A stretch of DNA of 64,000 bases from Spirochaetia bacterium. Lineage in GTDB: Bacteria > Spirochaetota > Spirochaetia > SZUA-6 > Bin103. A program made the position numbers and the translations under genes. The notes beneath the pieces were generated by a model that saw only the letters and a program-made list of their open reading frames with translations, had not been told where the DNA came from and did no database searches. This document shows positions 1 to 64,000 of this stretch, in pieces. Each line of letters begins with the position of its first letter. The stretch's first letter is position 1. Where the stretch lies: contig CBDBDQ010000005.1 in NCBI GenBank assembly GCA_965203905.1, forward strand, positions 3,648,001 through 3,712,000, read 5' to 3'.

Positions 1-82
1 CCAGTGCGAAGTTGACGGCGATGCCGAACCCCATGGTGCCGCCGCCGGCGACGCCCACGCGCCGTATGTCCTCTATCTGCAC
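1..82 (-). CDS. 3-hydroxyacyl-CoA dehydrogenase family protein, N-terminus (runs off the window edge)
   Basis: Manual translation from GTG at 82: MQIEDIRRVGVAGGGTMGFGIAVNFAL, a Rossmann GxGxMG motif; GAGGAG RBS upstream. Not in the ORF track. Confidence 0.75.
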   Translation of the reverse strand, partial: MQIEDIRRVGVAGGGTMGFGIAVNFAL

Positions 83-160
83 GCTACGCTCCTCGAATGC
101 CACCGTACCGGAGGTGGGCACCGGTGTCGCGGCCCGCGAGCCTCTCATCTGCTGGTTTGG

Positions 161-195
161 TTGACCTGGCGGCAGAGCGGCGGTAGCGTCTGACC
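161..195 (+). promoter_or_regulatory. sigma70-type promoter, probably leaderless, for the LLM gene pair
   Basis: TTGACC(161-166)-17 bp-TAGCGT(184-189)-6 bp-ATG(196); no SD sequence. Confidence 0.6.
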
Positions 196-1146
196 ATGTT
201 TGGAGCGCAGCTATACAATGTCGGCACGTCGTGGGACGAGATCACGTCGGTGCTGCGGGTGATGGAGGCGGGGACCTGGACCAGCGCTTACGTCTATGAC
301 CATTTCGTTCCTCCCTTGGGCGGTCGGGCCGTAGAGCTGCGGCCGAATCTGGAGGGCTGGATGCTGCTGGGCGGCATGGCGGCGGTCACCACCAGACTCG
401 AGCTGGGCGCTCTGGTGTCAGGGAATACCTACCGCAACCCGGCGCTGCTGGCGAAGATGGCGGTGACTCTCGACGAAGTCTCCAAGGGCCGCGCCATCCT
501 CGGCATCGGGGCGGGCTGGCACGCTCGCGAGCACGAAGCCTACGGCTGGGACTTCCCTTCGTTGGCGGAGCGATCCGATCGCCTGGAGGAAGCCTGCAAA
601 CTGATCCGGATGCTGTTTCACGCCGGCCCGCAGGAGTTGGTCAACTACGAAGGCAAGTACTATCGGCTGACGGAGGCACCGTTCGTACCGAACCACTACC
701 GCGGCGCCGGGCCACGCGGGCGCAAGCGCCAGGACGCCATTCCAATCATGGTCGGCGGCAAGGGCCGCAAGCGGACCTTGAAGACCCTCGCTCAGTATGG
801 TGACATCATGAACGTCATCTCCAGCCCGGAGGAATTCAAGCAGGAATGCGAGGTGCTCGACCGCCACTGCGAAGCGGTCGGTCGCGACCCGGCCGAGATC
901 TCGCGCACGGTCCACATTCCTTTGCGCATCATGGACGACGAGCAGAACGCGAAAGAGCTGCGCGCCGATGACGACTGGAAGCCGATCGGGTCGGTGCAGC
1001 GCGTCATCGACAAGTGCGGTGATTTCATCGCTGCCGGGGTTGAAGAGTTCTGCTTCGCGGCGATCCCACAGCACCCCGCCGTGTATCAGCGGCTGAATGA
1101 AGAGGTGCTACCCGCGTTCTCTCGCGGACTAGGGGGCAACGCATGA
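196..1146 (+). CDS. luciferase-like (LLM class) flavin/F420-dependent oxidoreductase
   Basis: YDHF, AVTTRLELGALVSGNTYRNPALLAKMAVTLDEVSKGRAILGIGAGW and PIMVGG motifs typical of LLM proteins. Confidence 0.9.
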   Translation: MFGAQLYNVGTSWDEITSVLRVMEAGTWTSAYVYDHFVPPLGGRAVELRPNLEGWMLLGGMAAVTTRLELGALVSGNTYRNPALLAKMAVTLDEVSKGRAILGIGAGWHAREHEAYGWDFPSLAERSDRLEEACKLIRMLFHAGPQELVNYEGKYYRLTEAPFVPNHYRGAGPRGRKRQDAIPIMVGGKGRKRTLKTLAQYGDIMNVISSPEEFKQECEVLDRHCEAVGRDPAEISRTVHIPLRIMDDEQNAKELRADDDWKPIGSVQRVIDKCGDFIAAGVEEFCFAAIPQHPAVYQRLNEEVLPAFSRGLGGNA

Positions 1147-2147
1147 AGTTCGGAGTACAAGTGAACTGTTACGGGACCAGTTGGGACCGGATCCGCGCGT
1201 CGATCGAGGCGATGGAGAAGGGTCCGTGGGACAGTCTCTGGTTCGCCGATCATTTTCTCCCACCGGTTTCGGACGACCGGGTTAATCCCAACCTCGAACG
1301 AGAGCAGGGAACGGCGTTCGAGGGCTACACGCTCATCGCCGTGGCGGCCGGCATGACTACCAAGCTGCGGCTCGGTCATCTCGTGCTGGGCAACCCTTAC
1401 CGCAATCCCGGGCTGTTGGCGAAGATGGCGGCGACGCTCGACCAGGCCTCCGAAGGGCGATTCACCCTGTCGCTTGGCGCCGGCTGGTTCGACCGCGAGC
1501 ACGTCGCCTACGGGTGGGGCGAATTCCCGACGATGAGGGAGCTGTCGGACCGCCTGGAGGAATCGTGCGCACTGATTCGCAAGCTGTTCACGGCGGATGG
1601 GCCCGTTACCCACCGCGGCCGGTACTACCGGCTGGAGCAGGCCCCGCTCTCACCGCGGTGCTACCAGGAGCCGCACGTGCCGATCCTGGTCGGTGGCACC
1701 GGTGAGAAACGGACGCTGCGAACGCTGGCCAGGTACGGCGACATCCTGAACTACGACGGCTGGGCGGGACGCGGCATGTCGGTCGAGGTGTTCCGTCACA
1801 AGGTGAGCGTGCTGGAGCGGCACTGCGAGGCCGTTGGGCGTGACCCGGCGGAGATAAAGCGCTCGCTGCTGATGCCGCTGGTCATCACCGACGACCCGGC
1901 GGCCATCGAACGAACCAAGCAGTTCTTCGGCCGGCGGGCCAACACGCGCTACGGCAACTACGCCGGCCGCTTGATGGAGGCACAGGAGGTCGAGGCGGCG
2001 GTAGGGTCGCTCAACGAGGTCATCGATCTGATCGGCAGGTTCGCCGACGAGGGAGTCGACGAGATCATGTTCGGCGCCATTCCGACCGGTGACGTGGAGG
2101 CACTGCAGCGGGTCGAGCAGGACGTCGTCGCGGTATTCGCCCGTTGA
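1143..2147 (+). CDS. luciferase-like (LLM class) oxidoreductase, tandem paralog
   Basis: WFADHF, YRNPGLLAKMAATLDQASEGRFTLSLGAGW, PILVGG; ATGA overlap with the upstream paralog. Confidence 0.9.
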   Translation: MKFGVQVNCYGTSWDRIRASIEAMEKGPWDSLWFADHFLPPVSDDRVNPNLEREQGTAFEGYTLIAVAAGMTTKLRLGHLVLGNPYRNPGLLAKMAATLDQASEGRFTLSLGAGWFDREHVAYGWGEFPTMRELSDRLEESCALIRKLFTADGPVTHRGRYYRLEQAPLSPRCYQEPHVPILVGGTGEKRTLRTLARYGDILNYDGWAGRGMSVEVFRHKVSVLERHCEAVGRDPAEIKRSLLMPLVITDDPAAIERTKQFFGRRANTRYGNYAGRLMEAQEVEAAVGSLNEVIDLIGRFADEGVDEIMFGAIPTGDVEALQRVEQDVVAVFAR

Positions 2148-2176
2148 ACCTATGCCAACTCGGCTACTGCTGGGGG

Positions 2177-2496
2177 CTACCGGTCACTGCTCCGGCGCCG
2201 GGGGTCGAGCAGGTCGCGCAGGGCGTCGCCGAACATGTTGAGGCTGTACACGACCAGCGTCAGGCACAGGCCCGGCCACGGCGCCAAGCGCGGCGCCGCC
2301 TCCATGTACGTGCGCCCCACGCGGCTCAGCATGCCGCCCCGAGGAAGCTGAGCGCCGCCGCGCTCAGGATGTAGCCGCCGATGCTGATGCTGAAGATGAT
2401 GATCACCGGCGGCGCGATGTTGGGCAGCACGTGACGGGTCAGTATGCGCCACGTGGCCGAGCCGATCGCGTCTCCCGCCTCGAAGTAGACGTTCTC
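2177..2496 (-). pseudogene. DppC/OppC ABC permease C-terminal remnant
   Basis: One frame reads ENVYFEAGDAIGSATWRILTRHVLPNIAPPVIIIFSISIGGYILSAAALSFLG, then shifts to GMLSRVGRTYM...PGLCLTLVVYSLNMFGDALRDLLDPR; the PPxPSW segment and the whole N-terminus are missing. Confidence 0.8.
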
Positions 2497-2628
2497 CCAG
2501 CTCTACGAAGCGGCGCGGGCTACCCGACCGGACTTGCCGGACGAGGAGACTCGCCGGTCTGACCTCGTCACCCATCAGCGCGTACGTGCGCTGCTGGACC
2601 GTGCGGCCCATGTCGGCCGTCGCTGGCG

Positions 2629-3042
2629 TCAGCCGTCCGGTGCGGGTGACTCGCCTGGCATGCTGCCTGCTGAATAGCCGCCGATGATGGCGAGGATCGG
2701 CTTCAGCCGCTGGGCCGTGGGGTCGACATCGACGCCGAACGCCTCCAACGCCGTCGCCCCCAGCAGGTACCGTGAGCCGGACGGTGCGAAGATGATCGGA
2801 CAGGTGAGCGACCCTTCGAGGCCTTCGATGGTCAGCCGCGCCTCGCCGAGCAGGCGCCGTTCGCGGCGGCCGTCAGCCAGGATCAGATCCCGGCTCAGCA
2901 ACGGCGCGACGGCAATTGCATGCAATCGGTGTTCGGGGATGAACGTGTAGAGCGCGCCGGTGTCGACCCAGAATCGTTCTGCGAAGTTCCGGGATGCGTC
3001 GGTGGGGTTGGCCACGGTCACGCCGATCTGAAACATGCCCAC
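2629..3042 (-). CDS. clan AA (retropepsin-like) aspartic protease
   Basis: WVDTGALYT catalytic motif, LADGRR flap, LLGATALE C-terminal motif; leaderless promoter TTGACG(3077-3072)-17-TAGAGT(3054-3049)-6-GTG. Confidence 0.85.
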   Translation of the reverse strand: MGMFQIGVTVANPTDASRNFAERFWVDTGALYTFIPEHRLHAIAVAPLLSRDLILADGRRERRLLGEARLTIEGLEGSLTCPIIFAPSGSRYLLGATALEAFGVDVDPTAQRLKPILAIIGGYSAGSMPGESPAPDG

Positions 3043-3135
3043 ACATCCACTCTAGGCACCCACGGTCGGACCGTCAATCTCGGAGTGGCTGGGCCCGCTC
3101 CTACACGTTGCCCCGTTGGCGGCCTGACGTTGCAG

Positions 3136-3480
3136 CTACTTGTAGGGGCCGGCAGCGTCGCGCAGGCCGTCGCCGACGAAGTTGAAGCAGAGCACCGTGA
3201 ACACCACGAACAGCGCCGGAATCAGCAGCCACGGATGCTGTGCCACGGTACGCACGTTCTGCGCCTGCAGGAACTCGATGACGCGCTGCACAAGCATGTC
3301 GACGGCGCCGCCGAAGTAGCCCGAGACGCCGCCGAGCGGGCACCCCAGCACGAAGCTGATCGCGACCCCGAGCAGCCCGATGGAGAGGGAGATGGGGCGC
3401 CGGCCAGCACCCGCGAGAACATGTCGCGCCCGAGGCTGTCGGTGCCGAAAAGGAACAGGTAGCCGGCCCAACTCGAAGCC
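3136..3480 (-). pseudogene. DppC/OppC permease remnant with frameshift and internal deletion
   Basis: [20 protein letters not shown] / [10 protein letters not shown]...QRVIEFLQ joined directly to AQNVRTV...[12 protein letters not shown]; about 120 codons are missing relative to the intact paralog at 59429-60544. Confidence 0.85.
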
Positions 3481-3550
3481 AGGTAATTAGATCTCGACCA
3501 CCCGCAGTTGGGTGCGGACTTCTCGTTCACGCACCGTGCTCACGCCGGCG

Positions 3551-5278
3551 TCACCCTCGATACTCGACCAGCGCGGAGCGGCCCTGGATCTCGGCGACGC
3601 GTACGCTCCGTTCCGTTCCGTTGGCGTCGGCAAGTCGCAGGTCTTCGCCAAGGTTGAACTCGACGGGCTGGGGTATTCCTCCGTTGACCGATATCTCGAA
3701 CGTGTACAGGTAGAGCCGGTCCTGTGGGTCCCGTATCGGATTGATCCACCCGGCGAGTCCCGGCACCGAACCAACCGCCTCGTGGAAGATGACCGATCCC
3801 CCGCCAGGCAGAGAAATCAGCTCCAGGGCAAGCGATCCATCATCCGGTATCCAGCCCGTGCTGACGCATGCACGGAAGCCCTCACGCGCCGCCAACACGG
3901 TCATGGGAAGGTGCGTCGCGTGCAGTTCCAGGTGCGCCATGCCCTCTTCATCGGTGATCGCGCGCTTCCAGGTCCGGTCGGGAAACAGCACCAGCAGCTC
4001 GACCTTGGCGACCGGCGCGTTCTGGCACCGGGTGATGACGACGCTGCGAATCCCATTCCTCCCGGCGAGCGTCGCGCGGCGCACCGTCGCCATGAATCCG
4101 CCGGAAACGGAAAACTCCGGCTCCGAGAGACCGGCGTCGAGGCAGCGGCGGATCATGTCGAGCGTTCCGGTTCCGGACTGCTCGATGTACTGATTCAGAT
4201 ACAACGGGGCCGCGATCAGGGGATTCCCGGGCAGGGATGGGTGAGGCTGCTTCAGTTGCTCGATGGTCAGACTCGGAGGCAACCGCCCCGGGTTCATGAT
4301 CTCCAGACGGTCGGCGAACAGCATGACCTGCACGCTCCCGTGGCTCGTGTAGTCGCGGTGCGCCACCGCGTTGACGATCGCCTCGGTCACGACCTCTTTC
4401 GGGATCTCATAGGTGACCGGCGCGCGCACGCTGTCGGCCCGGGTGCCCACGTGGAGCGCGATCTTGCTCAGCACGAAGTCCACCGCCTGGTCCACCAGAG
4501 CGAAGAGGTTGCCCTCGAACTTCTGATGGGCCGGAATCGGCTTGACGACGTGCCGCCCGTGGAAGTGGGCGCAGGTGACGCCCGAAGAGATCAGGAATCG
4601 TTGCGGCGACTTCCCGAACAGCAGTACCGCCGCGTTCGTGAGCTGCCCATCGTTGCGCAGGTTCAGGTGTTCGAGCAGCGTCTCCGGGGGAGCATCCTCC
4701 GGGAGCGGAAAGCCGCGAACGCGGCGCGCCGTGCGCACAAATCGCGTCATCAGTTCGACGTCGAGGTCGTCCAGGGTCGCCCCGGCACAGGAGGCGGCGT
4801 CGAACGGGCCGAACCGAATGAGTTCCTTCGCCTCCAGGTACTCCACGAGCGCCGCGTAGAGGCCGGCGAGGAGCTCCTCCTGGGTGTTGAATCGCTTTCG
4901 GACGAGCCCCGTCTCGACTCGTCGGATCAGCGCCCGCATTTTCGGGTGGCGGGGTTCTTCCGATTCCCCCTTGACGAAGATCAGCCGGTGCGCGCCGATC
5001 TCCGTCGCGCGGTCGAATTCACGTTCCGTGGGCGAGAGCCCCGCATCGTCCTCGAACCCGTAACCGTTGCCGAAGATCCCGGCATACAGGTCGCACCGCT
5101 CTACCTCGCCCAGGTAGAGCTGGTCCGGCCGCCGATCGGTGGCCGGAACGTCCTCGAACACGAATACGTCGAAGAACCGCCGCAGCAGTGGATCCCCGCG
5201 CACGTAGTCCCGCAACGCGGCGCGTTCGTTGCCAAACTCCCGCTGGACGCTACTGACGAAGATGCGGATCGGGGTCAT
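3551..5278 (-). CDS. DUF4062-domain protein with RecG-C/HATPase-like middle domain and an unassigned beta-rich C-terminal domain
   Basis: N-terminal RIFVSSVQREF (DUF4062-like); EAIVNAVAHRDY...DRLEIMNPG...YIEQSGTG (HATPase_c_4-like); the last ~165 aa are not an HTH. Confidence 0.8.
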   Translation of the reverse strand: MTPIRIFVSSVQREFGNERAALRDYVRGDPLLRRFFDVFVFEDVPATDRRPDQLYLGEVERCDLYAGIFGNGYGFEDDAGLSPTEREFDRATEIGAHRLIFVKGESEEPRHPKMRALIRRVETGLVRKRFNTQEELLAGLYAALVEYLEAKELIRFGPFDAASCAGATLDDLDVELMTRFVRTARRVRGFPLPEDAPPETLLEHLNLRNDGQLTNAAVLLFGKSPQRFLISSGVTCAHFHGRHVVKPIPAHQKFEGNLFALVDQAVDFVLSKIALHVGTRADSVRAPVTYEIPKEVVTEAIVNAVAHRDYTSHGSVQVMLFADRLEIMNPGRLPPSLTIEQLKQPHPSLPGNPLIAAPLYLNQYIEQSGTGTLDMIRRCLDAGLSEPEFSVSGGFMATVRRATLAGRNGIRSVVITRCQNAPVAKVELLVLFPDRTWKRAITDEEGMAHLELHATHLPMTVLAAREGFRACVSTGWIPDDGSLALELISLPGGGSVIFHEAVGSVPGLAGWINPIRDPQDRLYLYTFEISVNGGIPQPVEFNLGEDLRLADANGTERSVRVAEIQGRSALVEYRG

Positions 5279-5852
5279 CTCGGCACTGTTCCTTTTTCGT
5301 CGGGCCGTCGGTCGACGTAGTCGGCACCTGAACCGCGTTGCTGGCTCCTACGGACTCTATACCCCCAAAGCCACTGATACGTCGGCGGAAGTCCCAAGTA
5401 CGCCTGTTGAGTCAAATCCGCGAGCGTCCACGGTTTGCTCATTCCGACGGACGCAAGGTTCTTTCGCTGTCCTTCACTCTCTTGCCATGCCGTTTGCACG
5501 TTGAACTGCGCGAACAGCTCCGTACCGGTCAGCACGATCACCGGATTACGACAGTGGCCGCCCGCATCGGGTTCACGACCCCAGACCGAAAGCTCCCTAA
5601 TGCGATTGCATTCTTCCTCAGATAGCTCCGACTTCAGGGTAGCGCACACCGGAAACGTACCAGGCATCAACTCACCGATTCGCACCAAGCGTCGGCGGGA
5701 GCATGAATTACCGGTATGATGGGATTGTACATCCCTCCCCAGAGACAGCTGCAGAGCTGAAAGACCTTGCGCAGCTTGCGGAGGTCGGTTGGACGAACGA
5801 GGAATCCGATACGCGTCGGTCTAAGTCTGAGGTAGCCGGTCAAGGAAGCCAT
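5275..5852 (-). pseudogene. collapsed remnant of a large defence-island-type hypothetical gene (N- and C-terminal ends only)
   Basis: N-terminal LRLRPTRIGFLVRP...CSCLWGGMYNPIIPV (5852-5710) joined out of frame to C-terminal ...CATLKSELS...RNPVIVLTGTELF...LADLTQQAYLGL (5688-5275); stop overlaps the DUF4062 start (ATGA). Confidence 0.55.
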
Positions 5853-5979
5853 GGCGAAGCCTTCTCGGCGATGAACGGGTGCACGGCTTGCAGGAACGAC
5901 GCATCTCTGGTTGCCGGTACCGCTTGGCCCTGAGCGCTGCTTCTCCGGTTATGCGAGCTGTGCCCATATCCGGCCGCAC

Positions 5980-6139
5980 CGGCGCCGCGGACAATGTTGG
6001 CAACCGATCTTATAGTCACAACCTGCCAATCCTCCGGGAGCACCCCTACCTCGGTGCGTTTGTAGCCGACGGGTACTTCGTACTCCTGGCGGATGCCGCC
6101 TTGGACAGCACGATCCGCTGTCGCCGGGGCTTCACTCAT
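5980..6139 (-). pseudogene. hsdS: type I R-M specificity subunit N-terminal stump
   Basis: MSEAPAT...VPVGYKRTEVGVLPEDWQVVTIRSVANIVRGA, the usual HsdS start, then similarity is lost; start overlaps the stop of the upstream YhcG-type gene. Confidence 0.75.
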
Positions 6140-7265
6140 CGGTTCCACCTCGTTCTTCGAGTTCCCGGTGGACGCTTGTGAGTTGGGCGGCGAGATCCTG
6201 TTTCGACGGCAGGTAAAGCTGGTACTTCGAGGCGTAGATGTTAGCGCCTTCGGGCAACGTGAGTTCGACCACGGCGTCGTTCTTGCGGTCGCATAGCACG
6301 ATGCCGACGGTCGGCAGCTCGTCGTCGTTCTTTACATAGAGGTCGAAGTAGTTCACGTACATCTGCATCTGGCCGAGATCCTGGTGGGCCAGCTCGCCAC
6401 GCTTGAGGTCGATCAGCACGTAGCAGCGCAGCAGGCGGTTGTAGAACACCAGATCGACGAAGAAATGCTGGTTGCCGAAACTGAAGCGCTTCTGGCGCGC
6501 CTCGAACAGGAAGCCCTTGCCCAACTCCAGGAGGAACTGCTGAAGCCGGTCGATGATCGCGGTCTCCAGTTCGCTCTCGGAGTAAGTGGGCCGCTCCTCC
6601 AGACCCAGGAACTCCAACACCAGTGGGTCCTTGATCAGATCCGACGCATTCTCGACTATCTGCCCCTCGTGGGCGAGGCGGCGAATCGCTTGTTTGTCGC
6701 GGCTGAGGGCGAGTCGTTCGTACAGGGAGCTGTCGAGTTGTCGCTTGAGTTCGCGGACGCTCCAGCCGTTGACCGTGGCCTCGATTTCGTAGAAGCGCCG
6801 CGCCTCGGCGTTGTCGAGAGCCAGAAGGGTAACGTAGTGGGACCAGCCGAGGGTGAACCGGCCTGCCGCGTGCAGTGCGTCCGCTTGGCCGGGGGCAGCA
6901 GGCGTAACGGGAGATTCGACAGACAGCGTCGGGCGAATCCCGGTGCGCCCGGAAGATTCAGCAGACGGTGTCTGTTGAATCTCGGGATAGGTCAGGTAGA
7001 ACTGACGAAACTTGCGCAGGTTGGTAGCAGAACAGCCGTTGATCCCCGCCGCCTTCAGCTTCGCTGACAGACGTTCAATCAACTGTTTGCCATAGACTTC
7101 GCCACGACCGGCGCCGCCGTGTTCGAATTCGACGATGTATTGTCCAAAGAGCCAATTCCGCTCGACCAGTGAGCGATCGACCATCCGGATCGCGCGGCGC
7201 CGCATTTCCTGGTGTGCTCGGCGGCACATCCCGACGAGATGCTCGAAATCGAACGCGCCACTCAT
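6132..7265 (-). CDS. YhcG/DUF1016 family PDDEXK nuclease-domain protein
   Basis: NWLFGQYIVEFE, LGWSHYVTLL, WSVRELKRQ, KDPLVLEFL, FLLELGKGFLFEARQKRF, DLGQMQMYVNYFD motifs; ATG at 7265 overlaps the hsdM stop. Confidence 0.9.
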   Translation of the reverse strand: MSGAFDFEHLVGMCRRAHQEMRRRAIRMVDRSLVERNWLFGQYIVEFEHGGAGRGEVYGKQLIERLSAKLKAAGINGCSATNLRKFRQFYLTYPEIQQTPSAESSGRTGIRPTLSVESPVTPAAPGQADALHAAGRFTLGWSHYVTLLALDNAEARRFYEIEATVNGWSVRELKRQLDSSLYERLALSRDKQAIRRLAHEGQIVENASDLIKDPLVLEFLGLEERPTYSESELETAIIDRLQQFLLELGKGFLFEARQKRFSFGNQHFFVDLVFYNRLLRCYVLIDLKRGELAHQDLGQMQMYVNYFDLYVKNDDELPTVGIVLCDRKNDAVVELTLPEGANIYASKYQLYLPSKQDLAAQLTSVHRELEERGGTDE

Positions 7266-7445
7266 GGCGACAGGCCCATTCGCCGCAATTGGCCCTCGAC
7301 GGTGGTCCGGATGCTGGCGCACCATTTGTCCTCGACCACGAGCGTCCCGATCTCGGCCTCGGTAAGCACGGCGCAACGGGCCAGCACCGCGTGGTCCAGG
7401 TCGGCGTGCGCCTCCTCGAGGGCATTCCCGGCCTTGGACTCGGCT
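7262..7445 (-). pseudogene. hsdM: type I R-M methyltransferase C-terminal remnant
   Basis: LDHAVLARCAVLTEAEIGTLVVEDKWCASIRTTVEGQLRRMGL resembles HsdM C-termini with an internal deletion; sits upstream of yhcG and the hsdS stump. Confidence 0.7.
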
Positions 7446-7454
7446 AATACAGGC

Positions 7455-7700
7455 TCACCGCTCGCCGCGATCATCGGCAATCAGATCCGCGGCTGCAATG
7501 CCGCGGACGGGCTCGGGGTAGGCTTCCTGCAGGCGCCCCGCGGCGTGGCTCCAGTCACACGGCTGTGCGACCGCCCGCAACGGAACGATCCGCGCCACCG
7601 AACGGCCGCGTCGCACGATCTTGATCTCCTCGCCGCCCTCGACCTCGGCAAGCACGGCAGCGAGCCGGTGCTGGATGTGCCGCACGTTGAACGACTTCAT
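7455..7700 (-). CDS. Phd/YefM-family antitoxin (orphan)
   Basis: LAAVLAEVEGGEEIKIVRRGRSVARIVP motif; followed by an overlapping GTG AGC CTG TAT TAG (MSLY*), possibly the stump of a deleted VapC. Confidence 0.8.
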   Translation of the reverse strand: MKSFNVRHIQHRLAAVLAEVEGGEEIKIVRRGRSVARIVPLRAVAQPCDWSHAAGRLQEAYPEPVRGIAAADLIADDRGER

Positions 7701-7781
7701 GCCATTACAGACTGCCTGACTGCCCGGTCCTCGTCAACGCAACGGGCCGCCGCCGTCGTCGTCGTCGGCTGCCGACCTCCG

Positions 7782-9156
7782 CTACCTCGAGGGCCAGCAG
7801 CCGGCAGCGCCCTCCAGGGCGATGTCCGGCAACTCGAAGCTGTCGCCGGTCTCCGCGATCCAGCGCGCGAGGCGGCGGTGGCAGCGCTGTTTGGTCTCCT
7901 GGTGGTCGTACCAGTACACCAGGTTGGCCTGTTCGTAGGGGTCGCCGGCGGTGTCGTACAGGAGCCAGTCGTTGTGCGGCGTGCACACGTACTTCCAGCC
8001 GTCACGCATTACCACCCCGCGCCAGGCCCGGTTGACCGGGCAGTAGAACTTGCGCGGTACCTGTTGCAGGAAGGCCGAGTCGGGCTCGGCGGCCGGATCG
8101 GGCTCGCCACGGTACTCGGGCCGGTCCCGCCTGATGCAGTGGCGCGAGTAGTCGTATCCCACCATTCGCTCCGGGACCTCGATACCGCACAGGCCGAGCG
8201 TGGTCGGGGCGATGTCCACGTGGTTGAGAAGTGCATCGGTCGTGCCCACCTGCATGCTGAAACGGCCCCCGACCATGCCCACGATGAAGGGAATGCGGAT
8301 GCACTCCTCCCACGGCAGCGAGTTGCCGTTGAAGCCGTGGCTGCCGAGCAGGTCGCCGTGATCGGAGAAGAACACCACGTACGTTTCGCGGTCGATGCCC
8401 AGCGTCTTGAGCGCCGTCAGGATCCTGCCCACGTTGAAGTCGAGATTCTCGATCATGCCGTAGTATCCCACCGCGGCGTCCGCTGCCTGCTCACGGAAGC
8501 TGGCCGACGCGGGGACGTTGGGCCGGAACGTGATGTCCGCCTGATGCGGCACGCTCGAACCGTGGCCGGGGTTGGTCGGGGGCACCATGGGGCCGTGCGG
8601 CGGCTGCACCGAGAGCACGGCGAAGAACGGCTGGTAGTCGCCCTCGACGCCGTTGCCGTTGACGTGCCGCCGCAGGTGGCCAAGGAGCAGGTCGGTGAGG
8701 GAGTCGGTCTCGTAGCCGGGGAGGCGGCGCGGTGTCTCGTGTCCGGTCCCGTAGACGAAGCTCCTGCTGGTTGTTGTTGTTGTCGTAGCCCATCCAGTGG
8801 TCGAAGCCGCTGCGGCGCTCGGGCGGCACGTAGTGGGTGTGCTCGTCGAAGCCGTCGAGATGCCACTTGCCCACGAACGCGCTGTGGTAACCCGCCTGCC
8901 GGAACGGCCCGGTGATGGTGGGGATGGCCGGATCGAGCCGCTGCGGGATCTGCACCACGCCGCACTGGTGCGGGTAGAGTCCGGTCAGGAGGGCGGCGCG
9001 GAACGGCGAGCACCACGGTGCGCCGGCCAGCGCCGAGTCGAAGCGGACGCCCCTGCGCGCCAGGCTGTCGATGTTCGGCGTGCTGACGTTGGGATCGCCG
9101 CGGTGGCTCAGGGCCTGTGCCCGATGCGCATCGCCGAACACCCAGATCACGTTCAT
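7782..9156 (-). pseudogene. formylglycine-dependent sulfatase, frameshifted near 8760
   Basis: MNVIWVFGDAHRA...WCSPFRAALLTG (CxPxR), GKWHL, then frame change at ...CAG GAG C TTC GTC TAC... into FVYGTG...SDHGDLLG...PWEECIRIPF...DPYEQANL. A sequencing error cannot be excluded. Confidence 0.8.
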
Positions 9157-9243
9157 CCTCCTGCGCGGACGGAGCTCGAGGTGCCGGTCCACCCATCGAT
9201 TATCCGGCGTGGCGGGCCGCCCGGCAATCCTCTGCGATCCTGA

Positions 9244-9765
9244 AGCCGAGCCAACGTCATCTGGATCTACGGCGACCTGCACCGCGGGCAGGCACAGGGG
9301 CACATGGGCGACCCGAACGCGATGACCCCGAACCTGGACCGGCTGGCCGCCGACGGCGTCACCTTTACCCGGGCGGTGTCGAACTGTCCGTGGTGCACGC
9401 CTACCACCCTCGGCCTGTGCGGGCTGCCGCAGCCCGACTGGATGCGCGGCTTCGACTACTCGGGGGCGCGCCGGCACGGCGGTACGTCGCTGGAGCGCGC
9501 CCCGGAGTCGGCCTTCCTGCAGTACTGCCTCCACGACTCCCCGTTCCTGGAGTGGGTGTGGCGCGGCGTGATCACCGCGGACGGCTGGAAGTACGTCGCC
9601 CTGGAGGGCCAGCCGTTCGCCATGTTCGACCTGAACCGCGATCCCTACGAACTGGAGAACCTCGCCTTCCGCCGCGCCTTCCTGGCCCAGCGCCGGCGCC
9701 TCCGGGGGTTGCTCGCGCGCTGGATCGCCGACACCGGCGACCGCTTCACGCTGGCGCAGACCTGA
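9244..9765 (+). pseudogene. sulfatase remnant with large internal deletion
   Basis: NVIWIYGDLHRGQAQGHMGDPNAMTPNLDRLA...CPWCTP fused in frame to TTLGLCGL...WKYV...DPYELENL; the CxPxR arginine and roughly 270 codons are missing versus the neighbouring sulfatase; native start lost (TGA at 9241). Confidence 0.85.
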
Positions 9766-9788
9766 GGGCCACGCGGCGCGCGGCGGAC

Positions 9789-10721
9789 TCAGCCCTCCCG
9801 CGCCTGGAACTCGGCCTCGCGCGCCCGGCTGGCGCGGTCCCACTGCTCCCAGGTCGGCGTCGGGCCGGCGCTGAGGACGGTCAGGGGCTCGGTGCCGAAG
9901 CGGTGGCACTTCACGTTCCACTCGTCGGTGGCGCTCCGCTCCGGGGTTGCGGGCGGCAGCGTCTCCGCGGAGGCGTGATAGCGGAAGTCGACGCTCCAGC
10001 GCACCCGGTCGCCGTGGTTCTGCTTGCTGGCGTGAACCGTCATGTTGGTGAAGAAGGCCACGTCGCCCGGCCTCATGGGCAGCGGGGTGGGGGTGCCGCG
10101 CCGTTCCACCTCGGCGGCGAGACGCACCCGGTTGTTCTCATCCCAGTCCCGCTCCAGGAACCCCCACCGGTGACTGCCGGGGAGGACCCACAGGCAGCCG
10201 TTGTCGAGGGTCGCCTCCACCAGCGGCACCCACACGGTCACGATGTGCATGTGCTCGGTACCGCCGCGCAACCCCGGCGGCAGTCTCCCGTTGTAGTAGT
10301 GGCTGTCCTGGTGCCACGGCACGATGCTGACCTCGTCCGGCACCTTGACCCGGATCTTGGTGATGGCGTGCAGCGTGACCTCCGGCCCGAGCAGCACGCG
10401 CAGCACGTCGGTGATCCCGGGATGGTTGTAGAGCCGGTAGAACTCGGGTCCGTGGCGCCCGCGGGGGGTTCCGAACAGCCGCTCGACGGAGGCGGGCAGT
10501 TCCTCGTGCATGACGGCGTAACGGCGCCCGAACGGCAGGTCTCCGTGCAGCGAGCCCAGGCGCCCCGCCGCGTGCTCCAGGCGCGCCTGCTCGTCGACGC
10601 AGGCGCCGATGAAGGCACGCACCGGCTCCAGCACCTCGTGTGGGATGACGTCGCGCAGCACCAGGTACCCGTCCCGGTCCCAGCGGCCTGCGATCTCTTG
10701 CGGTGTCATCGGCTCAACCAT
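9789..10721 (-). CDS. phytanoyl-CoA dioxygenase (PhyH) family 2OG/Fe(II) oxygenase
   Basis: WHQD, TVWVPL, NGCLWVLPGSH, distal H and R (HAS...RVRWS). Confidence 0.9.
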   Translation of the reverse strand: MVEPMTPQEIAGRWDRDGYLVLRDVIPHEVLEPVRAFIGACVDEQARLEHAAGRLGSLHGDLPFGRRYAVMHEELPASVERLFGTPRGRHGPEFYRLYNHPGITDVLRVLLGPEVTLHAITKIRVKVPDEVSIVPWHQDSHYYNGRLPPGLRGGTEHMHIVTVWVPLVEATLDNGCLWVLPGSHRWGFLERDWDENNRVRLAAEVERRGTPTPLPMRPGDVAFFTNMTVHASKQNHGDRVRWSVDFRYHASAETLPPATPERSATDEWNVKCHRFGTEPLTVLSAGPTPTWEQWDRASRAREAEFQAREG

Positions 10722-11739
10722 ACCGTATGCGCGGGTCCAGAATCCCGTACAGCAGGTCCACGACCAGGCTGAACAGTGAGTAGACCAGCGCCATCATCAG
10801 CACCACTCCCATCACCGCGTACAGGTCCTTGCTCAGCAGCGCGGTCACGGCGAACTGGCCCAGCCCCGGCCAACTGAACACGGTCTCGATGATGATCGAG
10901 CCGCCCAGCATGCTGCCGACGGCGAGACCCAGGAAGGTCACCGTGGGGATCAGGGTGTTCTTGAGCGCCAGCTTGTAGTTGATGGTCCGCCGCGGCAGAC
11001 CGATCGACGTGGCCAGCCTGATGTAGTCCTTGGACAGGGTCTCCAGCATGCCCGACCGCGTCAGCCGCGCCAGCATGGCGATCGCTCCGATCGACAGGGT
11101 GAATGCCGGCAGCACCATGTGCACCAGTGCCGCCTTGAAGATGTCGAGCTGGCCGCTCAGCAGGCTGTCGATGGTGTAGAACCCGGTCACGTGCGGCGGC
11201 GGGCTCTGAATGAAACCGAGACGGCCGGAGCTGGGGAAGATGCCGAGGTAGTAGAAGAACACGATCAGGAGGATCAGCCCGAACCAGAACGAGGGCATGG
11301 CGACCGCGCCCAATGACAGCATCCTGGCAACGTGGTCGGCGAGCTTGTTGCGGTGCAGCGCGGAAACGATTCCCAGGGGAATGCCGATGCCCAGCGCGAA
11401 GACCAGCGCCGCCGCGGTCAGCTCCATGGTGGCCGGGAGCCTGCTGACCAGGATCTGCCCGACCGGCTTGGTGGGATTGTCGATGGAGACGCCGAGATCG
11501 CCGCGCAGCACGTTGCCGATGTAGCGCAGGTACTGTTCCGGCACCGGGCGGTCGAAACCGTAGATCCGGTTCATGGTCTCGATGTAGACGGGGTCGACGC
11601 CCATGCCGCGGATCGCCGCCCGCGCGCGGATCGGATCGACCGGGGTGGCGTGCAGGATGATGAAGGTGACGGTGACCACGCCGAACAGCACGAGCGGCCA
11701 CATGAGCACCCTGCGGATGATGTAGACGTAGATTTTCAC
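10714..11739 (-). CDS. dppB: peptide/nickel ABC transporter permease DppB/OppB
   Basis: GDLGVS, RLPATMEL, LPAFTL, ARLTRSGMLE, IIETVFSWPGLG, DLLYGILDPRIR. Confidence 0.9.
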   Translation of the reverse strand: MKIYVYIIRRVLMWPLVLFGVVTVTFIILHATPVDPIRARAAIRGMGVDPVYIETMNRIYGFDRPVPEQYLRYIGNVLRGDLGVSIDNPTKPVGQILVSRLPATMELTAAALVFALGIGIPLGIVSALHRNKLADHVARMLSLGAVAMPSFWFGLILLIVFFYYLGIFPSSGRLGFIQSPPPHVTGFYTIDSLLSGQLDIFKAALVHMVLPAFTLSIGAIAMLARLTRSGMLETLSKDYIRLATSIGLPRRTINYKLALKNTLIPTVTFLGLAVGSMLGGSIIIETVFSWPGLGQFAVTALLSKDLYAVMGVVLMMALVYSLFSLVVDLLYGILDPRIRYG

Positions 11740-11751
11740 CGCCGGAACGGG

Positions 11752-11791
11752 CCGTCCCCGGCGACCGGAACGATGCGGTCGCCGAGGACGG
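11752..11791. promoter_or_regulatory. intercistronic hairpin downstream of a solute-binding protein gene
   Basis: CCGTCCCCGGCGACCG-8 nt-CGGTCGCCGAGGACGG, a 16-bp stem with one mismatch. Confidence 0.6.
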
Positions 11792-11815
11792 AAAAGTGCG
11801 TGCTGCTACCGCTTT

Positions 11816-13507
11816 CTACTGGTTTCTCCTGATCGCCGCCCAGTCGAAGGTGTCGGTGAATCCGTGCCAGTGCACGCCGCTCAGGTCGGACCGGAAGGCG
11901 GCCGTGTCCTGGGACTGGGTCAGTGGCAGGTTGGTGTGCCACTCCAGCAGGTACCGGTCCAGCTCCTGGACGGCCATGCTGCGCGCATCGGGATCGGTTT
12001 CGGACCTTATCTTGGCCATCATCTCGGCGATGTAGTCGAAGTCGACGTCGGGCAGGTACTCCTTCTTGAAGCCGGAGGCCTCGATGACCGTGCGGTGGTC
12101 CGTGAGCAGATCCGGGAAGCCGCCGGGGGCATCGGGATCGCTGCTCCCCTGCGCTCCGTATCCCTTGAGGTAAAGCGCCGGAGAATGCGCTTCCGGATCG
12201 GTGCTGTAGAGACTCTCGAACATCACCGTCCAGGTAGGCGACTTGAGCGTCGTCCTGATCCCGATCTTCTCCAGGTCGGCGCCGATCTTCTCGATCATCA
12301 GCGGCGGGCTGACGCCCTGGATGCCTTCCTTGTGGCCCCAGAGATCCATCTCCAGGCCATCGGCGTAGCCGGCTTCCACCATCAGCGCCTTCGCCTTCTC
12401 GATATCCTGCTTGTAGTGGTAGGCCAGCTCGGGATTGTAGCCCAGGCCGCCGGTCCAGGCGGTGGTCTGCAGGACGCTGACGGTGCCGCGGTTGAGCTCC
12501 ACCAGCCCCTCGTAGTCGATGGCGTACCTGATCGCCTGCCGCACCTTGACGTTGGTGAGGGGACCGCCGGCGGTATGCAGCACCAGGGTGATGCGTCCGA
12601 ACGAGGGCTGCTCCAGGTAGCTGACGCCAGCCGGCGCCTCGTCCTGCATGTCTGCGACGACGGCGTTCGGCAGGTCCGACACCACGTCCACTTCGCCCGT
12701 CTCCAGCGCCAGCCGGCGCGCGCCCGCCTCCGGGATGTTGATGAGGACGACGCGGTCGAAGAAGGGGTCGGGGTTGTTGGCCACGCCGCCCCAGTAGTCT
12801 TCGAACTTCTCGTAGACGGTCTTCTCGCGCGGCAGCGCCTCCACCACCCGGTAGGGACCGGTGCCGGCGCTGTTGCCGCTGCGCAGCCAGGCCAGGCCGC
12901 TATCGCCGTCCTTGGCGTTGGCCTCCACCGCCTCGCGGTCCATGATCGCCAGGTGACCGAACGAGAGCGTATCGAGCATCAGGAGCTGCGGCTTGCCGTC
13001 GCGTCCATGGATGCGCACGGTATAGTCGTCGACAATTTCGACCCGCTCGATGACCGGCACCACTGACCTTATGTTGGGCGGTGACCCGGTCGCCTCCGGG
13101 TCGATGTATTCCTCCCAGCGTGCCACCCGCTCGATCGAGAACTTCACGTCGTCGGCCTGCATCTCGTTGCCGGTGTGGAACTTGATGCCGCGGCGCAGGT
13201 TGAACGTCCAGACGATCCTGTCGTCGGTGCTGTAGGACTCCGCGAGGTGGGGAATGAGCTTGTACTCGGGCGGATTGCGCCGCAACAGCTCGGGGTCGTA
13301 GCCGATGAGCGATTCGTACGACGGGCCGGTCATGTCGTAGTTGTTCTCGAAAGCCGGATCGGTGGCCGTCTCCTCGCCCGCAAAGTGGTCGGTCGCGCCG
13401 GCGTAGATCAGCACCTGCTCTTCCTGTGCCGCCTCGCCCTCCGCGGCGGCAAAGCCCGTTGCCGCCGCAAGCAGCGCGAACAACAGGCCAAATACAGTAA
13501 CTCTCAT
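11816..13507 (-). CDS. ABC transporter family 5 solute-binding protein
   Basis: Signal peptide from MRVTVFGLL (GGAGGT RBS), PHLAES, WTFNLRRGIKFHTG, GTGPY, VRQAIRYAID. Confidence 0.9.
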   Translation of the reverse strand: MRVTVFGLLFALLAAATGFAAAEGEAAQEEQVLIYAGATDHFAGEETATDPAFENNYDMTGPSYESLIGYDPELLRRNPPEYKLIPHLAESYSTDDRIVWTFNLRRGIKFHTGNEMQADDVKFSIERVARWEEYIDPEATGSPPNIRSVVPVIERVEIVDDYTVRIHGRDGKPQLLMLDTLSFGHLAIMDREAVEANAKDGDSGLAWLRSGNSAGTGPYRVVEALPREKTVYEKFEDYWGGVANNPDPFFDRVVLINIPEAGARRLALETGEVDVVSDLPNAVVADMQDEAPAGVSYLEQPSFGRITLVLHTAGGPLTNVKVRQAIRYAIDYEGLVELNRGTVSVLQTTAWTGGLGYNPELAYHYKQDIEKAKALMVEAGYADGLEMDLWGHKEGIQGVSPPLMIEKIGADLEKIGIRTTLKSPTWTVMFESLYSTDPEAHSPALYLKGYGAQGSSDPDAPGGFPDLLTDHRTVIEASGFKKEYLPDVDFDYIAEMMAKIRSETDPDARSMAVQELDRYLLEWHTNLPLTQSQDTAAFRSDLSGVHWHGFTDTFDWAAIRRNQ

Positions 13508-13756
13508 CACGTCACCTCCGTGGAAAATCGTGATTGTCAAAGAAGTGTCCCTGATCGTGGACAACCTTCAGGACAGGTTGAGAGGTATTCCGCGAGCTGT
13601 CAACAGCGCTGCTGCGCTGCGCGAGCGCGGCCGCAGTGGCGTGCCGGTGCGCCGGCCAGCTCCGGCTGGCACGTGCCGCAGGTCCACCCGTGGCGTGTCC
13701 GGCGTGTTCGGTCCGTGTTTACCGCGCACGGTGGCGGTGCTATCCTCGTCTCCAAG

Positions 13757-14671
13757 GTGGCTCAGCGGCTCGACTCCACGCGGCAGACGCCGGCGGCTCC
13801 CTCGCTCGCCTGGAGGGAGCGGCCCAGGCTCAAGGAACTGCTGCTGACCCTGCGCCTGCTGCGGCGCAATGGCCTGGTGGTGTTCGCCATGTTGGTCCTC
13901 GTCGCGTTCCTGCTGATGGCCGCCTTCGCGCCGCTGTTCACGCCCTACGACCCGTACCTCCAGAACCTCGACATCGCCCTGCAGGACCCCAGCCTGGTGC
14001 ACCCGTTCGGCACCGACCGGCTGGGGCGCGACCTGCTCAGCCGGGTCATTCAGGGCGCCCGGCTCAGCTTCCTGTCCGGGATCCAGGTGGTGCTGCTGGC
14101 CACGCTGATCGGCGTCCCGGTCGGGCTGGTGTCCGGATACCTGGGGAGCAAGGCGGACGAGGCGATGATGCGCTTCACCGACATCGTGCTGGCGTTCCCC
14201 GGCGAGCTGCTGGCGATCTTCCTGATCGTGCGGCTCGGCCCCAGCCTGCAGAATGCGATCCTCGCCCTGGGGCTGGTGTCGTGGCCGCTGCTGGCCCGGG
14301 TCACGCGCGGCGAGGTGCTGCGCGAGAAGGAAAAGGACTACAGCAGCGCCGCCAGGGCCCTGGGCAAGAGCGACTTCAAGATCCTGTTCCGCGAGATCCT
14401 GCCCAACGTGTGGGGACCGGTGATCGTGACGTCCACCATGAACGTCGGCTGGGCGATCCTCGCCACCGCGGCGCTCGGCTTCATCGGGGTGGGTGCGCAG
14501 CCGCCGCATCCCGAGTGGGGGCTGATGATCAGCGAGGGCCGTGACTACCTGATCAGCAACTGGTACCTGTCGACGCTGCCCGGGACCGCGATGTTCCTGG
14601 TGGTGCTGTCGCTGATCCTGTTCGGGGACGGTCTTCGGGACAGCCTGGACCCGACGCTCCGCCATCAATAG
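13757..14671 (+). CDS. dppC: peptide ABC transporter permease DppC/OppC
   Basis: HPFGTDRLGRDLLSR, ARVTRGEVL, ILPN, PPHPEWG, GDGLRDSLDP; start at GTG 13757 is inferred. Confidence 0.85.
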   Translation: MAQRLDSTRQTPAAPSLAWRERPRLKELLLTLRLLRRNGLVVFAMLVLVAFLLMAAFAPLFTPYDPYLQNLDIALQDPSLVHPFGTDRLGRDLLSRVIQGARLSFLSGIQVVLLATLIGVPVGLVSGYLGSKADEAMMRFTDIVLAFPGELLAIFLIVRLGPSLQNAILALGLVSWPLLARVTRGEVLREKEKDYSSAARALGKSDFKILFREILPNVWGPVIVTSTMNVGWAILATAALGFIGVGAQPPHPEWGLMISEGRDYLISNWYLSTLPGTAMFLVVLSLILFGDGLRDSLDPTLRHQ

Positions 14672-14684
14672 CGTCCGGGCCGCG

Positions 14685-16595
14685 GTGTCTCGCTCCGGTG
14701 CAGCCCGGCCGCTCCCGTTGGCGCTGCTTGCGGTCCTGCTCGCGGCCGCATCCCTGACCACGCCCGGCGCCGTCGCGTCCCCACCCGAGTTGCAGGTGGT
14801 CCCCGCTACCGGACCGCTGAAAGGCGGCACCAGGGTGCGGATCATCGGGAACGATCTGCACCCGGGAACCGCCGTCAGATTCGGGGACGTGGCGGCGCTG
14901 AAGGTGGTGCACCTGACGTCGCGCAGGCTCAGTGCCACGGTCCCTCCGCACGCCGCCGGCGGGGTCGACGTGACGGTCGTCAGGCCGGACGGACGTGCGA
15001 CCTCGCTGCGCCGGGGGTTCGCCTACGTCGCGCCGGCGTTCACCGAGGTGGCGGAGGCGGCGGGGGTGGCGTTCGCCCACCGGCGCGGCTACGACCTGAT
15101 GCCGTTCGGCGGCGGGGTCGCGGTGGCCGACTTCGACGGCGACGGGCTGCTGGACATCTACGTCACCGCCTCGGTCGGCGCCAACGCGCTGTACCGGAAC
15201 CTCGGCGGCCTGCGCTTCGCCGACGTCGCCGCCGCGGCCTGGGTGGAGGATGCCGCGAGCCGGTCCAACGGCGCCTGCGCCGCCGACTACGACAACGACG
15301 GCGATACCGATCTCTACGTCGGCAATTACGGCCCCAGCAAGCTGTTCCGCAACCGCGGCGACGGTACCTTCGACGAGGTTACCGCGGCGGCCGGACTGGC
15401 CGAGTCCAGCCGCAACCTGCGCACCATGGGCTGCGCCTGGGGCGACTACGACGCCGACGGCTTCCTCGACCTGATCTTCGTGCGCCACCTCGACGACTCC
15501 GATCCCGGCGTCTTCGCCTGGGGCCAGCGCGACCTCAGCGAGTTCGCCGACCCGCTGGCGCTGTTCCGCAATCGCGGCGACGGCACCTTCGCCGACGTCA
15601 CCGTGCTGCTCGGTGACCCGATACCGGCCCGCGGCATCGTGCGGGGTGCCGGCTTCCAGCCCGCCTTCGTCGACTACGACAACGACGGCGACCTGGACAT
15701 CTACGTGGTGAACGACTTCGGCGACGAGATCACACCCAACGTCCTGTGGCGCAACGACGGCCGCGACGCGAGCGGCGAGTCCTGGGTGTTCACCGACGTG
15801 TCGGCGGCGTCGGGGAGCGACGTCGCCATGAACGGCATGGGGGTGGCCCTGGGCGACTACGACAGCGACGGCTTCACCGACCTCTACATCACCAACATCG
15901 ACGCCGCGGTGCTGCTGAGGAACAACGGCGACGGCACCTTCAGCGACCGCGCCCGCGCCGCTGGCGTGGGGCGGGGCAGGATCGGCGTCCCCGAGGGCAA
16001 CTCCGTCGGCTGGGGCACCGCGTTCTTCGACTACGACAACGATGGCGACCAGGACCTGTACCTGGCCGCCGGCTACCTCGACACCGACCAGGACACCAAC
16101 CCGGTGCAACAGCCGAACGCCCTGTTCCGAAACGAGGGCGACGGCACCTTCACCGACCTGCCGCCCTGGGCCAGCGGCGCCAACGACACCGGCTTCGGCC
16201 GCGGCGCCGCCTACGGCGACTTCGACGGCGACGGCTGCCTGGACCTGTACCTAGTCAACATCGGCGAGCTCGAAGGCCGCCCCGGCGTCGCCCGGCTGTT
16301 CCACAACAACTGCGCCAGCGGCAACAACTGGCTCATCGTGCGCACCGTGGGCACGCGCAGCAACCGCGACGGCATCGGCGCGGCCATCACCGTCTCCGCC
16401 GACGGCCGCACGCAACGCAGAACCGTCACCGCCGGCAGCAGCCAGATGTCGCAGAACATGCTGCCGGCCCACTTCGGCCTGGGCACCGCGGCACAGGTCG
16501 ACACCCTGACCGTGCGCTGGCCCAGCGGCCGCTCAAGCAGGCTGACCGATGTGGCTGCGAACCAGGTCCTGTTCGTGACCGAGCCGAACGGCTAG
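14685..16595 (+). CDS. secreted IPT/TIG + FG-GAP repeat + ASPIC/UnbV (CRTAC1-like) protein
   Basis: Signal peptide; PATGPLKGGTRVRIIG (IPT/TIG); repeated DYDNDGDxD motifs; SNRDGIGA...HFGLG...VRWPSG (ASPIC/UnbV). Confidence 0.9.
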   Translation: MSRSGAARPLPLALLAVLLAAASLTTPGAVASPPELQVVPATGPLKGGTRVRIIGNDLHPGTAVRFGDVAALKVVHLTSRRLSATVPPHAAGGVDVTVVRPDGRATSLRRGFAYVAPAFTEVAEAAGVAFAHRRGYDLMPFGGGVAVADFDGDGLLDIYVTASVGANALYRNLGGLRFADVAAAAWVEDAASRSNGACAADYDNDGDTDLYVGNYGPSKLFRNRGDGTFDEVTAAAGLAESSRNLRTMGCAWGDYDADGFLDLIFVRHLDDSDPGVFAWGQRDLSEFADPLALFRNRGDGTFADVTVLLGDPIPARGIVRGAGFQPAFVDYDNDGDLDIYVVNDFGDEITPNVLWRNDGRDASGESWVFTDVSAASGSDVAMNGMGVALGDYDSDGFTDLYITNIDAAVLLRNNGDGTFSDRARAAGVGRGRIGVPEGNSVGWGTAFFDYDNDGDQDLYLAAGYLDTDQDTNPVQQPNALFRNEGDGTFTDLPPWASGANDTGFGRGAAYGDFDGDGCLDLYLVNIGELEGRPGVARLFHNNCASGNNWLIVRTVGTRSNRDGIGAAITVSADGRTQRRTVTAGSSQMSQNMLPAHFGLGTAAQVDTLTVRWPSGRSSRLTDVAANQVLFVTEPNG

Positions 16596-16658
16596 CCAGT
16601 TCTCCGTATGTGGCACCAGAGTTCTTCTTAGACGGGTTACCGGCCTGAATCTTCCGCT

Positions 16659-18128
16659 TTATCCGTTGCTTCGCGCGGATGCCTCCACGCCGAACCGCTC
16701 CGCGGCCTCCAGGGTCTCGCGAACGTCGTCCCAGTTGGTGTTGTGGTTGATGATGCAGAGCCTGAGGGCGAACGTCCCGTGCAACAGCGTCGATGACAGA
16801 AAGGCGCGGTCTTCCCAGAATACGCGCGCCAGCACCGTGCGGTTGATCTGTTCCAGGGCTTTCTCGTCATGGTCCCGGTCCGCCGGGTTGATACGGAAGC
16901 ACACGATCCCCAACGAGACGGGAGTCAGGAACTCCAGCACCGCGCTCTCCTGCACGTACTTCTCGGCGCGGGCAGCCAGCTCCATCCCCTTGTCCACCGC
17001 GCGCCGGAATGCCGCCATGCCAAAGGTCTGAATCGACATCCACACCTTCAAACCGCGAAACGAGCGGCTCAGCTGCAATCCCCGGTCGGAGATGTTGGGG
17101 TGGTTCGCACCCCACACCGTATCCTGCAGGATGTCGTGGTGCACTTCGAACGCGTGTTCGAGGGTGCGCGCGTCCTTCACCAGCAACGCACCGGCCTCGT
17201 ACGGCTGGAACAACCACTTGTGCGGGTCCAGCCCCACCGAATCGGCGCGCTCGATCCCGCTCATTAACTGCTTGCCGCGTTCGGTGACCGCCGCGAAGCC
17301 GCCGTAAGCGGCGTCGACGTGCATCCAGATGCCCTCGGCGGCACAATAGTCGGCAATCGCCGGCAGTGGATCGACCGCGCCCGTGCTGCTCGTCCCGGCG
17401 TTGGCACAGATCGCAATCGGGCTGAAGCCCGCGGCGCGGTCGTCGGCCACGGCGCGTGCCAGGAGATCCACGTCCAGCCGAAACTGCGCGTCGCTCGGCA
17501 ACAGCCTGATGCACTCCGGTCGCACGCCGACGATGCGCGCGGCCCGGATGTGCGCGCTGTGGCTCTGGTCGCTCAGGTACACGGTGGCGCGTTCGGGGTG
17601 CCCCGCCGCTTCGCGCGCCGTCACGAAGGCGTTGACGCTGGCCTCCGAGCCGCCGCTGGTAAGCAATCCGCCGGCGCCAACGGGAAAGCCGAGCCAGCGG
17701 CGAAACCAGTCGATCACCACCAGCTCGACCTGACTCGGGCCGCTCGCGACCAGCCAGGTGCAGGCGTTGACGTTGTAACCCGCGGCCAGGAAGTCCGCGA
17801 GAATCCCGGGCCAGGTCGGGGCCGACGGGATAAACCCGAAGCAGCGCGGATGATCCAGCCGGATCGCGAGTGGCAGGATTTCGCGTGCGGCCTGCTCGAT
17901 CACCTCCATCGGCGGCCGGCCTTCCTCCGGGGGAGCGGCCATCAGTTTGTGGTCGAGTACCTGCTTGAACTCGCCGTCCCAGGCGCTCTCGTCCGGCAGA
18001 TCCTGGATGCGCTCAACCAGCAGTTCCGCTGCCCGGCGCGCGAGATCAAGCATCTCCTCGGGTGCCAACGCGAGGTCATCGCGGAACTGGTCGATGGTAT
18101 CGGAGTCCATAGTGGTGCATTGTTCCAT
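16659..18128 (-). CDS. group II PLP-dependent decarboxylase (aromatic amino acid/glutamate decarboxylase family)
   Basis: GLLTSGGSEA, SDQSHS, AGTSSTGAVD, HVDAAYGG, DPHKWLF (PLP lysine), QLSRSFRGLKVW; start could be 18110. Confidence 0.9.
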   Translation of the reverse strand: MEQCTTMDSDTIDQFRDDLALAPEEMLDLARRAAELLVERIQDLPDESAWDGEFKQVLDHKLMAAPPEEGRPPMEVIEQAAREILPLAIRLDHPRCFGFIPSAPTWPGILADFLAAGYNVNACTWLVASGPSQVELVVIDWFRRWLGFPVGAGGLLTSGGSEASVNAFVTAREAAGHPERATVYLSDQSHSAHIRAARIVGVRPECIRLLPSDAQFRLDVDLLARAVADDRAAGFSPIAICANAGTSSTGAVDPLPAIADYCAAEGIWMHVDAAYGGFAAVTERGKQLMSGIERADSVGLDPHKWLFQPYEAGALLVKDARTLEHAFEVHHDILQDTVWGANHPNISDRGLQLSRSFRGLKVWMSIQTFGMAAFRRAVDKGMELAARAEKYVQESAVLEFLTPVSLGIVCFRINPADRDHDEKALEQINRTVLARVFWEDRAFLSSTLLHGTFALRLCIINHNTNWDDVRETLEAAERFGVEASARSNG

Positions 18129-18259
18129 TGGTTTGGAGAGGATGTACTATAAACGATTGGTGTGTTTTTTTGGGCAAAGGCGGTCTTTATAGTGAATTCA
18201 CCTTCTCGGGATGCCTCAGACGAGACTGGTACTTCCCAACCAAGTGCCCGGCGTCGAGG

Positions 18260-20153
18260 CCAGGTGCCTCATCGAAAAATCCACTCGAGATGAAGCCGAT
18301 GACTCATCCAAATATCCACTCAAAGCAGGTGGCGGTAAAGGGGGGTGGGGGTGCGGGGGCGGGGGGTGTCCTGACCTGTGGATATGTGGACAAGTCGGTA
18401 CTTTGAGATGACCGGTGGAAAGCCACCGTGGACGGCGCGTAGCAGTCGACGCGGGCCTTTGTAGCGGTATTCTGAACGGGCGTTCCATTCTCAGTGCTTC
18501 CAGAAACACTGTGTCCAAAACGTGCCGGTCCTGGGACACCCCCGGAGTCCGGCCCGTAGCGGCTTGGCACGCGGCGTTGGTCTGGCCCTGGCGGCGCCGC
18601 GGCGCGCACTCTGGCCACGGCGCGAGGCACCTCGCAGCGGGTGGTGCAGCGCGTGCCTGAGGTGCAAGCCACCCATGGTCCCGTGGTGCGGGCTGGATCG
18701 CGTACTCGCAACTTGATCGTGCCACCAGCGCAGCAACCGCGCCGTTGGCAGGCGGCTGGCCCGCTGAGCGCCCGCGGTGTGCAGCAGGTGTGGCCCACGA
18801 CGATAAGCATCCCTATCAGCCGGCCTTCTTCAGCGCCGTGGAGTGCTGTGCAGCCAAGCGCAGCAAGCGGCGTTGCAGGTGCACGATCTGATCATTCACG
18901 GCGATCGGGTCGAGCGCCGCGAACTGCTGCCGCAGGCGCTGCTTGGCCGCCTCGGGTACCTCGGCACAGGCCAGTACCCGCTGATACGGAGTCTGCGGGC
19001 GATCATAGCGCCGCCTGACCCGTGCCCCATGGCGGGTCTTCTCGATCAGCTTCGCGCACGGGCGCACGAAGTTGACCATCAGCCGCAGCCGGTCATACAG
19101 CTCGTTGAGCAGTGCGACCGCCTCGGGAGTGTCGTAGCGGACGTAGCCGACATGCTTGCGCACCACGTCGAAGTTCTTCTGCTCGGTGAAATTGTTGTCG
19201 TTCTTGCGATACGCGCGCCCACGCGTGAAGTCGATCTGCTGCTCCTCGCAGTAACGGACCAGATGAGCATTTATGAACTCGCTGCCGTTATCCGAATGCA
19301 CCGCCAACAGCTCGAAGGGGAGCAGGTGGCGCACTACCAGGAGTTGCTGGAACACCCATTTCTGGGCCTTGTTGGGCACCGCGCGGAACTCCGTCCACTG
19401 GGTGCGGCGGTCCGTGGCCAGCAGCGTGTAGGCAAACTCACCGCTCGTGGTGCCGCCGTCGTGGCCGACCAGATCAAGACCCAGGGTGCCGAGCGCGACA
19501 CCCTCCCACTCGCTGAAGGTACGGATCGGGATCTGCAGCATCAGGCTGCCGGTGGGCCGCTTGGTGTGACTGTGCCCGCGCAGCGTCAGCTTGCGTTTCT
19601 CGGTGCGCAGCAGCCGGTCGATGGTTGCCGGGCTGATGCGCACCAGCTTGGCGCGCACCTCGGGGGTGAGCGCGATCTTGCGCTTGCTGCGTGCCTCCCA
19701 ACGCTCGTAGTTCGGTAACCACAGGCGCAGGGTAGCCGCCAAGCGTTTGCCACACAGGTAGCCGAAATGGTGCCATAGCTTGATCAGAGCGGCGACCACC
19801 TCCTGATCGTAGACGCGTGGCGTACGCCGCCGTGCACGGCGCTGACCGACCACGATCTTGACCGGCCGCCCGCCGCGCTGATCCCACACGCTGGTACCCC
19901 AGCAGCGCAGCAGCCAAGCGGCATGGTGGCGGGTGCAGCCGGTCAGATCCATGTACTCCTTGATGAGCTGTCCCTTCTCCTTCTTCGATGCCTTCCGATA
20001 GCGTCTCGCCTTCTCCCGAGCGACCCCTTTCTGCTCATTCATGGTGAGCCCCATCTCCTCCGACCTCCGGCCCTACAATGGCCAAGTCGTTCGAGTGGAT
20101 TTTTCGATGAGGCATCAGTTTCCGTTCGAGTGGATTTTGAGTGAGGCAATTCG
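18260..20153 (-). mobile_element. insertion sequence (IS481/ISNCY-like, rve transposase) with duplicated subterminal inverted repeats
   Basis: TGCCTCATCGAAAAATCCACTCGA (18265-18288) is the exact inverse of 20091-20114; second imperfect copies at 18300-18323 and 20126-20148; CGAGG direct repeat at 18255-18259 and 20154-20158. Confidence 0.8.
18816..20054 (-). CDS. integrase-core (rve) DDE transposase
   Basis: RRYRKASKKEKG N-terminus, ISPATIDRLL, DLVGHDG, HSDNGSEF, NDNNFTEQKN, TPYQRVL; GGAGG RBS. Confidence 0.9.
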   Translation of the reverse strand: MGLTMNEQKGVAREKARRYRKASKKEKGQLIKEYMDLTGCTRHHAAWLLRCWGTSVWDQRGGRPVKIVVGQRRARRRTPRVYDQEVVAALIKLWHHFGYLCGKRLAATLRLWLPNYERWEARSKRKIALTPEVRAKLVRISPATIDRLLRTEKRKLTLRGHSHTKRPTGSLMLQIPIRTFSEWEGVALGTLGLDLVGHDGGTTSGEFAYTLLATDRRTQWTEFRAVPNKAQKWVFQQLLVVRHLLPFELLAVHSDNGSEFINAHLVRYCEEQQIDFTRGRAYRKNDNNFTEQKNFDVVRKHVGYVRYDTPEAVALLNELYDRLRLMVNFVRPCAKLIEKTRHGARVRRRYDRPQTPYQRVLACAEVPEAAKQRLRQQFAALDPIAVNDQIVHLQRRLLRLAAQHSTALKKAG

Positions 20154-20275
20154 CGAGGTGGACCGGGCCGCCACGTCGCGGCTAAAGTCTCCGCCACCGT
20201 GGCACAAGCCTCGATCCTGGCGGCGGCCTGAAGAGCGCTGCCCAAGGAGTGGCGGCAGCCGGGGTGGTACTGCCG

Positions 20276-21712
20276 ATGAAGCAACCCAACGTCGTCTATC
20301 TGCTGGCGGATCAACTGCGGGCGCGCTCGCTGCCGGCCTATGGCGAGGGGCAGATCGCGACGCCGAACATCGACCGCCTCGTGCGCGAGGGGATCAGGTT
20401 CACCAATGCCGTTGCCACCTGTCCGCTGTGCGCGCCGTATCGCTCGATGCTGGTCACCGGCAGGCAGCCGCTGGAGACCGGGCACGTCATCAACAACCTG
20501 CGAGCACGCCACGACGAGATCAGCATCGCCGACGCCTTCAACCACGCTGGCTACCGCACCGGCTGGGTGGGGAAGTGGCACCTCTACTCCGGTGAGCGGC
20601 CCGAGATCGTGGACTTCGAGTACATCCCCGACGGCAGGGACCGGCTCGGGTTCGACTATTTCAGGGCCTACAACTATCACACCCAGTACTTCGACGGCCC
20701 GCTGTGTCTCGACGGCGGCGGCCATGAGCGGTGGCGCGGGTACGAGACGATCGGACTGCTGCGGTACGTCGACGAGTTTCTGGAGGCAGCGACGGAGAAC
20801 GGGGAGCCGTTCTGCCTGTTCGTGGCGCCGCACATGCCGCACCACGGCGGGGCGATTCCGGGCGGGAGGGTGACCCAGGATGCGTCACCGAGCGGGCGGC
20901 TCGCCCCCGACGACTGCCTGCGGCGCGTTCCCGAGCAGCCGGTGCTGCCACCGAACGTGCCTCCGGAGCTGTTGGCCGAAGCAACCGACTGCTACCGCGA
21001 CTACCTGGCCATGACCGTTGCCGTGGACGACATGCTGGGTGCGATCCTGCGACGGCTGCAGCGCGACGAGCTGGTCGACGACACGATCGTGGTGTTCGGT
21101 TCCGATCATGGTTCACTGATGGGTGCGCACGGACTGCAGCCGTGGCAGAAGCGCACCCCCTGGGAAGAGAGCGTGTCGGTCCCGCTGGTGGCACGCCTGC
21201 CGCGGGGGCACCGCGGCGGCAGTGTCTGCGACGCGCTGGTGGCGCCGGAGGATCTGTTCCCGACGCTGTGCGGCCTGTGCGGCATCGACGTGCCACGGAC
21301 GGTCAGCGGTCGCAATCAGGCAGACGTCTGGCTGGGGCGTTCCGGCGCGGCCGAACGGCAGGCGCTGTTCACTTACTGCATCGACGACGCCCTGCTGACC
21401 GGGACGACCGGTTCGGAGTGGAAGGGAGTGCGCACCGAGCACTGGAGCTACTGGCGCTGCCTCGACGGGAGCACGGCTCTGTACGACATCCGCGCCGACC
21501 CGCTGCAGTTGCGCGATTTGGTGGACAGCGAGGAGCATCGCCCCGTCGTGGCGCGAATGGAAGCAACACTTGAACGCTTCATGACCGAGTGGCACGACGC
21601 CATGCAGCCGGCCACCGAGTACCTGAACTGGTTCGACGGGCGGCGCATAGTCAGCAACACGTTCGGCCGGTTGGGCGATCCGTTCAAGGAACCCGACGGG
21701 TCATTGCTGTAG
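20276..21712 (+). CDS. formylglycine-dependent sulfatase
   Basis: PNVVYLLADQLRA, CAPYR (CxPxR), GKWHL, SDHG, PWEESVSVPL, DPLQLRDL. Confidence 0.92.
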   Translation: MKQPNVVYLLADQLRARSLPAYGEGQIATPNIDRLVREGIRFTNAVATCPLCAPYRSMLVTGRQPLETGHVINNLRARHDEISIADAFNHAGYRTGWVGKWHLYSGERPEIVDFEYIPDGRDRLGFDYFRAYNYHTQYFDGPLCLDGGGHERWRGYETIGLLRYVDEFLEAATENGEPFCLFVAPHMPHHGGAIPGGRVTQDASPSGRLAPDDCLRRVPEQPVLPPNVPPELLAEATDCYRDYLAMTVAVDDMLGAILRRLQRDELVDDTIVVFGSDHGSLMGAHGLQPWQKRTPWEESVSVPLVARLPRGHRGGSVCDALVAPEDLFPTLCGLCGIDVPRTVSGRNQADVWLGRSGAAERQALFTYCIDDALLTGTTGSEWKGVRTEHWSYWRCLDGSTALYDIRADPLQLRDLVDSEEHRPVVARMEATLERFMTEWHDAMQPATEYLNWFDGRRIVSNTFGRLGDPFKEPDGSLL

Positions 21713-21727
21713 CCGGGCTGGGATACT

Positions 21728-21880
21728 TCACTCAGTTGGAGGAGGCTGTTGCTGCGGTGGTGGTGACGGTTGCGGCTGTGCCGGAGGTTGCCTACGCGGC
21801 GGTCGGGGAGGCGGAGGTATGGGAATGTTCGGCGGGCGAGGAATCGGCTGTGGCGCTCCCCTGGTACGATCTCCACTCAA
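21728..21880 (-). CDS. putative 50-aa proline-rich microprotein (not in the ORF track)
   Basis: TTG at 21880 overlaps the TGA of the upstream gene, with AGGA 9 nt upstream; MSGDRTRGAPQPIPRPPNIPIPPPPRPPRRQPPAQPQPSPPPQQQPPPTE*; 22 of 50 residues are Pro, using all four Pro codons. Confidence 0.6.
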   Translation of the reverse strand: MSGDRTRGAPQPIPRPPNIPIPPPPRPPRRQPPAQPQPSPPPQQQPPPTE

Positions 21881-22458
21881 AGATCGAATTCCTGCCTTAT
21901 TCGCAAATGCGTATACTTTACCGCTTTCTCCTGTAGTTTTTCCTTTACATTTCCCATTTTTTGTGCCTGTTCAGAGGTAACGACGTCCACCTTTTCCTCC
22001 AATGCACGCACTCTTGACAGGATCTCCTGATCATCCGTTGCGCCAAGCTCTTCCCATAGCTTTCTCCACTCGCGGGACATGGCTCTGCACGCTCCTTCCA
22101 TCGACACTGCCGCAGCATGTTTCTCCGAGAACCTGAACAGGATCGACAAAAGAGCTACCGTTGCCACTATGGAACTCAATCCAATATATACAAGCTTCGG
22201 TCCTTGCCCCAGGATCGTGGCTACGGCAACGGTAGAAAAGAGTACTTGTGTGAGGTTGGACATATTCTGCCAGAACAGGAATCTCCTCCCCACACGATAC
22301 AGATACTCTACGTCCTCGTCGCTCTTTACCAAGCCGTTCCAAACGCTACGTTCCACGAACCTCTGGATCGGATCGTCCTCCTGGACGATCGCGGACTCTG
22401 TAGGCCTCTCCAAAGACATTACTTTGCCTTTAGACTGCTCTTGTACAGTTCCTGACAT
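21877..22458 (-). CDS. SLATT-like two-transmembrane protein
   Basis: AGGAGG RBS; two hydrophobic helices (LTQVLFSTVAVATIL; VYIGLSSIVATVALLSILF) followed by FSEKHAAA and a helical tail; DNA visibly AT-richer than the flanks. Confidence 0.6.
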   Translation of the reverse strand: MSGTVQEQSKGKVMSLERPTESAIVQEDDPIQRFVERSVWNGLVKSDEDVEYLYRVGRRFLFWQNMSNLTQVLFSTVAVATILGQGPKLVYIGLSSIVATVALLSILFRFSEKHAAAVSMEGACRAMSREWRKLWEELGATDDQEILSRVRALEEKVDVVTSEQAQKMGNVKEKLQEKAVKYTHLRIRQEFDL

Positions 22459-22962
22459 TGTTTCCTCCTGCTATCAGCTGGCCTAAAGAACGCGAACGGT
22501 TCAACTTGATGTACAGCAAGCCAAATGGACAACGCTCCACGAGCCGCCGCTACACTATCAGGAGATTCTATAACCAACGGGCGGACGCGGCCTTCTGCGC
22601 TACCTCGCGCCGCAGCTCTGGCGCCTGGCTGGCAGCTCGCGCTTTGGCACTGTTGACGCGTCCGGCAGGTGGCTCGGACTGCTAGTGCTCCGCGAGCACC
22701 CGCTCCTTGCCGTTCGGCACCGCGCCCGCGGACATGCCGACGACAAGCTTGCCGCGCTGCACCGCCGTCCCTCGGTCTGCTCGGTAGTGCCATGCGGTCG
22801 CGCCTCCATGTACGCGCTGGTTGCTGTGGTGCAACCGCTCGCGCGTAGCACATAGTCTATGTATATGCGTGATGTCGCGCAAATGGGCAACCCGCACGCT
22901 TCCGCACGTCCCGCCGACACTGACCGCTCGTTTCATGACAACGGAGGACTTCGGCCCGGCGG

Positions 22963-24462
22963 TCAGGAGCTGCTGGCGCGGAACGAGTACAGGTGGGCGT
23001 CGCGGACCTCGAAGAAGAGCCGGATGCGCTTGCCCGCCAGGTCGCGGGCCGAGCGGCCGTCCTGCCAGGTCAGCGGCTTCACGGCCAGCGCGTCGCGCTC
23101 CGGCCTGGTCCACACCGGTTCCTCGTCGAAGTTCCGGGTGTTGCGGTTGATCGGGTTGCAGTCGCCGAAGCCGTAGCCGTCGAGCGGCTTGTTCTCCGCA
23201 TCGCGCAGCTCCACCCGGATGCTGCCGTAGGTGCCGTCGTCGCCGCTGTGGTGGCCCGTGATGTCGCGCCGCGGGTCGGCATTCACCAGCAACTCGCCGC
23301 CCGGCCAGGTGACCGGCTTTGTCAGTAACGCCCCCGGCTGTTCGCCGCTGTACAGGGAGCAGAACCCGTCGATGCGCAGCGTTGCCAGGCCGATCGCCCC
23401 GTAGGCCTCGGGGAACTGCGCGCCGTGGCCGCCGGCCCTGCCGGAGTAGTAGAACCAGAGCTGGTTGTAGTTGACGATGGGCGGATTGGTCGGCAGGTTG
23501 AGCCACGTCGAGTCGAAGCTGCCCTGGGGCCCGCGCGGAATGAACGGTTGTCTGGGGATGCTGCGGTGCCAGTCCTTGCCGTCGTAGCTCCACACCAGTT
23601 CCTCCTCCAGCACGTCGGGGATGGTGTGCATGCGCAGCGCACCGGCCAGCCAGATGCCCTCGTAGTAGAACGGCGTGAGCGAGTAGTACTGCATCTGCCA
23701 GGGATCGTCGGTCCCCGGCTTCATCACCTGCTCTCCGGGTGTCCAGTGGATCAGGTCCTCGCTCTCGGTGTAGGAAACGGGCCGCTTGCGCGGAAACGGG
23801 TCCAGGCCGTACTCGGTGACGAAGTCGGTACGCCCCTTCCAAAGGCCGGCCCGCTCGATGCCGGTCTCGAAGGTGCCGCGGCCGTATACCCGGTACTTGC
23901 CGTCCACCTTGTCGGTGACCGCCACGAAACGGTCGTCCCACTTGTGCAGGACGTTGCCCAGCGACTCGAAGTGGATCCCGTCCTTGGAGCGGGTGGCGAA
24001 GATGCCCCAGTGGTCGGGGTTGACGTCCAGCGAGTCCCAGTACAGCAGCTTGTAGGGCCATTCGTCGTCGGGCTCGTAGATCATGGCGCAGTCGTCGATG
24101 AAGCCGTCCGGCAGGGCCGGCTGGATCACGATGTTGTTGTTCCTGTTGCCGCCGAACTCGCAGATCCCCAGGAACGGCCGCTCCCAGTGGATGCCGTCGT
24201 CGCTCTCGGCGTAGCAGACGCGCGGCTTCGACGAGTTGCGCGTGCCCACGTACCACATGCGGAACTTGCCGTCGACGCGCAGCACCGTCCCGTACAGGCA
24301 AGGGCAGTCGCCCTCCCACGGGTATTTGCCCTCCATCACCGGCTTGGGATACTTCTGCGGCTGATGCCACACCCGCTGCACGCGGACGTGGTCGTCAATC
24401 AGGCGGTCGTCGAGGAAGAGCTGGCTGTTGCGCAGGTCTCCGGAATGGGCTTCGGCCTTCAT
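22963..24462 (-). CDS. GH32/GH43-like five-bladed beta-propeller protein
   Basis: QLFLDD, FRMWY, CYAESDDGIHWERP, SEDLIHWT, IGLATLRIDGF, VNAD; GGAGG RBS. Confidence 0.7.
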   Translation of the reverse strand: MKAEAHSGDLRNSQLFLDDRLIDDHVRVQRVWHQPQKYPKPVMEGKYPWEGDCPCLYGTVLRVDGKFRMWYVGTRNSSKPRVCYAESDDGIHWERPFLGICEFGGNRNNNIVIQPALPDGFIDDCAMIYEPDDEWPYKLLYWDSLDVNPDHWGIFATRSKDGIHFESLGNVLHKWDDRFVAVTDKVDGKYRVYGRGTFETGIERAGLWKGRTDFVTEYGLDPFPRKRPVSYTESEDLIHWTPGEQVMKPGTDDPWQMQYYSLTPFYYEGIWLAGALRMHTIPDVLEEELVWSYDGKDWHRSIPRQPFIPRGPQGSFDSTWLNLPTNPPIVNYNQLWFYYSGRAGGHGAQFPEAYGAIGLATLRIDGFCSLYSGEQPGALLTKPVTWPGGELLVNADPRRDITGHHSGDDGTYGSIRVELRDAENKPLDGYGFGDCNPINRNTRNFDEEPVWTRPERDALAVKPLTWQDGRSARDLAGKRIRLFFEVRDAHLYSFRASSS

Positions 24463-24515
24463 CGGTTTCCTCCATTTGGGTCGTGACGATGTTGGTGCAA
24501 GGTGAGCGGGCCGTC

Positions 24516-25610
24516 TCAGTCGGGGATGTCGAACACCCGCTGCAGGTTGCCGCCGTGGATCAGGCGCAGGTCCTCACGGGTCAGGTAGTCGCAGCGCCGC
24601 CGCATGTAGTTGAGGCACTGCGCGTAGCGTTCCGGGGTGAACGGGGGCCCGACGAGGTTGTAGGCCGCGAACTCCGACCCCCAGATCAGCTTGGTTGGTC
24701 CGAAGGCGTCGTAGAGCAGCCGGATCACCTCATCGTTCGGGCCGTAGTTGACGATGTTGGTGAGGATCTCCGTGTGGACGTCGTAGCCGGTGATCACCCG
24801 CGCGAACTCCTCGGGGATGCCGTCCTCCACGTATGAGGCCAGCACGCCGTTGGTCAGCACCACCCGGATGCCCGGGAACTTCCGCAATACCGCCTCCAGC
24901 ATGGGGATGAACTCGTCGTAGTCGTTGCCGTAGGGGCCGCCGATGTACATCACCACGCCGAGTGCCTCGATTTCGCGCCAGAAGGGGTCGAACTTGGCGG
25001 TGTGGAACGACGTGTAACCCTCCCAGCCGCGCGTCGGCTCGTGGTAGAACCCGCGCAGCCCCAACTCCTCCACGTAGACGTGCAGCCGGTCCAGGTTCTC
25101 CCTGGTATAGGCGGTCGACTCGTCCACGTTGCACAGGCCGATGAAGCGCGTCGGATGCTCGTGCACCACGCGCGAGAAGAACTTGTTGAGGTGGATCGGC
25201 GGCAGCTGCAGCACCGCGCGGTCGATGCCGGTGGCGTCCATCAGCCACAGCAGGACCTCGGGCGGCGGCCCCTTGTAGGCGATCAGCACGTGGTCGCCGG
25301 GCGCGTACAGCTCCTCGCCGTCGCTCTGCCAGGTGAAGTAGGGGGTGCAGGACAGCGTCGGCCGCCCGGGGCGCTCCCACGCGATCCTCAGGCCCACGTC
25401 CTTGCAGCCGTCCCACGAGGTGAGCCGGTGCTCGTCCCACAGCGTCTTCCAGCCGTCGGCCACCACCGCGTCGTCGGCCAGCCGGCGCACCTCGATGTGG
25501 GGGCGGGCCAGGTTGCGCTGGAAGCAGTACTTCATGGTCGCGGCCGAGCCGTCCAGGTCCCAGTCCGCTTCGCAGCGCACGCTGGCGTGGGTGTGACTGT
25601 CGATGATCAT
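24516..25610 (-). CDS. amidohydrolase_2 family protein
   Basis: IIDSHTH metal motif, GIDRAVL, PTRFIG, KLIWGSEF, IHGGNLQRVF; GAGGAG RBS. Confidence 0.8.
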   Translation of the reverse strand: MIIDSHTHASVRCEADWDLDGSAATMKYCFQRNLARPHIEVRRLADDAVVADGWKTLWDEHRLTSWDGCKDVGLRIAWERPGRPTLSCTPYFTWQSDGEELYAPGDHVLIAYKGPPPEVLLWLMDATGIDRAVLQLPPIHLNKFFSRVVHEHPTRFIGLCNVDESTAYTRENLDRLHVYVEELGLRGFYHEPTRGWEGYTSFHTAKFDPFWREIEALGVVMYIGGPYGNDYDEFIPMLEAVLRKFPGIRVVLTNGVLASYVEDGIPEEFARVITGYDVHTEILTNIVNYGPNDEVIRLLYDAFGPTKLIWGSEFAAYNLVGPPFTPERYAQCLNYMRRRCDYLTREDLRLIHGGNLQRVFDIPD

Positions 25611-25626
25611 GGTCGCTCTCCTCGTG

Positions 25627-25732
25627 AGGAGTCTGTCGGATTGGCCCGTCAGCGGCAACTCCGACAGGACTCCGTACGTAAAGGCGGGGCTGGGCCGAAA
25701 GCGACGCCGTGAGGCGGCGGTTTCGGGGCGCT
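25627..25732 (+). repeat. ~105-bp structured intergenic repeat (REP/MITE-like), copy 1
   Basis: Similar over its whole length to the reverse complement of 44350-44454; two hairpins. Confidence 0.8.
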
Positions 25733-26804
25733 AGGGATGAACCGAAGGTTGGACTTGCAGCGGCAGGTCCCGCCAGTAGTACCGTAGCGGGTCGTCCGGC
25801 GGCCAGTCGGCGTACAGCTGGTCCCACTCGGCGTAGTGGTGCTGCGGCGCGAGCGCGGCCGCGTCGACCGGCTCGCCGACAGGCTGGTAGCGGAAGCTGG
25901 CGGCCAGCCGGATGCGGTCGCCGCTGGTGTTGTCGCGGCCCTGGTGCACGGCCAGGCTGTGGAACATCACCACGTCGCCGGCGGCCATCGGGCTCCAGGT
26001 CCAGCGCCTGTCCGTTCCGGGATCGACCCAGATCGAGCCTTCCACCACCGGCAGCAGGCCGTCGGCGTGGGAACCCTCGGCCAGCATCACCCCGCCCAGC
26101 GCCGAGTCGCAGTCGCCCAGCGGCAGCCATACGGTCCAGGTATGCGGTGTGCCGCCGACGGAGAAGTGGTCCTGGTGCGGAGGCGTCTTGAACGTCTCCA
26201 GTGCCGGGAAGATGGCGTGGCAGATGTGCCGCGGGTGGACCAGCACCGCCTTCCCGAGCAGCACCTTCAGCACCGCCATGAGGCGCGGATGGTGGGGGAG
26301 CGCGTTGAAGCTGTGCACGCTCAGCACCTTGTTGTAGTACGAGCGGTACTGCTCGGTGGGCCTGGAGCCCTCCAGCACCACTCCCGGCCTGGCGATGCCG
26401 GCGTCCGTCTCCGAGCCGTCGGCCAGCGCCCCGTGGTCGTGCAGCACGCGCAGCACGTCACGCCTTACCTCCAGCACCGCCTCCGCCGGCAGCAGCCCGG
26501 GAAAAAACAGGTAGCCGCGTGCGGCGGCCGCGCTGCGCAACCGCTCCGGATCGTCCAGCAGCGCGCTGCAGTCGGACCACGGCCCGGTGTCGGGTGCGCC
26601 GCGTACCAGTTCCTCGATGCGCTGGCGTACGAAACGCTCCGCGGCTGCCTCGTTGCGGCAACCGGTCGTCCGCAGCCGCCCGCACCACTGCGCCGGAACG
26701 CCCGATTCCGGGTTGAGCGTGTAGCTGTAGTAGGCCTGTGCCGTACCGTCCGGCGCGGGAACGGTCTGCGCGTGCAGCTCGAAGGGAGGGCGGGAGGGCG
26801 GCAT
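25731..26804 (-). CDS. PhyH-family dioxygenase with an extra ~68-aa N-terminal domain
   Basis: GYLFFPGLL, PHQD, TVWLPLGD, AEGSH, FHSLAVHQG, RIRLAASFRYQ; N-terminal PPFELH...YYSYTLNPESGVP...TTGCRNEAAAERFV. Confidence 0.8.
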   Translation of the reverse strand: MPPSRPPFELHAQTVPAPDGTAQAYYSYTLNPESGVPAQWCGRLRTTGCRNEAAAERFVRQRIEELVRGAPDTGPWSDCSALLDDPERLRSAAAARGYLFFPGLLPAEAVLEVRRDVLRVLHDHGALADGSETDAGIARPGVVLEGSRPTEQYRSYYNKVLSVHSFNALPHHPRLMAVLKVLLGKAVLVHPRHICHAIFPALETFKTPPHQDHFSVGGTPHTWTVWLPLGDCDSALGGVMLAEGSHADGLLPVVEGSIWVDPGTDRRWTWSPMAAGDVVMFHSLAVHQGRDNTSGDRIRLAASFRYQPVGEPVDAAALAPQHHYAEWDQLYADWPPDDPLRYYWRDLPLQVQPSVHP

Positions 26805-26841
26805 CGTACGGTACCGTACCGAGTGCCGTACTCCAAAGCAA
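26805..26841 (-). promoter_or_regulatory. putative promoter overlapped by a perfect 14-bp palindrome
   Basis: TTGCTT-17 bp-TACGGT-8 nt-ATG; palindrome GTACGGTACCGTAC at 26806-26819. Confidence 0.5.
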
Positions 26842-26931
26842 GCCGCCGGGTGCCGCCGGGCCGCCAACGCCAACGTGGCGATCAGCAACTCGCTGGAGCA
26901 GGCGACGACTACGCTCGATCAGGGTACTGGG

Positions 26932-28152
26932 TCAGTTCTCCACCTCGATCCAGAGCCGCTCGACGCCGCGCAGCGCCACACCTTCCCGGTATTCCGGTTC
27001 CACGGCCAGGCGCAACGACGAGTACCGGTCCAGCAGACCGGTCAGCGCCAGGCGTGCCTCCATGACCGCCAGCGGACCGCCGAGACAGTAGTGCACACCC
27101 CGGCCGAACGACAGGTGGCTGTTCCCGTTCCTGCCAACGTCCAGCGCCTCGGGATCGTCGAACGCCTCCGGGTCCCGGTTCGCCGCTCCAAGCACCGCAA
27201 TCACCACGTCGCCCGCCCGTATGCGCTTGCCGCCGATCTCCACGTCCTCGCGCGCCGCCCGCCCATCGAGCTGCACCGGACTGTCGTACCGCAGCAGCTC
27301 ATCCACAGCCGGATCCAGCAGTTCCCGGTCTTCCCGCAGACGCTGGAGCTGTGCGGGGTTCCGCAACAGCGCCAGGACCGCGTTCCCTATCAAATTGCGC
27401 GTCGTCTCGTTCCCCGCCACCAGGATCAGGAGCATCACCGACAGCATCTCCTCATGCGTCAGCCGCTCTCCCGTCTCCTCGGCCATCATCAGCGCGGTCA
27501 CCAGGTCATCCCGCGGCTCGCGCCGCCGCTCGGCGATGATTTCTTCGAAGTAGGCGTACACCTGCTCGGCGGCCCGCTTGATTGCCTGCACCTGTTGGCC
27601 GCCGAGTATCGGATCGACGGCCAGCGCCAGCGTGTTCGACCATCCTTCGAAGACGCCCATGTCTTCCGAGCGCACGCCGAGCATCTCCGCTATCACCGTG
27701 ATCGGCAGCGGGTATCCCAGCGCCGCGATCACGTCGAACTGGCGCCTTCCCGCGACCGCGTCCAGCAGCCGATCGGTGATCTCCCGAATGCGCCCCTGGA
27801 GCCGGCCTACCGCCCTCGGGGTGAACGCCTTGGATACCAGCGCCCGCACTCGCGTATGCTCCGGCGGATCCATGTCGAGCAGACTCAGCGGGATCGTTTT
27901 CACCAGGACGCGGTCGCCGTTGCAGAACCGCTTGTCGTCGCGCAGCACCCGCTCCACGTCCTCGTACCTGGTCAGCGCCCAGGCTTTGACCAACCGCATC
28001 CGGTGTACCGGATCCTTGCTGCGCAGCTCCCGGTAGATCGGATACGGATCCTGCCTCAACTGCGGCGACAGCAGGTCGTAGGCGACGCCCGATTCGCGCC
28101 GCTCCCATGCGACCAGCAGGCGTGCGATGGTCAACTTCAGCCATTCGGTCAT
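26932..28152 (-). CDS. cytochrome P450
   Basis: DPPEHTRVR, AGNETT (I-helix), ELLR (ExxR), AANRDP, FGRGVHYCLG (heme Cys). Confidence 0.95.
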   Translation of the reverse strand: MTEWLKLTIARLLVAWERRESGVAYDLLSPQLRQDPYPIYRELRSKDPVHRMRLVKAWALTRYEDVERVLRDDKRFCNGDRVLVKTIPLSLLDMDPPEHTRVRALVSKAFTPRAVGRLQGRIREITDRLLDAVAGRRQFDVIAALGYPLPITVIAEMLGVRSEDMGVFEGWSNTLALAVDPILGGQQVQAIKRAAEQVYAYFEEIIAERRREPRDDLVTALMMAEETGERLTHEEMLSVMLLILVAGNETTRNLIGNAVLALLRNPAQLQRLREDRELLDPAVDELLRYDSPVQLDGRAAREDVEIGGKRIRAGDVVIAVLGAANRDPEAFDDPEALDVGRNGNSHLSFGRGVHYCLGGPLAVMEARLALTGLLDRYSSLRLAVEPEYREGVALRGVERLWIEVEN

Positions 28153-28247
28153 TGGATCGCTCCCTACCCCTGGCACATTCTAACGCGAGGCCGGCACCAC
28201 GCGCACCGCCGGGCAGCGCCACAGGGGACGTGTTCCGGGGTTGTTGT

Positions 28248-30305
28248 ATGGTCATGGTGGTGCTGCGAGCAGGTTGGAGTTGGCGCAATCCGGGTGCGGC
28301 GCTGGCGATCGTGTCGCTGCTGTGGGCCGGGGCCTGCGACGGCGGGCGAGCGGAGCGGTCAGCGGCCGCGGCCCACGACGAGCGGGTGCGTGAGGTTGCC
28401 GTGCCGATGCAACTCTACGGAGTGTATGACCGGGATGTCGCGGTTGGAGAGGATCCTTCGCAACTGACGATTCCGCCGGGCATTCTCGACTCGTCGTGGA
28501 TCCGGGAACTGCGTGCGCAGCAGCTCGCCGCGGTCGCTCACCTGGACGTGTTCCATGATTTCGCATTCCAGGACCGCCTGCCGGAGAGCGGCATCTCTTT
28601 CCAGCACCGGATCGTCGAGGACGCGGGCAGGATCTACAAGGCGGTGCATTACGATCACGGCAACGGCCTCGCGGTGGCCGATGTCGACGGCGACGGCCTG
28701 ACCGACATCTACTTCACCACCCAGTTGGGCGGCAACCAGCTCTGGCGCAACCTCGGGAATGGCCGCTTCGAAGACTGGACGGAGCGTTCCGGGGTAGCCG
28801 TCGCGGACCGCATCGGCGTGTCGGCGTCGTTCGCCGACACCGACAACGACGGCGACGCCGATCTCTACGTGACCACCGTGCGCGGCGGCAACCTGCTGCT
28901 GGAGAACGACGGCCGCGGCGTGTTCCGGGACGTTTCCCGCAGATCGGGGCTCGACTACGTGGGGCACTCGTCCGCCGCCGTCTTCTTCGACTACGACCGG
29001 GATGGGCGCCTCGACCTGTTTCTCGCCAACGTCGGGACCTACACCACCGACCGCGTGGGCCCGGGCGGATACTACGTGGGGCACGTGGATGCGTTCGACA
29101 ACCACCTGCTGCCGGAGGACTCCGAGCGCAGCATCCTGTTCCGGAACCTGGGCCGCAACCGCTTTGCCGACGTGTCCGAGCAGGTCGGCTTGGTGGATAC
29201 CGGTTGGAGCGGCGACGCCCATCCGCTCGACGGCAACGGGGACGGCTGGCCGGACCTCTACGTGCTCAACATGCAGGGGCACGACGAGTACTGGGAGAGC
29301 GTCGCCGGAGAGCGCTTCATCCGCCGCGGCCGCGAGCTGTTTCCGCGCACGCCCTTCGGCGCCATGGGCATCGGCGTGTTCGACTACGACAACGACGGCG
29401 CCATGGACATCTTCGTCACCGACATGCACACCGACATGATGGATGGAGAGCCGTTTCAGGAATACGTCGCCGAGCTGGAGAAGGCGAAGCTGCGGCCGGA
29501 GCATCGTCCGCCGGCGGGGGCGCTGGGGACCGACGGCAACCACGTGTGGGGCAACGCCCTGTTCCACAACGACGGCAGCGGCAGCTTCAGCGAGGTCTCC
29601 GACGCGCTCAACGTGGAGAATTACTGGCCGTGGGGGCTCAGCATTGGCGATCTCAACGCGGACGGTTACGAGGACCTGTTCATCGCCTCCAGCATGAACT
29701 TCCCGTTTCGCTACGCGGTCAACTCGCTGCTGCTGAACGATGCCGGCAAGCGCTTCGTCGACAGCGAGTTCATCCTCGGGGTGGAGCCGCGGCGCGATGG
29801 TCGTACCGCAAAGCCGTGGTTCACGCTCGACTGCTCCGGCCGCGACCGGCTGCACCAGGTGTGCCGCACGCGGGATGGGGAGTACACCGTCTGGGGCGCA
29901 CTGGGATCGCGCTCCTCGGCGATCTTCGACCTGGACGCCGACGGGGACCTGGACATCGTCACCAACGACTTCAACTCGGAGCCGATGGTGCTGGTGAGCG
30001 ACCTGGCCCAGCGTACCGCGGTGCGCTGGCTGAAGGTGACCCTGGTCGGCCGCGCCTCGAACCGCGACGGTCTCGGCGCCCGCGTCGCGGTGACCACCGA
30101 CGGGCACACTCTGACCAGGTACCAGTCCGGCAAGTCGGGTTACCTGGCGCAGAGCCGCCTGCCGCTCTACTTCGGACTGGGCGGATCGCATGAGGTGCGT
30201 TCCATCGAGGTGCTCTGGCCCTCCGGCAGGCGGCAGCGGATCGAGGGGCCGATCGCGACGAACCAGCACCTCGTGGTGACCGAACCGCGCGGTCGCAGCC
30301 GGTGA
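28248..30305 (+). CDS. CRTAC1-like FG-GAP/ASPIC-UnbV protein, probable lipoprotein
   Basis: LLWAGAC lipobox-like signal; DVDGDG, DTDNDG and DYDNDG repeats; SNRDGLGARV...YFGLG...LWPSG. Start approximate. Confidence 0.85.
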   Translation: MVMVVLRAGWSWRNPGAALAIVSLLWAGACDGGRAERSAAAAHDERVREVAVPMQLYGVYDRDVAVGEDPSQLTIPPGILDSSWIRELRAQQLAAVAHLDVFHDFAFQDRLPESGISFQHRIVEDAGRIYKAVHYDHGNGLAVADVDGDGLTDIYFTTQLGGNQLWRNLGNGRFEDWTERSGVAVADRIGVSASFADTDNDGDADLYVTTVRGGNLLLENDGRGVFRDVSRRSGLDYVGHSSAAVFFDYDRDGRLDLFLANVGTYTTDRVGPGGYYVGHVDAFDNHLLPEDSERSILFRNLGRNRFADVSEQVGLVDTGWSGDAHPLDGNGDGWPDLYVLNMQGHDEYWESVAGERFIRRGRELFPRTPFGAMGIGVFDYDNDGAMDIFVTDMHTDMMDGEPFQEYVAELEKAKLRPEHRPPAGALGTDGNHVWGNALFHNDGSGSFSEVSDALNVENYWPWGLSIGDLNADGYEDLFIASSMNFPFRYAVNSLLLNDAGKRFVDSEFILGVEPRRDGRTAKPWFTLDCSGRDRLHQVCRTRDGEYTVWGALGSRSSAIFDLDADGDLDIVTNDFNSEPMVLVSDLAQRTAVRWLKVTLVGRASNRDGLGARVAVTTDGHTLTRYQSGKSGYLAQSRLPLYFGLGGSHEVRSIEVLWPSGRRQRIEGPIATNQHLVVTEPRGRSR

Positions 30306-30330
30306 GCGCCTGAAGCGCCGGCGCGGGGAC

Positions 30331-31776
30331 TCAGTGCTGGAGGTACACCGCGTAGAGGCGGACGTCCTCCGGTCGCACGCCGCTGAAGTCGACCCGGATC
30401 CTGACCGCGGCGTCCGACGCGAGGTCCTTGCGCGCGCCCCACTCGACCTGCTGGCGCAAGCCGGAGCGGACCGGTCCGGTGCAGTTGGCGGCTTCGTATC
30501 CGGCGATGCTCCGCAGCTGCTCGTCGAGAACCGAGACGCGCACGCGGGCATGCTCGGAGAGTCCGTCGACGTTCAGCGCGACGCGCGCCGGACGGCCCTG
30601 CAGCTCGATCGGCTGGGAGATGCAGAATGCGGCGTCGTCCCGCTCCGCGTAGGCCTCGAAGCTGCCCAGGCGGTCGCGCGGCCATACCGCGAGGCGCACG
30701 CCGTCGCTGTCGTCCTCCGGCCACGGAGAGTACCAGAACAGGGTCTCGTCGCCGATGTTCTCGAATCCCTGCCCCTGGATCAGGGCCGGGAAACGCACCG
30801 CGGCATCCTTCTTCTGCCAGCCGATCTCGGAGGCATCGACCAGCGCAAAGTCGGGAATCGGCTCCCGGAAGTGCAGCGCGTCGTGGCTCACCACGAGCCC
30901 GAGGTTCATGCGCGTGAGGCGCCGGTCGTTGGAGGGGTGGCCATCCCACATGCCGTACACGCCGACCAGCGTGTTGCCGCGGTTCCACAGCGCCGCGCCG
31001 AGATGCACCTGCGGTCCGTCGTTGTCCCCGTACCGACTCGGACGCGGCGGCAGCGGGTCGCGGCGGAAGCCCAGGCAGGAGGCCGGCGACCAGGTCTCGA
31101 AGTCGTAGGAGAGGTGGGTGAACAACACCCGCACGTAGCCCTTGGGAGACCAGTGACCGCCGTCCTGTCCGGTCACGTACCAGGCGCCGTTGAACCTGGT
31201 GCCGCCGGAGGGCTCGATGATCGGCCCCCGCGGGTTCCCCGGATGCATGCTCCAGGAGAGGCCGTCGGCGCTGAACCCCACCGCCAGGCGCTGGCGGTAG
31301 CGGCGCGCCTCCACCACCATCTTGAAGCGCCGCCCTGGATCGGGGTCGTCCGGCTCGTGGAATACCACGCAGCCGGTCACCAAGTCATCGAAACCGAGGT
31401 CGACGATATTGTTGTCCCGGGAGCCGTCGTATTCCACCAGGCCCAGGCGCGGCTTCCACCAGGTGTGGCCGTCCGTGCTCCGAGCCAGGCATACCTTCTG
31501 GTTCCATCTCTCGCCGCCGCGGTCGCCCATGCCGAGGTACCACATCCACAGCTCGTCGCCCACCCGCCGCACCGTGCCGTAGTAGGTGCAGATCACGTTG
31601 TCCGGAGCTCCCGGACCGCCGAGCCCGACCACTATGTTGGAGGACTGGTCGACCCACTTGCGAAACGAGTGCAAACGCAGCCGGAGGCCGCGCTGCAGGG
31701 GGATCGCGTAGTCGTCGAATGGGAACAGAACGACCTCGTTCAGGCTTTCCGTGTGACCGAGTCCCTTCACGATCAT
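30331..31776 (-). CDS. GH32-like beta-propeller protein
   Basis: LWMWY, CLARSTDGHTWWKP, SADGLSW, LAVWPRDRLG, LNVDG; GGAGG RBS before MIVKG. Confidence 0.65.
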   Translation of the reverse strand: MIVKGLGHTESLNEVVLFPFDDYAIPLQRGLRLRLHSFRKWVDQSSNIVVGLGGPGAPDNVICTYYGTVRRVGDELWMWYLGMGDRGGERWNQKVCLARSTDGHTWWKPRLGLVEYDGSRDNNIVDLGFDDLVTGCVVFHEPDDPDPGRRFKMVVEARRYRQRLAVGFSADGLSWSMHPGNPRGPIIEPSGGTRFNGAWYVTGQDGGHWSPKGYVRVLFTHLSYDFETWSPASCLGFRRDPLPPRPSRYGDNDGPQVHLGAALWNRGNTLVGVYGMWDGHPSNDRRLTRMNLGLVVSHDALHFREPIPDFALVDASEIGWQKKDAAVRFPALIQGQGFENIGDETLFWYSPWPEDDSDGVRLAVWPRDRLGSFEAYAERDDAAFCISQPIELQGRPARVALNVDGLSEHARVRVSVLDEQLRSIAGYEAANCTGPVRSGLRQQVEWGARKDLASDAAVRIRVDFSGVRPEDVRLYAVYLQH

Positions 31777-31850
31777 GGCAACCTCCGCCAGCGTGGTTGC
31801 CGCCACGATACCGTCGGCAGGCGGGGCGTGCTACACTCGGACGTACGGGC

Positions 31851-32831
31851 ATGAGTGAGACGCTGCTGTCGGTGCGCGATCTCGACGTGTCGTACTACTC
31901 CTCCCGCGGCACGTTTCGCGCCTTGAACAAGGTGTCGGTCGACATCGGCTACGGCGAGATGTTCGCCGTGGTGGGGGAGACCGGCTGCGGCAAGTCGACC
32001 TTCGGCTCCGCCATCCCGCGCCTGCTGCCGTTTCCGGGGGAGGTGGACGGCGGCGAGATCGTCCTGGAGGGCGAGAATCTCCTCACCAAGAGCGAGGAGG
32101 AGATGCGCGAAGTGCGGCGCCACAAGGTCGCGGTCATCTTTCAGGACGCCACCGCCTCGCTCAACCCGGTATTCAGAATCGGCCAGCAGCTCGCATCCAG
32201 CATCCAGGCTGCCAGCCGGCTCGGTTCCCGGGAGACCAGGACGGAAGTGGTGCGCATGTTGTCCGAGGTGGGCATCGCCGATGCCGCCAAGGTGGCGCGC
32301 CAGTACCCGCACGAGCTGAGCGGGGGCATGCGGCAGCGGGTGGTGATCGCGATCGCCCTGGCGCGCAGCCCGCGGCTGCTGATAGCCGACGAGCCCACGT
32401 CCAACCTGGACGTCACGATCCAGGCGCAGATCGTGGACCTGATCATGGCGCTGCGCGAGCGCATGCGCATGTCGATCATCCTCATCGCCCACAGCATGGG
32501 CCTGGTGGCCCAGACCTGCGACCGCGTCGGCGTCATGTACGCCGGCAACCTGGTGGAGGTCGGCAGCACGGTCGACGTGTTCAAGGAGCCGCAGCACCCC
32601 TACACCCGCGGCCTGCTCGAAGTGGCCGCGCTCACCGAGGAAGAGGGGCAACTCCGCACCATCCCCGGGGTGGTGCAGATTGCGCATACCAGGGAGGAGC
32701 GCTGCAGCTTCTCCGAACGCTGCGGTCTGGCCCGCAGCCGGCCGAGCGAAGCGCAGGTGTGCGTGGAGCAGCGGCCCGGCCTGCGGGAGACCGGGGACGG
32801 GCATCGCGTCGCCTGCCACCTGTACGCCTGA
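31851..32831 (+). CDS. dppD: peptide ABC transporter ATPase DppD/OppD
   Basis: [35 protein letters not shown]. Confidence 0.95.
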
Positions 32832-32837
32832 ATCGCC

Positions 32838-33962
32838 ATGCCGCGGCCAGCTTCCCAGGACCCCCGCCCCGACCACGACCCCGCGCGGCCGCGGCGCGGC
32901 AGGCTCGACCCCGCTGACTCCAGCTCCTCGGCGAGCCAGCCCGGCAAGCTCCTGGAGGTGCGCAATCTCACGAAGCACTTCCCGATCAAGGAGGGAATCC
33001 TGCAGCGCGTGCGGTCACACGTCCGCGCCGTCGACGGGGTGAGCTTTGCCATCGAGCGGGGCCGCACGCTCGGACTGGTCGGCGAGAGCGGCTGCGGCAA
33101 GACCACCTGCGGCCGCTGTGTGACCGGCATCCACGAGCCGACCGGCGGCGAGATCGAGTTCGACGGACGACCCACCGCCGGGCTCACCCGCAGGCAGATG
33201 GGCGCCCGCATGCAGATCGTGTTCCAGGACCCGTATTCCTCGCTCAATCCGCGCAAGACCATCCACCAGATCCTGAGCGATCCGTTCAGGATCCACATGG
33301 AGCTCACGGAAGCCCAGATCCGCGAGCGGGTCGTGCACCTGCTGCAGCGCGTCGGGCTGGAGGAGGAGCACCTCGACCGGTATCCGTACGAGTTCAGCGG
33401 CGGGCAGCGGCAGCGTATCGCCATCGCGCGCGCCATCGCGGTGAACCCGGCGTTCCTGTTCCTTGATGAACCGACCTCGGCACTCGATGTCTCGGTGCAG
33501 GGGCAGATTCTCAACCTGCTGCGGGCGATCCAGGACGAGTTCGACCTCGCCTACCTGTTCGTGACCCATGACATCCAGGTGGTCAGGTACATGGCCGACG
33601 ACGTCGCGGTGATGTATCTCGGCAAGATCATGGAGACAGGTCCCAAGGAAACGATATTCGACGACCCGCGCCACCCCTATACCAAGGCGCTGTTCTCCGC
33701 GGTCCCGGTGCCGGATCCGGAGTCGAAGTCCGCCCGCATCGTGCTGCAGGGCGAGACGCCAACTCCCATCGACCCACCCGCCGGCTGTCGCTTCAACCAG
33801 CGCTGCTGGGCCGCGGAGCCCGGTCGCTGCGACGTAGACGAGCCCGCCCTGCTGGCGCCAGCCAACGCCTCCGCCGCGGCCGGCCGGCACCGGGTTGCCT
33901 GTCACTTCCGAGACCAGGACCTGCGACCCGCAAGCGGCTCGATCAGCCTCGGCAGCGCGTGA
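32838..33962 (+). CDS. dppF: peptide ABC transporter ATPase DppF/OppF
   Basis: [38 protein letters not shown]. Confidence 0.95.
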
Positions 33963-33980
33963 TATGGTGCGTGCTTGGCC

Positions 33981-35096
33981 ATGATCATCGACAGCCATGC
34001 GCATGCCGGGGTGCGCTCGGAGCTCGACTGGGACTTCGCATCCGTCGCGGAGCACCGGGCGTATGACCAGCGGCTGCTGTGGACCCGGCTGAACATCGGC
34101 CGCAAGCTGGAGGTGCGGCGCTGGGACGACGACAGCGTGGTCGAGGACGGATGGGCGACGCTCTGGGATCCCCGGTATCCGACCAGCTGGGAGGGCCGGC
34201 GCGACGTCAACCTGAGGATCGCGGTGGAGAAGGCCGACGAGTGGCACGCCAATCACCTGCCGCCCACGTTTGCGTGGGAGTACGACGGCCAGCAATACTA
34301 CGCCGCGGGACCGCTGGTCCTGTCGCACCTGAAGGCGGCCCCGCCGGAGTTCCTGGTGCAACTCATGGACCAGGTCGGGATCGACAAGGCGGTGCTGCAT
34401 TGCCTCGATCCGCTCAACAAGTACTTCGCGCGTCTGATGCTGGAGTATCCGCAGCGCTTCATCGGCCTGTGCCGAATCGAGGAATCGACCGCGTACACCG
34501 ACAAGGGGCTGGAAGCGCTGCGGGTCGCGGTGGAAGACCTGGGGCTGATGGGGATGTATCACGAGCCACTGCCCGGCTGGGAGGGCTACGAGGACTTCCA
34601 CACCGACAAGTACGACCCATTCTGGCGCGAGGTGGAGCGGCTGCGGTTCCCGCTGTACCTGTTCGGCTGCTTCTACCGCACCTTCGACCAGGCACTGCCG
34701 CGGCTGCAGGCGCTGCTGAAGAAGTTCCCCGGCCTGACCATCATCCTGGTCCACGGCCTGCCGCCGTGGTACATCAAGGACGGCATCCCCGCCGCCGCCC
34801 GCGACCTGGTGCAGGATCACGACATCTACCTGGAGCTGCTGCCCAAGATCCTCTACTACGGCGAGCAGGACGAGATCATTCGGCGGGTGTTCGACACCTT
34901 CGGACCGGAGAAGCTCGTCTGGGGCTCCGAGTTCGTGACCTACAATGTCACCGGCCCTCCCTTCACCGCGGAGCGCTACCGGGAGCATCTCCGCTACCTG
35001 GAACGCCGCTGCGACTACCTGTCGCAGGACGACCTGGACCTGATTCTGGGTGGCAACCTGGATGCGGTCTTCAGCGCATACGGCGCCAGCCGCTAG
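33981..35096 (+). CDS. amidohydrolase_2 family protein, paralog of 24516-25610
   Basis: IIDSHAH, GIDKAVL, PQRFIG, KLVWGSEF, ILGGNL; aligns end to end with the paralog. Confidence 0.8.
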   Translation: MIIDSHAHAGVRSELDWDFASVAEHRAYDQRLLWTRLNIGRKLEVRRWDDDSVVEDGWATLWDPRYPTSWEGRRDVNLRIAVEKADEWHANHLPPTFAWEYDGQQYYAAGPLVLSHLKAAPPEFLVQLMDQVGIDKAVLHCLDPLNKYFARLMLEYPQRFIGLCRIEESTAYTDKGLEALRVAVEDLGLMGMYHEPLPGWEGYEDFHTDKYDPFWREVERLRFPLYLFGCFYRTFDQALPRLQALLKKFPGLTIILVHGLPPWYIKDGIPAAARDLVQDHDIYLELLPKILYYGEQDEIIRRVFDTFGPEKLVWGSEFVTYNVTGPPFTAERYREHLRYLERRCDYLSQDDLDLILGGNLDAVFSAYGASR

Positions 35097-35112
35097 GAGA
35101 ATCTGGGAAACG

Positions 35113-36576
35113 ATGTCGGATACGAAGGCCCTGCCAGTTTTCTCGGACAAGCAGTTGTTTCTGGACGACTACATCATCGATCGCCTGGAGGGCGTGTCGA
35201 GAAAGCTGAACCAGCCGCTCAAGGATCCCGGCAATCCACTCGTGGTGCGCGACAGGCCGTGGGAAGGAATGCTGATCATGCACGGCACGGTGCTCTACGA
35301 CCACGACGAGCGCATCTACAAGATGTGGTACCAGGACATTCTCAAGGAATTCGTCAGTGCCTCGCTGCCGTCGAGCAACGTCGCGATATGCTATGCAACC
35401 TCGCCCGACGGCATCCGCTGGGAGAAACCGGAGCTGGGGGTGTACGACTACTGCGGAGAGCACGACAACAACATCGTGTGGATGCCGCCGGCCTCGTATC
35501 CCACGCCGTGGATGGAGCCCGGAAGCATCATCAAGGACGCTGCCGAACCGGACCCTGAAAAACGCTACAAGACGGCCAACTGGATCTACTTCTTCCGCGA
35601 GTACAACCACGACTACGGCCCCAACTTCTACGTTTCCACCTCGCCCGACGGCATTCACTGGCACGGTCTGACCAACATCGTCGACCTGCCGTCCGGCGAT
35701 GCCGGCTACATCAGCTACGACCGGAACACCGGCCGGTACGTCGGCATAACCCGCAGCTATCCCAACCTGCCCGGGTTCGACGCTACCTGGATGCGGGCCC
35801 GGACCATCTGCTGGAGCGACGACCTGAAGACGTGGACCAGGCCGCAGCTCATTCTGGCGCCGGACGAGCACGACTCCCCCGACACCCAGTACTACAAGCT
35901 GTCGATGCAGGCGTACGAGGGCGTGTACATCGGGGTGCTGGCAATCTTTCGGACCGAAGCGCAGACCATCGACCAGCAACTGGTGACCAGCCGCGACGGC
36001 CGCATCTGGAGCCACGTCGCGGAGCGCCAGACGTTCCTGCCGCTCGGTCCTGAGGGGAGTTGGGACAGCAAGTTGATCATGACCGTCGCCCAGCCGCCCT
36101 TCGTGATCAAGGACGAGACCATCGCCATTTACTTCGACGGCGACGACCTCCGTCACGATGTCGCGATGCGCAACGTCGCCACCACCGGCAGCGACCGCGC
36201 CATCGGCCGGGCTACGCTCAGGCGCGACGGCTTCTGCTCGCTTGACGCGGGCAGCCGCGAGGGGACCTTCACCAGCAAGCCGTTCCTGTTCACCGGCAAC
36301 GCATTGGTCATCAACGCCGAGACCAGCGGCGAGGGCTACGTGGCGGCCGAGATTCTCGACGCCGCCGGCAACGTGATCGAGGGGCTGTCGCGGCACTTCT
36401 GCTACGAGTTCCGCGGCGACGAGGTGCGCCACGTGGTGGCCTGGAAGGCGAATCCGGAGGGCCGGGTCGAGGGCAAGATCGCCTACCTGGCCCGTTCGGC
36501 GATGGCCTGGGGGCGCGAGATCAGGCTGCGCCTCCACCTCAAGCAGGCCAAGCTGTATTCATTCCAGTTCGTGTAG
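35113..36576 (+). CDS. GH32-like five-bladed beta-propeller protein
   Basis: QLFLDD, YKMWY, CYATSPDGIRWEKP, SDDLKTWT, IGRATLRRDGF, INAE. Confidence 0.7.
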   Translation: MSDTKALPVFSDKQLFLDDYIIDRLEGVSRKLNQPLKDPGNPLVVRDRPWEGMLIMHGTVLYDHDERIYKMWYQDILKEFVSASLPSSNVAICYATSPDGIRWEKPELGVYDYCGEHDNNIVWMPPASYPTPWMEPGSIIKDAAEPDPEKRYKTANWIYFFREYNHDYGPNFYVSTSPDGIHWHGLTNIVDLPSGDAGYISYDRNTGRYVGITRSYPNLPGFDATWMRARTICWSDDLKTWTRPQLILAPDEHDSPDTQYYKLSMQAYEGVYIGVLAIFRTEAQTIDQQLVTSRDGRIWSHVAERQTFLPLGPEGSWDSKLIMTVAQPPFVIKDETIAIYFDGDDLRHDVAMRNVATTGSDRAIGRATLRRDGFCSLDAGSREGTFTSKPFLFTGNALVINAETSGEGYVAAEILDAAGNVIEGLSRHFCYEFRGDEVRHVVAWKANPEGRVEGKIAYLARSAMAWGREIRLRLHLKQAKLYSFQFV

Positions 36577-36591
36577 CGGAAGGGGGCGGCG

Positions 36592-36891
36592 GTGACCAAG
36601 GCTTACGTGTTGATTCGCACGTCGGTTCCCTACGAACCGACCCACTCGCAAAAGGTGGACGCCGAGCCGCAGGGCCCCGGCCTCTCTTCGTTGCGCGTCA
36701 TCGAGTCGCTGATGAAGGTCGGCGGGGTAGTGGACGCGACTCGCATCCTGCAGACCTCGGGCATCAAGGACCTGTTCGACGTGGTGGCGATCGTCGAGGC
36801 CGAGGATGCGGCCGAGATCCGGCGCATCGTGGCGGAACAGATCCAGCCGATCCACGGGGTGCGCTGGACCAACACCGCGATCCCGATCTAA
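36592..36891 (+). CDS. stand-alone Lrp/AsnC ligand-binding (RAM) domain protein
   Basis: KAYVLI...FDVVAIVEAED...IQPIHGVRWTNTAI pattern; no HTH. Confidence 0.7.
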   Translation: MTKAYVLIRTSVPYEPTHSQKVDAEPQGPGLSSLRVIESLMKVGGVVDATRILQTSGIKDLFDVVAIVEAEDAAEIRRIVAEQIQPIHGVRWTNTAIPI

Positions 36892-37784
36892 ACGCGTCCC
36901 GGAAACGAGCGCCCGCACACCTGCTTGAACGGCGGCATCTCGGGGGCGCCCACCACCGCGGGGTTGCGCCAGGTGGTGGCGCGCATGTAGTGGACGGCAT
37001 AGCCGCGGCGGCGCCGGCCCGAGGTGTTGGCGGAGCTGCTGTGCAGGACAAGGCTGTGGTGGAAGCTGACGCTGCCGGGGTGCAGCGGCACGTGCACGAT
37101 CGGCCATGCCTCGCCGCCGAGGTCGGCGTCGAACGGTTCCACGTCGTCGGGACGGATGCCGGCGTGCGGCTCCTTGCCGACCAGCCGGCCCCAGCGGTGG
37201 GTGCCGGGGACGAAGCGCAGGCAGCCGTTCTCCTCGGTGGCATGGTCGATGGCGGTCCAGGCCGTCACCAGGTCCATCGGAAACATGTCGCACCAGGAGG
37301 CAGAGTCCTGGTGCCAGGGAATCGCCGAGCCCCGCTCCGGCGGCTTCATGAAAAGCTGGTCGCCGTACATCTTGATGTCGTCGGTAGCGAGCAGGTCCCT
37401 GACTACCTCCACGATCTTGACGTTGGTGGCGTGGCGCCACATGACGGCGTCGCGCACCGCCAGGTTGAACAGCTTGAAGATCGATAGCACGCGCTCCCGC
37501 TCGCGTTCAGATTCCGCCGCGGTCTCGTAGCCCTCCTCGAACCAGGTGCTGTCCTCCGGGATGTGGCCCGCCTTCCCGGCCGCGATCAGGTCGCTGTGGC
37601 GTCGCAGGCGCTCCACTTCCTCCATGCCGAGCAGGTCCTCGACCACGAGGAACCCATCGATCCTGAACCGGGCGACCTGGTCGGCGGTCAGCCGATTCAG
37701 TGCCACCGGCGGTGAACCCGGTAGTGCCGTCTGCGCGTTTCTACCATCGAACATTGGTTTACCACCGGTGCCGTGGTATAGCAA
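36888..37784 (-). CDS. PhyH-family dioxygenase
   Basis: FRIDGFLVVEDLL, FMKPP, WHQD, ENGCLRFVPGTH, FHHSLVLHSS, RRRGYAVHY; start uncertain. Confidence 0.9.
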   Translation of the reverse strand: MLYHGTGGKPMFDGRNAQTALPGSPPVALNRLTADQVARFRIDGFLVVEDLLGMEEVERLRRHSDLIAAGKAGHIPEDSTWFEEGYETAAESERERERVLSIFKLFNLAVRDAVMWRHATNVKIVEVVRDLLATDDIKMYGDQLFMKPPERGSAIPWHQDSASWCDMFPMDLVTAWTAIDHATEENGCLRFVPGTHRWGRLVGKEPHAGIRPDDVEPFDADLGGEAWPIVHVPLHPGSVSFHHSLVLHSSSANTSGRRRRGYAVHYMRATTWRNPAVVGAPEMPPFKQVCGRSFPGRV

Positions 37785-37814
37785 CAGTCCGCCACGACAC
37801 CGATCAACTGGCGG

Positions 37815-37849
37815 TTGACGTGACTATCTGATGGCCATAATATGGTCAC
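37815..37849 (+). promoter_or_regulatory. leaderless TA promoter with operator inverted repeat
   Basis: TTGACG(37815)-17-TAATAT(37838)-6-ATG; GTGACTAT...ATGGTCAC inverted repeat at 37820-37849. Confidence 0.7.
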
Positions 37850-38092
37850 ATGCGTGGGATCACCATTGCCAGGCTCAAGGCAACGTTGAGCGCCGAGCTG
37901 CGGCGAGTCCGCGCGGGCGAGCGGGTCACGGTGCTCGATCGCACCACGCCGGTGGCGCTGCTGGTGCCGATTCCCGACGCGGTTCGGGTAGTGCGGGCCG
38001 CCGAGGGCCCCTATTCCTACCGGCAACTGCAGCCCCTAATGGCGCGCGATCCGTTGCGGCACCTTGACGAGGAGCGGGCCGAAGCGTGGTAG
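37850..38092 (+). CDS. Phd/YefM antitoxin
   Basis: LKATLSAELRRVRAGERVTVLDRTTPVALLVP. Confidence 0.85.
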   Translation: MRGITIARLKATLSAELRRVRAGERVTVLDRTTPVALLVPIPDAVRVVRAAEGPYSYRQLQPLMARDPLRHLDEERAEAW

Positions 38093-38499
38093 CGTACCTT
38101 GACTCTTCAGTTTTGCTGCGTCACATCCTGCTGGGTGAGGAGCCGATCAGGCATGCCCTGGCGTTCCCGCGCGTGGTGTCGAGCGAGCTGATCGAGATCG
38201 AGTGCCGGCGGGTGCTGCACCGCTGCCGCCTCGCCGGCGAGTTCGACGACGAGGCCCTGGCGGTGGCGCGCGAGCGGCTGGACGCCGTGCTGGCCGGGAT
38301 CGATCTCCTGGAGCTGTCGGCGCAGATCAAGCAGCGGGCGATGGATCCGTTTCCCGTACACGTGCGCACCCTCGACGCGCTGCACATCGCGACTGTCCTC
38401 GCGGTGGCGGCGGACGGCGGTGGGACCGCACTGTTCTCACACGACAAGGGTATGAACGTGTGCGCCAGAAGTCTCGGCATCACGGCAGCCTTGGCCTGA
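38086..38499 (+). CDS. vapC: VapC PIN-domain toxin
   Basis: YLDSSVL, IEIE, RTLDALHIAT, SHD; overlaps the antitoxin gene. Confidence 0.88.
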   Translation: MVAYLDSSVLLRHILLGEEPIRHALAFPRVVSSELIEIECRRVLHRCRLAGEFDDEALAVARERLDAVLAGIDLLELSAQIKQRAMDPFPVHVRTLDALHIATVLAVAADGGGTALFSHDKGMNVCARSLGITAALA

Positions 38500-38546
38500 T
38501 CAGCCCTGGCCGATGGCCGCGGTGGACGGCTTCGATCGAAGTTGGA

Positions 38547-38984
38547 TCACTCCGGCGAATCTGGCCCGGGCGGTCGCGGCGCAGCAGGTTCCATGACCGT
38601 CAGTTCGCTGAAGTAATCGCGCAGATAGCCACGATCACGGGCCAACAGGCGGTCGGCGTGGACCTGCGCGTGGGCACCGATGAGAAAGTCCGGCACGACC
38701 CGCCCCGTGGTTCCTCCGCGTTCCAGGTACCGCGCAAAGTGCTGGCCGGCCAACACCGCGGCTGCCTCGCTGCCGGGCACGAACTCGATGCCGAGATCGC
38801 GGAGCATCTCGGTCAACTCCGTGTCCGACTGCAGTGCAGGTCTGGTTTCCGCGACAACGCATTCGCAGACGATGAGGCGGCCCTCGCGTCGGGCACGCCG
38901 CAGGGCCTCCACGGAAGCAGTCGCGTGCAGCGCGTCGTCAGTGATGACGTCGAGCACCACCGAGGTATCTACTGCGGTGGTCAT
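38547..38984 (-). CDS. vapC: VapC PIN-domain toxin
   Basis: AVDTSVVLD, VVAE, PDFLIGAHA, LLARDRG. Confidence 0.88.
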   Translation of the reverse strand: MTTAVDTSVVLDVITDDALHATASVEALRRARREGRLIVCECVVAETRPALQSDTELTEMLRDLGIEFVPGSEAAAVLAGQHFARYLERGGTTGRVVPDFLIGAHAQVHADRLLARDRGYLRDYFSELTVMEPAAPRPPGPDSPE

Positions 38985-38986
38985 TT

Positions 38987-39220
38987 CTATCGAATGCGCG
39001 CCAAGTAGGCGTCTACCGCTTCGCCGTGCGGCAACCGACCGCGGCCGCGCCACTTGAGCAGCGGGTCCTCGGAATCCCGCTTCTGCGCGATCAGATTCCC
39101 TTGCACTGCCGCGACTTCGAGCACGGTCCCGGGGCGGATGCCAAGCGACTCTCTAAGTGCCTTGGGAATCGTGATCTGGCCCTTCTCCGAAACGGTAGTG
39201 CGATGACGCCTCTCTTTCAT
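38987..39220 (-). CDS. AbrB/MazE-family antitoxin
   Basis: VSEKGQITIPKALRESLGIRPG; leaderless promoter TTTACT(39255-39250)-17-TACACT(39232-39227)-6-ATG. Confidence 0.88.
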   Translation of the reverse strand: MKERRHRTTVSEKGQITIPKALRESLGIRPGTVLEVAAVQGNLIAQKRDSEDPLLKWRGRGRLPHGEAVDAYLARIR

Positions 39221-39274
39221 ACGTGCAGTGTAGATATTCTTACCTGTGCAGTAAACCAGTAGGGTATAATCGCG

Positions 39275-40198
39275 ATGACAGCCGGTTGTCGGCAAGGCTG
39301 CAGTACCGCCATCGCGGCCTTGACTATCGGATGGCAACCGTGTCTGCTCAGATCGCTGATGTCGGACGCCGTAATGAATGCACGGGTGCTGAGCTTCTAT
39401 CCGCTCGGGGCACCTGCCCTGCGGGTACTGAGCGCGGCGCAGATCAGGCAATTCAACGAGATGGGCTATCTGTTCCCGCTGGAGGTGTTCGACTCGCAGG
39501 AAGTGAAGGCGATGCGTGCCTACTGCGACGACCTGTTCGCCAAGGCGGTGGCCGCCGGGCACGGCAGTTACGGCATCAACGGCTGGCACTGCCACTGCGC
39601 CGGCCTCTACGATCTGAGTACCGAGCCGCGCATTCTGGATCCGGTGCAGGACCTGCTGGGCGAGGACTTGGTGCTGTGGGGCACCCACTTCTTCCTCAAG
39701 GAGCCGGGCGACAGCAAGCGGGTGAGCTGGCACCAGGACGCCTCTTACTGGCCGCTGTCGCCGAGCAAGACCGTTACCGTGTGGCTGGCGATCGACGACG
39801 CCGACGCCGGCAACGGCGCCATGCAGGTGATCCCGCGCTCCCACGTCAACGCCCAGCTCGCCTACAAGCGCAGTTCTGCGGAGGAGAACAACGTGCTGTC
39901 GCAGACCACGCTGGACGCCGAGGAGCAGGGCGATCCTCCGGTAACGATCGCGCTGCGCGCCGGGCAGGTGTCGCTGCACACCGACTGGCTGATCCACGGC
40001 TCGGAGCCGAACCGCTCGTCGCGCCGGCGCTGCGGGTTGACCCTGCGTTTCACCGCCGCCGACGTGCGCGCCCTGAACCCGGACTGGGCAACGCGAAGCG
40101 TGATCTGCCGTGGTCGCGACACCTCCGGCCACTGGGCCGACATCCCACGCCCGACGGGCGAGCTCATTCCCCCACCGCGCCGCACCTCTGAGCGTTGA
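39275..40198 (+). CDS. PhyH-family dioxygenase
   Basis: FNEMGYLFP, FFLKEP, WHQDASYW, NGAMQVIPRSH, IHGSEPN, RRRCGL; the true start may be downstream (about 39374). Confidence 0.88.
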   Translation: MTAGCRQGCSTAIAALTIGWQPCLLRSLMSDAVMNARVLSFYPLGAPALRVLSAAQIRQFNEMGYLFPLEVFDSQEVKAMRAYCDDLFAKAVAAGHGSYGINGWHCHCAGLYDLSTEPRILDPVQDLLGEDLVLWGTHFFLKEPGDSKRVSWHQDASYWPLSPSKTVTVWLAIDDADAGNGAMQVIPRSHVNAQLAYKRSSAEENNVLSQTTLDAEEQGDPPVTIALRAGQVSLHTDWLIHGSEPNRSSRRRCGLTLRFTAADVRALNPDWATRSVICRGRDTSGHWADIPRPTGELIPPPRRTSER

Positions 40199-40221
40199 CG
40201 TGCGCCCGAGTTCTCCCTTGG

Positions 40222-40584
40222 CTATGAAATGACCACGGCGCCGCCGGGCGCGACTTGAATGCTCAGGTGGTAGCCGTGTAGAAGAGACATGCCGACAAGA
40301 GGATCGCATTCGGCCTCGTCCACGGCAGTCCGTCTCCACATGTTGTCCCAGGAAACGGTTCCTTCGTAGATATCGAACAGGCTGTCACTCCCATCGGCCA
40401 GTACGGCGCGCCCCCGCCGACGCCAGACGAGGCCCAATTCATGAATGAGTGCTGCTGGGAGCGTCAGGAAGCCGTTGAATCCCGTGTCGACAACCGCGTC
40501 GATCTGTCGCGTCACGTTCGCGGGCCCTCGCACAACCAGAGAGACAGCGGCCTCACGGTAGGCGTTGACGCGTCCGGTCAGCAT
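40222..40584 (-). CDS. clan AA aspartic protease
   Basis: AVVDTGFNGFL, LADGS, PLVGMSLL; GGAGG upstream. Confidence 0.85.
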   Translation of the reverse strand: MLTGRVNAYREAAVSLVVRGPANVTRQIDAVVDTGFNGFLTLPAALIHELGLVWRRRGRAVLADGSDSLFDIYEGTVSWDNMWRRTAVDEAECDPLVGMSLLHGYHLSIQVAPGGAVVIS

Positions 40585-40856
40585 CCTCCAGTCGCCCGAT
40601 AGTGAGGTCCGAGCCGCCGAGCGTAACGAGAGCCAACGCGAACTGTCCACATTTGTGCATTGAGGTTGCGGGCGAGAAGCCGGTCAGATGCAGCCAGCTC
40701 ATCCTGATCAATCTCGTAGGCTCCGGATTCAATGTCGATCACGACGAACTTTCCCTCATCCTCGGGACTGACCCGTGGCCCGACGACTTCGTGGTAGATT
40801 GCGTCGCCGCGCCGTGCGAATTCCTCTTTGCTGTACCGAGGTTCTGGTATACGCAT
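40578..40856 (-). CDS. small DUF5678-like protein coupled to the aspartic protease gene
   Basis: RYSKEEFARRGDAIY...GKFVVIDIESGAYEID...VRVG; GAGGAGG RBS; overlaps the protease start. Confidence 0.65.
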   Translation of the reverse strand: MRIPEPRYSKEEFARRGDAIYHEVVGPRVSPEDEGKFVVIDIESGAYEIDQDELAASDRLLARNLNAQMWTVRVGSRYARRLGPHYRATGGC

Positions 40857-41019
40857 CCTGCGTCCTCCTCACGTAACGCTGCGGGTAGCAATAACGGCTC
40901 ATGGTACCACGACGCGCCCGGTGGGCGCGGATTGCTGGGCCGCCGCAACCGGCCGCCCAGCGATCCGGCCGTGCCAGACCGGTAGCTGGGCAGATGCCGA
41001 ACGCGTACACTTTCGGGCC

Positions 41020-42171
41020 ATGCGTATCGAGCCGCGCCGCCTCACCTCGGGGCCGGCGCACCACTTCTTCGGCTACTACGGCATCAACGTCTGGGATCGC
41101 ACCCGCCGTTACCACCTGGCATTGGAAACCGACTTCCACCGCCGGCCGCCGACACCCGAGGACCGCGCCCGCGTCGGCCTGGTGGACGCGGAGAGCGGCT
41201 CCTTCACGGTGCTGGCCGAGACCGGCGCCTTCAACCTGCAGCAGGGCAGCATGTTGCACTGGATCGACGCCGGCCGCGGCGAGGAGCTGACCTACAACAC
41301 CTGGCAGGGCGAGAGGGTGGTGTCGCACGCGCGGGCGCTGCACGGCGGCGCCACGCGCACCCTGGAGGCCCCCGTGGCGGCAGTGACCGCGGACGGCCGC
41401 GCCGCGCTGGGCCTCAACTACGCGCGCATGTACCACTGCCGCTCGGTGGTGGGCTACGCCAACGACACCGACCCGGCCACGCTGGCGATCGCCCCCGAAG
41501 ACGACGGCCTGTACCGCATCGACCTGGCCAGCGGCCGTGCCGACCTCGTGGTCTCCCACGCCCAGGTGATCCGCGCCGCGGCGCTGCCGGAGCCACCGAC
41601 CGGCCTGGTGTGGTTCAACCACGTGATGTTCAACACCGACGGCTCGCGGGTGATGTTCCTGTGCCGGATGCGCCGCCGCGGTGAGAAGGGGCTGCGCACT
41701 TCGCTGTGGACGGTGCGTCCCGACGGCAGCGAGCTGTCGCTGCAGATCGGCTTCGACCACAGGATCTCCCACTTCGCCTGGCCTGACCCCGACCGCCTGC
41801 TGATCTCCACCGACCTGCTCGGCACCATGCAGTTCATCACCTTCACCGTGGACCAGGGCGACTTCACGCCGTTCGGCGGCGGCGTTCTGCCCGCGGACGG
41901 CCACGCCTGCTTCTCCCCCGACGGCCGCTGGCTGGTGTGCGACACCTACCCGCAAGGCAGCGAGCGGATATCACAACTGATGTTGTACGAGATGGCCACC
42001 GGCCGGCGCGTGGACCTCGGCGGCATGTACTCCGAGCCGGTGTTCACCGACGACGTACGCTGCGACCTGCACCCGCGCTGGCACCCCGACGGCCGCTCGC
42101 TGACCATCGATGCCGTCCCCGACGGCAACCGCCAGATCTACCAGTACGACGTCGCGTTCATCGTCGGCTGA
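41020..42171 (+). CDS. TolB/oligogalacturonate-lyase-like beta-propeller protein
   Basis: HHFFGYY, NLQQGSMLHW, FNHVMFNTDG, SHFAW, DGHACFSPDG, DTYP, RCDLHPRWHPDG. Confidence 0.65.
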   Translation: MRIEPRRLTSGPAHHFFGYYGINVWDRTRRYHLALETDFHRRPPTPEDRARVGLVDAESGSFTVLAETGAFNLQQGSMLHWIDAGRGEELTYNTWQGERVVSHARALHGGATRTLEAPVAAVTADGRAALGLNYARMYHCRSVVGYANDTDPATLAIAPEDDGLYRIDLASGRADLVVSHAQVIRAAALPEPPTGLVWFNHVMFNTDGSRVMFLCRMRRRGEKGLRTSLWTVRPDGSELSLQIGFDHRISHFAWPDPDRLLISTDLLGTMQFITFTVDQGDFTPFGGGVLPADGHACFSPDGRWLVCDTYPQGSERISQLMLYEMATGRRVDLGGMYSEPVFTDDVRCDLHPRWHPDGRSLTIDAVPDGNRQIYQYDVAFIVG

Positions 42172-42448
42172 CTTCCCCGGCGATCCGAAGCAGACTGGCC
42201 GACTGCGCTCATGGCCTTGCGCTCGGTCGCGTCAGGGCTGTCACCGCGGCTCGCCCCTTGGCCGTTGCCATGGTGATGCCAGATGCCCCGGCCCCAAGCC
42301 TCTATCATCCCGGCCCGCAAGAACGCATGGGCGATTCCCGGATTGTACGGTATCGAAGCGTGCTCCTCGGTCAGCCGCTCGACCGACCAGCTTGTAGCTG
42401 ATCGGGTTGGGGTAGGGATCGAACATTTGATTCTCGCTCACGAGATCC

Positions 42449-43444
42449 TCACGGTATGGGCGTCGGCACGGCACAGCGGCGCGCCACCTCGCGTGCGAGC
42501 GCTCTGAAGTCGCGGTAGCAGCCGCGCACCGCACTCACGTGGCCACCGATGGCGCCATCCGCCGGTTTCAGGGCGAACATAGGCTTGCGCGCTTCCTGAG
42601 CGAGCGGCATGAGGCTGCGGAAGTGCTTGAGGATGGCGAGGCAAAGCGGGTCCTCCTCCATGGGCGGGCAGGGCCCGTCGCTTTCCCCAATGACCGAATC
42701 GCGGTATGCGCGCGGAATGCGATCCATCCACCGTTCGTATGCCATGAACGGACGGTTCAGACGCACCGCATGTGGGAGCACCACGTAGCCGATCGGCCGC
42801 ATGTCGCCACCCGGCAGGTCGAGGGCCGCCAACGGATTGCGGTCCCGCCGTTCCGACCACTCCCTGCGCCATCGATTCAGCGTCGGACCGAGATTGCGCA
42901 GACCCTGGAGCGAATGCAGGTCGGGCGCCAGCGGCACTACCACGTGATCGGCCGCCACCAGCGCCGCCCGGTTGAGTGCGCCGATGTTGGGGCCGACATC
43001 CAGCAGAATGAGGTCGGCCGCGCTGTCCTCGGCGGCCATCTGCAGCACTCGCCAGATCGCTGAAAGCAAGCGAAAGGCTCGTGGCTTTCGGTCGAGGCAG
43101 TCTGGCCAGCTACTCCCCAGTTCGTCCTCCGCGCCGGACAGAAGCATGTCGCCGGGGACCAGGACCACTCCCATCTCCGGCCGCGCGACCGCAGGTTTCT
43201 TCACGTCACCCGTGCCCTCCAGGAGCGGGCGCAGGGCCGAATAGATCGTGCCGTCGGTGCGGTCGTCGGTCCACAGCTCTTCCAGCTCTTTATCTTCCAG
43301 AAACGTGCTGGTGAGGTTCGCCTGCGGGTCGAGGTCGGCCACAACCACGTCGTAGTCCAGGTTGGCGTACATCCAGGCGAGATGGTAGACGAGTGATGTC
43401 TTGCCAACCCCGCCCTTGTTGTTGAATACGGCGATGCTCGTCAC
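42449..43444 (-). CDS. ParA-family ATPase (orphan, no parB)
   Basis: FNNKGGVGKTS deviant Walker A, DLDPQANLT, DVGPNIG, PLAPDL. Confidence 0.88.
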   Translation of the reverse strand: MTSIAVFNNKGGVGKTSLVYHLAWMYANLDYDVVVADLDPQANLTSTFLEDKELEELWTDDRTDGTIYSALRPLLEGTGDVKKPAVARPEMGVVLVPGDMLLSGAEDELGSSWPDCLDRKPRAFRLLSAIWRVLQMAAEDSAADLILLDVGPNIGALNRAALVAADHVVVPLAPDLHSLQGLRNLGPTLNRWRREWSERRDRNPLAALDLPGGDMRPIGYVVLPHAVRLNRPFMAYERWMDRIPRAYRDSVIGESDGPCPPMEEDPLCLAILKHFRSLMPLAQEARKPMFALKPADGAIGGHVSAVRGCYRDFRALAREVARRCAVPTPIP

Positions 43445-43632
43445 GGGACCGCCCTCACTTTGACCCCAACCAGCACCACGCTCGGCTTCCCGTGGCCCGA
43501 CAGGTCCTCCGCGAACGCACAGACGTTGCGCCGAATCTTCCTGCCATCGGCGGCCGTCTCCTTGCGTTCCACCAAGTCCGACTCCAGGTCGGACATCATC
43601 GCCTCGAGTTCGGCGTCGGAGTACGTCGCCAT
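43441..43632 (-). pseudogene. AlbA_2/Schlafen-domain protein, N-terminal stump
   Basis: ESDLVERKE...VCAFAEDL...VLVGVK followed immediately by VRAVP*, overlapping the parA start; the rest of the protein is missing. Confidence 0.7.
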
Positions 43633-43655
43633 CAGCTATACCGTTGGCAATGACA

Positions 43656-44051
43656 TCACGGTTTCTTCAGTTCCGGGAAGTAGGTGCCGTAGAATCCGCG
43701 GTCGCGCGTCAGGAAAACATCCGCGCTTTTCAGGGCATGGGCGGCGATCAGGAAGTCGGGGAGGATCCTCGTGCGTGGTCCACCGGCACGCCGGTATCCC
43801 ATCCAGCGCCGCCCCGCCTCCCATGCGACGGATGCATCGAGTGGTGAGAGTGTTACGTTGACCTGCTGCAGGGCGTTGTCCAGGGCGATCCGGTCGTCAA
43901 AGGCCGGCGCCAACTCCGCGTACACCACGTCACAGATGATCAGGGCGCCGCGGTCGTACGCGCTGCGCAGCCGCTGTTTCGACGATGGGCCGTGCTGTTT
44001 GTCCGCCAGGAACACGTCCAGCAACACACTGGTGTCGACCGCGGTAATCAC
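43656..44051 (-). CDS. vapC: VapC PIN-domain toxin
   Basis: AVDTSVLLD, VYAEL, PDFLIAAHA, LTRDRG; paralog of 38547-38984. Confidence 0.88.
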   Translation of the reverse strand: MITAVDTSVLLDVFLADKQHGPSSKQRLRSAYDRGALIICDVVYAELAPAFDDRIALDNALQQVNVTLSPLDASVAWEAGRRWMGYRRAGGPRTRILPDFLIAAHALKSADVFLTRDRGFYGTYFPELKKP

Positions 44052-44263
44052 CTGCCGCGAATCTCTTCAAGAAAGTCGTCGGTGCTCCCACCGTGGCCAA
44101 GCAGCCCGTAGACGCGTTCAACGGGATGCTCGGCGGTCGTACGCTTCCGTATGAGCAATCCGTCTTCGGTCGGCGTGATCTCGACCTCGACATTGTGATT
44201 CATCCCGTACCGTTCGCGCAGCGGTTTGGGTATGGTGATCTGACCCCGCTCGGAGATGTGCAT
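44048..44263 (-). CDS. AbrB/MazE-family antitoxin
   Basis: ISERGQITIPKPLRERYG; overlaps the vapC start. Confidence 0.88.
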   Translation of the reverse strand: MHISERGQITIPKPLRERYGMNHNVEVEITPTEDGLLIRKRTTAEHPVERVYGLLGHGGSTDDFLEEIRGR

Positions 44264-44349
44264 GTTTCTTCCAGTATGAATTGCCGACTCGCACAAACGT
44301 ACCCACTGTCGCGGAGTGTGGCAACCAGAGGAGTGCGGTGAAACAGGTC

Positions 44350-44454
44350 AGCGCCCCAAAACCGTCGCCTGTCGGCGCCGCTTTTGGCCCAGCCGCGCCG
44401 GTCCGTACGGAGTCCGTCGGACATGCCGCTAACGCGTCAATCCGACAGACTCCT
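44350..44454 (-). repeat. ~105-bp structured intergenic repeat, copy 2 (inverted)
   Basis: Reverse complement matches 25627-25732; begins at the TAG of dppC. Confidence 0.8.
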
Positions 44455-45562
44455 AGCGGTAGGGGTCGGCGGCGTCGCGCAGGCCGTCGCCAAGGAAGTT
44501 GTAGGCCAGCACGGTGACGATCACGGCGAACACCGGCAGGATCAGCCACGGGTTGATGCCGACGGTCTGCACGTTCTGGGCCTCCTTGAGCAGCACGCCC
44601 CAACTGGTCACCGGCGCGCGCAGCCCCAGGCCCAGGAACGAGAGCGAGGTCTCGGCCAGGATCATGCCCGGCACCGACAGCGTCAAGGACACGATGATGT
44701 AGCTGAGCATGCTCGGCAGCATGTGGCGGCGCACGATGTCCGGCATGCTGCTGCCGGCGATCTTGGCGGCGGAGATGAAGTCCTGCTCGCGTACCGACAG
44801 CAGCCGGCTGCGCACCACCCGCGCCAGCCCGGTCCAGCCGATCAGCGACACGATTATGGTGATGGCGAAGTACACCGCCAGCGACGACCAGTCGGGCGGC
44901 AGCGCCGCGCTCAGCGCCATCCACAGCGGGATGGTGGGGAACGACATGATCACTTCGATGACGCGCTGCACCGCCATGTCGGCGGCGCCGCCGAAGTAGC
45001 CGGAGATGCCGCCCATGGTGAGGCCGATCACCAGCGAGAAGCACACTCCGAGCAGGCCGATGGTGAGCGAGATGCGCGCGCCGTACACGATGCGCGAGAA
45101 CAGGTCGCGGCCCATGCGGTCGGTGCCGAGCAGAAAAACCACCCCCCCGTCGGCAACTGCAAACAGGTGGCGGTCGGTCGGGAACAACCCCCAGAACCGG
45201 TATTCCGGTCCGCGCCCCAACAGCCGGACCGGGTAGCGCTCGCCGGTCGGCGTATACGTCCGCCGCAGCGTCTCCTGGTCGATGTTCTTCTGCAGCCCGA
45301 TCATGTAGGGCGCAACCAGGCGCCCCTGGTCGAGGATGCGGACGCGCTGCGGCGGCACGAAGATGTACGCGACGTGGCGCTGCTCCAGCGTGTAGGGCGC
45401 CACGAATTCCGCCAGGATTCCCACCGCGTAGAACACGGCCAGCACCACCGCGCCGGCCACGGCCAGGCGATGCCGCCGGAAGTTGCGCCACATGAGCTGC
45501 CACTGCGAGGCGAGGTAGTAGCTCTCCCGCTCCGCGCTCTCCTGCCGCTGCGTGACGGCCAC
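44453..45562 (-). CDS. dppC: peptide ABC permease DppC/OppC
   Basis: [45 protein letters not shown]. Confidence 0.92.
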   Translation of the reverse strand: MAVTQRQESAERESYYLASQWQLMWRNFRRHRLAVAGAVVLAVFYAVGILAEFVAPYTLEQRHVAYIFVPPQRVRILDQGRLVAPYMIGLQKNIDQETLRRTYTPTGERYPVRLLGRGPEYRFWGLFPTDRHLFAVADGGVVFLLGTDRMGRDLFSRIVYGARISLTIGLLGVCFSLVIGLTMGGISGYFGGAADMAVQRVIEVIMSFPTIPLWMALSAALPPDWSSLAVYFAITIIVSLIGWTGLARVVRSRLLSVREQDFISAAKIAGSSMPDIVRRHMLPSMLSYIIVSLTLSVPGMILAETSLSFLGLGLRAPVTSWGVLLKEAQNVQTVGINPWLILPVFAVIVTVLAYNFLGDGLRDAADPYR

Positions 45563-45568
45563 GGGCTG

Positions 45569-46564
45569 CTAAGCCTCTGCCCGCTCGAAACGGATGCGCG
45601 GGTCGAGCACCACCAGCAGGATGTCCGATATCAGGGTGCCGATGACCGTCAGCAGGGCCAGGATGAACAGGAACGATCCGGCCAGGAACATGTCCTGGCT
45701 GAGCAGCGCCTGCAGCAGCAACGGGCCGGTGGTGGGCAGGCTCAGCACCACCGCCGTGATCGCCGAGCCGGAGATGATCTCCGGCAGCAGCCAGCCGATG
45801 GTGGACACGATCGGGAACAGCGAGATGCGCACCGGGTACTTGAACAGCAGGCGCACCTCGCCCACGCCCTTGGAACGCGCGGTGATCACGTACTGGCGGC
45901 GGATTTCGTCGAGCAGGCAGCCGCGCATCACCCGGATCAGGCCGGCGGTGCCGGCGGTGCCGATCACGATGACCGGGATCCACAGGTGGCTGATCAGGTC
46001 GAAGACGCGCGCCAGCGACCAGGGGGCGTCGATCATGTGCGGCGAGAACAGGCCGCCGATGCTGAGCCCGAACAGCCGGTAGAACACGAACATCAACACC
46101 AGCGCCAGCAGGAAGTTGGGGGTAGCCAGCCCGATGAAGCCGGTGAACGTGAAGCCGTAGTCGAACAGCGAATACTGGCGGGTGGCGGAGTAGATCCCGA
46201 TCGGGATCGCCACCGTGTAGGTGAAGATCAGGGTCGCCACGGTCACCAGCATGGTGAGCCCGAGCCGGCTCCAGATCAGCTCCGACACCGGCTTGTCCCA
46301 GCCGAACGACATGCCGAATTCGCCCCGCATCACGCCCCACAGCCAGATCAGGTACTGCTGCCAGAGCGGCTTGTCCAGGCCGTAACGGCGCCGCAGCGCA
46401 TCCAGCGTTTCGTCGTCGACCCAGTCGCCGGTTTCCGAGAACTCGGCTTGCAGGGCGCTTATGTAGTCACCCGGCGGAAGCTGGATCAGGACGAAGCTGA
46501 TGATCGAGATGATCAGCAGCGTCGGCACCATGTAGACCAGCCGCCGCCCGATGTAACGGAACAC
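45569..46564 (-). CDS. dppB: peptide ABC permease DppB/OppB
   Basis: RRLVYMVPTL, YGLDKP, ITARSKG, DILLVVLDPRIR. Confidence 0.92.
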   Translation of the reverse strand: MFRYIGRRLVYMVPTLLIISIISFVLIQLPPGDYISALQAEFSETGDWVDDETLDALRRRYGLDKPLWQQYLIWLWGVMRGEFGMSFGWDKPVSELIWSRLGLTMLVTVATLIFTYTVAIPIGIYSATRQYSLFDYGFTFTGFIGLATPNFLLALVLMFVFYRLFGLSIGGLFSPHMIDAPWSLARVFDLISHLWIPVIVIGTAGTAGLIRVMRGCLLDEIRRQYVITARSKGVGEVRLLFKYPVRISLFPIVSTIGWLLPEIISGSAITAVVLSLPTTGPLLLQALLSQDMFLAGSFLFILALLTVIGTLISDILLVVLDPRIRFERAEA

Positions 46565-46697
46565 CCTACCGGCTCACCGCTTTCGCGGCGGTCTCTCAGC
46601 GTTCAGGCGTTCACTGACGGGGAGACCGCCACGTTGCCGCGGCGCCTCCCCCTCGACGCGTCTCGCGAGCGCCGCCGTTCCGTCGCCGGACGGTCCG

Positions 46698-48623
46698 TCA
46701 TTCGACGTAATAGAACTGCTCCGGCTGGAAGCTCCCGGGCGAACGCGCGATGGCGCTGTAGGGCGCCCGCTCCGGTACGTTGCGCATCTTTGCGTTGACC
46801 ACCCCGATGATCGGCGGCGGCGGGCTCAGCGTGCCGATGTCCCACAGGTGCTCCACCTTGAGGCGCAGAATGTCCTTGAACAGCTCGTACTGCTTCTCGG
46901 TATCGACGGTCAGCTTGATCTCCTCGTACAGCGCAATGGTCTGCTTGACGTAGTCGGGCGGCTCTTCGCCGCGCTCGCCGCCGCTCTCGTACCAGTGCTG
47001 CCACGCCGGCGCCCACAGCACCTGCCCGCCGGTGGGTACGTAATAGCGCGGCCAGGTCAGCGGCATCATGGCGCCGCTGCCGCCCCACATGCTCACGTCC
47101 ATGTCGTTGCTCGAGTAGCGCTCCTGCCACAGGGAGCGTTCGATCACCTTCATGTTGGTCTTGACGCCGACCGCCTCCCAGTATTCCCGGGTCAGCTCGG
47201 CGAGGTCCGCGAAGTTGTCGGTGATCTCCAGGGTGAGGCTGAACTCCTCGCCGCTGAGGCCGAGCCGGAAGCCCTTGCCGTCGCGGGCGCTCAGCCCCAT
47301 CTCGTCGAGCAGCGCGTTGGCCTTGTCGGGGGAGTACTCCACGTAAGCGGTGGCCAGCTCGGGCAGGTGGAACGGCGACTCGGGAAACGGTTGCGCCTGG
47401 GACGGAATGCCGGCCAGGCCGCCGTACACCAGCTCGTTGATGTCGTTGCGGTTGAGCGCGTAGGACATCGCCTTGCGGAAGCGCGCGTCACTCACCACGG
47501 CGCGCTTGTCGGGGTCCCTGTTGGACAGGTTGATGCTGATGATGCCGTCCTGCTCCCGGTCCTGGATGTAGGTCAGGGTGCGGTAGCCGCCGCGTTCCTC
47601 GTTCTCCTTGAACAGGGTGAAGTTGGTCGGGCTCAGATGGCGGAACTGGAAGTCCAGCTCGCCGGCCGACGCTTTCAGGTTGATCACCTCGCGGTCGGTC
47701 ACCAGCTCGAAGGTGACCCGGTCGATGTAGGGAAGCTGGCGCCCTTCGGTGTCCACCCACCAGAAGTAGGGGTTGCGCTCCATCACCAGGCGCGTGGAAG
47801 CGGGATCGTTGGTCGCTGTCCAGGCGCTCAGGGAGGGATCGCCGGGCCTGTAGATCCGGCCGCCGCCGAGGTGCGGCCCGATAAGGTTGAGCCAGGATTC
47901 GACGCCGGCTTCCTTGACCTTCCCGTCCAGCTCGTCGGCGTCGGCGAAGTCGGGGTGGAACTGCCGCAGGAAATGCGACGGCAGGATGAAGTTGAAGCCC
48001 TGCGAGGCGCCCAGGAATGCCGTGAACAGGCCGTACGGATTCTTGAAGCGGAACCGCACCGTGTAATCGTCCAGCTTGTCGATCGCCACCGCTTCGCCGC
48101 CGACCGTCAGCCACCCCCAGGGCCGCGGGGTGATCTCTGTGTTGGTGAAGATATTGTCGTACCACCAGGTGAGGTCCTCCGCCGTGAAATCGTCGCCGTC
48201 CGACCAGCGGGTGCCGGGGCGCAGGTGGAACACGAACTCGCGCCCGCCGTCACTCACGTCGAAGCTGGTCGCCAGGTTGGGGACGATCGCGCTGACGTCG
48301 GGGGTGAAGCGCACCAGGCGTTGCGACATCAGGCGCTTGACGTTGGAGCCGTCCGCCGGACCGCGCCAGGCGCGGCGCAGGGTGCCGCCGTAACGGCCCA
48401 GCTCGTCGCGCGGGGTGATCACCAGTGGCTCGTCCGGCAGCCGCTCGGCGAGAGGCGGCAGGTCGCCGGACGCGACCAGGGCCGCCAGTGCCGGCGCCTC
48501 CATCACGCTGGCGTCGGCGGCGGTGGGCTCCGCCGCGGCGGGCTGTTCCGACTCGCCGCCGGCCCAGGCGCCCGCCGCAGACAGCAGCGCCAGCGCGGCG
48601 ATCGATGAGAGTGTTTGGTACAC
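46698..48623 (-). CDS. ABC family 5 solute-binding protein
   Basis: GAGGAGG RBS and GTG start, signal peptide, LPPLAERLP, YGGTLR, WSDG, RNPYFW, LPYID, FRKAMSYALNR; downstream hairpin at 46587-46630. Confidence 0.9.
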   Translation of the reverse strand: MYQTLSSIAALALLSAAGAWAGGESEQPAAAEPTAADASVMEAPALAALVASGDLPPLAERLPDEPLVITPRDELGRYGGTLRRAWRGPADGSNVKRLMSQRLVRFTPDVSAIVPNLATSFDVSDGGREFVFHLRPGTRWSDGDDFTAEDLTWWYDNIFTNTEITPRPWGWLTVGGEAVAIDKLDDYTVRFRFKNPYGLFTAFLGASQGFNFILPSHFLRQFHPDFADADELDGKVKEAGVESWLNLIGPHLGGGRIYRPGDPSLSAWTATNDPASTRLVMERNPYFWWVDTEGRQLPYIDRVTFELVTDREVINLKASAGELDFQFRHLSPTNFTLFKENEERGGYRTLTYIQDREQDGIISINLSNRDPDKRAVVSDARFRKAMSYALNRNDINELVYGGLAGIPSQAQPFPESPFHLPELATAYVEYSPDKANALLDEMGLSARDGKGFRLGLSGEEFSLTLEITDNFADLAELTREYWEAVGVKTNMKVIERSLWQERYSSNDMDVSMWGGSGAMMPLTWPRYYVPTGGQVLWAPAWQHWYESGGERGEEPPDYVKQTIALYEEIKLTVDTEKQYELFKDILRLKVEHLWDIGTLSPPPPIIGVVNAKMRNVPERAPYSAIARSPGSFQPEQFYYVE

Positions 48624-48707
48624 GATAACCTCCTCGTGGGAGTGCGGATGATAGTAGCGCTCAGAATAGCAGACCTCTGGTGCCCTGTACACGATTCCGG
48701 TTGATCG

Positions 48708-48955
48708 GGGTGCATTCCGTCACTGTGGTAGCGGTCAGGCAGCCTCGAGCTGGGTCTGGGTGGATTGGCGACCACGTTTCTTGCAGGCCCCCTCGACTGC
48801 CCCGCTGCCGATCGGCAGACCGCACGACCGATACAGCGGGTAGTCCATGCGCTGCTGGTTGGCCGTGAAGTAGTTGATCTCGCCCTGGAGGTCGTAGCAC
48901 TGCTGCTTGCTGTAGCGCCCACTGGCGTGCGATTCCTGCAGTTCCTTGATTTACG
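48708..48955 (-). pseudogene. ISKra4-family transposase C-terminal remnant plus IS end
   Basis: Manual frame: EINYFTANQQRMDYPLYRSCGLPIGSGAVEGACK, then TQLEAA* and the IR. Confidence 0.8.
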
Positions 48956-48989
48956 GCGGCCACGCACCCCTGGTGCAGCAGGCTGCGCC

Positions 48990-49405
48990 ATCACAGCGCA
49001 TCGAAGGTCATCGTCACCGGCGCCTGCGGCGGTATCGGTGAGGCGATCGCGCGCGCCTTCGCCGGCGCCGGCGCGGCGACATCCGCGCCGCGGAGCTGGC
49101 ACACCTGGCCACGGTGCTCACTGGGCAGGGTGCGACGGTGTACCACGAAGTGGTCGACGTGACCGAAGACGCGGCGGTGCAGGCGTTCTGCCGGTCGGCC
49201 GCTGGCGCTCTCGACGTGGTCAATCAGTTCGTCAACACCGTGGGCGTCGTCGACAACATGGGCGACGTCGTGGACCTGGCGCCGGAGGTGTGGGTGTCGG
49301 CCGTCTCGTTGAAGACGTGGCGGGAGGTCTTTGCCGTGAACGTCGAGGCGGCTCTGACGGCATCGCAGCAGGCGGCGGTGCGGCAGATGTCCCGGCCGGT
49401 GCTGC
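48990..49405 (+). pseudogene. SDR oxidoreductase N-terminal remnant
   Basis: KVIVTGACGGIGEAIARAFAGAGA, frameshift, then VDVTED...LDVV...VNTVG...WREVFAVNV; no YxxxK half. Confidence 0.75.
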
Positions 49406-49633
49406 CGGCTGACGATCCAAAAAATCCCAGAAATTCGCAAGAAAAACACTTGACGCATTCTGACGCGCTCATGACGGCCCTCTACGGGCCGTAGCGGCGC
49501 TTCCGACTTTCCAGAGAACACTTCGCGCCCGCTGGCTCGACAGCGCCCTGCTACGCCCGTCCTGAGCCATCTCCGACGCCTGTCCGAGACCTGGAAGTTC
49601 GTGGCATTTTCAATTCAGTGGTATATTTACGCC

Positions 49634-50932
49634 ATGACGAACGTGACCGAAGCAGCCTCCGAAGAGCTCCTCTCCACGGTCGCCGTGCTCCCCGACCAGG
49701 TGCTGCTGGAGCGGACCAGAATGCTCGCCCGCCACGAGCAGGCGCTGCAGCTCAGCGTCCTCGACCACCTGCGCGAAATCGAGGCCCGGCGCCTGTACCT
49801 GCGCCTCGGCTACTCCAGCTTGTTCGACTACACCGTGCGCGAGTTGCACTATACCGAGGCAGCCGCGTGGCGGCGTATCAAGGCCATGCGCCTGTGCCGC
49901 GAGACCCGCGGCGTCCGCGCGTGGCTGCAGGACGGCTCGCTGAACCTGAGCAACGCCGCCCTGTTGCAGAACTCGTTCGAGCGCTGGGACCGTAGCGCAG
50001 GCGGACGGACCGCCACCGGATCGCCGGGAGCCGGCACCAACGCCGCGCCGCGTGCCGGCTCGGCTCCATCCGCGACGCCGGGCGAGGCGCAGGGTGCGCC
50101 ATCGCCGGTGCTGGATGCGCACGCCCGGCAGCGGCTGGTGGAGCAGGCGGTGGGCAAGAGCACGCGGCAGGTGCAGCAGATGCTGGCGGAGGTGGATCCC
50201 GAGGCGGCGGCGCCGGCCGAGCGGCTGCGCGCGCTGGGGGACGGGCGCTGGGAGCTGAGGGCGGTGATCGACGCCGAGTGCCAGCGTGGACTGCAGCAGT
50301 TGCGGGAGCTGCTGTCGCACGTGGATCCGCACCTGACGGTCGGGCAACTCGTCGGGCGGCTGGTGCGGGAGGGAGTGGAGCGCTACGACCCGAGCCGGCC
50401 GCCGCGCCGGAAGCGGAAGTCAGACTCTGCGGGTGGCGAGCGTCCGTCCGGGACAGCGGGGCGGGAGACGGCAGATCGCGTCGCGGCGGCGGCGGTGTCC
50501 CCTTCGGCGGCGAAGCCGCGCGTGGCAGCCGGCGATTCGACTTCGGAGCGGAGCACGGGGGGCGCAGGATCGGCGGAGCCGACTTCGGCGGCGAAGTCCC
50601 GCGTGGCAACCGGTAGTTCGACACCGGAACGGAGGACCGGCGGCGCAGGGGAGCCGACTTCGGTGGAGAAGTCCGCCAGATCGTCGGGCAGATCGATTCC
50701 GGCTGCGGTGAAACGAGAGGTTTGGCGGCGCGACCAGGGCTGCTGCACCTTCGTCGACCGGGACAGCGGGCGGCGCTGCGGCTCACGCTTCTGCCTCGAG
50801 ATGGACCACATCGTTCCGGTCGCGGTGGGCGGCGGCGCGGAGCCGGGGAACCTGGTCTTGCGCTGCGCGGCTCACCACCTTTACCGCCACCAGCGCCGGC
50901 AGCGCTCCGCACCGCGAGACTCGGTGACGTGA
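49634..50932 (+). CDS. HNH endonuclease with DUF222-like helical N-terminal region
   Basis: HLREIEARRLYLRLGYSSLFDY...EAAAWRRI N-domain; C-terminal IPAAVKREVWRRDQGCC...C...LEMDHIVP...GG...NLVLRCAAHH; leaderless extended -10 TGgTATATT-6-ATG. Confidence 0.85.
   Translation: MTNVTEAASEELLSTVAVLPDQVLLERTRMLARHEQALQLSVLDHLREIEARRLYLRLGYSSLFDYTVRELHYTEAAAWRRIKAMRLCRETRGVRAWLQDGSLNLSNAALLQNSFERWDRSAGGRTATGSPGAGTNAAPRAGSAPSATPGEAQGAPSPVLDAHARQRLVEQAVGKSTRQVQQMLAEVDPEAAAPAERLRALGDGRWELRAVIDAECQRGLQQLRELLSHVDPHLTVGQLVGRLVREGVERYDPSRPPRRKRKSDSAGGERPSGTAGRETADRVAAAAVSPSAAKPRVAAGDSTSERSTGGAGSAEPTSAAKSRVATGSSTPERRTGGAGEPTSVEKSARSSGRSIPAAVKREVWRRDQGCCTFVDRDSGRRCGSRFCLEMDHIVPVAVGGGAEPGNLVLRCAAHHLYRHQRRQRSAPRDSVT
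50500..50673 (+). repeat. in-frame tandem repeat (81/75-bp period) with palindromic core GACTTCG-N4-CGAAGTC
   Basis: Cores at 50502-50515, 50581-50598 and 50656-50673, encoding PSAAK, TSAAK and TSVEK. Confidence 0.75.
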
Positions 50933-50947
50933 GGCAAGGTGCCGCTG

Positions 50948-51172
50948 GGGTGCATTCCGTCAGTGTGGTAGCGGTCAGGCCGCCTCGAGCTGGGTCTGGG
51001 TGGGTCTGGGTGGATTCTGGGGTGGGCGATGAGGGAAGCAGGCTTTCGTAGTCGTCCCAGAAGCGACGACTCATCACCGGGGTAGATGCTTACCACATCA
51101 TCGAATCTCTGGGAGGGGTCTCTATTTCCCGTACCACAGATGCCGCAGGTGCCACAGAGAAAGAATGCACCC
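50948..51172 (-). mobile_element. 225-bp internally deleted ISKra4 derivative (MITE-like) with both ends
   Basis: First ~60 bp nearly identical to 48708-48766, plus a TGGGTCTGGG duplication; keeps the transposase tail VMSRRFWDDYE...; other IR at 51152-51172. Confidence 0.75.
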
Positions 51173-51228
51173 GGTTGATCGCAATGATCGTCGGTTGCGC
51201 TCATCGCGAAGTTGCGTGAGGATTCGTC

Positions 51229-51876
51229 ATGGTGAATATCCCGGTCGCAAAGCCCAAGAGCGGGGTCACGCTGGAAGACTACGGCATCGTCCTGCCTGCC
51301 AAGGTACGGGAGCTGATAGCGTGCGTGCTGCTCTCGGAAGAGGATATACAGCGCAGGGTTGAGGAGCTGGCGAAGGAGATCGGCAGGACCTATGCCGGAG
51401 AAGAAGAGCTGATCCTGCTGCCCATCCTGACCGGCGCGGTGTTCCTGGCCACCGATATCGGCAGGGCCTTGGCCAGAACCAGCTCACTGAACATCAAGTA
51501 CGACCTGACCAAGGCCTCCTCCTACGAGAGCAAGAAGCAACAGGCGGTACAGATTCAACTGGAGCCGGTCGGCGTCCAGGGCAAGAGCGTCCTGCTGCTG
51601 GATGACGTGCTAGACCGCGGCACCACCATGGCCACGCTGCGCGCCAAGCTGCAGGAGTGGGGTGCCAAGGACATCAGGGCGTGTGTGATGTTCAACAAGC
51701 TGCCGAGAGACCCCGATCAGGAGGTGCTGACGCAACGGCGGGCGGCCAGCCCCGAGTTCGTCGGCTTCGAGGTTCCGGTGATCGACGGCCAGAGTCCCTG
51801 GATCGGCGGCTACGGCCTGGACTCCACCAACACCTATCACCTGCGGCACCTGCCCTGCCTGGTCGCGATCAAGTAG
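51229..51876 (+). CDS. hypoxanthine phosphoribosyltransferase-like type I PRTase
   Basis: LLSEEDIQRRVEELAKEI, ILTGA, VLLLDDVLDRGTTM (PRPP motif), GFEVP, GYGLD, RHLP. Confidence 0.8.
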   Translation: MVNIPVAKPKSGVTLEDYGIVLPAKVRELIACVLLSEEDIQRRVEELAKEIGRTYAGEEELILLPILTGAVFLATDIGRALARTSSLNIKYDLTKASSYESKKQQAVQIQLEPVGVQGKSVLLLDDVLDRGTTMATLRAKLQEWGAKDIRACVMFNKLPRDPDQEVLTQRRAASPEFVGFEVPVIDGQSPWIGGYGLDSTNTYHLRHLPCLVAIK

Positions 51877-51883
51877 CGACGGG

Positions 51884-52830
51884 TCACGTCTCGGTGTCCA
51901 CGTACCAGGCGGGGTCGTGCGGCAGGAACTCCTGCGTCGTCCAGGTGAGGTCGCGCGGGATCACCTCGCGATAGATCGGATTGGCGACGCGTACCGGCGT
52001 GTCGCGCGCCACCAGCCCCAGGTCGCGCACGTACCGCAGGTCGTCGGGGCGGATGGTCGTGGTCGTCTCGGTGCCGCTCAGCAGCGGGCCGATCACCCGC
52101 CGCACGCGCTCCTCCTGCAGCTTGTCGGTGAGCTGGTCCAGATGGGTCTCCCGACGCAGGATGATCCGCTCGCGGGCGGAGTGGATCGCCTCGGCGGTGA
52201 TGACCCGGCCGCGGTCGTGCGCCGCCGCGTCGGCGAAGCACGCCTCCTGAGCCAAGGCGTTGACCAGCCACGGCTGGCCGGCGGTCAGCTCCCACACGGC
52301 TTGCAGCGCCACGTCAGCGAACCGCTGCCCGGTCTCCGCGGTGTGCTGCGCGAGCAGATCGCATACGTCCGCTTCCGAAAAGTCGCCGATGCGCAGCGAG
52401 GCGGCCTTGACGTTGAATGCGCTGCCGCCGGTGATCACCTCGCGCACGTCACGGACGCCGCACAGGATCACGCTCTGCGGGAAGCCGCCTGGCCGTTCGT
52501 CGTAGCCGGCGCGCAACTGGCGCAGGACGGCGATCAGCGTGTCGCCGACCAGCGTGTCGATCTCGTCGATCAGCAGCACCGCAGGTGCGGAGTCCGCCTC
52601 CGCCCAGCGCACCAGCACCTCCTGCAGCGCCCCCTCCGGGCCGAACGTCGTCAGGATGCCGGGCCAGAGGGGCGCCAGGGACTCGTCCCCCAGGGTCCTG
52701 CGCGCGCATGCCCCGCTCGACATGCTCGCGCGCGGTCTGGGCGGACTCGACGTTCACGTAGACGCAGCGGCAGGCGCCCTCGGTTCCGCCGTTCAGCAGG
52801 TCGCGCAGCGCCGAACCGTAGACGTAGAGG
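51884..52830 (-). pseudogene. AAA-like ATP-binding protein remnant
   Basis: ALRDLLNG...CVYVNVESAQ, frameshift, VLLIDEID (Walker B), GGSAFNVK, GQPWLVNAL, RRETHLDQL, ANPIYREV; Walker A and C-terminus absent. Confidence 0.75.
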
Positions 52831-52943
52831 CAGCGCTCCACGCGCTTCGGCTCGGAGACCGATGTCCGTCCAGCCCCCGTCGTCGACGTCGTCGGGTTGC
52901 CCCCGGCTTTCGGCCGTACGATGTACACTGCCAACCATGCAGG

Positions 52944-55900
52944 GTGGTTGCCGAAGCCAGGGATTTTCACGGGGATGGCCTCGTCGCCGGCGCGCTGGTC
53001 CGGTGGGTTCGGCGCGCAGGGTATGGAGTGATTACCGAGGTCGGAGCGACGAGCATCCGCGTCCGATGGGATGACCCGCACGCGCCTGTTCAGTTCAAGC
53101 TCCTCAACCCGCCCCTGCTGCGAGTCGAACTAGCTCCCGGTCACGTGGTCGAATTGAGATCCACGGGTGAAACCGGCGCCGTCCTGAGCCTGGCGTCGCC
53201 GTCGCCGCCGGTGTGGCAAGTGTTCGTTACTCCCTTGAACGGCCAGCCGCCGCGGACGCTCAACGTGCCGGAGACTGACCTGCGGCCGGTACCCGTCATC
53301 GATCCCGTCGAGCGGTTCAGGAGCGGCAACATCGGCTCGCTTCGGCAATACCGGCTCCGGGAAACCACCCTGTGGTACCAGGAGCGCCACCGGTACGACG
53401 ATCTCGTCTCGCTGGGACGGGTGGGGGTGGATCTGAAGGCGCATCAGGTAGCGGTCGTCCACCGGGTGATCTCCGAGTATCCGCACCGCTTCCTGTTGTG
53501 CGACGAGGTTGGCCTCGGCAAGACTATCGAAGCCGGCATGGTACTGAAGGAACTGCGCGCCAGGGGCGGCGCCGAGCGCGTGCTCGCGATTGTTCCCCCA
53601 AACCTGTTGCGTCAGTGGCAATTCGAGATGAAGACCAAGTTCAACGAGAGATTCTCGATATTGAACAGCGCTACCGTGTCCTTCCTGAAGAACCAGGGGT
53701 TCGATGACAATCCGTTCACGTATGGCGACAGCGTGCTGTGCTCGTCGAAGTGGGTTGCCCACCCCAAGTGGGCTGCGGCGTGCGCTGCGGTCGATTGGGA
53801 TCTGGTGATCGTGGATGAGGCTCATCACGTCCGCAGCCGCCGAGAGGGGACTCGCTTACGTAGAACCCGCCTTTACAATCTGGTTCGTGATCTTGCGCCG
53901 CCCGAACACCTGACGCGTGGCATGCTGTTCCTCACCGCCACGCCCATGCAACTCCATACCCACGAGCTCTACTCTCTCGTAGAGTTGCTCGACCCCACTC
54001 TGTTCTCTTCGGAACGTCATTTCGACAGCCATCGCAAGGCGATTCCGGGGCTCTCCCTGCTGGTCGAACGGCTGCTGCACCACGGTGAATTTCCATTGCC
54101 GCAGGAGGATCCGAAAGCGACGACCGGGCAGGTCGCCCGGTGGCTCGAGCAGGGGAGCGATGAAGCCGCCCGGCGACTAGGCGACCCGGCAGGGCGCGAG
54201 CAGCTCGCAGCCGATCTGTCCGCCCGTCATCTGTTGAGCCGGGTGATGATACGCAACCGCAAGGAGATCGTGGGCGGGTTCATGCCGCGCCAAGCGTATC
54301 GCTGGAAGGTCGAGCTGACTGACCGGGAGCATGTTGCGTTGCGTGCCGTGACAGCCTACGTCGAGTTCGGATTTCAGCTCGCGGAAAACCCGGAATTCAG
54401 GGCGATCGGTTTCGTGATGGCGACCTATCAGAAGTTGATGGCATCCAGCGTGGCCGCCGTCCGGCTGGCTCTCGAGAGGCGCCGGCAATAGATACTGAAG
54501 GACTTTGCCACACCGGAGCCGCCGGAGGATCTCGAGACGTGGCTGGACGAGGACGGCGCGGTGGTCGATGCGCTCGGACGGTACCCGGTGGTGAGCGATG
54601 CGGCCGCCGCTGAACTCTCTTTGCTCGACGACGCCGTGACAGCGCTCGGTCTCGTAGCGGACGACTCCAAGGCGCACGTGCTCGCCGATCGGCTCCACAC
54701 CTTGTTCGCCGAGCAGCCGCACGCCAAGGTGCTCGTATTCACCGAGTTTCGCGAAACCCAACGGTTTCTCCGGGAGCTATTGGGGGGCCGGGGTTGGGCC
54801 ATCAACCTGTTTCACGGGCAGCTTGCCGCCGACGAGAAGGACGCCGCCGTGGCCCGCTTCAGGAGTGGCGACGGGCCGCAGATTCTCATCAGTACCGAAG
54901 CCGGCGGCGAAGGCAGAAACCTGCAATTCTGCCACCTGCTGGTCAACTACGACCTGCCATGGAATCCGATGCGAATCGAGCAGAGGATCGGGCGGCTGGA
55001 TCGTATCGGCCAGGAGCGGGTGGTGAGCATCTTCAACTTCGAGGTGAAGGATACGATCGTAGAACGCATCCTTGATGTGCTGGAACACCGTATCGGGTTG
55101 TTCGAGGAGACGGTGGGCGGCCTCGATCCGATCCTCGGCAATACCGAGCAGGAGATCCGCAGGGTCATGCGCCTCGCGGAAGAGAAGAAGACCCAGGCAT
55201 TCGCGGAGTTGGGAAGGCGCCTGGAGCGCGACGTCGCCCGCGCGCGGCGGGCTAGCACGCAACTCGGTGACTTCATCATGGACACCAAGTCGTTCCGACG
55301 GGAGATTGCGGAGCGCGTCGCTGGACGACCGGCGACGGTCGACAATGCCCGTTTCGAGCGCTTCATCCAAGAACTCCTGGGCGCAGCAGGAACGCGCGTG
55401 AAGCGAACCGGCGATGGCTACGAGCTTACGTTCCGCGGCGAATTCCGGGAAACGCATGCGAAGCTGCTACCGGGTGGGGCGAGGATGGCTGCGGTGCTCC
55501 GTCCGGATCTGCGGCCGGACGCCGAGAGCGTGGAGTACATGGCATTCGGTCACCCGGTCATTGATGCGATCGTCGATCAGGTTCTCGAAGATGGCTACGC
55601 CGGTACGACCGGTACCCGCCGCATCCGTGCGGACCGGCAGCTTGCTCCCGTCAGCGGCTGGTTGTTTACGTTTCAGTTTACGGCGCCCGGCGTGCGGACA
55701 GGGAACATCTCGTGCCGGTGTTGGTGAGCGACATCGGCCGCGTCGATACGGAAGCCGGCCGCCTCATCATGGAGCGGGGAGGCTCGTTCGACCCCGAAGA
55801 GCGGGAGATCGATAGATCGCGCATCCCCGCCAACCTCGATAACGCGGTGCTCCTGGCAAACGATTTCGCCCATGCCGAGCAGCGGAAACTGCAACAAGAC

Positions 55901-56257
55901 GCCGAGCGCAAGGCAGGTCCCCGGGTCGATGAGGAAGTGGGCAGAATCGAGGCGTGGTTCGCCTATCGAGAACGAGTGGCCCGTGATCGTGTAGCCGCAA
56001 CCTGCGCCACGTTGCATCGCCTCCGTGGCAGTGACGACGATGCGACGCGGCGGATTCTTCGCGTGTGGGAGGCAAATCTGCGGCGCGACGAGGAACTTCC
56101 CAACCGGCTCGCAGCCGAGCGTCGGCGCCGCATCGCCGCTGCGGAGCAGTTCCGCCACCCGCAGGTTTCGTGGGCGTTGAAGTCCCTCGGCAGAATCGAG
56201 GTGGTAGCGCCGGTCGCTGCCGCTGGTACCCGGGCGCCTGGCACCCGTTTCCGCTGA
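52944..56257 (+). pseudogene. RapA/HepA-like SNF2 helicase interrupted by an in-frame TAG (54489-54491) and a frameshift (~55703)
   Basis: LLCDEVGLGKT, DEAH, TATP, then in the same frame after the TAG: FTEFRETQ, STEAGGEGRNLQ, YDLPWNPMRIEQRIGR; the tail continues in another frame (55712-56257). Start inferred. Confidence 0.8.
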
Positions 56258-56288
56258 ATGCCTGAAACGTGCCGGGGCCGTGGCATTC

Positions 56289-57215
56289 CTACCGCTTTCG
56301 ACGCACCACCCCCGTGGGGCCGACCAGCAGGACGTCGCCGCGGCGCAACTCGTGCTCCGCATGGCGCAGTGCCCGTTCCGGCTCGATCGCCACGATCGTG
56401 GCGTTGTCGGTGAGCGCCTCGTGCGCGAGCCGTTTCCAGATCTCCTCGACGCTGTGCCGCGCGCTCCAACGCGGCTCGCCGTCCCCTTCCTCGAAGGCGG
56501 CGGCTCCCGCAGGCAGCACGGGGTCGTGGGCACCGTCCGAGGTCAGGACGTAGCGGCCGCCGCGCGGGGTGTGCAGGACGTGGCGCTCGGCCAGGATGCC
56601 GTCCGGCACGCCGATGACGTCGATCAGGCTGTTGTCCGGCCGCGTCGGCCGATAGGGTCCCGCCGGGCGGCCCGTGGCAAGGCGATCGAGCTCCGCGGCA
56701 TGTCCGGCCTCGGTATGATCGGAGGTTAGGCAGCGGAAGGGGCGCCCGGGCTCGACCAGATGCGCGCGGGTGTCGCCGATGTGCACCAGCATCCCGCCGC
56801 CCGGGTCCCAGACCGCGGCGGTGAGGGTGGTGCCGCCGCGGCCGCGAAGCGCTTCCAGCACTTCCCGCTGCGCCGCCTCCAGGGCACTGGCGAGCATGTC
56901 GCGCGGTGAATCGAGGCGGCCCGAGAGGCAGCGCTCGACCACGACGCGGACCGTGTGCCGGCTCGACCAGCCGCCGCCCTGCATGCCGCCCATGCCGTCA
57001 GCGATCACCGCCGCGCAGCGCGGCGAGAAGCCGAAGGCGGGGATCCACAGCAACGCGGCGCCACAGTCCTGCTGGTCGGCGCGCGGACCCTGCTGCATGG
57101 CTGTCGCCAACGTGTCGCCGGCGGCGGAGTGGATCGCCCCGTCCGTGTGGCCTGACAGGCTGATCGCGCCGTCGATCCACGCGCGCAACTCTTTGGAGTG
57201 CCTTCGTATAGCCAT
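56289..57215 (-). CDS. PP2C/PPM-family Ser/Thr phosphatase
   Basis: RADQQD, VIADGMGG, GTT, GDTR, TSDH, TSDG, DNAT motifs. Confidence 0.85.
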   Translation of the reverse strand: MAIRRHSKELRAWIDGAISLSGHTDGAIHSAAGDTLATAMQQGPRADQQDCGAALLWIPAFGFSPRCAAVIADGMGGMQGGGWSSRHTVRVVVERCLSGRLDSPRDMLASALEAAQREVLEALRGRGGTTLTAAVWDPGGGMLVHIGDTRAHLVEPGRPFRCLTSDHTEAGHAAELDRLATGRPAGPYRPTRPDNSLIDVIGVPDGILAERHVLHTPRGGRYVLTSDGAHDPVLPAGAAAFEEGDGEPRWSARHSVEEIWKRLAHEALTDNATIVAIEPERALRHAEHELRRGDVLLVGPTGVVRRKR

Positions 57216-57366
57216 GCCGCAGCTTCGACAGCGTAGTGCGGCGGCGCCGAGCTGTACAGCACACAGTGTCACGGTGTTCGAACGCCTATCCCGCTTCGCT
57301 CACCGGCAGCGTGTCGATCATCCGTTCGTCGGCGCCACCGGCTTGCCGTCCGAGCCGGCAAGTGGG

Positions 57367-58293
57367 TCAGGTGAGCTTCTGACGCAGCACCCCCTTGGGG
57401 CCGACCAGCACTACGTCGCCGAATCGCATACCTTCTTCTTCCGCTCGTTGCAGAACCCGTCCGGGCTCGATCGCGACGACCGTCGCATTGTCGGTGAGCG
57501 TCTCATTGGCGAGCCGCGTCCAGATCGCCTCGATGCTCCGTCGAGCAGACCAGGGCTTCTCGTCTCGCCCTTCTTCGAAGGCCTCGGCAATCGCCCACCG
57601 AACCGGGTCGTGCGCACCGTCCGTGGTCATGACGTATCTGCCGTCGCGCGGGGTATGCAGGACGTGGCGTTCGGACAACACGCCGTGCCGCACGCCGATG
57701 GCGTCGATCAGGCTGCTGTCCGGTTCGGTCGGCCGGTACGGTTCGGTCGGCCGTGCGGCGGCCAGCCGGTCGAGCGCGTCGGAATCTCCCGCCCTGGTGT
57801 GATCGGCGGTCAGGCACCGGAGTGGGCGACCGGGTTCGATCAGGTACGCACGGGTGTCACCGGTGTGGACGAGCATCCCGCTGCGCCGCTTCCACACCGC
57901 GGCGGTCAGGGTCGTGCCGCCGCGGCCGCCGAGCGCGGCGAGCACCTCCCGCTGCGCGTCGGCCAGAGCGCTCGCGAGCCTGTCGCGCGGCGTGTCGTAA
58001 TCGCCGAAGAGGCACCGCTCCACGACGATCTCGACCGACCGCCGGCTTGCCCAGCCGCCGTCCTCCATGCCTCCCATGCCATCCGCGATCACCGCCGCAC
58101 AGTGCGGCGAGAGCACGCCGCCGCGTGGAATCCAGAGCACTGCCGCCACGCAGTCCTGCTGCTCCGGGCGCGGCCCTTGCTGCATGCCGATCGCCATCGC
58201 GTCGTCCACGGCGGCGTGGATCGCTCCGTCCGTATGGCCGACAAGGCCGACGGCTTCGCTGATCCACGCGCCGAGGTCATTGGACTTACCCAT
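57367..58293 (-). CDS. PP2C/PPM-family phosphatase, tandem paralog
   Basis: RPEQQD, VIADGMGG, GTT, GDTR, TADH, TTDG, DNAT; GAGGAGG RBS; colinear with its neighbour. Confidence 0.85.
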   Translation of the reverse strand: MGKSNDLGAWISEAVGLVGHTDGAIHAAVDDAMAIGMQQGPRPEQQDCVAAVLWIPRGGVLSPHCAAVIADGMGGMEDGGWASRRSVEIVVERCLFGDYDTPRDRLASALADAQREVLAALGGRGGTTLTAAVWKRRSGMLVHTGDTRAYLIEPGRPLRCLTADHTRAGDSDALDRLAAARPTEPYRPTEPDSSLIDAIGVRHGVLSERHVLHTPRDGRYVMTTDGAHDPVRWAIAEAFEEGRDEKPWSARRSIEAIWTRLANETLTDNATVVAIEPGRVLQRAEEEGMRFGDVVLVGPKGVLRQKLT

Positions 58294-58449
58294 GGTACGC
58301 AAGCCTCCTCGTATGCGCGGACTGACTGCGCCAGTATGCACCGGAGACTCCCACCATGGCGAGCACAACCGGATGACGATCGACCTGATTGCGGGCGATG
58401 AGCCCTGACCGTGCGAGTCGCGAAAGCGCCGCTCCGCGGGTCGTAATGT

Positions 58450-59421
58450 CTATCTTGCGCGCAGCAGGGTGGGGTCGGTGAAGTGGAAGCGGCAGGTGGC
58501 GGTGCCGGCCACCTCGCCGCGGAGGGCGCGCTTCAGCACGCCGGCCAGGCTGAGGATGGCCAGCGCCTGGTGGGGGTCGCAGCGGAACGCGCCGTCGCGC
58601 TGCCACAGGGCGCCGAGGCGGGCGGCCACCCGGCGCAGGGCGGCATGGGCGTCGGCGTGCCGGTAGCCGTGACGCCCGGCGACATGGGCGAGCAGGAAGG
58701 CGGCGTCCATGTCGTGGTAGCCGAGGGCCTCGTGATCGGTGAATGAGCCGTCGGGGCGCTGATTCTCGAGCAGCGCGTCGAACATCTCCTGCGCGCGCGG
58801 CAGATCGCGGCCTGCGTTCAACAGGATCTTGGAGAACATGAAGGTAGCGCTGATGTCGGGGCGCCCCGCGGCATTGGGGAACAGGCCGCTCGCCGGATCC
58901 TGCAGGCCGCGGATGGCGACGAGGAAGGCGTCCGTCCAGCCGGGAGGCGGCGGCGGGATGCTGTGCATCAGCACGGCGCCGAGCCCGTAGCGGTGGTGGG
59001 GGACCGCGGTGTGCGGGTCGGCGTGCGCCGCCACCCAGCGCCGGCAGGTGACGACGTCGCGCAGCGGTTCCAGGACGGCCAGCGGGCGGGCCGGCCGGGC
59101 TCCGAGCATGTTGAGCGCGATCACCGTGTTCATGGTCGCGTGCTGCCAGCTCTGCCGTGCGAACGGGGGATAGCAGTAGGCGCCGCCTTCCGGGCACTGG
59201 AACCGGTTCAGCGTCGCCGCCCAGCGGGCGCGCAGGCCGGGATCGGCGGGCAACTCGTCGATCACCCACCGCAGCATTACCACGTCGTTCAGGTACAGCA
59301 GGTTGGGCAGCGGCTGGTCCCGCCAACGGAAGCAGCCGTACGGCTCGGAGCCGCGCAGCAGGCCCTCGCACAGATCGCGCGCGGCGGCCACCACCGTGTC
59401 GATATCGAAGAGTCGGCTCAC
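58450..59421 (-). CDS. hypothetical alpha/alpha-toroid (prenyltransferase/QW-like repeat) protein
   Basis: Recurring Q-x2-3-D/E/S-G-x-F/Y motifs (FQCPEGGAY, LQDPASGLF, NQRPDGSF, WQRDGAF); directly after dppC. Confidence 0.5.
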   Translation of the reverse strand: MSRLFDIDTVVAAARDLCEGLLRGSEPYGCFRWRDQPLPNLLYLNDVVMLRWVIDELPADPGLRARWAATLNRFQCPEGGAYCYPPFARQSWQHATMNTVIALNMLGARPARPLAVLEPLRDVVTCRRWVAAHADPHTAVPHHRYGLGAVLMHSIPPPPPGWTDAFLVAIRGLQDPASGLFPNAAGRPDISATFMFSKILLNAGRDLPRAQEMFDALLENQRPDGSFTDHEALGYHDMDAAFLLAHVAGRHGYRHADAHAALRRVAARLGALWQRDGAFRCDPHQALAILSLAGVLKRALRGEVAGTATCRFHFTDPTLLRAR

Positions 59422-59428
59422 ACGGGAA

Positions 59429-60544
59429 TCAATAGGGGTCGGCGGCGTCGCGCATGCCGTCGCCGATAAAGTTGAACGCCAGCACGGTGACGATCACGAA
59501 CAGCGCCGGGATCATCAGCCACAGGTTGAGGTACACGGTCTTGACGTTCTGGGCGGCGCTCAGCAGCACGCCCCAACTCACTACCGGCGGGCGCAGCCCC
59601 AGGCCCAGGAACGACAGCGCGGTCTCGGCCAGGATCATGCTCGGCACCGCCAGGGTCAGGTGCACGATCAGGTAGCTCAGGAACGCCGGCAGCAGGTGGC
59701 GGTACAGGATCGGCCCGGTGCGCGCCCCCGAGACCCGCGCGGCGACCACCATGTCCGAATCGCGCAGCGCGATGATGTAGCCGCGCACCACGCGCGCCAG
59801 CCCGGTCCAGCCGATGATCGACAGGATCAGGATGATCACGAAGTAGACGCGCAGCGCCGGCCAGCTCGGCGGGATGGCGGCGGCCAGCGCCATCCACAGC
59901 GGGATCTGCGGAATCGAGCTGAGGAACTCGATCATGCGCTGGATCGCCATGTCGGCGGTGCCGCCGAAGTAGCCGGAAACGCCGCCCAGGATGCAGCCGA
60001 GCACGAAGCTGATCACCACCCCGACGAAGCCGATCGACAGCGAGATGCGCGCCGCGTAGAACACGCGCGAGAACAGGTCGCGCCCCAGGTTGTCGGTGCC
60101 GAACAGGTAGAACGCGCCCTCGTCCCTGATGCCGAGCAGGTGCAGCCGGCCCGGGAACAGCCCCCACAGCTTGTACTCGTCGCCGCGCACCAGCAGGTGG
60201 ATCGGATAGCGCACCGCCGTGTCCTCCGTGCACTCCAGGGCGAAGGTGTCCATGTTGCGCTCGGTCGTCAGGCGGTACACGAAGGGGCGCAGGTGAAAGC
60301 GGCCGTCGGCATCCACGAAGTGGATCTTCTGCGGCGGGCACAGGATGTAGTCGGAGTCGCGCTCGTAGATGTCGTGGGTGGCGAAGAACTCGCAGAACAG
60401 GGTGCCGGTGACGATGAAGAAGCCGACGATGGCGGTGCCCACCATCGCCAGCCGGTGCGACTTGAACTTGCGCCACATCAGCCGCCACTGCGACGCGATG
60501 TAGTAGGACTCCTGTTCGTAGCGGGCGGCCTTGCGGGTAGTCAT
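59429..60544 (-). CDS. dppC: peptide ABC permease DppC/OppC
   Basis: FGTDNLGRDLFSR, GWTGLARVVRG, RHLLP, SWGVLL, GDGMRDAADPY. Confidence 0.92.
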   Translation of the reverse strand: MTTRKAARYEQESYYIASQWRLMWRKFKSHRLAMVGTAIVGFFIVTGTLFCEFFATHDIYERDSDYILCPPQKIHFVDADGRFHLRPFVYRLTTERNMDTFALECTEDTAVRYPIHLLVRGDEYKLWGLFPGRLHLLGIRDEGAFYLFGTDNLGRDLFSRVFYAARISLSIGFVGVVISFVLGCILGGVSGYFGGTADMAIQRMIEFLSSIPQIPLWMALAAAIPPSWPALRVYFVIILILSIIGWTGLARVVRGYIIALRDSDMVVAARVSGARTGPILYRHLLPAFLSYLIVHLTLAVPSMILAETALSFLGLGLRPPVVSWGVLLSAAQNVKTVYLNLWLMIPALFVIVTVLAFNFIGDGMRDAADPY

Positions 60545-60601
60545 GGGAGTGAGGACGGGTGCCGGCCGGAGCAGGCACCCGCCGCCGTGGAGGTCAGCCG
60601 A

Positions 60602-62560
60602 TCAGTTCTTCCAGAACCACTGTTCGCCGGCTTCGCCCACCACCACCGAGTAGTAGCCGCGCTCCTCCGCGACCCCGACGTTGCCCAGGTTCACGTCGTA
60701 GACGAACGGCCCCGGTGCCTCGGCCACCACGCCGATCACCCACAGGTTCTCGGCCTGGTTCTCCCACATCTCGGTGAGCACCGCGCGGCGTTCGTCGGCA
60801 TCGCCGGTGGAGTAGAGTATTTCGCGCAACTCGTACAGCCGCTTGGCTTCCGGGGGCGGCTCCATGCCGCTCTCGCCGCCGGAGTTGTACCAGGCGTTCC
60901 ACGCCCGTCCCGCCACGTTGAACTTCATCGGCCCGAAGGTGAAGTTCATGGTGGGGTTCCACCAGTTGGAGAAGCGCGCCTCACTGTCCGAAGCCCACCA
61001 CAGCCGTCCGTCCACCTGCTTGATCTGGGTATCGATCCCGATCGGTCCCATGTACTCGGCGAACAGCTCGGCGCCCGGAGTCGCGGTCGGGGTGACTTCG
61101 TAGTACATGAACGGGATGCTCAGCCGGCGCCCGTCGGGCAGCAGCCGGTACTGGCGCCTGTCGTCCCACTCCAGCCCCATCTCGTCGAGCAGCGCGTTGG
61201 CGGCGTCGACGTCGTATTCCACGAAGGCGGTATCCATGTGCGGCTTCCAGAAGTCGACGCCGCGCGGCGGCGATACCTGCGCGATGCGCCCGAAGTCGAG
61301 AAAGATCGACCTGCGGATCTCCTTGCGGTCGATGGCCAGCGAGATCGCCTGCCGGAACCGCTTGTCCTGGGTCACCGCGGCGTACACCGGGTCGGCCGGC
61401 GTGAGGTTGGGGAAGTACACCAGTACCTGTTGCTGCCACGCCGGCAGCAGCATGGTGCGGTAGCCCGCCTTTTCTTCGTTGGACTTGAACACCGGGACGT
61501 CGCCGAGGCGAATGAACTGGAACTGCACGTCGGTCTCGCCCGCCACCACCTTGGCGTTCATCACCTCTAGGTTGTTCACGAACACGCGGTGGGCGCGATC
61601 GATGTAGGGCAGTTGCTGGCCGATCGGGTCGATCTTGAAGAAGTAGGGGTTGCGCTCCAGGAGGAACTCGCCGGGGTTGGGCTCCTCGATCACGTGCCAC
61701 GGATGCAGCGACGGCGCCTCGATAGCGTTCGGGTAGCGGGTCGGTATGTGGTTGGCCGCGTCGGTGCCGCCGACTGCGAACGAGGTGTAGAACGTGCCCC
61801 ACTCGGCGGTGTCGTAGCCCTGTTCCTTCATCACCGGCAGGATCTTCTCCATGTCGGTGTAGTCCTTGTGGTACTGCTTCATGTAGTGGCCCGGTCGCAT
61901 GAAGCGCCCGGCGGGCTGCTGGCTCACCTGTCCGAGAAACAGGCCGTAGGGCTTGGCGAACTTGAGCGAGAAGGAATAGTCGTCGACGATCGACACCTGC
62001 ACCGGCTCGCCGCCCCAGTTCGCCCAGCGCGGCAGCGTGGGCGTGATTTCCTCGTTGAAATACACGTCCTCGAACGCGTAGCGCACGTCGTCGGTGGTCA
62101 CGGGAGCCCCGTCCGACCACTTCAGCCCCTCCCGGATGCGGAACGTGAACTCGGTGGCATCGCCACTCTGCTCCCAGGTCTCCAGGATCGAGGGCTGGAT
62201 GGTGGCGCCCAGGTAGTCGTAGCGGTGGTTGGATGCCGACGGCGCGATCTCCAGCAACTTCACGGCATTCAGGTGGCGCAGGTAGACGTCGTGGTCGATG
62301 GTGTACTCGGTCCAGGTCAGGGTTCCGCCGTACTTCCCGTTCTCCTCCCAGGTCTGCATCACCAGCGGGTTCTTCGGCAGCCGCTCCTCCACCGGCGGCA
62401 GCCCGCGGCCGGCCAGGTAGGGCGAGTCGGTGAACGTGATGCTGGCGCCGGTCTGGCGCACGTAGTCATCCAGATTGTATTGCCCCGGCGGCAATTGCGC
62501 CGCCAGCCACAGCGGCGCGAGCAGCACTCCGGCCGCTGCCAACAACGTCATTCTCTTCAC
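60602..62560 (-). CDS. ABC family 5 solute-binding protein
   Basis: Signal peptide, LPPVEERLP, YGGTL, LKWSDG, RNPYFFK, LPYID, FRQAISLAID; GGAGG RBS; downstream hairpin at 60556-60581. Confidence 0.9.
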   Translation of the reverse strand: MKRMTLLAAAGVLLAPLWLAAQLPPGQYNLDDYVRQTGASITFTDSPYLAGRGLPPVEERLPKNPLVMQTWEENGKYGGTLTWTEYTIDHDVYLRHLNAVKLLEIAPSASNHRYDYLGATIQPSILETWEQSGDATEFTFRIREGLKWSDGAPVTTDDVRYAFEDVYFNEEITPTLPRWANWGGEPVQVSIVDDYSFSLKFAKPYGLFLGQVSQQPAGRFMRPGHYMKQYHKDYTDMEKILPVMKEQGYDTAEWGTFYTSFAVGGTDAANHIPTRYPNAIEAPSLHPWHVIEEPNPGEFLLERNPYFFKIDPIGQQLPYIDRAHRVFVNNLEVMNAKVVAGETDVQFQFIRLGDVPVFKSNEEKAGYRTMLLPAWQQQVLVYFPNLTPADPVYAAVTQDKRFRQAISLAIDRKEIRRSIFLDFGRIAQVSPPRGVDFWKPHMDTAFVEYDVDAANALLDEMGLEWDDRRQYRLLPDGRRLSIPFMYYEVTPTATPGAELFAEYMGPIGIDTQIKQVDGRLWWASDSEARFSNWWNPTMNFTFGPMKFNVAGRAWNAWYNSGGESGMEPPPEAKRLYELREILYSTGDADERRAVLTEMWENQAENLWVIGVVAEAPGPFVYDVNLGNVGVAEERGYYSVVVGEAGEQWFWKN

Positions 62561-62578
62561 TGTGAACCTCCGCGCCGC

Positions 62579-62619
62579 ACCCTATCCCAGCACCCGGCAG
62601 GTGTCAAAGCACTTGCCGG
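62579..62619 (-). promoter_or_regulatory. sigma70 promoter with an operator-like palindrome over the -35 box
   Basis: TTGACA(62607-62602)-17-TAGGGT(62584-62579); CCGGCAGGTG-N6-CACTTGCCGG at 62594-62619. Confidence 0.65.
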
Positions 62620-62804
62620 TACACGGTGAGTCGGGGGAGTCGTCCAATCCAAGAACCGATCACGTGTTCGGTCGGACCCGGGAACCTGCCGCCCAACGCT
62701 AGCAGGAGGCTCTTGGAGGATTCTGGTCGAGAAGAAGCTCTTCCCGTGACGGGAGGCGAGCCGGCGTTCCCGTGCCGCGGCGAACTAGGCCGAGTTCCGG
62801 CGCG

Positions 62805-64000
62805 TCACTCGTTGCCCGAAGTGGAGGCAAGGGCGGCTTCGGCGCTGCCGTCGAAGTAGGTGAGGGCGCGGGCGAAGGCGTCGCGGCCGATCAGGGAGCC
62901 GATGCGGCGTCCCGGCAGGTCGTCCATGCGCGGGTGGATGCCGCCGTAGAGGCGCGAGATGCCGGCCTCGTCGGAGGCGTCGTAGTAGGTCGCCCACTGC
63001 AGCGTCAGAGTCTCGGTGGGGCCGGTCTCGAACACCAGGAACTCGTTGGCCTTGGCCTCGAACTCGCCCAGGCCGCCGGGGAAGTACTCGCTGCCGGTGA
63101 ACAGCGCCATCACCTCGGCCGCGGAGCGGCTGAAGGTGCTGTGCCCCGAGATGTAGCCGGCGAACGGCGGGGTGACGAAGGTGTCGCGCTGGTAGGGGAC
63201 CCAGTCGATGCCCAGGATCCAGTCCACGCCGGTATAGTCGGTGCCCTCCTCCGGCTTGCCGAGCCAGGAGTAGACGGCGATCTCTCCGACGTGCTCAGCG
63301 AGGTGGCCATGGCGCTCGCCTGGAGCGGCGCTCTGCTCGGTGATCAGCTCCGCAACTCCCGGCTGCAGCGGCAGGCCGTGCGGGTCGTAGGAGGGCAGCT
63401 CCGGATCTGAGGACTGCCCCAGCCCCGCCATGTGGCGGATGGCGGTGATCGGCCGCACGTAGTCGTAGTGGCCCTTCAGCCCCCAGGCGCAGACCGCGGC
63501 GTCGTGCACCGCGCCGTTCAAGGCCAGGTACAGTTTCACGTCCCACTCCAGCGGGTCGAGCACCGGCCCGTCGCCGCCGATGCGCCGCTCCAGCAGCGGG
63601 TGGTCGGTCACGTAGTTGGCGAGGGTGTTCCAGTGCCCCGGCGGCGTCTCCGAGTCGGGGCCGTCGGCCCAGAACTCGGCTATCACCCGCGCCCAGTCGC
63701 CGCGCTTGACGAGGTTGGGCTCGTAGGGTTTTCCAGTAACCGGGTTCACCGGGTAGCCGGTGCCGTCGTTGGCTCCCAGGCTGTTGCCGCCAAAGGAGAG
63801 TGGCGAGATGTCCATCATCACCCCGTCGTCGGGGTCGAGCGTCGCGGCGTAGCGCAGCACCTCGGCGAACCCGTGGCGGTACTCGTCGCTGCCGTCGCCG
63901 CCGAGGTAGGGCGGCGGGCCCGGGTCGTGGAACACCCCGTCGCCGGGTGCCATGCCGGCGCCGGGCAGGGAGAAGGATGTCACCGAGCCCCAGTGGGAGC
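62805..64000 (-). CDS. vanadium-dependent haloperoxidase/PAP2-like protein, C-terminal part (start outside the window)
   Basis: KGHYDYVRP (KxxxxxxRP), PPFAGYISGHS, SRLYGGIH vanadate/phosphate-binding motifs. Confidence 0.8.
   Translation of the reverse strand, partial: SHWGSVTSFSLPGAGMAPGDGVFHDPGPPPYLGGDGSDEYRHGFAEVLRYAATLDPDDGVMMDISPLSFGGNSLGANDGTGYPVNPVTGKPYEPNLVKRGDWARVIAEFWADGPDSETPPGHWNTLANYVTDHPLLERRIGGDGPVLDPLEWDVKLYLALNGAVHDAAVCAWGLKGHYDYVRPITAIRHMAGLGQSSDPELPSYDPHGLPLQPGVAELITEQSAAPGERHGHLAEHVGEIAVYSWLGKPEEGTDYTGVDWILGIDWVPYQRDTFVTPPFAGYISGHSTFSRSAAEVMALFTGSEYFPGGLGEFEAKANEFLVFETGPTETLTLQWATYYDASDEAGISRLYGGIHPRMDDLPGRRIGSLIGRDAFARALTYFDGSAEAALASTSGNE

What the first reader, a model, noticed from the sequence alone, without database searches (positions are those of the whole stretch)
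21728..22458. SLATT-like membrane gene coupled to a hidden 50-aa proline-rich ORF
Seen: an AT-richer islet holds a two-TM protein gene (strong AGGAGG) whose TGA overlaps a TTG opening MSGDRTRGAPQPIPRPPNIPIPPPPRPPRRQPPAQPQPSPPPQQQPPPTE. Pro is 22/50 and is encoded by CCA, CCG, CCT and CCC, so this is not a simple DNA repeat; PRPP occurs twice. Known: SLATT domains are predicted membrane effectors of nucleotide-signalling conflict systems; polyproline needs EF-P and can stall ribosomes; PRP motifs occur in ribosome-binding proline-rich peptides. Inference: a minimal two-gene toxin/antitoxin or abortive-infection module in which the peptide restrains or triggers the membrane effector, with no nucleotidyltransferase next to it.
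Basis: partly seen in the sequence, partly recalled or inferred. Interest (0 to 1): 0.75.

Follow-up and report, generated by a model that had tools for sequence, protein, structure and literature searches.

The report
SLATT-like membrane gene with polyproline peptide
A small mobile two-gene unit, a two-helix membrane protein related to known bacterial immune "membrane-breaching" effectors followed by an overlapping, unannotated gene for a 40-50-residue proline-rich peptide, is conserved across many bacterial phyla, so the hidden peptide is real and probably controls the membrane protein.

Summary
Window 21877-22458(-) encodes a 193-aa protein. Its TGA overlaps (TTGA) the TTG of a 50-codon ORF with 22 prolines.

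The protein belongs to a large family: 1168 clusters at E<=1e-3. It is a remote, sub-threshold relative of SLATT_4/SLATT_1.

- In 50 of 77 homologous loci, from the window's own family and seven named phyla, an intact proline-rich ORF starts on or next to the stop codon. Most often it starts at an ATG embedded in the conserved C-terminal Tyr-Ala codons.
- Chance gives such a proline-rich frame in 45 of 5000 random windows of this genome, against 52 of 77 family loci.
- pN/pS is 0.28 in the proline frame and 1.8 and 2.5 in the other two frames.
- The peptides share the core G-x-P-[AP]-R-P-x3-PPPPPP.
- No third gene is conserved.

I read it as a self-contained, horizontally mobile effector-plus-partner-peptide module. 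A conflict or TA-like function is inferred, not shown. No paper found describes it. Earlier notes of this scan report a proline-rich peptide with a SLATT-like protein in P2-like prophages on other DNA; I did not test that link.

The parts
21877..22458 (-). Gene for a 193-aa SLATT-like membrane protein (P0001). It has a cytosolic N-terminal helix, a helical hairpin at about 62-108 (second helix strongly hydrophobic) and three C-terminal cytosolic helices.
   Evidence: ORF and translation. The protein is full-length relative to 30 homologs, which all end ...RIRQEF plus 2-3 residues. AF2 model: pLDDT 78, helices 30-84, 88-108, 110-136, 143-168, 173-191. Hydropathy. Sub-threshold SLATT_4 and SLATT_1 hits.
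21728..21880 (-). Gene for a 50-residue proline-rich peptide with a TTG start. The conserved core in this copy is G8-A-P10-Q-P-I-P-R15-P16, followed by P22-P25.
   Evidence: Homologous ORFs are intact in 50 of 77 loci. Alignment A6: invariant P10 and P16; near-invariant R15, P22, P24, P25. pN/pS is 0.28 in this frame against 1.8 and 2.5 in the other frames. Of the 7 variants listed in other samples, 5 are third-position synonymous (my count).
21877..21880 (-). TTGA start/stop overlap, the site of translational coupling.
   Evidence: The same NTGA overlap occurs in 5 of the 50 intact loci. ATG at -8, -11 or -14 occurs in 31 of 50.
22464..22469 (-). AGGAGG Shine-Dalgarno sequence, 5 nt before the ATG of the membrane-protein gene.
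21721..22563 (-). Approximate extent of the transferable unit: upstream region, membrane-protein gene and peptide gene. It coincides with the low-GC islet.
   Evidence: Contigs of other samples stop matching at 21721-21744 and at 22551-22563 (tables 7 and 8). GC profile. No flanking repeats were found. No sigma-70-like promoter or intrinsic terminator was found by the simple scan.

Best explanation
SHOWN:
- This is a conserved, self-contained two-gene module.
- The first gene encodes a small membrane protein with a helical hairpin and a helical cytosolic domain. It is a remote relative of the SLATT effector superfamily.
- The second gene overlaps or abuts the first gene's stop codon. It encodes a cytosolic peptide of about 31-62 residues, cationic in this copy, with a polar N-terminal stretch, a conserved G-x-P-[AP]-R-P motif, a run of prolines and a charged tail.
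- The pair is inherited and horizontally transferred as one unit of about 0.8 kb across many phyla.

INFERRED:
- The membrane protein is a membrane-perturbing effector, as SLATT proteins are thought to be in CBASS, type VII Thoeris and DRT10.
- The peptide is its dedicated protein partner. It is made by ribosomes that have just finished the effector, so that its supply is tied to the effector's. It would bind the effector's cytosolic helices as an extended polyproline ligand and set whether the effector assembles.
- I favour restraint (antitoxin-like, as SpoIISB restrains the membrane toxin SpoIISA) over activation, but only slightly.
- The proline run would make peptide output depend on EF-P-type translation capacity. 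This could couple effector release to translational stress or phage takeover. That last step is speculation.
For: Real gene under selection:
- Differences between homologs fall on third codon positions, for example 4/5/20 at codon positions 1/2/3 for the window against L032.
- Pooled pN/pS over 18 pairs is 0.28 in the proline frame and 1.80 and 2.48 in the other frames.
- Within one clade (55 pairs, not independent), pN/pS is 0.12 for the motif, 0.00 for the proline run and 0.37 for the tail beyond the run.

Coupling:
- 50 of 77 loci have an intact ORF with a start on or near the stop.
- The three frame relations and the independent ATGs rule out a single read-through or frameshift mechanism.

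Ancestral pairing and mobility:
- The peptide is present in all major clades of a 72-protein tree, absences are scattered, and phyla are intermixed at short branches.
- The gene's GC is below that of its flanks in many loci.
- The breakpoints in other samples enclose both genes.

Physical link:
- There are three natural in-frame fusions of a Pro-rich tail to the membrane protein: L091, P0169 and P0180.
- Complex prediction gave weak support: ipSAE 0.33 against a best control of 0.01. The mark was reached by 116 of 157 solved complexes and 2 of 215 mismatches. However, only 18 of those 157, and both passing mismatches, scored 0.60 or under. Partner pLDDT was at least 53, and the runs agreed in at least 57% of contacts.

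Effector kinship:
- 89 of 130 family representatives hit SLATT_4 and 73 of 130 hit SLATT_1 at E<=0.01.
- 8 of 30 nearest ESM-Atlas clusters carry SLATT_4.

Conflict context:
- 10 of 34 scanned loci have a restriction, ApeA-HEPN, AAA_21, VapB or nuclease neighbour.
- Up to 6 paralog matches occur per genome (G009).
- Distribution is patchy: 14 of 24 genomes of the window's family and 0 of 400 other genomes of the phylum.

Other:
- RNA-library contigs of two runs of one study bridge the gene/peptide junction. This is weak, because DNA can be present in such libraries.
- Literature on the SLATT role (passages read): 10.64898/2025.12.03.692087, 10.64898/2026.04.29.721553, PMC9226505.
Against: - No toxicity, binding or phage data exist.
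- SLATT membership is below every curated cut-off for this protein.
- A profile-profile comparison with seven bona fide SLATT_4-type proteins gave only 20% probability (E 1e-3, 41 columns).
- Foldseek against the PDB found nothing.
- About 10 of 77 loci keep an intact-looking membrane-protein ORF with no recognisable peptide: L027, L033, L034, L046, L054, L067, L068, L079, L093 and the first of two family ORFs in L028. This is hard to reconcile with an essential antitoxin.
- Only 11 of 42 peptide starts have an SD-like sequence, so peptide yield may be low.
- 24 of 34 scanned loci have only housekeeping or unassigned neighbours.
- Nothing was found in the phage, plasmid or viral-contig collections.
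- The complex score is in the band that the tool calls more often wrong than right without a strong prior.
Confidence: 0.5

Rival explanations
1. The proline ORF works only in cis. It would be a ribosome-stalling, EF-P-dependent element at the 3' end of the mRNA that tunes termination, mRNA stability or expression of the upstream membrane-protein gene. The released peptide would have no function of its own.
For: - Runs of 4-16 consecutive prolines lie immediately after the coupled start.
- Polyproline stalling and its relief by EF-P are established (PMC5885033 and PMC11990639; search listing and abstract starts only).
- Arrest peptides also have conserved residues before a proline (recalled).
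- SD-like sequences are weak or absent at 31 of 42 starts.
Against: - The charged tail after the proline run is under purifying selection (pN/pS 0.37), as is the motif before it (0.12).
- In-frame fusions keep the Pro-rich segment as protein.
- No conserved gene lies downstream to be regulated. In the window the next gene is convergent.
- Some divergent peptides have few consecutive prolines: the L018-L022 group, and L089, L090 and L092.
Confidence: 0.15
2. The peptide is the active agent. It would be an intracellular or exported cationic proline-rich peptide that blocks ribosomes or chaperones as animal PrAMPs do. The membrane protein would be its exporter or immunity factor.
For: - The peptide is cationic (net charge +4 in the window copy) and carries P-R-P-type motifs.
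- PrAMPs bind the ribosomal exit tunnel (PMC4797290 and PMC13233979; search listing and abstract starts only).
- Many hosts, by their record titles and run labels, come from dense host-associated communities.
Against: - The peptide has no signal peptide or hydrophobic segment.
- No processing or ABC-export genes are conserved nearby.
- The peptides match no family in Pfam, NCBIfam or PADLOC (window copy) or PHROGs (five copies).
- The membrane protein's nearest families are effectors, not transporters.
- The resemblance to PrAMPs is by composition and short motifs only, and those motifs are recalled.
Confidence: 0.1
3. The pair is not a conflict system. It would be a small accessory membrane protein with a partner peptide that serves an ordinary envelope or stress function, spread by transfer among bacteria that share a habitat.
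For: - 24 of 34 scanned loci have only housekeeping or unassigned neighbours.
- In the window the neighbours are a sulfatase and hydrolases.
- SLATT kinship is sub-threshold.
- It was not found on phages, plasmids or viral contigs.
Against: - Distribution is patchy and multi-copy.
- Transfer crosses phyla.
- It sits in a low-GC islet.
- 10 of 34 scanned loci have defence, restriction or TA-type neighbours.
- The nearest named families are immune effectors.
Confidence: 0.2
4. The proline ORF is a chance open frame in C-rich, high-GC DNA, or a Rho-utilisation-type C-rich RNA tract.
For: The sense strand of the ORF is C-rich (65 C against 35 G in 153 nt). High-GC genomes do give some proline-rich frames (45 of 5000).
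Against: - It occurs in 52 of 77 family loci against 45 of 5000 random windows.
- Substitutions show codon-position periodicity, and pN/pS is 0.28 in one frame only.
- A start codon is conserved.
- It is present in low-GC genomes.
- A residue motif is conserved across phyla through synonymous changes.
Confidence: 0.01

Closest known systems
SLATT superfamily, closest models NCBIfam NF033632 / Pfam PF18186 (SLATT_4) and SLATT_1. These include the effectors of CBASS, type VII Thoeris (ThsH) and DRT10/UG17.
   Same: A small protein with a helical membrane hairpin followed by cytosolic helices. There are consistent sub-threshold HMM matches across the family. The gene is mobile, patchy and sometimes lies in defence neighbourhoods.
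   Different: It scores below all curated cut-offs. No nucleotide cyclase, TIR, reverse transcriptase or SLOG/SAVED sensor is fused or adjacent. The conserved partner is instead a proline-rich micro-protein. The one bona fide SLATT_4 locus that I looked at (L095) has no clear proline-rich ORF downstream.
SpoIISA/SpoIISB of Bacillus subtilis, a membrane toxin with a small cytosolic antitoxin (PMC3057836 and PMC4926146; search listing and abstract starts).
   Same: A membrane-bound protein is followed in one operon by a gene for a small cytosolic protein that, in SpoIIS, binds and neutralises it. This is the arrangement I infer here.
   Different: No sequence relation was tested or expected. SpoIISB is not proline-rich (recalled). 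Toxicity and neutralisation are shown for SpoIIS and not here. About 10 of 77 loci here lack the small gene.
Proline-rich antimicrobial peptides of animals (PrAMPs) (PMC4797290 and PMC13233979; listing and abstract starts).
   Same: Short, cationic, proline-rich peptides with Arg-Pro motifs.
   Different: PrAMPs are secreted host-defence peptides imported into target bacteria. The peptides here are bacterial, lack an export signal and are tied to a membrane-protein gene. Ribosome binding is untested.
Polyproline, EF-P-dependent ORFs and proline-codon leader peptides
   Same: A run of consecutive proline codons in a very short ORF that is coupled to a membrane-protein gene.
   Different: Those elements are upstream leaders that control downstream genes. 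This ORF is the last gene of the unit, and its whole length is under protein-level selection.
Earlier notes of this scan: a P2-like prophage cassette with a 28-residue proline-rich peptide plus a SLATT_4-like 2TM protein (e1-104788, e1-049461), and a proline-rich peptide plus 2-TM mobile module (e1-771658).
   Same: The same theme: a SLATT_4-like two-helix protein paired with a tiny proline-rich peptide in a unit of about 0.8 kb.
   Different: They lie on other DNA. No shared sequence words were found with P0001 or P0063. Gene order and homology were not checked here. I found no relative of this family in the phage collection.

Membership tests
SLATT (NCBIfam NF033632 SLATT_4 / Pfam PF18186; SLATT_1) | Score at or above the curated family cut-off | tested here: not met
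   For P0001, SLATT_4 scores 23.9 bits (cut-off 55, E 3.1e-5) and SLATT_1 scores 16.1 bits (cut-off 41). Pfam gives no SLATT hit at E<=1. The genome-wide search with the model finds the family's loci only below the cut-off.
SLATT (NCBIfam NF033632 SLATT_4 / Pfam PF18186; SLATT_1) | Homology to the superfamily by profile or transitive evidence | tested here: inconclusive
   Of 130 family representatives, 89 hit SLATT_4 (best E 2.4e-10) and 73 hit SLATT_1 at E<=0.01. In Pfam the figures are 16 and 21 of 130. 8 of 30 nearest ESM-Atlas clusters carry SLATT_4. However, hhalign against a 7-sequence true SLATT_4 set gives only 20% probability, E 1e-3, over TM2 plus the next helix.
SLATT (NCBIfam NF033632 SLATT_4 / Pfam PF18186; SLATT_1) | Two transmembrane helices followed by a cytosolic helical region | tested here: met
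   AF2 helices are 30-84 and 88-108, then three further helices. Hydropathy gives a strong segment at 88-111 and a weaker one before it in P0001, and two adjacent segments in P0063.
SLATT (NCBIfam NF033632 SLATT_4 / Pfam PF18186; SLATT_1) | Association with a signal-generating or sensing partner (SMODS/CD-NTase, TIR, reverse transcriptase, SLOG/SAVED) | tested here: not met
   No gene family recurs beside the pair beyond within-lineage synteny. Among 89 flanking ORFs of 34 loci, none is a cyclase, TIR or RT.
Type II-like toxin-antitoxin pair with a membrane toxin (SpoIISAB-like logic) | Two adjacent, co-oriented, translationally coupled genes forming a mobile unit | tested here: met
   overlapping starts; unit boundaries; contigs bridge the junction; co-inheritance and transfer.
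Type II-like toxin-antitoxin pair with a membrane toxin (SpoIISAB-like logic) | The first product is toxic, and the second binds and neutralises it | not testable with these tools
   There is only a weak complex prediction: 0.33 against a best control of 0.01. Calibration: 116 of 157 solved complexes and 2 of 215 mismatches reach the mark, but only 18 of those 157 and both mismatches score 0.60 or under. Intact membrane-protein ORFs without a peptide in about 10 of 77 loci speak against an obligatory antitoxin.
Proline-rich antimicrobial peptides (PrAMPs) | Secreted or processed cationic Pro/Arg-rich peptide that binds the ribosome exit tunnel | tested here: inconclusive
   The composition and R-P motifs fit. 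The peptide has no signal sequence or hydrophobic segment. No export or processing genes are conserved nearby. Ribosome binding is not testable here.
Ribosome-arrest or proline leader peptides | A short ORF whose stalling controls a downstream gene | tested here: not met
   Proline runs are present, but the ORF is last in the unit and has no conserved downstream gene.

The most novel reading that the evidence does not exclude
A widespread, unannotated class of polyproline micro-proteins may act as built-in gates of stand-alone SLATT-type membrane effectors. The peptide's supply depends on ribosomes that reinitiate after the effector gene and then traverse a long proline run. The module would therefore read out the cell's translation capacity (EF-P, prolyl-tRNA, phage takeover) and release a membrane-breaching effector when that capacity fails. 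This would be an immune or addiction sensor with no nucleotide signal and no dedicated sensor protein.
Probability: 0.15. Interest if true: 0.85.

Novelty: new variant of a known kind. Interest (0 to 1): 0.68.

Why it matters
SLATT proteins are known as effectors that need a separate signal-making enzyme (CBASS, Thoeris VII, DRT10). How stand-alone SLATT-like genes are controlled is an open question.

This family numbers hundreds of clusters and is carried by many uncultured lineages. Here it has a fixed partner that gene callers miss: 0 of 10 peptides, as I delimit them, are in a 15-billion-protein collection. This gives three things:
- a concrete, cheap experimental system of two small genes;
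- a warning that micro-ORFs overlapping stop codons can be the missing half of defence-like modules;
- a possible link between polyproline translation and control of a membrane effector.

Tried and rejected
- **C-terminal tail hypothesis.** I considered that the Pro ORF is a frameshifted C-terminal tail of the 193-aa protein. Rejected: the homologs end at the same residue.
- **Read-through or a single programmed frameshift.** Rejected: the frame relation is +1 in 44 loci, -1 in 9 and in-frame in 3, and there are independent start codons.
- **Searches for related loci.** The search for related loci with A1 found nothing in genome contigs or metagenome contigs. A4 was too diverse to search with. 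A5 then gave 47 loci.
- **Mobile-element collections.** The phage, plasmid and viral-contig collections gave no relatives.
- **Fold and family searches.** Foldseek against the PDB gave only generic helical bundles, E>=0.08. PADLOC gave one marginal hit, E 0.008. PHROGs gave one marginal hit for P0001 to a family of unknown function, which matched none of the control genomes.
- **RNA, signals and repeats.** There was no Rfam family, no sigma-70-like promoter or intrinsic terminator, and no meaningful flanking repeats.
- **Third gene.** None was found.
- **Papers.** Burroughs et al. 2015 could not be read, because it is not held. What I say of it comes from citations in other papers.
- **Assembly differences.** One-nucleotide homopolymer differences shift the peptide's start or frame between close relatives (L018/L022 against L020/L021; L024 against L032). 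I could not tell real variation from assembly error.
Full report
**1. The observation**

The minus strand of window 21728-22458 holds two ORFs. The first is a 193-codon ORF (21877..22458) preceded by AGGAGG. The second is a 50-codon ORF (21728..21880) whose TTG start overlaps the TGA of the first as TTGA. The second ORF has 22 prolines, encoded by four different codons (CCG 10, CCT 6, CCA 4, CCC 2), and contains no tandem DNA repeat. The larger gene has 0.50 G+C and sits in an islet of about 0.51-0.53, against 0.65-0.70 around it. The neighbours are a convergent sulfatase gene that ends 15 nt from the peptide's stop and, on the other side, a 499-aa protein with no Pfam match.

**2. The larger protein**

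- *Family searches.* Pfam gives no SLATT hit. NCBIfam gives sub-threshold hits to SLATT_4 (23.9 bits, cut-off 55) and SLATT_1, plus a weak hit to TIGR04402. PADLOC gives nothing of weight.
- *Completeness.* Thirty close homologs of 158-202 residues exist. The full-length ones end exactly where this protein ends, so the gene is complete and the proline ORF is not a displaced tail.
- *Size of the family.* A profile of 12 members finds 1168 representative clusters at E<=1e-3 and 548 at E<=1e-10. Most are 160-180 residues long and end at the profile's end.
- *SLATT kinship.* Of 130 representatives, 89 hit NCBIfam SLATT_4 (best E 2.4e-10) and 73 hit SLATT_1 at E<=0.01. The Pfam versions are hit by 16 and 21. 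The ESM Atlas places SLATT_4 clusters among the nearest neighbours (8 of 30).
- *Counter-evidence.* A profile-profile comparison with seven bona fide SLATT_4-type proteins gave only 20% probability over TM2 and the following helix.
- *Structure.* The AF2 model (pLDDT 78) is all-helical, with a hairpin at about 62-108 and three further helices. It has no informative PDB neighbour. The second hairpin helix is strongly hydrophobic and the first less so in this copy. A typical member has two adjacent hydrophobic segments.

I therefore call the protein SLATT-like, a remote branch nearest SLATT_4. I do not file it as a member by the curated criteria.

**3. The peptide gene is conserved**

I collected two sets of loci: those from the window's own taxonomic family and 47 named loci from genome contigs. 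The titles of the named loci place them in Pseudomonadota, Acidobacteriota, Nitrospirota, Binatota, Tectimicrobiota, Latescibacterota and Chloroflexota.

Translating the DNA after each homolog's stop shows a proline-rich ORF in most of them. Over 77 unique loci the counts are as follows.

| Measure | Family loci | Control |
|---|---|---|
| At least 10 Pro in a stop-free 20-residue window near the stop | 52 of 77 | 45 of 5000 random windows of the window's own high-GC genome |

The 77 loci sort as follows:

| Class | Loci |
|---|---|
| Intact ORF with ATG, GTG or TTG within -60..+35 of the stop | 50 |
| Open proline frame without a canonical start (3 of them in frame with the upstream gene) | 5 |
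| False positive | 1 |
| Below my threshold | 21 |

The 21 below threshold include truncated genes, two visibly frameshifted remnants (L058, L069), one in-frame fusion (L091), and three Dehalococcoidia loci with a less proline-rich ORF that still carries Y-P-P-R.

The commonest start is an ATG at -8 or -11 (14 loci each). It is formed by the conserved C-terminal Tyr-Ala codons (tATGcc) of the membrane protein. Five loci use an NTGA overlap, as the window does. Others start just after the stop.

About 10 loci have an intact-looking membrane-protein ORF and no recognisable peptide (my reading).

**4. It is coding**

- In 18 pairwise comparisons the differences pile up on third positions of the proline frame. 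Pooled pN/pS is 0.28 there, against 1.80 and 2.48 in the other two frames. The alignments were guided by the peptide frame, which favours it somewhat.
- In the best-sampled clade, pN/pS is 0.12 for the K-P-A-R-P-G motif, 0.00 for the proline run, 0.37 for the charged tail and 0.55 for the N-terminal stretch (55 non-independent pairs).
- An alignment of 37 peptides has two invariant prolines, a near-invariant arginine and the core G-x-P-[AP]-R-P-x3-PPPPPP.
- Of the 7 variants listed in other samples within the window's peptide ORF, 5 are synonymous third-position changes (my count).
- None of 10 peptides, as I delimit them, is in the 15-billion-protein collection. Gene callers evidently miss them, or choose other starts.

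**5. The unit and its spread**

- No third gene family recurs next to the pair beyond synteny among close relatives.
- In other samples, contigs match the window from about 21721-21744 to 22551-22563 and then diverge. The shared piece is therefore the upstream region plus both genes.
- Contigs from two RNA libraries of one study bridge the junction between the genes. This is weak evidence, because DNA can contaminate such libraries.
- In a maximum-likelihood tree of 72 family proteins, the peptide is present in every major clade and its absences are scattered (at least 11 changes are forced by well-supported branches). Proteins from different phyla sit together at short distances. This is the pattern of an ancestral pair that moves horizontally and sometimes decays.
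- Within the window's phylum the family was found only in the window's own family: 14 of 24 genomes, with up to 6 matches in one genome. It was found in 0 of 400 other sampled genomes. The window's genome has a second, divergent copy with its own TTGA-coupled peptide (L036).
- Of 34 named loci scanned, 10 have a restriction-modification, ApeA-HEPN, AAA_21/DUF4276, VapB, NYN, Mrr/HNH or PD-(D/E)XK neighbour. The rest have housekeeping or unassigned neighbours.
- I found no relatives in the phage, plasmid or viral-contig collections.

**6. How it most likely works**

Shown: two co-inherited, translationally coupled genes, both under protein-level selection. One product is a small membrane protein and the other a soluble proline-rich peptide, cationic in the window copy.

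Inferred from the families: SLATT proteins are regarded as membrane-breaching effectors in CBASS, type VII Thoeris and DRT10 (passages read in 10.64898/2025.12.03.692087, 10.64898/2026.04.29.721553 and PMC9226505). This stand-alone relative lacks any signal-making or sensor partner, and the peptide is the only candidate regulator.

Two observations point to physical association:
- Three natural fusions join a Pro-rich tail to the membrane protein (L091, P0169, P0180).
- A complex prediction gave weak support: 0.33 against a best control of 0.01. In calibration, 116 of 157 solved complexes and 2 of 215 mismatches reach the mark, but only 18 of those 157 and both mismatches score 0.60 or under. 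Partner pLDDT was at least 53, and at least 57% of contacts were shared between runs.

The family's invariant or near-invariant residues include W40, Y52 and W135. These are the kind of side chains that bind polyproline helices elsewhere (recalled). This is an idea, not a result.

Whether the peptide restrains or enables the effector is open. Restraint fits the SpoIISA/SpoIISB precedent and the tight coupling. The peptide-less loci with intact membrane-protein ORFs fit an enabling or dispensable partner better. The long proline run makes a dependence on EF-P-type factors plausible, but this is untested.

**7. Rivals**

- A purely cis-acting stalling element is disfavoured by selection on the tail and by the fusions.
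- A PrAMP-like active peptide is not excluded, but it lacks any export signature.
- An ordinary, non-conflict role is possible, because most neighbourhoods are housekeeping.
- A chance ORF or a C-rich RNA tract is excluded.

**8. Novelty**

Full-text searches for SLATT together with proline-rich, 2TM, Thoeris or SMODS/SLOG returned no paper, by title or abstract start, that describes a proline-rich partner. I could not read Burroughs et al. 2015, and I saw no supplementary tables, so a mention there cannot be excluded.

Earlier notes of this scan describe a 28-residue proline-rich peptide with a SLATT_4-like protein in P2-like prophages, and another proline-rich peptide plus 2-TM mobile module. 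They share no sequence words with this family, and I did not test the link. If the link holds, the pairing is a general feature of SLATT_4-like proteins.

I rate this a new variant of a known kind of system.

Noticed in passing
window 18816..20054 (-): A 412-aa ORF has an integrase-core (rve) match just under Pfam's cut-off (31.9 against 32.6 bits, E 1.6e-7). It is probably an IS transposase. It lies 1.7 kb from the islet, with the sulfatase gene in between.
   Followed up: no
G000:C5:4653591-4654085 (locus L036), outside the window: The same genome has a second, very divergent copy of the membrane-protein gene. It has its own TTGA-coupled 48-residue proline-rich ORF.
   Followed up: partly
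L024 and L032 (G006, one contig, copies about 5.7 kb apart): Two copies are 64-65% identical to the window's protein. One has an ATG-started 40-residue peptide. In the other, an extra C in a C run puts the proline frame in frame with the upstream gene and leaves it without a start. The two peptides also differ by a 24-nt indel.
   Followed up: partly
L018, L020, L022 (genus g2), about 150-250 nt after the membrane-protein stop: An ORF that begins ...KPTTIRLPDEVLNELDRRA... follows the peptide gene. It looks like a ribbon-helix-helix (CopG-type) protein by eye and was not scanned. In L019, L021 and L035 an enolase-superfamily-like gene follows instead.
   Followed up: no
L018/L022 against L020/L021: Close relatives differ by one-nucleotide homopolymer indels that switch the peptide's start between ATG at -11 (+1 frame) and GTG at -1 (GTGA overlap). 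This may be real variation or assembly error.
   Followed up: partly
L064, L065 (Nitrospirota) and L076 (Latescibacterota), upstream of the module: An ApeA-type HEPN gene (Pfam ApeA_NTD1 and HEPN_Apea) lies upstream of the pair in two phyla. L076 also has a VapB antitoxin-like ORF downstream.
   Followed up: no
window 22963..24462 (-): A 499-aa ORF has no Pfam match at E<=1. It lies between the islet and an amidohydrolase gene.
   Followed up: no
L046 (G009), directly after the membrane-protein stop: In this peptide-less copy, the ORF that starts in frame right after the stop reads ...QPFQYQGSKRLLAP.... By eye it resembles a Dam-type DNA adenine methyltransferase. It was not scanned.
   Followed up: no
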